This document shows positions 1 through 64,000 of a stretch of DNA of 64,000 nt, piece after piece. The stretch is from Schmidtea polychroa. Taxonomy: Eukaryota. Positions within the stretch are counted from its first letter, which is position 1. Each line of letters begins with the position of its first letter. Under the pieces are notes generated by a model. That model searched no databases. It was not told the origin of the DNA and saw nothing but the letters and a program-made list of their open reading frames with translations. The stretch is taken from the NCBI GenBank assembly GCA_044892525.1, contig CM097885.1, positions 18,416,001-18,480,000 on the forward strand, written 5' to 3'. A program made the position numbers and the translations under genes.

Positions 1-1418
1 ATTTTATTCAGTAAAATCAATAAAATATTTAGTTTTTATTTATTCATTTTATTTATTCATTTTATTTATTCATTCGTTACGAAAAAGTATTGAATTCAAT
101 TTGGACTTTTTCATGTCACTTATTTTGAAATAACTTTTTTGTATCGAATTGGCTCTAGTTTTTCAGATAATAGGTGCCTATCGTTTGTATTACATGATTA
201 TAATAATAATTATATATAAATCATTATATATAAATATAATTAAATTTATGCGAATTCTGTGTCATTCATTGGAAAACTATAAATAATAGCAGTTAATGTA
301 ATATTCTTTATAAATTACATTGCATAGCATATTATATATTTTATAGAATACAATACATTCCCTTAGGATGGTTTAAAAAACTAATTATAATTTATTAGAT
401 TTAATTAGTTATATGTTTATTTTGTGGTAATTCAAATAGAGTTAATGAACCGATTTCACAAATTTCCACATTTTGCAGATAAAGACATAATTATCTCAAA
501 ATATAAAGCCAATCAAGCATAACGACTGCCAGATTCGCATTTGTCGTATTGAAATTACCCAAAATTAACTTTAAGATCAGCGACAATAAAAATTGTTTTG
601 ACTAATGTTATCAATAAATTTTTTTAATTAAATGTTCGAAAGCTTAATAAATATGCAATAAGAATTAAAGTTATAAATGATACATTAATACCACATGATC
701 ATATTATCTATTAAAATAAATAATGTGTATCGATGTGTTAATATTTGTTTATTTGTTTATATGTATCAACACAAGAGACTGGATCATTATGATTAACCTA
801 GGATGATTTGTTATGTCAATTCACAATTACAATAACATATTTATTTCAGTTATTTATTCATTCTTTTATAATTAATTCAAGCATGTTGGTTCTAATGGCA
901 ACGTTTGATTTCATATATATTTATTACGTCTCAAAGCATATTTTAACACTAAATTTACGGGTAAAAATACCCGTAAAAATAAGTATACCTTATTCGATAT
1001 GCGAAATGAAGGACTCAGTAGAGGAGAGTAATTAATATTTACCTATATTTCATGACGTATCTAAAAACTAAAATATGGAATTTTTTTTTAAATGAGTCAA
1101 ATTGGCTCAGTCCGCAAATCTAGTGCTAATAAGCAAGCTCAACAAGTAGAAATGGGCCTTATTAATATTTTTAAAATTCTTATTTTTATTCATAGCTTAA
1201 TTTGATTTTTTCACGATTAATTAAAACAAATATTTGAATATAATTTGGAGAATTCAATAACATATTTTCACATTCTGAACGATGTCAACATACTGCAGTA
1301 TAAAATATATGATCCAAATATAATCCAAATTGAAATTTCGGAAATCAATAATATTCAAGTTGCAATCGATATTTTTGGAAATTGCTGATGCCATAAATGC
1401 TGATGATTTTATTAATGA

Positions 1419-1737
1419 CTAACTGGGATACCCGGCGTTGTCCGGGAAATATAAGTTGTGTTGTAAAATTGTTTTCTTTCAGTAAAAACACTAATTGCAC
1501 CAATGAATATAACCACAAAATAAATAAGAAGAAGTTGAAGAGTTCAACAAAAAATCTTACCACTATGCTGTTTACTAATACTTTGTAAATCTGTAAATAA
1601 GGTATTCCACGCGGTCAAAATTTAGCCTATAATCTTGGCTTGGGTAAAAAAGGAAGATGTTCAAAATTTGATTGGGATATCTTCAGAAATTTGAATTTGT
1701 ATAGCGAACATAGAGACAGATTATATATTATATTAGA
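1419..1737 (-). mobile_element. Non-autonomous Helitron
   Basis: Minus strand begins TCTAATATAAT (1737). It ends with hairpin CCCGGacaacgCCGGG followed by TTAG (CTAG variant) at 1419. It sits between A and T with no TSD. Confidence 0.6.
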
Positions 1738-2363
1738 TATATTATTCCTGGAAATTAAATGATCCTTTCCATCTCTGATAATTTAGAAAGAAAATAAATT
1801 GCGAAAGAAGTTCAAAATCGTAGTGATAGATTTGGTAATCAGATTTGTGATACTAAATCAGACAATGAAGATATTGAAGAAGTAGAAAGTGAATTAATAT
1901 TATATTGTTAGGAAACAAAAGGTTTTATAACGCAAATACCGAGCCAAATATTCTCATCGCAATATCTGCGTTAGAGGTTTCTAGAATAATATTTAGAAAA
2001 CGAAAATAACCAACTACTTTTTATTTAAACATTTTATTTTTATTAAACTTTCCTTTAACCGTATAATGTTACCATCTTTTAATTATTCCCCAAAATATGA
2101 AAATTATTTATATATCAATTGTGACTAATTTGGTTTCCAAACCTTGCATCTAGGGCCCAAAGACCAGAAAAGATTAAATGAAAATGGCGAAAATTTGACG
2201 TGACATATGCAAATGAATGATTCAATGAAATGCTGAAAACAATAATTTATGAAAATGTTGACGCGATTAAATATGTTTCACTAAAAATAATGCCGAATGA
2301 ATAAATAATTAACATGAAGGTAATATGACAGTTAATATATGTAGCACATATTTATAGATTGTA

Positions 2364-32291
<29,928 letters not shown>

Positions 32292-35200
32292 TTGAAATTT
32301 TGATTTCAATATATTTAAAAAATAATAAAATTATTATCAAAAATTTGAAATAATAATTGCAGCCAATTGATTATTTTGATGAATTTAAATAAACATGAAC
32401 GAAATTAATTTTTATAATTATTATTTGTGAATTATTTCATATTTCAATTAATATTAAAATTGTATTTCAAAATTATGAATCCTTAGAATTAATATTTATT
32501 AGACATTATCTATACAATTAATTATTTAATAAAACTTATAAATATTATAATGTTACATTTAAATTGAAAAATTAAAAATAACTAATGCATTTATTTTATT
32601 AGAATATCATTTTAAATTGTAATTGAATTTAAAATAAGTTTGATTTATCAATTTTTTTACTAAAATTGTTGAGATGTTAGAATGTGTTTATCCTACAGCT
32701 TCGTGGGGTAATGGCTGTTGACCTAATTTTATTTCCTTCAATCATTATTTGGATCATTGCTGTGGCTTGGTTTAGCAAGTTAAACGCCAGGGGAAAATTT
32801 TGTAAAATGTCCCTGTGGGCCAAGATAAAAATTTAAAACATGGAATTTTGTTTTTTGTATAAACAAATTGAATAGCTGTTGATTGAAGTACAATATACTG
32901 ATATATGGTACAGCAAGCATACATGATCGCCATGGTCCTGGAAGTATGTGAGATCATTGCGGTCTTGTGCCGCGGTCACAAAAAAGTTTAAACTTGCAAA
33001 TACAATTGGTGTTACAGATCGCATGTGCACATACGAAGCAACCAACACATCGAATCATGAATACGCGGGTGGTCATTATGACCCCAATGGTGCTTAACCT
33101 ATTAATAATTAATTGAAAATTAAGTTCAATGGTTTTAATTTAAAAAATTTTAAGAATATTTTTATAATTTTTGATGGATTTAATAAGCATAAAGGTAAGA
33201 TATTAATTTAGGAAAATAAACAACCTTGTTGTTATTCAACACTTTGATGTTTTTCTAAATTTGTTTAATTTTTTGAATTTTATGTAGTAATTTTTCTTAG
33301 TAGAAGTCAGCAAATTCTGAAAGAAACTCTCTCTTTCATTAGGAAAAATTTGTCGTTCAGGTTTATAAATTTTAGAATAAATGATTTATAATTGACAAAA
33401 TTTTAGCCAGGTTGTCTGAACTATTTGTCATATTATCATTGTTTTCAAATTGTAAAGATGACGATATTTGTCTAAATCTATTGCGGATCATTACCCTGAA
33501 AAGATTGGTGCTTCCATAATCGAGTCCGTTGACTGTAGTATCTTTCAGAACTCTTCCCATTAGCAAAATTAAACTCAGTACTTTATTATCTTGGATTTTG
33601 TTACATTCTACCATTTTTGCCCATTTTCTGCTTTTTTAACTTTTCCACATTTTGCGAATGATAATGGTTAGTTTCAACTTGCAAATATCTTCCAGTGCTT
33701 CATCAAGCAGAATTTCCGATGTTCGTAAGGTTGAACGACGTTGAAAACGATTTTTCAACAGAGTCAAAAGATTTTATATTGGGTTTAGATGTATGCTTTG
33801 TTATGACCAAGATGAATATGTGTAGTGATTTTACAGGCGTTTTGAGTTTATTAGAAAAAACATTTATTAAAACATTATTTAATTAAACTAAAAAAACTTG
33901 TGGTTTAAACATTTAGTTTCTAGTTTCTATGAAATGTTATTTTGAAATTTTTAATATTAAGGAAGTAATTATAAATTATTGAAAAAATTATAATAACAGT
34001 TAAAAGATTTGTTTATTTTTTACAACCTAATTTAAATATCTTGTTGACATTACGTCATATTCCATTGTTACTATTATACTATTACTATTAAATCCCAACA
34101 TTACGAATCATATGAACTTTTAGCTGATAATTCGGAATTTCTTTTGAATTTGAAACTATATTAGAAGATTTTAATGAAGGCATTTCATCTATTTCTATTG
34201 GGAATTCTTGGATTTTCCATTTGTGAGCTGATGCAACATTTTCAAATAAGCAACGATAATATAATCCATTTAATTATCGATCTGAGCTTAAAGACATTCG
34301 TTATTATCGCATTATTAGTGTCATTGTGCGTCTATTTCATCATTAAAGAAATTTCTCCAGACAAAAGAACTCGCGATGGAAATTATACAGTACATGAGAA
34401 CTATAAATCATTAGAGTGAAAGTTCAATAGATTTGGATGACAAAAAGAATGAACCAAACGAATTTGTGGACAATAATACTCCAATATTCATTCAGTGAGA
34501 TCCCGTTAACAATTATCAAAATAATGAAAATGCCACTCGTCTATCTGGAATTAATTCACGCAACCATTAATTCCTCATCAACCAAGAAGGACCCAATCAC
34601 AACAATATGGAATACCCAGATGAAGACATTGTTCCATAGTCACATTTACGTGGTGTATGAGCCTCAGTACAAACAGGCAACTGCTACATAAAGAGCTTAT
34701 ATTGTGATTGGCTAACTAAAAGTTCACAAAGTTAAAGCTACCTATGCATAAAGTACACCTACCAACCTTATACTATAACATCCAATGGATTTCATTTACC
34801 ATTCTCACTCGTATTCAGTGACTTGTATACAATGCCACCAAATATTAATTTCTCTGCAATTGACTATTCTTGTCATTTTTATGAGTGTTGGGTAACTTTA
34901 CCAAGAGCGGTTTATATCAGTAGTGAACATGTAAAATTTAAAAATTTGGAGGAGTAGCAATAAGTTGGCCATAAATTTCGACCTTTCAAATGTTACAGAA
35001 ATATACAATATTTGATTAAAGTTGTATTGGTCTTAAAATCAAAGAATTCGAACCTATTTCGATGTAGAATTTGAATTTGTTAGAAAAACAACAGTTGTAA
35101 ACTTAATAAAACATTTAACAATGAAAGAAAAATTTATTTATTTAAATTTAGAATAAACTGAATAGAAATCAACTTTTCTGGATATATAAAAATATTTATA

Positions 35201-35648
35201 TATAACAATAAATAATTATTTGATAATAATAGTCAATCTTCAAAACATAAATGTGAACTGGAAAATATTTAGAAAATGTTTTCATTCTGAATGGGAGAAA
35301 ACCAGCAAAGAGGAATATCTTTATTGCATATTAAAAACAACACCTAATATAAAAAATAATATAAAAAATAATATTAATAATAATATTAATAATAATAAAT
35401 AATAATAATAATAAATAATAATAATAGTAATGATTAATAAAAATAATATTAATAATAATAATATTAATAAAAATAATAAAAATAATAAGTAGGGTAACAT
35501 GTGGACCCGGGAACAAATAACTATTATGTAATCGTTGACGTCACAAAGAAAATTACGTCATTATTTATTTTACGTCATTAGTTATTTTAAAACGGAGTTC
35601 ATTTAAATTATCAATATAAACATTAATTATATAGTTTAAATTTAAAAA

Positions 35649-36287
35649 ATGGAATTACGAAATGATGCAGTATACCAAATCGTTAGTCCAAGTGGTAGCG
35701 GAAAATCATTATTTGTTTGTAAATTACTAAAATCAAATTTGTTCAAAACAAAATTCAACAATATTTTATGGCATAGGGGCGCCGACGAAGAACATGGATT
35801 GACGCAATCAAGTTTCTGTCAATTGAAAAACATGAAAATAGTAAAGGGTTTTGATAAAAACGGGTCAAGACGTTTGAGGAAAGTTGATGTCATCATTATC
35901 GATGATTTGTATCAAGAAGCCAATAAAGAAAAGGATTTTAATAATTTATTCACAAAAATCAGCAGACATGTTGGTGTAACAGTTATTTTCATAACACAAA
36001 ATCTATTTCATCAAGGTGGTGCACATCGAACACGTAATTTAAATGTACAATATTTAGTTATTTTCAAGAATCCTAGAGATGCAACTGTCATTGATTTTCT
36101 TGGACGACAAGCATACCCTAATAACCGTAATTTTATTATCAATGCATTTCAAGATGCTACGAAAATACCACAAGGGTATATATTTCTCGATTTTGCACAA
36201 CAATGTCCTGATGATATATGGGTAAAAACAGATATTTTCAACCCAAAAGGTGCCATGGTTTATAAACAAAGTTCAAAACAAATTTGA
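35649..36287 (+). CDS. Polinton packaging ATPase (A32/FtsK-like)
   Basis: Walker A SPSGSGKS, Walker B IIIDD, then LFTKISRH..VTVIFITQNLF, LNVQYLVIFKNPRD and YIFLD. Confidence 0.9.
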   Translation: MELRNDAVYQIVSPSGSGKSLFVCKLLKSNLFKTKFNNILWHRGADEEHGLTQSSFCQLKNMKIVKGFDKNGSRRLRKVDVIIIDDLYQEANKEKDFNNLFTKISRHVGVTVIFITQNLFHQGGAHRTRNLNVQYLVIFKNPRDATVIDFLGRQAYPNNRNFIINAFQDATKIPQGYIFLDFAQQCPDDIWVKTDIFNPKGAMVYKQSSKQI

Positions 36288-36300
36288 AAACATATAAATA

Positions 36301-36795
36301 ATGTTTTCAAAAACAAGGATATCGAGTAAAAAACAACCAAAAGTTCCACCAACAACTAGTTATACTCCATCTAAAGAACTTATTACAGAAAATTTTCCTG
36401 CAATGAATCTTATTTCGAAAAATTCTAAACCTAAACCTAAAAATAAAACCAGTAAGAAAGTAAAAGTTGTTAAAAATCATCGGAGTTTCCCGTTTTTTAA
36501 TACATTGATAAAGGCACCAAGTATGAAAAGAAACAGTATTTTGCAATCATTTCCAAATTATGTTGTCGATGATTTACTCGATATTATACTTAAAGTAGTC
36601 AAAGGCAAGATTAAAATCAGTAAATCTAAAAAGCAATTATTGAGTAAACATAGGAAACCTTTGCTATCATTAGTAAATAATAAAAATCGTCAACCAATGA
36701 GAAAAATTATATATAAACAACAATGGGGATTTATCGGTGCATTGATACCTTTAACAATATCATTATTAGGTGGAATAATAGGAAATCGATCATAA
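36301..36795 (+). CDS. Basic Polinton protein with C-terminal amphipathic helix (putative core/membrane-lytic precursor)
   Basis: Lys-rich ORF ending QQWGFIGALIPLTISLLGGII, like the Q-x-G-G-F-L tails of conserved Polinton ORFs. Confidence 0.6.
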   Translation: MFSKTRISSKKQPKVPPTTSYTPSKELITENFPAMNLISKNSKPKPKNKTSKKVKVVKNHRSFPFFNTLIKAPSMKRNSILQSFPNYVVDDLLDIILKVVKGKIKISKSKKQLLSKHRKPLLSLVNNKNRQPMRKIIYKQQWGFIGALIPLTISLLGGIIGNRS

Positions 36796-36856
36796 ACAAT
36801 GGGTGCTAATCATTCATTACCCGACATTAAATTTAATATTAAATCTTATTGTTGTA

Positions 36857-37880
<1,024 letters not shown>

Positions 37881-37884
37881 AAAT

Positions 37885-38033
37885 TTTTAAATCAGAGTCA
37901 ACTACCACAAAACGGGAATTTACGACTGGATATAAATTTTGCAAAGGTCGTTACAGAACCGGTACATGTTATAATATATGGAGTATTTGAAAATGAAGTT
38001 CAAATTACTGCAAATAGAACCGTGCTAGTATAA
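37885..38033 (+). pseudogene. C-terminal fragment of a Polinton major capsid protein
   Basis: GNLRLDINFAKVVTEPVHVIIYGVFENEVQITANRTVLV* matches the typical Polinton MCP C-terminus pattern. It is joined directly to the integrase by a deletion. Confidence 0.7.
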
Positions 38034-38443
38034 ATGTATACAGAAATATAGAAAGTTGTCATGGAGTAAGTTTTTGGTACTGTTTTATTTTATTAAAGTA
38101 GTTCTGTTCAGGTTAATCGAATTTGAAAACAAATATTAGGAAATGATTTTTAGGAGTTTTTCCTCTCGATAAAATTCCATATTTGAGCAATAATCAAGCC
38201 ATAATCGTCAATACTCATTCGTCTCATCTTGGTGGAGAACATTGGATAGCTATATATGTGAAACCTAGTAATATATTCGTATTCGATCCTATGGGTTTCA
38301 ATTATCCTGCTTTGATGATATCAAAACTGCAAACAATTGGGAAACCTATTGTATATAGTAAAACTATGTTTCAAAATCCATTGACTCAAACATGTGGTCA
38401 ACACTGTTTGGCATGGTTGTTGTATAAAAAATTTGATGGTTAA
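38034..38443 (+). pseudogene. Adenain-type cysteine protease (5' part disrupted, probable intron ~38066-38111)
   Basis: GVFPLDKIP, IIVNT...GEHWIAIY, FDPMG, FQ...TCGQHC (H-D-Q-C residues). GTAAGT...TTCAG upstream, with a stop and a frameshift. Confidence 0.85.
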
Positions 38444-38796
38444 TAAATGTATACTGTATGATTTGTTTTTTATTTGTTGACAAAGATATATAATTAATTT
38501 AAAAAATATTATTATTATTTGTTAAATATTATTATTTTATGTTTAAAAATATTATGTCATACTATTACTTGTTCAGTACATGCACAGTGCAAAGTAACAA
38601 AGCACTGAGTAATAAAGACATGAACTTATAGGTCATTATTTCGTCATATAGTAAATGGTTTGTATAAACAAACATGTAGTATCTTTTGCTATCCTATCTC
38701 TATTTTCATTGGTCGGTTAATAAAACTTGTAATATCTCTCTTATATAGTCTACACTTTCATTTTTTCATCACTTTAAAAAAACTATTAACAACAAC

Positions 38797-39830
38797 ATGA
38801 ACAACAATATTCAAAGAGTTAACGAAAAAATCGTTGGAGGAATTAATGGTAAATTTATTATTTTATTATTTCATTATTTTTAATATGATTATTAGGTTCT
38901 AATCAACAAATTAATATGAATATCGCCGGACAAGATGTAGACTTGAATAGAATAAATGGTAATCGTTTACTATTATTGTTATTATTATTAATATTTTGCT
39001 TTTAGATGGAAACGTAATAAATACTTCTGCTGGTTCTGATGCTGAGAAATTTCTTTCGAAGGGACGAAAATGTAAGTGATTATTTATTATTATAAGTTTT
39101 TTATGTTTTTTAAATAATGAAAATTTTATATGAAAAGATTTATTTTTAAATATTAATGAAAATTTATATGAGAAGAAGATTATGAAAATTTATATGAAAA
39201 GAAGATTTATGAAAAGATATATTTATGAGAAGATTATTTATGAAAAGAAGATTTACGAGAAGATTATTTATGAGAATAATATGCAATTATTTATGAAGAT
39301 TATGAAAAGAAGATTATAAAGATTTATATGAAAAGATGATTATGAAAAGAAGATTATAATAATAATAATTTTTATAATTTTTATATTATTTCAAATCATA
39401 ATTCAATGCTTTTATGATACTATTTAAATATATTAGTTAAATTATATGATGTTTTTTATAAGATACTATTTAAAAGACAATTTTGAATAATATCTTATGA
39501 AAAAATATCTTAAACTTTGAAAATGATTATTAAAATTATCTTAATATATTTTAAACATTTTATGATAAAAATATTTTCATAGGTTTGAAATATCAAAACT
39601 TTTGCAATAGTCAATATCATAATGACTGTGATGATATAATGGAAAGCTATTTTAGCCATAAATATAACGGTGTCACCTACATCTTATGCCCTAAATGTGA
39701 GGTTATTGAAGTTATATCATATAAGGAATTTTTTAATAAGCATAGGCCCCATCTCCAACAATTTAAACCTTCTAAGAAATCTCTTTTCTTTAGCTTATAT
39801 AAATCGTTTGTTAACAGTAATAATATCAAC

Positions 39831-39862
<32 letters not shown>

Positions 39863-40037
39863 TGATATAAACGAAATAAATAATCTAAAAGATCAAGTAA
39901 ATAAATTAAATGATCAAATAAATAATCTAATTAATACGAATAAAAGAAAAAATAACGAAAAAATAAATTTAATACCAATTAAAAAATCTAAAAATATCGA
40001 TTTAATCACAATAATCACAAATCTCTGTGTTATGTAA
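38797..40037 (+). CDS. Four-exon Polinton B accessory gene, ~211 aa, Cys/His cluster + poly-Asn + coiled coil + basic tail
   Basis: Exons 38797-38848, 38896-38958, 39006-39071, 39583-40037. All three introns are GT-AG phase 1 and the frame stays open: MNNNIQRVNEKIVGG...KGRKCLKYQNFC...LCPKC...FFNKHRPH. Confidence 0.7.
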
Positions 40038-40251
40038 TATTCATTTGTTACGAAATACATGTTTATTACATAATATGTATTTGTTATGTAATATGGCTTT
40101 GTTACATAATATATCATTATTACGTAACATGTATCTGTTACGTATTTTTAGAAAACACTACTCCCGGAGGGTAGTGATACGACTTAATTTCCTTTGTGAT
40201 GTCATCGATTATGTAATGTATCTTTGTTCCCGGGTCCACATGTTACCATAC

Positions 40252-40297
<46 letters not shown>

Positions 40298-41405
40298 ATT
40301 AAAGAAACATTACAATGACTTAATTATTAAAAGGCACAATTGAAATACAGGTTTCATGATATACATCTTATTGTGCTTGATTACATTTTTGTAGTGGGTG
40401 TAGAATTGACATGCATAGATTATGTGCAACAAAGACAGATAATATGGACAATGGTAAGTTAAAAGTTATATTGTTTATTAAATTTACATTGTTCTAAAGT
40501 TTCGCAAAATATATATTTTCACGATAAACTTTTGATGTTTTTTTGAACTTCTCTGAGATTCAAAGAGTGATTTTTATTACAACAAACACTTGTCAGACAT
40601 GACTTGCAAAATAATTTGTTGTTTGAATTGACATTGAACTCGTTTGGTTAAGTACTGGCAACAATTTTTTTTTGAAACATGAGATTGTTAAGTTCTAGTT
40701 ATTTCTTACAATTATTTAAATAAGACACTTTAGAATTATTAAAAATCAAGATAAATCTGTTACAGTAGACACAGTGTAGGAAGATGAAAAAATATTTTAA
40801 AATTTTTTAATTGTAAACTTTAAAGAAAAAACAATTTCTTTAAATTTCTTTAAATTTTTTCATTTATGGGGTAAATTAATTTGATTTTTTTAATTTTGAC
40901 TTACTAAATTTTGAAAAATGATATGTTAATATGGTGCCCTATTAATAAGTCTAAAGCCTCAGATGGGTTGTGTTTTATCAATTTACATGTAATGGATTTA
41001 ATGTCACATACATTGGAGATTTCATATCATCTCTGAATTCGAAGTCTTGAACATTTTTAATTGAATGTATGGACCAAAATTAGTGAACACAATAAGGATT
41101 TTATGAGTAAAAATATTAACAATTTTTAATAATTATTGGGAACATAATTAAAAACAATTACTTGAAATTATTTCATTTTTCATACTTTCCAAATTAAGAA
41201 CCACATCGGTTGTCAAACGTATTCTTAATTTTTCGAGGTCTTCAGAAGTAGCACGTTTCTTGTTTAATAAATTTGAATACGTTAATAATTTGTCAGTTTT
41301 TTGATCAGTAAATATACTATAAAATTACATTTTAAATATATACAACAAATAGTTCGAAATCATGTTTATAAATCAATTTGAAATCAATGATAAATCACTT
41401 TTGGA

Positions 41406-42062
<657 letters not shown>

Positions 42063-42063
<1 letters not shown>

Positions 42064-43778
42064 ACCGGTATTACCGACATTTTTAATACCGTTCAATACC
42101 GGTATTAATGACCACTTAATACCGGTATCCGGTTTTAAATTTTTTTGCTGTAAGTTAACATTCATATCATTTTTATTTAACTATTTTATTTTTTATAAGT
42201 AATTAGCATATGTTTAGGTATTGTCATGTTTAAAGATTAAATCTATTTTTGAAATTTACGTACAGGTGGCCCTACTGAAGTAATTTGTTTTTTTTTACAT
42301 TAAGAAAGAGCCTTTTTGTACGTTAATACACCAAAATTTAGAAAATGAACATTCTAATTGTAACGAAGATGATAACCAGTATACAAGTGATGAAAATGAT
42401 AGTGATCTTGATGATAATAGTTTATCCATACTTCAAGAAAACAATGCAATTGACTGTTTACTTATTCATGAACAGATAGGTCCATTGATTAAAAAAATAA
42501 GAAAGGTTGTGAAGCTATTCAGACGTTCGCCAATGAAAAATGATAAAGCTTTACAGAAACATGTTAAAGAACAATTTGGAAAGGAACTGAATTTAATTCT
42601 AGATTCTAAAACACGTTGGAATAGCTTACTTGCCATGCTAGAACGCTTTGTCCAGTTAAAGAACTGCATACAAAAGGCTTTGATTGATTTAAATTTAAAT
42701 GCCGACATATCATTTTCGGAAATTGATTTTTCTTTAGCATCATCAGTTATTTCAGTTCTTCTTCCAATCAAATTAACTGTTGAAGCTTGTTGTCGTCAAG
42801 ATGCTACTCTTCTTAGCGCAGATGCAGCTTTACTATTTATGTTTAATCGATTGACAGAACAGAATACTGCTTTAAGTAATGAATTCAAAGAAGAGCTAAT
42901 TATTCGTATAAAACAAAGGCGTACTGATTTATCGAGTCTACTACAATACCTACACAATCCTACTGAATCAGCAGATGACGACCAAAATGAAATTTTTAAT
43001 CGAATTAACAATGCAACAATTATAAAAATAATTATAAATTTATTGGAACGCTTATATACTATCGATGTCATCGATATTGAAAACATAGGAGCCTCTTCCA
43101 TCAACGTTTCTGAGTTATCTGCTGATTCTGAGCCATAAATTCTAAGTTCGATGACAATGAAAGAAAAACTAGAAATGGCAATTTCCAAGAAAGTTAATAT
43201 GATGATTTCTGCGAGTGGAATTTCAAAAACGATGAATTCTAAAGTACTTTATAAAGCTATAAAACAGGAACTTGCATACTTCGAAGTAGAACATATTAGT
43301 GGAAAATATCTTTAACTAGTATATGACTGCCTTATGTCCATACCACCAACTAGCGTCGAGTCCGAAAGAGCCTTTTCAGCAGCAGGGCTGTTGTGCACAA
43401 AAATTCGATACAGCTTAAGCGACAAAACTCTTGATAGTTTAACATTTTTGAGGGCATATTTTAAAGGCAAATCACAACAATAGGACATAGGACTTATTAT
43501 TCTTATATATTATTAATTATATTATTACTCTTTTTTTATTTTATATTTTTTTTGTCTTTTGTGGCACTTTAAAAAAAAGTTTATTGTTTCGAATTATTCG
43601 TTATTGAATTAAATATTTTATTTTCTTTATAAATATTTTATTTTCTATTTTTTGCGGTGTAGTTTTGCTTTTTTTTGTTTTTTCTTAAATACCGGTATTA
43701 ATACCGGGATCCCGGTATTAATATAATGAAATACCGAAATACCGGTTTTGAAAATTTGATCCGGTATTGCAAGACCTA
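42063..43778 (+). mobile_element. Deleted hAT transposon; transposase 3' half ~42340-43483 with internal stop at 43136
   Basis: LILDSKTRWNSLLAMLERF and CLMSIPPTSVESERAFSAAGLLCTKIRYSLSD. ATACCGGTAT subterminal repeats at both ends; right terminus CCGGTATTGCAAGACCTA. The left TIR tip is missing next to the ATT tract. Confidence 0.88.
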
Positions 43779-44280
43779 TTTCTAATTTAGTATTAATGAT
43801 TGAATATTTATTTATGATAAGAAATAGCCTGTATGAGATAAAAAAAGTGATCCCCCGGGAAGACGAGAGATGACGCCTCCTAAAAATTATTTATCTCGAC
43901 AGCTTTAAAAGATAATAGAAAAACTGGAGGTGACCGAAGGAATTTAAACTAAAGTCAATATCAGTAATTACTATTATATTGCAGACCATAAAAGGAATAT
44001 ATATCCCACCCCCCTCCCCTCTCCCGTAGGATATTTAGTAGTTTGTGAATGATCCACATAAATGTTTCTTTCATTAATGTTGATTGACAAAGCTATATGA
44101 TAAAATAACTAATAAAATTCATATTTACTTTGAGGAAACATCACTAGAGTGATCATAATAATAATATTTATTATTATTATTATTATTATTACTGAGTTGA
44201 ATTGGAAGTCTCTAAATGAAACAAAATAAATTCTAAGGAAATTGTGAAAATTATTGTTTTAAACTATTCTATAAACTTAC

Positions 44281-46244
44281 AAAATATTTATTGTTATACT
44301 CTCCGTTTGTATCAGTTAATAAATTAACCGGTGGATACGTTTTGTCAGAGATATCCTCATCCAATATTTGCGGTGAATTTCTACTTTCCTCCGTTGTGTC
44401 ATTCAGTTTCTTCTTGACTCGTGAAACACTTGACTTATTCGAAAGAATTCCTTGAGCTCCTCTATCAAAGGATTTTGCTTTGCCATTTAAGTGAATGTTT
44501 GAATTAAAATTTAAATTTCGAGAAAAATTGTTTCCTGAACAAATTAAAAGGGAAAAAAATAAAAATTTAATGAAACTATAAAAAAATTAATATATTAATA
44601 AAAGCTCACCAAGTCTCAGGTTCCATGTAAATATAATTAATGTAAATATAATTAATGTAAATAAGAGAAGCTTTTATTAAAACAAAATAAAATAGTCGAA
44701 AATATTCAAGAAATTTTTTTCAAATTAATGTGGAAGATCACGATGAGAGGTTAGGAAAATTCAATACTTCAGAAATAGGAATAAAAGTGCCCACAATAAA
44801 TATTGCATAAATTTAGGCAAACTTTTGTAAGTCCTTTTTCCTTTAAGTAAAGTTTCAAATTTAGTTTTAAATTCCATATGTTTACTTATTACATGTCGTA
44901 CCTACTCTAAAATAAGAAAATTAATTAAATTAATTTTATCTTTTATACCATTGAGTAGTGAAAAAGTGTCTGTAATATAACTTGGTCATTTTTCTAAATA
45001 AAATACAACATAAGAAACACGAATATAAAAAGCAGTTTAGTATCTGATTACAATTTATTTTAACTGCAGTTTATTATAATATTTTTAAAAGCTTATAAAA
45101 ATGTTAAAATTTTCTATATTGTCTTTTTATCTAATAGGTGTGACTCTAAGTGAATGTTTTCCCCTGTGTATTAAAACAAATAAAATTCCTTTTTTAAATA
45201 TTTTTGGGCTATTATTTTGCAAGTCGGTTTACTCTGACTCCTCGTGTTCTTATTTAAACAAATATATCGAAACCCAACACAGAATTACTTTATTACACTT
45301 CAATCAAAATTACAATTGGTCATTAGATTTGCACCATTCTCTCTAAATCAATATTGCTCGCTAAAGAAGACAACTCAAGGAGCAATCACTTTTCTGGTAC
45401 GAGAATTAAACTTTGCTTTCAATTACTGGATTTTGTCCTCCGATCGCTGATTGCCTTATTCGCCATACTTTTCTCTTGTTTCTTCGGACAACTTGCGGGT
45501 TGTCTGTTTTTGAGCTCTCTTTTTATACTTTTTCTGAAAGGGCAATTATCTACAGAATTAGGATTATTGCAAACAATTATCTCTTGGGAATCTTAGGTAA
45601 ACATCTGAGGGTTTTGAAATTACTTTAATTTGTTTGTCCCAGATTGGCACTCAGGTGAATCCCCTTCCTTATCTATTCGATCGGGTCTCACTGTGCTTCG
45701 GGTTCCCGTCAGCGCTCGGGTTTCCAATTACGATTTAATTAACTTTAATTAGTTTGTTTTTTCTTTATAACTTTCCCGTTAAACCTTTTATTAAATTTTC
45801 ATAATAATTTCTGAATTTGCCTTTCCATTGGCGTTCAAACCATACTCGTGTTGTGGTTGGCGTAGTCCTTTCTGGTGATTTGGCAATAGAATCATTTCTT
45901 TGACCATTATTCGAGAAAACGCTAAATAATTCTTCAGTTTTCTTTTTTTCTGGCTGACATAATGATGGATTTTCGCAATGAATTATTTTACAATGGGTAG
46001 TATTGAACAAAACCGCGTCACATTGTTTGTAGTCACAACAATATTTAATACATTCGTCCCACTCATCTAGCATGATTATCTTTTGTATGATATTAGTTTT
46101 ATTAACAAGACCAAATGGAAAGTGATTCAATAACACGATTTGTGAATACCTATCATCAGATGAATTAATATCCTTACATACTTCCTCCTTGTTCGAGGTT
46201 ATGAAATTTAACAATATCAGTAATGTAAATAATTTTAAAATCAT
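44281..46244 (-). CDS. Signal peptide + MANEC/MANSC domain protein (KIAA0319-like), 5' exons
   Basis: Hydrophobic N-terminus and Cys pattern C..ECIKYCCDYKQCDAVLFNTTHCKIIHCENPSLCQP. Open second exon 44534-44281 (TTCAG / GTAAGT). A further candidate exon lies at ~41317-41186; the downstream structure is unresolved. Confidence 0.65.
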
Positions 46245-46931
46245 TTGAGAAGAAAAGTAATTAAATTCAATTTAAAGTCAGACAATTTATATAATAAATT
46301 CGATTTACACAATTTTTATTTAAATTACAATTTTCACTTATTTAAGTAAAACAAAAATATATTATAGAAACTATATAAAAAATGTAAATATAATCAGACC
46401 AGATAAACATATTCAACAGCCATTTCTCATTTACAAAATGTTAACTAAATATAATAATTTCATATAGTCCGATTATTTCTAAAGATTTTACAGCCTGCCG
46501 ATTTATCCATGAACCATTTTGACCATTGTCATTCGCATACAATATTTGAGGAAATGTATATCCTTTGCCGTTCTGATCCTTTTTTGCATTATCACATTGA
46601 TCAGAATTTGTAAAGACGTGTGGTGGTTTGATAAAAAGATCTTTTCGGGTTCATATTATTGTTAGGATTTGTTCCGTATTTCGCGAATTGTAATGGATGA
46701 GGGTGTTGGTCTATGAGAGCCAACACTAAAACTATTGGGAGCCGAATACAGTTTATCTTGATAATGATAACATGGCATCGAATTTGCTTTACTCGTCTGA
46801 GATTGATTAATAGAGCCTGATTGATAAGTAGAAGTATTAGCTGATCGCACGACTTTTGATTGACTATACTTGTGTTCTGTTTGGTCCTTATTCGTTGGTG
46901 ACGGCGCATTTATATATAATATAATATAATA

Positions 46932-49772
46932 TAAAACAATAAAATGATAATTTAAGCCTTTTGCTGCAAATAATGTATTTAATGAAAGAATTTTCGACTA
47001 TACGATAGTCCTTGTCAATCTCCTGGAATTTAGCAATGTTCTTCTTCAAAATACCCTTCAATCTTTCTTTTATTTCCTTTCTCTTAATTCCCATTGGTTG
47101 TAAATATAATGAATTGTTTTACTAAAAACTTTTAAAATTTTTTTTATAATTTTTACATTTAAAATTTCAAAATGACACAAACTAAAATTTTTAAATTTTT
47201 TACAGCTTCTATAATTAGCTTCTAGAAGCCTAATAAAATATTTGAAAATATTTTAAATAAAGCCTCCAATAACTACTTATATATGCTATTTAAATATTTC
47301 AATAAATGTGTCAATTTTGATTTTCAAACCCTATTTTTTAAAATTTTTTTCTATATTATTCTAATTATTACTTTTTAATTTATTCTTATTTTTTTATAAT
47401 TTCTTTGTATATTGTCAGTTATTCTCAAAGTCAATGACAACAGATCAAATTCATGATTTCATTGATTTCTTCTTTAGTGTTGATCTTTGGCTGTCTGTTT
47501 ATTATGAGAATTGCTTCTTTGATTCTGACATTTTTCTTTTGGATGTTTCCATTAGCTATGATTTCTATTGAAATATTTTTTCTTTCCTCTGTTGGCTGAC
47601 ACTGCCGGGGAGAATTTTGCATTATAGAGAAGAATCGTTACTGTGAAGCTGGTTACGAACACCTCGGCAACATCGAAACATACAAGAAAGTCAGCCGCAT
47701 GTCACCAAACACCATCGAAATGAAGATCAACAAAGTATGGAAAGCCATAGCTTTGGAAATGAGGCTCAACAACAGAATAACCAACAGCTTCGTCACAAAA
47801 AATTCTGATCTTCCTAACTTCTACCACCTAATTAAAACTCACAAAGAGGGTCCTGGTATCAAAATTAGACCTATAGTGTCCAACAAAAATGGACCAACAA
47901 CTAAAACAAGTTGGCTCCTTGCAAAGATCTTGAAACCTTTATTGGACACGATACCACACCATCTTCAAAGCAGCGACTGCCTCATGACAAGACTAAATAA
48001 TAACATGACTTGTCATAGAGAATTCCAATACCCATTTAGTCTTGATGTCGTATCACTATACACATCTATCGAACCAACAGAGGCTATTCAATGTTTAGAA
48101 AAGAAATTAAGAGAAAGCAACTTGTTAATAAAGGAAATGAATACCGAGAATATCACCAAACTACTTACTGTTATCCTAGAGAACACCTATTTTACCTTTG
48201 AACAAAATATCTATAAACAAGTTAAAGGTCTGCCTATGGGTTCTAGCATATCAGGACTGCTAGCAATCATCTTTATGGATAACCTCGAACGACAGACACT
48301 GAGGACCATACAACCCATCGGTTTCTATGCAAGATATGTAGATGATATCTTCATCTTGACCAAAAACAGAAAAGAAGCGGAGGAAATATTTCATTCATTC
48401 AATGCGGCTCATCAAGATATTAAGTTCGAAATCGAATATCCGGAAGAAGATGGATCCCTCAATTTATTGGATTTGAGAATCAAAATAGAAGAAAAAGAAA
48501 ATACTCCAACATACGGGTTCTACAGAAAACCAGCTCGCAAAGAAATATTTATGCACCAAAGATCAGCGCTTCCATACTTACAGAAAGTAAATGTCATAAG
48601 AAACGAGAAACGAAGAATAGCCAATCGATGCACGGAGAAAAACGAAAACTTTAAAGAGCAATCAAATTTCAATAAAATCCTACACCGAAACGGATACCAA
48701 GGTGAGGACATTGAAAAAATGAATTCTACCCCAAGAAGATCTAGGGAATTAACACAAAAGAATCAGAAATATTTCTATCTGAATATCCCATTCATCAGTG
48801 ACATACTCGACTTCAAGATCCTGAAAGAACTTAAACGTACCGGTCTTCCAATTCGGATAGCACATAAATCTTGGACATTGAGAAGGGCTCTGGCAGGCAA
48901 CATAAATAGAGAAAACAATTGCACAATGAAAAACTGCCAGACACCGAAAGATATGTGCTTTAGAAAAAACATCGTCTATTGCATCACGTGCAATGTATGC
49001 AATGAAATCTACATTGGAAGTACCCTCAGGACATTGCACCAAAGAGTTAAAGAACATCTAGATCCTGGTGGAACATCCTCGTTGGGCAGACATCTCCGGC
49101 AGTGTCAGCCAACAGAGGAAAGAAAAAATATTTCAATAGAAATCATAGCTAATGGAAACATCCAAAAGAAAAATGTCAGAATCAAAGAAGCAATTCTCAT
49201 AATAAACAGACAGCCAAAGATCAACACTAAAGAAGAAATCAATGAAATCATGAATTTGATCTGTTGTCATTGACTTTGAGAATAACTGACAATATACAAA
49301 GAAATTATAAAAAAATAAGAATAAATTAAAAAGTAATAATTAGAATAATATAGAAAAAAATTTTAAAAAATAGGGTTTGAAAATCAAAATTGACACATTT
49401 ATTGAAATATTTAAATAGCATATATAAGTAGTTATTGGAGGCTTTATTTAAAATATTTTCAAATATTTTATTAGGCTTCTAGAAGCTAATTATAGAAGCT
49501 GTAAAAAATTTAAAAATTTTAGTTTGTGTCATTTTGAAATTTTAAATGTAAAAATTATAAAAAAAATTTTAAAAGTTTTTAGTAAAACAATTCATTATAT
49601 TTACAACCAATGGGAATTAAGAGAAAGGAAATAAAAGAAAGATTGAAGGGTATTTTGAAGAAGAACATTGCTAAATTCCAGGAGATTGACAAGGACTATC
49701 GTATAGTCGAAAATTCTTTCATTAAATACATTATTTGCAGCAAAAGGCTTAAATTATCATTTTATTGTTTTA
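46932..49772 (+). mobile_element. Penelope-like retroelement, 5'-truncated, with inverted pLTR (46932-47608 mirrors 49096-49772)
   Basis: The mirror ORF 47431-47622 duplicates the endonuclease C-terminus. The arms are essentially identical. Confidence 0.95.
47609..49273 (+). CDS. Penelope-like reverse transcriptase + GIY-YIG endonuclease (5'-truncated just after the DKG motif)
   Basis: KIRPIVS, FSLDVVSLYTSI, YKQVKGLPMGSSIS, RYVDDIF, LNLLDL, YRKP. Cys linker and NIVYCITCNVCNEIYIGST..R.KEH, KEAILI..QPKIN. The frame is open from 47609. Confidence 0.95.
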   Translation, partial: GEFCIIEKNRYCEAGYEHLGNIETYKKVSRMSPNTIEMKINKVWKAIALEMRLNNRITNSFVTKNSDLPNFYHLIKTHKEGPGIKIRPIVSNKNGPTTKTSWLLAKILKPLLDTIPHHLQSSDCLMTRLNNNMTCHREFQYPFSLDVVSLYTSIEPTEAIQCLEKKLRESNLLIKEMNTENITKLLTVILENTYFTFEQNIYKQVKGLPMGSSISGLLAIIFMDNLERQTLRTIQPIGFYARYVDDIFILTKNRKEAEEIFHSFNAAHQDIKFEIEYPEEDGSLNLLDLRIKIEEKENTPTYGFYRKPARKEIFMHQRSALPYLQKVNVIRNEKRRIANRCTEKNENFKEQSNFNKILHRNGYQGEDIEKMNSTPRRSRELTQKNQKYFYLNIPFISDILDFKILKELKRTGLPIRIAHKSWTLRRALAGNINRENNCTMKNCQTPKDMCFRKNIVYCITCNVCNEIYIGSTLRTLHQRVKEHLDPGGTSSLGRHLRQCQPTEERKNISIEIIANGNIQKKNVRIKEAILIINRQPKINTKEEINEIMNLICCH

Positions 49773-50082
49773 AATAATAAATGCTGCTACCAAGCAATCA
49801 TCATTTTATACTTATAATATAATATAATATAGTATAATAGGTATATAAATATTGTTAAGGCCGTGTAACGGCTCACTACAACTCGTTTACCCTTTCCGTA
49901 TTGATTTTCGATTTTTAGTAAATTTTAATTAATTTTGTGCTTTTGTTGTTTGGAACTTTTCATTGATGTTAACAATATTTGTTATTTCTTCCTCTTTTAT
50001 ATATATTTTTTGGTTTTCGTACTAACCTCAACAATATTGTTTTTTTCGAGATCATTTACATTCATTCTTCCAGACTATAGAT

Positions 50083-51695
50083 CAAGGGTCTCCAAACTAC
50101 GGCCCGAGGGCCACATCCGGCCCGCGGACAGATTTTGTCCGGCCCGCGAAGAGCTAGCATATTTGAAAACTCCTTTTAGAGAACATATTTTTTATAGCAA
50201 ATTAAATTTAGTTTACTGAAGTATTCTAATTTTATGTTGAATAATTATTAATATGACATCTAAATTGATATGGTCATGGGCTAACTACTCATAACATTTT
50301 TGTAGGCTTATTGTTATTGTTTTTGTGATAAGTTGGATAAAGAAACACAGAATTGTAATAAGTAAAGACATGTATAATATGCAGAAAATTTAACTTCAAT
50401 ATATAATAACTAACAAATTATTGAAATGAATCCAACTAACATTTTATACATTTTAAATATAAACATAACTTATAACAAGCATAATGACATATGAAATACA
50501 AATGAGATTTATGTAATTGAGATTTTCCACTGACAATAGTTTGTAGTTGTGGACTAATTTTACTTGTACCAATTATTAAAAGAGATTTAAGATGCTCATC
50601 AGTTAATTTTGATCTGTAATCATTTTTTGTGTACTTCATTTTGGAGAAGGTCTTCTCACACAAATAAGTATTACCAAAAACAGAAAACAGCCCACGAGCA
50701 AATTTATGCAAATTATCAAATTATGTCAGTGGAAGACTCTTATAAAATCCCAACAAAGATGAGTTTTGATATTTGTTCTTAATTATATCACTGCACTGTA
50801 GATCAATCATTTCCATTTGAAGTTCCGGGGCTAGGGTTTCAATGTCAGTATCAAAAGGATTCTGAAAAATCTTAATTTGATTCGCAATGGCATCAAAGTC
50901 CGAGAAACGAGTATCAAAATTTATTTTCAAAGCACTCAAAGTTTCGATTGCAAAATCGATAGGAAACTCAGTCTCAGTGGTGTGGCTGAATATTTCACAT
51001 GTTGTAAAATGTGAAAAACATTTTCTTCGTTGTTGTGATTGAAACAGTATCAATTTCTTCCGGAATGATTTAATATTAGTGTATAAATCAGGAAGATAGT
51101 GGTTTTCTCCTTGCAATCTCAAATTCAGTTCGTTCACATTTTTTGTCAAATCAACATAGAATGCTAACTTCCACAGCCATGCGTTGTTTTGTAATTCACT
51201 AAGAGGGCGATGCTTTTCATTCAAATAAATTTCGATCATTGCTCGAAGTTCAAAAAAGCGCTGAAGGACTTTCCCACAACTAAGCCAACGTACGGCAGTA
51301 TGATAAGGTAAGTCATTTTCTCCAATCTCTTCAATAAATTGTCGGAATTGTCGGTGATTCAGCCCAAAAGATCTGATAAAATTAACAGTTGATATGACTG
51401 GTTTCAGAACTTCAGACATATCCAAACATTTTCCGCACAAAGACTGTTGATGAATGATACAATGTAAGACTAATGGTTTTGAACCACCGTCATTTTCTAC
51501 AGCCTTTGACACAAGAGCGACCACTCCTTTATCTTTCCCACTCATATTTTTGCCTCCATTAGTTGTAATACATTTCAAGTTTTTCCATCGAAGGTTCTTT
51601 TGATTAATGGCCATTTCAACTCCTTTAAAAATATCTGTACTAATAGTTGTGCCATGAATACTATACATATCAAGAAGTTCTTCATGCACTTTATA
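50083..51695 (-). mobile_element. SPIN/Buster-type hAT transposon, 3' part, interrupted by Polinton C
   Basis: TIR CAAGGGTCTCCAAACTACGGCCCG preceded by CTATAGAT (nnnTAnnn). Transposase CITTNGGKNM, HCIIHQQSL, VRWLSCGKVLQRF, FGNTYLCEKTFS, with an in-frame stop at 50721. Confidence 0.92.
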
Positions 51696-51808
51696 AGTAG
51701 GTAGATAGTGGCCCACTGCAACAATTACCTCCCACCCCCCCCCCCCCTAGAAAAAAAAATTGTTGCAACTCCCATTTTTTGTTGCAACTTTTTATTACGC
51801 AATTGTTC

Positions 51809-52400
51809 CACACTATAGTGAGGGGGTCTCGATGGTCCTGGGATTTTCAATACAAAAAAAATTTTCAATAGAAAAAGGCGGTCTCAATAAAAAAAGCATG
51901 GATTATTCACACTATAGTGAGGGGGTCTCGATGGTCCTGGGATTTTCAATACAAATAAATTTTTCAATAGAAAAAGGCGGTCTCAATAAAAAAAAGCATG
52001 GATTTTTCTAGGTCAATTCAGGTGGGTCTCCTTGGTCCTGAGAAAAAGGTGGTCTACACTAAAAAACGTGGTAAATTTTTTAAATTACAGTAAATATTGG
52101 TTCTAAAAAAAATTAAATTACAGTAAATTATGGTCAAAAATTTTGAATTACAGAAAATTATGATCAAAAATTTTCAATTACAGTAAATAATGGTCCAAAT
52201 TTTTGAATTAAAGTAAATAATGGTTCTAAAAAATTAAATTAAAGTAAATTATGGTTCAAATTTTTCAATTACAGTAAATAATGGTTCTAAAAATTAAATT
52301 AAAGTAAATTATGGTTCTAAAAAATTTAAATTAAAGTAAATTATGGTTCTAAAAAAAAATTAAATTAAAGTTAATTAAGGTCCAAATTTAAAAATTAAGT
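51809..52400. repeat. Subterminal tandem repeats of Polinton C (2 x ~100 bp, then ~30-bp AATTA(C/A)AGTAAAT(T/A)ATGGT units)
   Basis: Direct reading; HYSEGVSMVLGFSIQ appears twice in the ORF track. Confidence 0.85.
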
Positions 52401-52807
52401 AATCAATGGTAAAAATTTTAAATAAGTAAATTAAAGTAATAATTTTTAAATTAAGTAATCAATGGTAAAAAATTTTAAATAAGTAAATTAAAGTAATAAT
52501 TTAAAAATGAGTAATGTAATAAGTAAATTAAAGTAAGATTTTAAAATTTATTAACAAAAAATAGGTGTTTGAGAATTGAAATTTTTTAATGAAAATTTTT
52601 TATGAATAATTTTTAATGGAAATTTTAATAGAATCATTTTTAAGATAATTTTAAATGGAAATTTTTATGAAATATTTTTCAATGGTAATTTTTAATGGAA
52701 ATTTTAATGGAATAATTTTCAATGATAATTTTAGATGGAAATTTTTAAGATAATTTTTAATGAAAATTTTTATAAAATATTTTTCAAAGACAAATTTTAA
52801 TAATAAT

Positions 52808-54040
52808 TCAACAACAAACCAACAACTTAGTACCAACAACCAGTAACTTACGAACATGTATTAACAACAAGATACCAACAACCAGTTACCAACTACTAAG
52901 TACCTACAACCACCTACCCATTAACTAGCTACAACCAGCAAACAACTAGCTACCACCTACCCATTAACTGGCTACAACTAGTTACCTGATACCAAGTACC
53001 AACAACCGACAGCAACCAGGTACTAAGCATTATCAACCAACTACTAAGTACCTACAACCAACTAGCTACCACCTACCAAGTACTCACAACCGACAACAAT
53101 CAACTAACAACTAGATACCAAGTACCTACAACTAGTTACTAACAACCAGTTACCTGCTACCAAGTACTTACAACTAGTTACTAACAACCAGTTACATGAT
53201 AACAAGTACTTACAACATGTTACCTGATACCAAGTACTAACAACATGTTACCTGTTACCAAGTACATACAACCAACATCAACCAGATACCTACAACTAGA
53301 TACTAACAACCAGTTACATGCTACCAAGTACTTACAACTAGATACCAAGTATTATCAACCAAAAACAATCAACCAACTAGGTACTAGATACCAAGTACTA
53401 ACAACCAACAACAACCAGGTACTAAGCATTATCAACCAACTAAATACTAAGTACTAACAACCAACCAACTAGGTACTAGATACCATGTACTCACAACCGT
53501 CAACAACCAGCTACTAAGCATTATTAACCAACTACTAAGTACCTACAACCAACTAGTTACCACCTACCAAGTACATACAACTAGATACTAACAACCAAAA
53601 ACAACCAAAAACAACCAACCAACTAGGTACTAGATACCAAGTACTAACAACCTACAACAACTAGGTACTAAGCATTATCAACGAAGTTCCTAAAACCACC
53701 TAACAAGTACATACAACCAACATCAACCAGGTACTAAGCATTAATTACCAACTACTAAGTACCTACCAAGTACATACAACCAACATCAACCAGATACCTA
53801 CAACTAGATACTAACAACCAGTTACCAAGTACCTACAACCACCTACCCATTAACTAGCTACAACCAGCTAACAACTAGCTACCAACTACCAAGTACTAAC
53901 AACCAACAACCAGCTAACAACTAACTACCAGATACCAACTACTTACAACCAACAACTAAGTACTAACAACCAGCTAACAACTAGATACCTAGTACTAAGC
54001 ACTGTCAACTAGATACCAAGCACTGACAACCAGATGACCA
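52808..54040. repeat. A/C-rich degenerate minisatellite (CAACCAACTA/ACCAAGTAC units)
   Basis: Strongly G-poor top strand with recurring motifs. Confidence 0.85.
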
Positions 54041-54433
54041 CATGAAATTATTAGTTAAATATGAAAATAAGGGTTATAATTAGTTGTTTAGTAAATTATG
54101 GTGTAAAATTAAGAAATAAAGAATAATTAGGTAAATTAAAGTTAAAAATTTTAAATAAGTAAATTAAGGTTCAAAATTTAAAATTAAGTATCCAATGGTC
54201 CAAATTTTAAATTAAAGCTAAATAAGTAAATTAAAGTAAGATTTTTAAATTTATTATCAAAAGATTGAATAATCACCAACTTTTTTGAGAAATGTAATTT
54301 TTAATGAAATATTTTTTTAAGTTAATTTTAAATGTAAAATTTTTTAAGATAATTTTAAATACAAATTTTAATGAAATAATTTTTAAGTTAATTTCAATGA
54401 AATATTTTTCAAAGTCAAATGAAAATTTAAATG

Positions 54434-54484
<51 letters not shown>

Positions 54485-56575
54485 TAATAATAATTCAATA
54501 GTTCCCAACAATCGGTTACTAAATATTTTTAACTATGTGCTAACAAATAAGTACCAAATACTTACAACTAGATACCATGTACTAACTAACTCTCAAACAA
54601 CCAAGTAAAAACAATCAAGTACCAACAACCTACTAAATATTCTTCATTGTATTTTATAAAATGCTTTTTAAATTAATTTTTTATCTGTCTTCAAAAATAA
54701 TTTTAATTACAATCAGTAGAAAAACCATTTCAAAATGTCTAAATTTAACAAAAATGTTGATTTTCATCAAAAAACCACAACTCAATCACTTTAAAACACC
54801 ACGTGAAATTCAAAATAATTTAAATTACAATGAAAGACTAATGAATTCTAATTTACAAAACATTCTTCTTTTAATTGATAAAAAATGTGTAAATCTTTAA
54901 AGAATGGATGCCTTTGTAAAACTAAAAATGGTAAAGGATTATATTTAAAACCTTGGAAGGAACCATGATACCATTTTTGATACCATTAAAATGGTATATG
55001 AAGAAAGATTAGCACTTTTAAAAAAATTGATAACTACTCAATGTAAAAAACGCATTCAATAAATACTTATTGTTGATCAGTTTTATTATATATACTCTGA
55101 GTTTATCCGACAGGATGTTTTGACCCCCCTAAGGGTACTGGTCGTAGGGTACTGGTTGTAAGGATATTGCTAACACTCAACCCCCATCTACCCATTAAGT
55201 AGTTACTAAGTACTATCAACCAGCTAGCAACTAAATACCATGTACTAACAACCACCATCAAAACCCATCGAGAAATTAACAAATATCAACCTACAACTAT
55301 ATAACAACAATCAGTAAACAACATTGTACCAACTACCAAATACAAGATACCAACAACTTAGTACCAACAATCAACTAACAACACATAAAAATAATAGCAA
55401 TTAAATACAAAATATTCTTCATCACATACACTATTTTCTTATCAAAATCTAAAAAGTCAATCAGATACTATCAACCAGATACCTAGTACTAACAAATAGA
55501 TCTTTAAAAGCAAATACTCATCACTTGAAAAATTAGATGGAAAATTAATTGAACTCAAGACATCAATAACTTGATAAAAATTGATTAAATAATTATAAAA
55601 ACTTAAATTATTCAAAACATACTAAATAAAAAAATATAATTAATGGACAGGAATTCTAGTCATTAATCATCAAGTAAATAAAAAAAATACAGATCATTCA
55701 AGTTAATATGAAAGTAGTGTGTATATATACCCAACCAACACAACCCTCCCAACAAAAACATACCTCCATTACGCTTAAACCATTAGAAAAACAACCTAAA
55801 ACTTATACTTTTATAGTATTTTAACCCCATATTTTAAACAACAACCACCCTTAATCTTTAAAGCCTCAAACTCAAAATCTTCAAACTAAAAAGAGAATAG
55901 AAAAGAAAATGGCATTATGAAAAAGTTAGAGGGCTATTTGGGATAGGGCTATATACACACTACTTTTGATCGCAATCAAACTCCGGAGTTGATCTTTATC
56001 AGATTATTGATTTTAAATTATATAAATTAAAAAATAAATGAAAAATAGTAAAATTGCTCTGAGGGGACAGTGGTATTTTTTTTTTTTTCACTGTCCCCTC
56101 AACAGTTTTTTTGATCCGGATCATTTTTTTATTTATCAACCTCTTTCGTTTATCAAATCTCTTCTAATATACAAGCTGGCCAGACTCATACATCAGAATC
56201 AATCCGATAATAGCAGCACACCTTATTATTCGCTTCTCGCTCGAATACGATTTCATCGGCGTTTTAAGCGTGCTGCTCGAAAGTACAAATGAATTCGAAA
56301 GTGAATCCGAAAGAGGTCCGAAAACAACTGAGAAATAAATGTGCACATTAAAGAATCGATCCGGGGGTGTTCGAAAGACAGGTGGCGATAATTACCGGTT
56401 CGCCACCATCACCCGTTTCAATAATTTTTTTTTCATATTTATGTTTAAAAATAAAATAATTAATAAAATAAATAAAATAAATAAAATAAAATAAAATATA
56501 CAACTACTTTATAAATCTAAGATACCCACACTATTATTTTCAAATTTTTAATATTATTTTATGTTGAAAAAAAAC

Positions 56576-56648
56576 TAACCACAGTTAGGATTTGAACCGC
56601 TATCCATTTGAACCACGGTGCCGGTCTAGCCCACTGCTCTATCTAGGT
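56576..56648 (-). ncRNA. tRNA-like Pol III unit 1
   Basis: Minus strand ACCTAGA TAGAGCAGTGG...GGTTCAAATCC...TGGTTA, then T8. Boxes are at tRNA spacing but the stems are poor. Confidence 0.55.
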
Positions 56649-56895
56649 TTGGATTTTTTTCATTTTTTAGACTATAAATAATCGATTCAAGTTCTTTAAC
56701 TCTTTCCTGTAATTGTTTCATTTTCTTCAATCTTATATCAGCAACATCTACAGCCTTCATATAAAAATGTCGATACTTTTCATTATCTACCATCAACTCT
56801 TTGATGTATTCTAATGGTTCTTCTTCTCTTCTTTTCATTCTCTTATGTTTAACTTCATTCAATTCATTTCTCATTCTTTCTTTTAACTCATCCAT
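56626..56895 (-). CDS. Small charged coiled-coil protein (89 aa), Polinton accessory
   Basis: ATG ORF with E/K/R/L heptad-like composition; function unknown. Confidence 0.55.
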   Translation of the reverse strand: MDELKERMRNELNEVKHKRMKRREEEPLEYIKELMVDNEKYRHFYMKAVDVADIRLKKMKQLQERVKELESIIYSLKNEKNPNLDRAVG

Positions 56896-57059
56896 TTTTA
56901 TAAATATTTTTTTTATTGGATATATTAATTTTTGTTAGTTAAAACGTTTTTGATCTTAAATTTCCAAGAGTTGCCGTTGACCAATCACTTTAAAAATTTG
57001 TACAAGTACTAAATCGAGTATGCTGATCAATATTTCGTTAAAAGAAATTTGAAAAAAAA

Positions 57060-57132
57060 TGACCGAAATGGGATTTGAACCCTTTGGTATTGGCAATGTA
57101 GTCGAGTGCTATTACCACTAAGCTATTAGATC
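57060..57132 (-). ncRNA. tRNA-like Pol III unit 2
   Basis: GATCTAA TAGCTTAGTGGTAATAGC...AAGGG TTCAAAT CCCAT TTCGGTC A, then T8. Acceptor (6/7), D and T arms pair; the anticodon arm does not. Confidence 0.7.
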
Positions 57133-57303
57133 TATACTCAATATAAAATAAGTTGTTAATGTGTGACTATTTATTGATGAAATTAATAATTAATTATTCA
57201 TTTTCTCGACAACTACCACTCAGATCCATCTGAAAATTTAAATATATACTAAAATCAGTACGCTGAATCAGATTCCGTTGGAAAGAAAATATCGAAAAAA
57301 ATT

Positions 57304-57376
57304 GACCAAAATCGAAAATTGAACCCGGTACTCCCGGTGATAAAATTGAAGCCTATTCCCACTCCGCTATAATGGC
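57304..57376 (-). ncRNA. tRNA-like Pol III unit 3
   Basis: GCCATTA TAGCGGAGTGG...CCGGG TTCAATT TTCGA TTTTGGTC, then T7. Partial acceptor and T stems; anticodon arm unpaired. Confidence 0.6.
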
Positions 57377-57432
57377 TTACATAATATATTTAATTAATCC
57401 TATTTTGTGTGTGTAAATTTTAATATATAAAA

Positions 57433-58719
57433 ATGAATAATATAAAAATTCAAGAAAAAAATAAATTAAATCTTGATTATAATAAAGAATTTACTCATGA
57501 AATCAAGAAAAACGATGTACTTAAAATCTCCCCAACTTCAGGATCTATTGCAAACTTAAATCGTAGGGGTGATATAGTTTTTCAATCTCTTCAAACATCA
57601 AACCCTATAGATATTTGTAATGCCAAATTATATTATAAAATTGAATTAGAAATTGAAGCAAACAAAGATATAACCCTAGAGAATAATTTCTTTCCAAATT
57701 TATTCTCCAACATGAGATTAAAACTAGGATCATCAGAAATTGAAACTGTTTTGCATCCGGGAGTATATTCTACAATGTTAAATTTTATTTTGACAGGTTG
57801 TGATTATAAAAATGAATATGGTGAATTAACAGGTTGGATTCCTGATGTTAATAAAGGAGATTTAGATAAAGATGGTTTAGATATAAATTATGGTTATTAT
57901 AAAAGAGCTGAACTTTATAAATCTAAAAAATTTGAAGGTTATTTTGAATTAAAACACTTGTTTGGATTCCTTCAAAACTATAACCGTGTACTTCATAATG
58001 TTTTTATAGAATTCATCTGTAATAGACTAGAAGGTGATAAAAGATTGTTCTATGGAGCTGCAGACACAACAGCTAAATTAAAAATATCAACACTTGAATT
58101 GCATATACCTGAATGGACATTAAATCCACATTCTGAAATCAAACTCCTTGAAAGATTAAATTCCAACAAGTCTATAAATGTAAATTATTTAAATAGAATC
58201 TGTAGTGAATTTAGTATGACAGAGGGTTCAACATATTCTATAAAGGTAGCAAATTTAGCATACCGACCAAGATATATCTTGATTGGATTCAAAGAAACAG
58301 ATTCATCTTTCCAAAAAAATAACAATCTATTTATTCAAAAGATTGGAGATGATAATTTAAAAACAATCCAAATTCAATTAAATAGTTCTTATTATCCAAT
58401 AAATAGAATGGAATTTAATATTGAAAATAATGAAAACATATTCCCATATCTAAATTATATTGAAACATGTTATGATTTCAAAGTTGAACCGCAATTAAGT
58501 TTAGAAGATTTCAAAAATTTATATTCTATATTTTGTATAAATGTTTCAGACCAAGATGATCGCCTAGCCATAAATAATGTTGATGTTACACTTCATGTAA
58601 CAAAGGATTCTAATTTCAAAGCTAAAGTATATACATTAATATTAGAAGAAAAGAAAATAGAAATGAAATTATATGGTGGAAAGATTTCAATAATCGAAAA
58701 TGTTAGAGGAGATTCTTGA
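57433..58719 (+). CDS. Polinton major capsid protein (double jelly-roll, PY)
   Basis: 428-aa intact ORF with NNFFPNLFS..RLKLGS.EIE, LKHLFGF.QNY.RV, RPRYILIGF, IQIQLNS..YP, FKNLYSIFCINVS. Context supports the call. Confidence 0.85.
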   Translation: MNNIKIQEKNKLNLDYNKEFTHEIKKNDVLKISPTSGSIANLNRRGDIVFQSLQTSNPIDICNAKLYYKIELEIEANKDITLENNFFPNLFSNMRLKLGSSEIETVLHPGVYSTMLNFILTGCDYKNEYGELTGWIPDVNKGDLDKDGLDINYGYYKRAELYKSKKFEGYFELKHLFGFLQNYNRVLHNVFIEFICNRLEGDKRLFYGAADTTAKLKISTLELHIPEWTLNPHSEIKLLERLNSNKSINVNYLNRICSEFSMTEGSTYSIKVANLAYRPRYILIGFKETDSSFQKNNNLFIQKIGDDNLKTIQIQLNSSYYPINRMEFNIENNENIFPYLNYIETCYDFKVEPQLSLEDFKNLYSIFCINVSDQDDRLAINNVDVTLHVTKDSNFKAKVYTLILEEKKIEMKLYGGKISIIENVRGDS

Positions 58720-58748
58720 TATAATCCCTGATATTTTAACATTTTAAA

Positions 58749-59732
58749 ATGTCTCTAAATAAATATTGGAGATGTGAAAGTTGTAATTGTCAAGTTACAA
58801 GACATCATAAAGCAAGTCATTTAAAAACTAAAAAACATACAGGAGGTGATCTAATTCCACGAGCTGGAGGTGATTTGCAATCTTCAAAAACAACATCTTC
58901 AATATTAAAACCTTTTACTACAGAAAAATATCCAGGTGAAAGACATTTATTTAAACACAATTATACTGGGCCAGGAACAAGATTAGATATTAGATTAGAT
59001 GAAAATAATAATCCCAAACAAGGAGAAGAACCAATAAATAGAATCGACCAAGCAGCTTTAAAACATGATATTGCTTACAATTCAGAAGATCTTAGAGATA
59101 GACATGTTGCAGATGTTAATTTAATACATGATTTAAATAATATACAAAATCCATCAACCCAAGAAAATATTCAAAGAGCTCTAGTTAAATTAGCAATGAA
59201 AGGTAAGATTTTCATAGGCTTAGGACACAGTCCGATCGCCATGGGTGCAAGACTTCCTAGGAAAGCAAAAGAGGGTATTAAATTATATTCAACAGAAAAC
59301 GAAGGAAAAGCAGTCGTAGTTGAAAGATTAAATAGAACATTAAAAAATAAAATGTGGAAATATTTTACTGCTATTGGAAAACAAAAATGGAACAATGAAT
59401 TGTTACAAAAGATTGTAAATGAATATAATAATGATGTACATAGTTCTATAAAATCAACACCTTTAAATGCTTCCTTGAATCCTTTGGAACTCATAAATCC
59501 TGTTGAAAATGATGTTATTGAAAAACCAAAGTTTAAAATTGGTGACCGAGTAAAAATATTTAAATATAAAAATAAATTTGAAAAAGGATTCACAGCAAAA
59601 TGGACAAATGAAATTTTTATTATAAATAAAATACATTATACAACCCCAATAACATATAGCATCATTGATTTAAATAATGAAAAAATATTAGGTAGATTTT
59701 ATAATAATGAGTTACAGAAAACAGATTTTTAA
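58749..59732 (+). CDS. C2H2-like finger + parvovirus-type phospholipase A2 (PLA2X) fused to the C-terminal half of an integrase
   Basis: CESC..H..KKH; HNYTGPGT, PINRIDQAALKHDIAY, RHVAD; then KAVVVERLNRTLK, YNNDVHSSI, FKIGDRV, KGFTAKWTNEIF, GRFYNNELQK. Confidence 0.85.
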   Translation: MSLNKYWRCESCNCQVTRHHKASHLKTKKHTGGDLIPRAGGDLQSSKTTSSILKPFTTEKYPGERHLFKHNYTGPGTRLDIRLDENNNPKQGEEPINRIDQAALKHDIAYNSEDLRDRHVADVNLIHDLNNIQNPSTQENIQRALVKLAMKGKIFIGLGHSPIAMGARLPRKAKEGIKLYSTENEGKAVVVERLNRTLKNKMWKYFTAIGKQKWNNELLQKIVNEYNNDVHSSIKSTPLNASLNPLELINPVENDVIEKPKFKIGDRVKIFKYKNKFEKGFTAKWTNEIFIINKIHYTTPITYSIIDLNNEKILGRFYNNELQKTDF

Positions 59733-59743
59733 GTCGACAAACC

Positions 59744-60554
59744 CTAAAACAAACTTTTCCATATTTCAGCTTCTTCTCTATCCAAATAAATATAATTATA
59801 TTTTTCTTTCCAATGATTATCAACAAACATATCAAACATATTCTTATCAGGTTCAACATTTGAAAATAAATCATTATAAATCATATTCTTATCACGGCGA
59901 TCTAATTTAAAAAATATAAAACAATTAGAATTATTTCTTATTGAATTTTTATCTAAAGCATAATAAGTTTGAGATATATAAATAACATTACAATTATTAT
60001 GTCTTCCTCTTGTAAAGTAACTCTTTTGAATCTCTTGATTTTTCATATTAACAACATCATCAAATATAACTAGATTCTTTTATCTTTAGGAAGTAAATCA
60101 CAATGTAAAACATCTTCAGGTTTATTAGAGAATAAAACTTGAATCCCTCTGCCTGCCCCTCATCTTCACAGATGTAATCATTTTTATTACTAATATCTGA
60201 TTCTAAAATCTTTTCCTTATACCAATCAACCATATCACAAGGTTGAAAAACTTCTTCAGGACATCTATGTTGATTTTTAAAAATATCAATTATAGCTTTT
60301 TTAGTTAATTTATTTTCAAATCCACATTTCAAAAGTTGTAATTCTGGTTGATTTATGGTTGTAGAGTAAAAGATTAAATTATTATAATCTAAAAAACCAT
60401 CTTCAAGCAACATTTTCAAAACAAGTACATTCTTTCCACATCCAGAAGAACCAACAATTAATAATCTAAAATTATCAGGAAATACTTTATTATTAAATTT
60501 AGATTTATGTCTATTTAAAATTGGTTTCCAAATTATTGGACTTCGTACATCCAT
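59744..60554 (-). pseudogene. Polinton packaging ATPase, frameshifted
   Basis: LLIVGSSGCGKN (Walker A), NLVIFDDV (Walker B, different frame at ~60075), YFTRGRHNNCNVIYISQ, IRNNSN. About two frameshifts at 60075-60150. Confidence 0.88.
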
Positions 60555-60569
60555 TTTATTTATTTAAAA

Positions 60570-61193
60570 ATGACCTCGAAGAGTTCCTCTACTGAAGAAT
60601 CTTTGCAAGAATTAATAAATTCAAATAAAAATAAATCAGTAGTAATTGATGGTAAAAAATATTTTATTGGAAAACATGTAAAAGAACAAGTTAGAGCGAA
60701 GCTGAAGGGCTCTTCGACTAAAGAAGGCGGCATTCTTCCATTAGCTGCTTTAATACCTGCAATCATTGCCGGACTATCAGGTGCTGCTGGAATAGCTGGA
60801 GGAATTGCAACTACAGTTCAGAAAGCTAAAGAATCTCAAAAGACAGACCTAGAAAAAGAAAAACTACAAACTGAAATCGATTCAATGAAAAAGAAGGGAG
60901 TGTCCGAAGGTCAAAAGTCCGTTGGTAAAGGTCTCTATCTTAATCCATATCAGAAAGTGTCCGAAGGTCAAAAGTCTCAGGGGAGTTCCTCCGTTGGAAA
61001 GGGTCTCTATCTTGATCCTTATAAAGGCCGCGGTTTAAATGATTTTTTAAAAAATCAAATTTCATCATCTGAATCTTTATCTTCAAAAGATAAAGATGAT
61101 TTAAAAAAAATGTGTAAATCTTTAAAGAATGGATGCCTTTGTAAAACTAAAAATGGTAAAGGATTATATTTAAAACCTTGGAAGGAACCATGA
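60570..61193 (+). CDS. Putative protease-processed virion core/membrane-lytic precursor
   Basis: KEGG|ILPLAALIPAIIAGLSGAAGIAGG helix and three GKGLYLxP(Y/W) repeats, as seen in Polinton structural ORFs. Confidence 0.65.
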   Translation: MTSKSSSTEESLQELINSNKNKSVVIDGKKYFIGKHVKEQVRAKLKGSSTKEGGILPLAALIPAIIAGLSGAAGIAGGIATTVQKAKESQKTDLEKEKLQTEIDSMKKKGVSEGQKSVGKGLYLNPYQKVSEGQKSQGSSSVGKGLYLDPYKGRGLNDFLKNQISSSESLSSKDKDDLKKMCKSLKNGCLCKTKNGKGLYLKPWKEP

Positions 61194-61215
61194 TACCATT
61201 TTTGATACCATTAAA

Positions 61216-62082
61216 ATGGTATATGAAGAAAGATTAGCACTTTTAAAAAAATTACAATCAGAACAAAACAAGTATAATAAAAAAGATACAACTCAACATG
61301 CTGAATCTATAATATTAAATGAGGTAATCCAAAAACAACAAGGACCAACAATTAAAGCTATAAAAGGATTAAATGAGCAAGCAAAATTTAAAGAGTTGGA
61401 AGATAAAAAACAAAAAATAAAAGAATTGGAGTGGGAGAAAGAATCCACTGAAAATCATCCTGAAAGTCATTCTGAAAGAAATCAAAGAAAACGTAGAAGA
61501 ACCTCTAATGTGGAAGAAGAAGAAATGTTTTTAAAAACAAAACCTCTTAAAGTTAATCCTAAAATTAGAGAAGGTTTAAGTGATTCAATTAAACCCACAT
61601 TTCATATTAATTCTGAAGGATATTCAATAATAACAATCAATAAACAAAACTTTACTTTATATACAACTCCAGAAAATAAATCACATATTCATTCACAAAA
61701 TGTTTATAATAATGAATATTTAGACTTTGAATTTACAGATGATTTTTATAGATTACTTAGTGGATATCCTTCAGATGATGTTGAAGAAATTAAAAAATAT
61801 TTAAATTTTATAAGATCAATAAAAGCTAGTTCAAAAGCAAAACACATTCAAGATTTAAAGAAATATTTAGATAGAAATGAAAAGGGTTATGTTGTTAAAG
61901 AAGGTGATGGTATAAGGGTTAAACCAAACCCAATCAACCTTTTTATTGAATTAAGAAAACTATTAGCAGCTAAAAAAGCAGGTCATAATAATTTAGATTA
62001 TGATATTTTAAAGATTTCTAAAGATTTGTTAAAACAAGGAATAATTTCAAAAGATAAATTTAATAAATATACGAAGTTATAA
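61216..62082 (+). CDS. Conserved Polinton protein (C-terminal GxG..PxxL..L..L.A.K.AGHNN motif)
   Basis: 288-aa ORF; the tail EGDGIRVKPNPINLFIELRKLLAAKKAGHNN...LLKQGII resembles a recurrent Polinton ORF end. Has an NLS-like RKRRR. Confidence 0.6.
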   Translation: MVYEERLALLKKLQSEQNKYNKKDTTQHAESIILNEVIQKQQGPTIKAIKGLNEQAKFKELEDKKQKIKELEWEKESTENHPESHSERNQRKRRRTSNVEEEEMFLKTKPLKVNPKIREGLSDSIKPTFHINSEGYSIITINKQNFTLYTTPENKSHIHSQNVYNNEYLDFEFTDDFYRLLSGYPSDDVEEIKKYLNFIRSIKASSKAKHIQDLKKYLDRNEKGYVVKEGDGIRVKPNPINLFIELRKLLAAKKAGHNNLDYDILKISKDLLKQGIISKDKFNKYTKL

Positions 62083-62105
62083 AATACAAAGTTATAAAAT
62101 ATAAA

Positions 62106-62570
62106 ATGACTAATCCTTCAATATTAGATTTTTTAAAAACATTTGGAATAAATGCAAAAACAAATTTTGATTTAAAAGATTATGCAAATTATTTAAATTT
62201 AAAAATAAAAATATTAATGAATGATGAATTATCAAGTCTGAAAGATATTCTGAAAGAAGACACTCAAAAGAAACGAAGTCCCCTGAATATAATAATCAAT
62301 TATCAAAATTCAAATGAAAAAGGATCTCATTGGGTTTGTATATATAATAAATCTATATACTTTGATTCTTTTGGGATTAAACCTACTAAAGAAGTTGAAG
62401 ACTATCTCTCGAGGGGTTCCACTTTTAATTCTTTACAAGTTCAACCTAATAATACTAAAATATGTGGTATTATAAGTTTATATGTTTTGTATAGATTGAA
62501 TAAATCCAAAGGAGAAGGTTTCACTTCCTTAATCCAAGAAATTTATAATGATTTAAAATCTCTATTATGA
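62106..62570 (+). CDS. Adenain-type cysteine protease
   Basis: IIINY..SNEKGSHWVCIY, YFDSFG, VQ....ICG...LYVL. Confidence 0.92.
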   Translation: MTNPSILDFLKTFGINAKTNFDLKDYANYLNLKIKILMNDELSSLKDILKEDTQKKRSPLNIIINYQNSNEKGSHWVCIYNKSIYFDSFGIKPTKEVEDYLSRGSTFNSLQVQPNNTKICGIISLYVLYRLNKSKGEGFTSLIQEIYNDLKSLL

Positions 62571-63327
62571 AAATGGAGCTTCGCAACCTTCCGGAAGATA
62601 ATTTTAAAAAAATGGTAAACATAATGTCAGATAAATATTCAAGAACTTTATCTATAAATTCAAAAGAATCAGACTTTACTATAAACTTTCAAGATTCAAT
62701 AAAATTAGATCAAGATTTAAATTATGAATTAGGTCTATTATGGTTTTGTGCTTATAATACTATTTTTAATATAACTAAAGATAATAACATATTTTATTAT
62801 ATAAGCCCAAAATCTACAGATAAGATTATAATAACAATCGAACCTGGGGCTTATGGGATAAAAGATTTAAATAATATACTTTCTAAAAGAACAAATGGAG
62901 CCATTAAAATTAAAATGGATTTACCAACTTCAAAATGTATAATGACTTTAGAGAATATAGGAATTAGTTTTCAAAATAATAGTTTCTTTAGAACAATTTT
63001 AGGATTTACACAAAACCATTATACCACACCTGAAGTTACATCAGAACATATTATAAAATAATAAATACAAACACAATAAATATTCATTGCGATTGTATAA
63101 CAGGTTCTTATAATAATGGTAAACAAACAAATGTTTTATATTCCTTTCCCTCAAACACAGTTCCTGTGGGATATAAAATAGTTGAAAGAATGAATCCTCC
63201 AAATTATTTACCTTTATGTAGAAAATATATAATGGATATTAATTTTAAAATTCTTAATCAAGAAGGAGAATTGATTGATTTTAATGGAGAAGAGATTTCA
63301 ATGTATTTACATTTGAAACAGGTTTGA
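62567..63327 (+). pseudogene. Minor capsid (penton, single jelly-roll) protein with one frameshift at ~63058
   Basis: YELGL, IFNIT..NN.FY, IEPGAY...L, ILGF; continues in a new frame with INIHCDCITGSYNNGKQTNVLYSF...GYKIVE...YLPL...NQEGELIDFNGEEISMYLHLK*. Confidence 0.85.
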
Positions 63328-63346
63328 CATTTTAAATTATTAATAA

Positions 63347-64000
63347 ATGAGTTCTTATATTCCTTGTAATAGAGGTGGTGGAACAATAAAAACAGGGTTT
63401 AATACAGAAGAAATATTAACTTTAACAGAAAATAAATATATTAATGAAAGAGGTGATTCAATGAAGGGAGATTTAAATTTAAATGGACACAAGATAAAAG
63501 ATTTATCTTTACCAACTGATGAAGGTGATGCTGCTAATAAAAAATATGTAGATGGTGTTAAAAATTATACTGATTTAACAACAACAAGAATTGAAAGTTC
63601 ATTAACAACAAAAATTGATTCAATGGAATCAAAGCTTAATAATATCGAACAACGATTTAATGATAAATTTGACAAGTTACAAAGTCTGTTAACTGAACAA
63701 GTTGTAAAGTTAAATACTAGTATATTAAATTCTAAAGATAAACAAATTATGAATACTAAATTTAATACAATATATAATATAATAAATGAGATGATTACAT
63801 CATTTAATAAAAGACTTTCAAATTTAGAATCTCATACAACACACATTAACACCACACATAGTATTAGAAAAAGAGCTGCTGAATTAGAACAGAATAAAAC
63901 ATTATTACCCCATACATATAAACATTTTATAGAACCAACTTTAATAACAAAAAAAAGTAAAGAATGGAGTGTTTTTATGGTTGTAAAAATTATTGATCCT
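63347..64000 (+). CDS. Fibre-like protein (partial; not in ORF track because it is open at the window edge)
   Basis: 218 open codons: GDSMKGDLNLNGHKIKDLSLPTDEGDAANKKYVD (phage tail-fibre/trimeric adhesin neck-like motif), followed by a long coiled coil. Confidence 0.65.
   Translation, partial: MSSYIPCNRGGGTIKTGFNTEEILTLTENKYINERGDSMKGDLNLNGHKIKDLSLPTDEGDAANKKYVDGVKNYTDLTTTRIESSLTTKIDSMESKLNNIEQRFNDKFDKLQSLLTEQVVKLNTSILNSKDKQIMNTKFNTIYNIINEMITSFNKRLSNLESHTTHINTTHSIRKRAAELEQNKTLLPHTYKHFIEPTLITKKSKEWSVFMVVKIIDP

Follow-up and report, generated by a model that had tools for sequence, protein, structure and literature searches.

Animal Polintons are known almost only through their proteins, and a locus of the planarian Schmidtea polychroa raises the question of whether such an element also carries functional small RNAs. 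In a 64,000-nt stretch of contig CM097885.1 (hereafter the window), a sequence-only reading had described a cluster of three tRNA-derived Pol III units divergent from a Polinton capsid gene, and had proposed that they are virus-encoded analogues of adenovirus VA RNA or, alternatively, TFIIIC-bound barriers shielding the capsid genes from a repeat-rich arm. We found that the three units (U1, U2 and U3) are real but have two origins, one for U3 and another for U1 and U2.

The element and its three tRNA-like units

The 428-aa ORF next to the units was identified as the major capsid protein (MCP) by its match to the double jelly-roll profile PF21738, and this protein, the long terminal inverted repeats (TIRs, ~960 bp), the AG...CT ends and the 6-bp target duplication TATGAA flanking both termini identify the element as a Polinton/Maverick of the adintovirus type (Table 1). 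Among the other ORFs, the profile search found a PLA2 domain (E 1e-9) in one and, under the cut-off, a weak match to the A32 ATPase; the labels integrase, protease and pPolB come from reading the ORFs, with no profile behind them. The window copy is rearranged, with a split pPolB-like ORF, and the 89-aa ORF is missing in several subfamilies. The left terminus is position 55713, which leaves the supposed repeat-rich arm (~51.8-55.7 kb) outside the element; the TFIIIC barrier idea survives as a proposal, but there is no such arm within the element to shield against.

Table 1. Features at the left end of the Polinton (positions in the window)
Feature	Position	Strand	Remarks
Target-site duplication TATGAA	55707..55712	.	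second copy beyond right terminus at L116:7845
Left TIR, ~960 bp	55713..56673	.	begins AGTAGTGTG; recurs inverted at right end beside 5' part of pPolB
Element F, ~380 nt, bounds approximate	56045..56424	-	candidate Polinton-encoded structured ncRNA, same strand as U3
Pre-miRNA-like hairpin in F, 65 nt	56148..56212	-	25 pairs, 8 of them G-U; tandem GA/GA loop; 0 A-C mismatches
T8 terminator of U3	56567..56574	-	
U3, tRNA-derived Pol III unit in TIR, pointing outward	56576..56648	-	A box, two B-box copies, no cloverleaf
89-aa ORF, no Pfam match	56626..56895	-	3' end overlaps first 23 nt of U3
Insert missing from empty-site copies	56933..57415	-	both breakpoints show AATTTT, one also a 4-nt filler
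U2, tRNA-like unit with T8	57060..57132	-	host rDNA-spacer origin
U1, tRNA-like unit with T7	57304..57376	-	all 73 nt identical to an rDNA-spacer copy
MCP, double jelly roll	57433..58719	+	PF21738, E 1.1e-26; divergent from the units

The three 73-nt minus-strand units lie where they had been reported. Each carries the A box TAG-N3-AGTGG at tRNA position 8, a B box at T-loop spacing that starts 44, 44 and 43 nt past the A box in U1, U2 and U3, respectively (GGTTCAATT in U1, GGTTCAAATCC in U2 and U3), and a T7-T8 run that begins 0-2 nt past the 3' end. By sequence they therefore have the make-up of type-2 Pol III units (an A box at +8, a B box spaced as in tRNA genes and a run of at least 4 Ts), consistent with their earlier description as tRNA-derived. 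A scan of the 64-kb window with an A box-B box-T-run pattern, composed with the three units in view, returned exactly three sites, U1-U3, and none in 200 dinucleotide shuffles. As had been noted, the units are mutually divergent (ungapped identities of 40/73, 33/73 and 28/73), and U1 starts 57 bp before the MCP ATG.

The expectation of low tRNA scores despite intact boxes was borne out. ARAGORN called no tRNA among U1-U3, and the Rfam model RF00005 scored only U2 in the window (30.3 bits, cut-off 29) with a broken anticodon stem, in agreement with the observation that the arms pair best in U2; a cloverleaf with an intact anticodon arm is absent from all three units. An RF00005 search that scored 63 candidates did not reveal the tRNA from which any of the units descends, the loci typed being arrays of Lys and Arg; most U2 copies have a TGCA-centred loop, which may point to tRNA-Cys. 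The folding energies of the three units gave z-scores of +0.36, -0.36 and -0.06 versus shuffles, compared to -3.15 for a host tRNA-Lys. Since no unit folds better than its shuffles, U1-U3 look like promoters or TFIIIC sites and not like the VA-like RNAs that had been proposed.

U1 and U2 match the host rDNA spacer

The region 56937-57421, which includes U1 and U2, matches the intergenic spacer of the host rDNA with 1.6-3.2% mismatch. The matching part of the spacer is an antisense array of tRNA-like units with a period of 237-244 bp, whose rDNA context was shown by Rfam hits to 18S, 5.8S and 28S; each rDNA repeat holds one to three tandem copies of U2, besides U1 and a further unit, U0. The U2 copies keep their acceptor, D and T arms well enough to score 30-36 bits with RF00005. 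At 30 loci picked with U2, the flanks are rDNA spacer in 22 and Polinton in 8, and U0 is flanked by rDNA in 20 of the 20 loci fetched. Flanks are common to U1 and U2 only, those of U3 matching none of the other units. A literature search, with subscription journals and Repbase outside its scope, found no paper describing a tRNA-like array in a planarian rDNA spacer, and none that reports ncRNAs or tRNA-like Pol III units from the TIRs of Polintons.

Of 48 distinct capsid-picked rows, 9 have the insert before MCP and the other 39 lack it at that site, among them all long-branch rows of the MCP tree. The insert breaks off where the rDNA match begins and ends, and the exact empty site exists in at least 40 copies, the best 40 junction matches being 99-100% identical. 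Spacer DNA also occurs in a second placement, outward of element F (L258, L265), in pieces that extend past both ends of the window's insert, and empty alleles exist for both placements (L072, L260). Out of the ~14-kb rDNA repeat, only the Pol III array part was found in the Polinton, and 68 of 69 spacer pieces within 1.5 kb of element F lie on F's strand, mostly in one lineage. The filled and empty states need five changes on the MCP tree, which indicates that copies recombine and leaves the order of events not proven.

On sequence grounds, U1 and U2 are a recent pick-up of host rDNA-spacer DNA. Of the three units proposed to be virus-encoded, U3 is a Polinton feature, whereas U1 and U2 are a near-identical copy of the host spacer that stands before MCP in a minority of the capsid-picked copies. 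The divergence of U1 and U2 around intact boxes therefore goes back to the host array and cannot count as a sign of selection on the virus.

U3 is a component of the terminal repeat

U3 lies in the TIR and is therefore present at both Polinton ends; at 30 loci picked with U3, the TIR neighbours MCP in 15, pPolB in 14 and neither in one. These loci, top-scoring matches, have Polinton flanks in 30 of 30 cases, with no free SINE. The genome search gave 1519 first-look candidates, the best 40 at 99-100%, and U3 was found in 33 of the 48 distinct capsid-picked rows. Absent from the earlier description is a second B-box copy, GGTTCAAAT, located where the anticodon arm would be. The B box is tripled in one locus (L226), 10 loci carry a duplication of whole units with a spacing of 232-235 bp, and in some copies one B box or the A box has been lost (L217, L219, L225, L262).

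Over 64 distinct rows, none of the 32 box columns of U3 is variable versus 19 of the 41 columns elsewhere (Fisher p 2e-6), where the box borders were drawn after the data had been seen and the rows represent related subfamilies, not independent events. Compared to the whole TIR there is no excess, 35%, 43% and 63% of the 11-nt TIR windows being at least as conserved as the U3 boxes, so that the predicted conservation of boxes over surroundings is found inside U3 but not beyond it. The boxes are invariant between subfamilies while the stems decay; the acceptor halves are mixed among subfamilies with no covariation. U3 appears to be a worn-down tRNA gene with intact Pol III sequence signals, one per terminal repeat, and because its boxes and terminator are kept and its fold is not, it most likely acts at the DNA level.

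A folded element lies downstream of U3

Element F, overlooked by the sequence-only reading, is located ~150 nt downstream of U3 on the same strand. Its predicted fold is strand-specific (z -7.66 for the minus versus -5.06 for the plus strand), and even more so is that of its hairpin, with -25.1 kcal/mol and z -6.02 on the minus strand versus -2.8 kcal/mol and z +0.75 on the plus strand; the excess of G-U over A-C (8 versus 0) has a binomial p of 0.008. In 132 distinct rows, the common variants at paired positions of F leave pairing intact in 11 cases and disrupt it in 4, a both-side change occurs once (in 64 of the 132 rows), and differences from the window copy amount to 2.3% in paired versus 3.0% in unpaired columns, a small gap. 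Close to its 5' end, element F has the sequence TGGYGAACCGG, which resembles an A box; inspection of the sequence shows no clear B box, T4/T5 at the 3' end and one internal T4. Between U3 and F lie the T8 of U3 and seven further T4-T5 runs; these eight runs make a TMER-style read-through transcript unlikely and leave the promoter of F unexplained.

Element F has no Rfam match near any cut-off; none of the 15 metagenome loci and five rDNA loci that were checked gave a hit to it, and viral contigs hold no identical 27-nt stretch. An identity of F as 7SL, 7SK or hammerhead RNA, considered from recall, gets no support from Rfam. The metagenomic relatives comprised 15 loci, with Rfam run on 12 and the B-box pattern on 13, and none of those scanned showed a tRNA-like unit; 12 of the scanned relatives have an MCP identity of 31-53%, and most of their contigs stop short of the TIR. 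A viral-contig scan yielded 0 relatives from 43 candidates, and two more divergent capsid queries recovered the same family in its own genome and no outgroup family.

Contigs in two of four presumed-RNA runs, from different studies, cover F, MCP and parts of U1-U3, the remaining two having no contig on the stretch (12 runs listed). The largest summed contig depth on F was up to 9515 versus 224-1118 on MCP in run X1 and 65 versus 0-35 in run X7, values that are a lead only, given that the contigs are unstranded, their RNA status is guessed and contig depth cannot rank the parts. The modelled fold makes element F a better candidate for a VA/TMER-like RNA than U1-U3, and its hairpin may already be annotated as a planarian miRNA. 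A mir-754-like hairpin was seen in the related Polinton L243; a search of the own genome with RF04009 (mir-754) gave no match, the model matching nowhere at all.

Comparison with known Pol III systems

Adenovirus VA RNA is described as a type-2 Pol III unit that carries A and B boxes, terminates at a T-run and has a proposed tRNA origin (excerpts of PMC7589676). The Polinton units share the boxes and the T-run, in a related lineage of linear dsDNA elements, whereas the VA boxes lie within a stable fold of terminal stem, central domain and apical stem that the unstructured 73-nt U1-U3 lack; element F is rich in wobble pairs like VA RNAI and, unlike VA RNA, is ~380 nt long with no clear B box (same excerpts). 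No Rfam VA match was found at E<=10. To our knowledge, adenovirus VA units do not occur in terminal repeats.

The TMERs of MHV68 also combine a tRNA-like Pol III unit with a pre-miRNA-like hairpin on the same strand, as predicted here at 56148-56212, but in a single transcript, while U3 and F are set apart by ~150 nt with the T8 and seven T4-T5 runs; in U3 the B box is doubled, in TMERs the A box is triplicated (excerpts of PMC8223928). Judged by sequence, therefore, the head and the hairpin are unlikely to form one TMER-like transcript.

Retention in terminal repeats of a Pol III promoter from a small-RNA gene is known from TRIMp3 elements, among which Helenus has a tRNA-like sequence in its LTRs and Cassandra and Ajax are 5S-derived (excerpts of PMC10886601). 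TRIMp3 are non-autonomous LTR retrotransposons whose genomic RNA is made by Pol III, as shown for Cassandra, whereas the Polinton is a capsid-encoding DNA element in which U3 faces outward and, by its T8, would terminate at once; LTRs, primer-binding site and polypurine tract are absent, the unit lying in an inverted repeat, and the main text of that paper does not contain the word 'Polinton'. In Leishmania, a transcribed tRNA-like element supplies A/B boxes to the neighbouring U2 snRNA gene, which resembles U3 as a degenerate tRNA gene kept for its boxes beside a small-RNA gene; there, however, the associated tRNA-Ala gene and the snRNA gene point away from each other and the function was shown by mutation, while U3 and F are in tandem and known from sequence (excerpts of PMC4950102).

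At the DNA level, tDNA/TFIIIC chromatin barriers and ETC sites are B-box-dependent host elements at domain borders. These are chromosomal, whereas the Polinton itself would carry a putative barrier at both ends.

Discussion

The reading that we favour, with a probability of roughly one half, is that U3 is a domesticated tRNA-derived module of the Polinton TIR accompanied by a structured RNA, F, and that U1 and U2 are a recent capture of host spacer DNA. It builds on the observed positions, origins, box conservation and strand-specific fold. Selection would preserve the TFIIIC boxes and terminator of U3 and not its RNA fold, and we infer that TFIIIC and TFIIIB would assemble on the inner border of each TIR, directly upstream of and divergent from the first gene (MCP on the left, pPolB on the right). 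The bound factors would hold the end open, act as a barrier to silencing and possibly aid Pol III transcription of F downstream; F, if transcribed and processed, would be an RNA under structural selection, likely a VA/TMER-like product serving as substrate or decoy of the RNAi pathway. U1 and U2, host Pol III modules, would have entered some Polinton ends recently by microhomology-type recombination, adding co-oriented Pol III modules of possible benefit to the element.

More tentatively, the TIRs may hold a Pol III small-RNA module of the lineage's own, in which the tRNA-derived TFIIIC site supports an abundant, wobble-rich F, the hairpin yields a small RNA or sponges Dicer/RNAi, and extra units are recruited from the host spacer array. 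It is rather unlikely that all units are neutral passengers, with U3 as a tRNA pseudogene whose copies stay alike through homogenisation of the TIRs and a recent expansion, and with rDNA pieces caught by chance from a repeat that is abundant and prone to recombination. The family is indeed young and numerous, U1 and U2 are missing from most Polinton ends and the U3 boxes are not outstanding against the whole TIR; such neutrality, however, sits poorly with variation that avoids all 32 box columns, with repeated duplication of B boxes and whole units and with the presence in the element of only the array part of the rDNA repeat, and it leaves the G-U bias of F unexplained. For U1 and U2 alone, the neutral explanation has about even odds. 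That the ~75-nt transcripts of U1-U3 are themselves VA/TMER-like effectors, as tRNA mimics or decoys, seems improbable to us: intact promoters and terminators predict short transcripts and U2 keeps three arms, but no unit folds above shuffles, the U3 acceptor halves are mixed without covariation, and U1 and U2 are host sequence of many rDNA repeats, missing from 39/48 capsid-picked rows. VA RNA chiefly targets PKR, a protein of vertebrates, which counts further against such effectors. In their favour, the tRNA-like part of MHV68 TMERs alone rescues pathogenesis (excerpts of PMC8223928).

The direction of transfer could in principle be the opposite, concerted evolution having carried a U0-U1-U2 array native to a Polinton end through the host rDNA. 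In the region of the A box, one U3 variant (AGTGGGAATAG) is similar to U1, the duplication period of U3 is near that of the rDNA array, and the second placement holds a larger spacer piece; yet the empty alleles at both placements, the rDNA flanks of U0 at every locus fetched, the flanks shared by U1 and U2 alone and the lack of the insert in long-branch rows make this origin decidedly improbable. Still far less probable is that the units are heads of a genome-wide tRNA-SINE, which had been named as the finding that would overturn their viral role. Their tRNA-derived boxes and high copy number would fit, but none of the 80 loci fetched, all top matches, lay beyond a Polinton or rDNA context (U3 30/30, U2 30/30, U0 20/20), and no unit has a SINE body, A-tail or target duplication.

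If the small-RNA module of the TIRs is real, F would be the first non-coding RNA with a function in an animal Polinton and would parallel adenovirus VA RNA independently; the hairpin of L243 would then hint at a Polinton source for some of the annotated planarian miRNAs. Together with a structurally selected TIR RNA, a conserved Pol III module would show how the ends stay active or evade small-RNA silencing, and small-RNA and chromatin data that already exist would allow the VA-RNA question to be tested in a non-vertebrate. The antisense tRNA-like array in an animal rDNA spacer is a host feature of separate interest, and it recalls the rDNA spacer of budding yeast, which holds a 5S gene.

Three tRNA-derived units beside the capsid gene

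The three minus-strand units U1, U2 and U3 lie divergent from the capsid (MCP) gene of the Polinton, an ORF at 57433 encoding a double jelly-roll protein. As the sequence-only reading had described, each has its A box, TAG-N3-AGTGG, at position 8 and its B box 43-44 nt beyond, with a T7-T8 run at most 2 bases from the 3′ end. A combined A box, B box and T-run scan, whose pattern was composed with U1-U3 already in view, hit the 64-kb window at these sites alone and had no hit in any of 200 dinucleotide shuffles. Low gene-finder scores with intact boxes had been anticipated and were obtained: ARAGORN called no tRNA for U1, U2 or U3, and Rfam RF00005 scored U2 alone (30.3 bits), whose anticodon stem is broken. 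The units are therefore not functional tRNA genes.

Copies of the element elsewhere in the genome start at 55713, its left terminus, and the segment from there to 56673 recurs inverted at right-hand ends, adjoining the pPolB-like gene; the terminal inverted repeat (TIR) is thus ~960 bp long and includes U3, close to its inner edge. The termini read AGTAGTG...CACTACT, and TATGAA stands on both flanks of the window copy. The repeat-rich arm attributed earlier to the Polinton lies beyond this terminus, outside the element. The best 40 matches to 56400-57450 are all full-length, at 93-100%. In the window copy, the pPolB-like gene is split in two, and between its parts ~11 kb of the element is present a second time, inverted and with a U1-U3 set of its own (L061:3042-10000, L116:1-7844). 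The whole structure spans ~24 kb from target duplication to target duplication.

Features of the window and of the host rDNA spacer
Feature	Position	Strand	Remarks
U1	57304-57376	minus	73 nt
U2	57060-57132	minus	73 nt
U3	56576-56648	minus	73 nt
Folded element F	approx. 56045-56424	minus	~380 nt
Hairpin within F	56148-56212	minus	65 nt
tRNA-like array U0, U1, U2, U2, U2	L063:5888-6927 (G000:C218)	antisense to rRNA	rDNA intergenic spacer
Piece of internal Polinton gene, 155 bp	54874-55028; 61099-61253		99% identity; repeat lies outside left terminus
Repeat-rich stretch outside Polinton	51809-55700		two 99-bp units starting CACACTATAG, then minisatellites
Penelope-like ORF	46925-49779		reverse transcriptase and GIY-YIG domains; flanked by 687-nt perfect inverted repeats
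Second, decayed Polinton-type cassette	35649-37990		A32-like ATPase, rve integrase
Mirror-image tandem-array sets	17216-23736		21/43-bp, 17/18-bp, 30-bp

U1 and U2 are host rDNA spacer sequence

U1 and U2 are host DNA of the rDNA spacer. With U2 as the only query, many matches ~13.7 kb apart were obtained on unplaced contigs; the repeat that they mark bears the 18S, 5.8S and 28S genes and matches nothing of the window except 56937-57421. Its spacer holds five A/B-box units, including a further one, U0, spaced 237-244 bp apart and situated upstream of 18S, 3-4 kb from its 5′ end; we found no description in the literature of a tRNA-like array in a planarian rDNA spacer. The window U1 is identical to the rDNA copy, and over 29 Polinton copies the median mismatch to rDNA is 1.6% for the U1 block and 3.2% for the U2 block. 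Since they share downstream flanks (0/200 shuffles as good), U1 and U2 are old duplicates; the flanks of U3 matched none of those of U0-U2.

One Polinton subfamily lacks exactly 56933-57415, the insert bearing U1 and U2, and the best 40 matches to this empty junction are 99-100% identical. The rDNA match ends no more than 4 nt from one breakpoint and 0 nt from the other, and AATTTT occurs at each. Nine of 48 distinct rows are filled in a set chosen by capsid protein without regard to the insert. An MCP tree was built from 109 rows, without three self-duplicates and loci having <1000 nt of MCP. Filled copies group together on it (5 changes vs 34 with shuffled labels), which supports gain of the insert short of proof, because the tree is midpoint-rooted only and recombination is evident. 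Spacer units have a second placement outward of F in another TIR type (L257, L258, L264, L265; also L041), with variable deletions, the orientation of U3 and spacer sequence past both ends of the window insert; a single capture may be common to both placements. At L228:3660-3880, a captured U2 is followed by an element of ~210 bp whose inverted ends (~30 bp) begin with AGTAGTG, as the Polinton terminus does.

U3 and its promoter boxes

Of the 48 capsid-picked rows, 33 contain U3. We compared 64 distinct rows (76/90 loci spanned 85% or more of the segment; identity averaged 88%), and columns below 90% agreement numbered 0/32 in the A box and both B-box copies vs 19/41 elsewhere in U3 (p = 2e-6, for related rows and box borders set after data inspection). 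Against the whole inner TIR the boxes are unremarkable, 35-63% of 11-nt windows being equally conserved. The acceptor 5′ and 3′ halves are mixed between subfamilies, with no covariation. The B box is doubled where the anticodon arm would be (tripled in L226), whole units are duplicated in tandem at 232-235 bp in 10/60 loci, and loss of a box is seen in some copies. Where a subfamily lacks the 89-aa ORF, U3 starts ~40 bp from the MCP start; at the right end it starts ~100 bp from the pPolB-like ORF. This pattern of box conservation, acceptor decay and duplication would speak more for a TIR module kept for its boxes, where TFIIIC/TFIIIB may land, than for a structural RNA.

A folded element downstream of U3

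The element F shares the strand of U3 and begins ~150 nt downstream of it. Folding of 56040-56430 gave z -7.66 for the minus and -5.06 for the plus strand, and its hairpin reaches -25.1 kcal/mol (z -6.02) on the minus strand vs -2.8 kcal/mol (z +0.75) on the plus strand. The 25 pairs comprise eight G-U and no A-C, where a decaying DNA palindrome would be expected to give similar numbers of the two (p = 0.008). Where a variant is shared by 9 or more of 132 distinct rows, pairing is retained at 11 positions and lost at 4, one pair being altered on both sides in 64 rows; difference rates are 2.3% at paired and 3.0% at unpaired positions of the window-copy structure. A motif resembling an A box lies near the 5′ end of F, which also has one internal T4, T4/T5 at the 3′ end and no clear B box. 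Eight T-runs separate it from U3, making read-through transcription unlikely. Rfam gave no match for F. It is covered by contigs from two runs presumed to be RNA, each from a separate study; these contigs are unstranded and may contain DNA.

Proposed role and alternatives

We put at about one in two the probability that U3 would recruit TFIIIC/TFIIIB to the inner edge of each TIR, as a barrier or open chromatin next to the first genes, and might help Pol III transcribe F. F would be the RNA product, likely processed as an RNAi-pathway substrate or acting as a decoy, and U1 and U2 would be recent captures of host modules of the same type as U3, useful or neutral. Neutral carriage of the units is possible but doubtful. 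It is improbable that the short unit transcripts themselves are effectors: folding z is +0.36, -0.36 and -0.06 for the three units vs -3.15 for host tRNA-Lys. With these values and the rDNA origin of U1 and U2, the earlier proposal of three viral VA-like RNAs was not borne out.

Transfer very probably ran from host to Polinton; the reverse is rather improbable, as long-branch MCP rows are all empty and the second placement has an empty allele at L260. Very improbable is a SINE-head origin, all 30 top-scoring loci picked with U3 having Polinton flanks (15 by MCP, 14 by pPolB, one by neither). By their defining features the units fall outside SINEs, and likewise outside VA RNAs (PMC7589676), Helenus (PMC10886601) and TMERs (PMC8223928), the last alike in layout. 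The U3-F module would work as a mix of a tDNA barrier or Leishmania tRNA-like helper (PMC4950102) and a TMER-type layout.

The available text of the adintovirus paper PMC8502044 has a single mention of tRNA, relating to flags on other MELD viruses, and none of VA RNA. We found no report of such a Pol III module in Polintons in literature whose coverage leaves out most subscription journals. Apparently no one has yet described the TIR-borne module, the strand-selected candidate hairpin RNA or the array in the rDNA spacer; all three can be tested directly. Among 15 contigs of more distant relatives, most too short for a TIR, 12-13 were scanned and none of these showed such a unit, which suggests that the module may be confined to the present Polinton lineage.

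Other observations

In a metagenomic Polinton relative (51% MCP identity, 1403-aa pPolB-like ORF), a hairpin between two convergent ORFs (L243:5436-5515, minus) matches Rfam mir-754 with 48.6 bits (E 9e-9), below the cut-off of 84. This similarity suggests a Polinton origin of the planarian mir-754 miRNA family. The minisatellites outside the left terminus are 30-, 28-, 13-bp and ACC-rich, and the integrase frame of the decayed cassette is interrupted in frame by a 150-bp ATT microsatellite. The mirror-image arrays suggest a foldback element of ~6.5 kb. Host tRNA genes form long tandem arrays, with periods of 424 bp for Lys(TTT) and 278 bp for Arg(TCG) (L122 on G000:C4; L145/L149).
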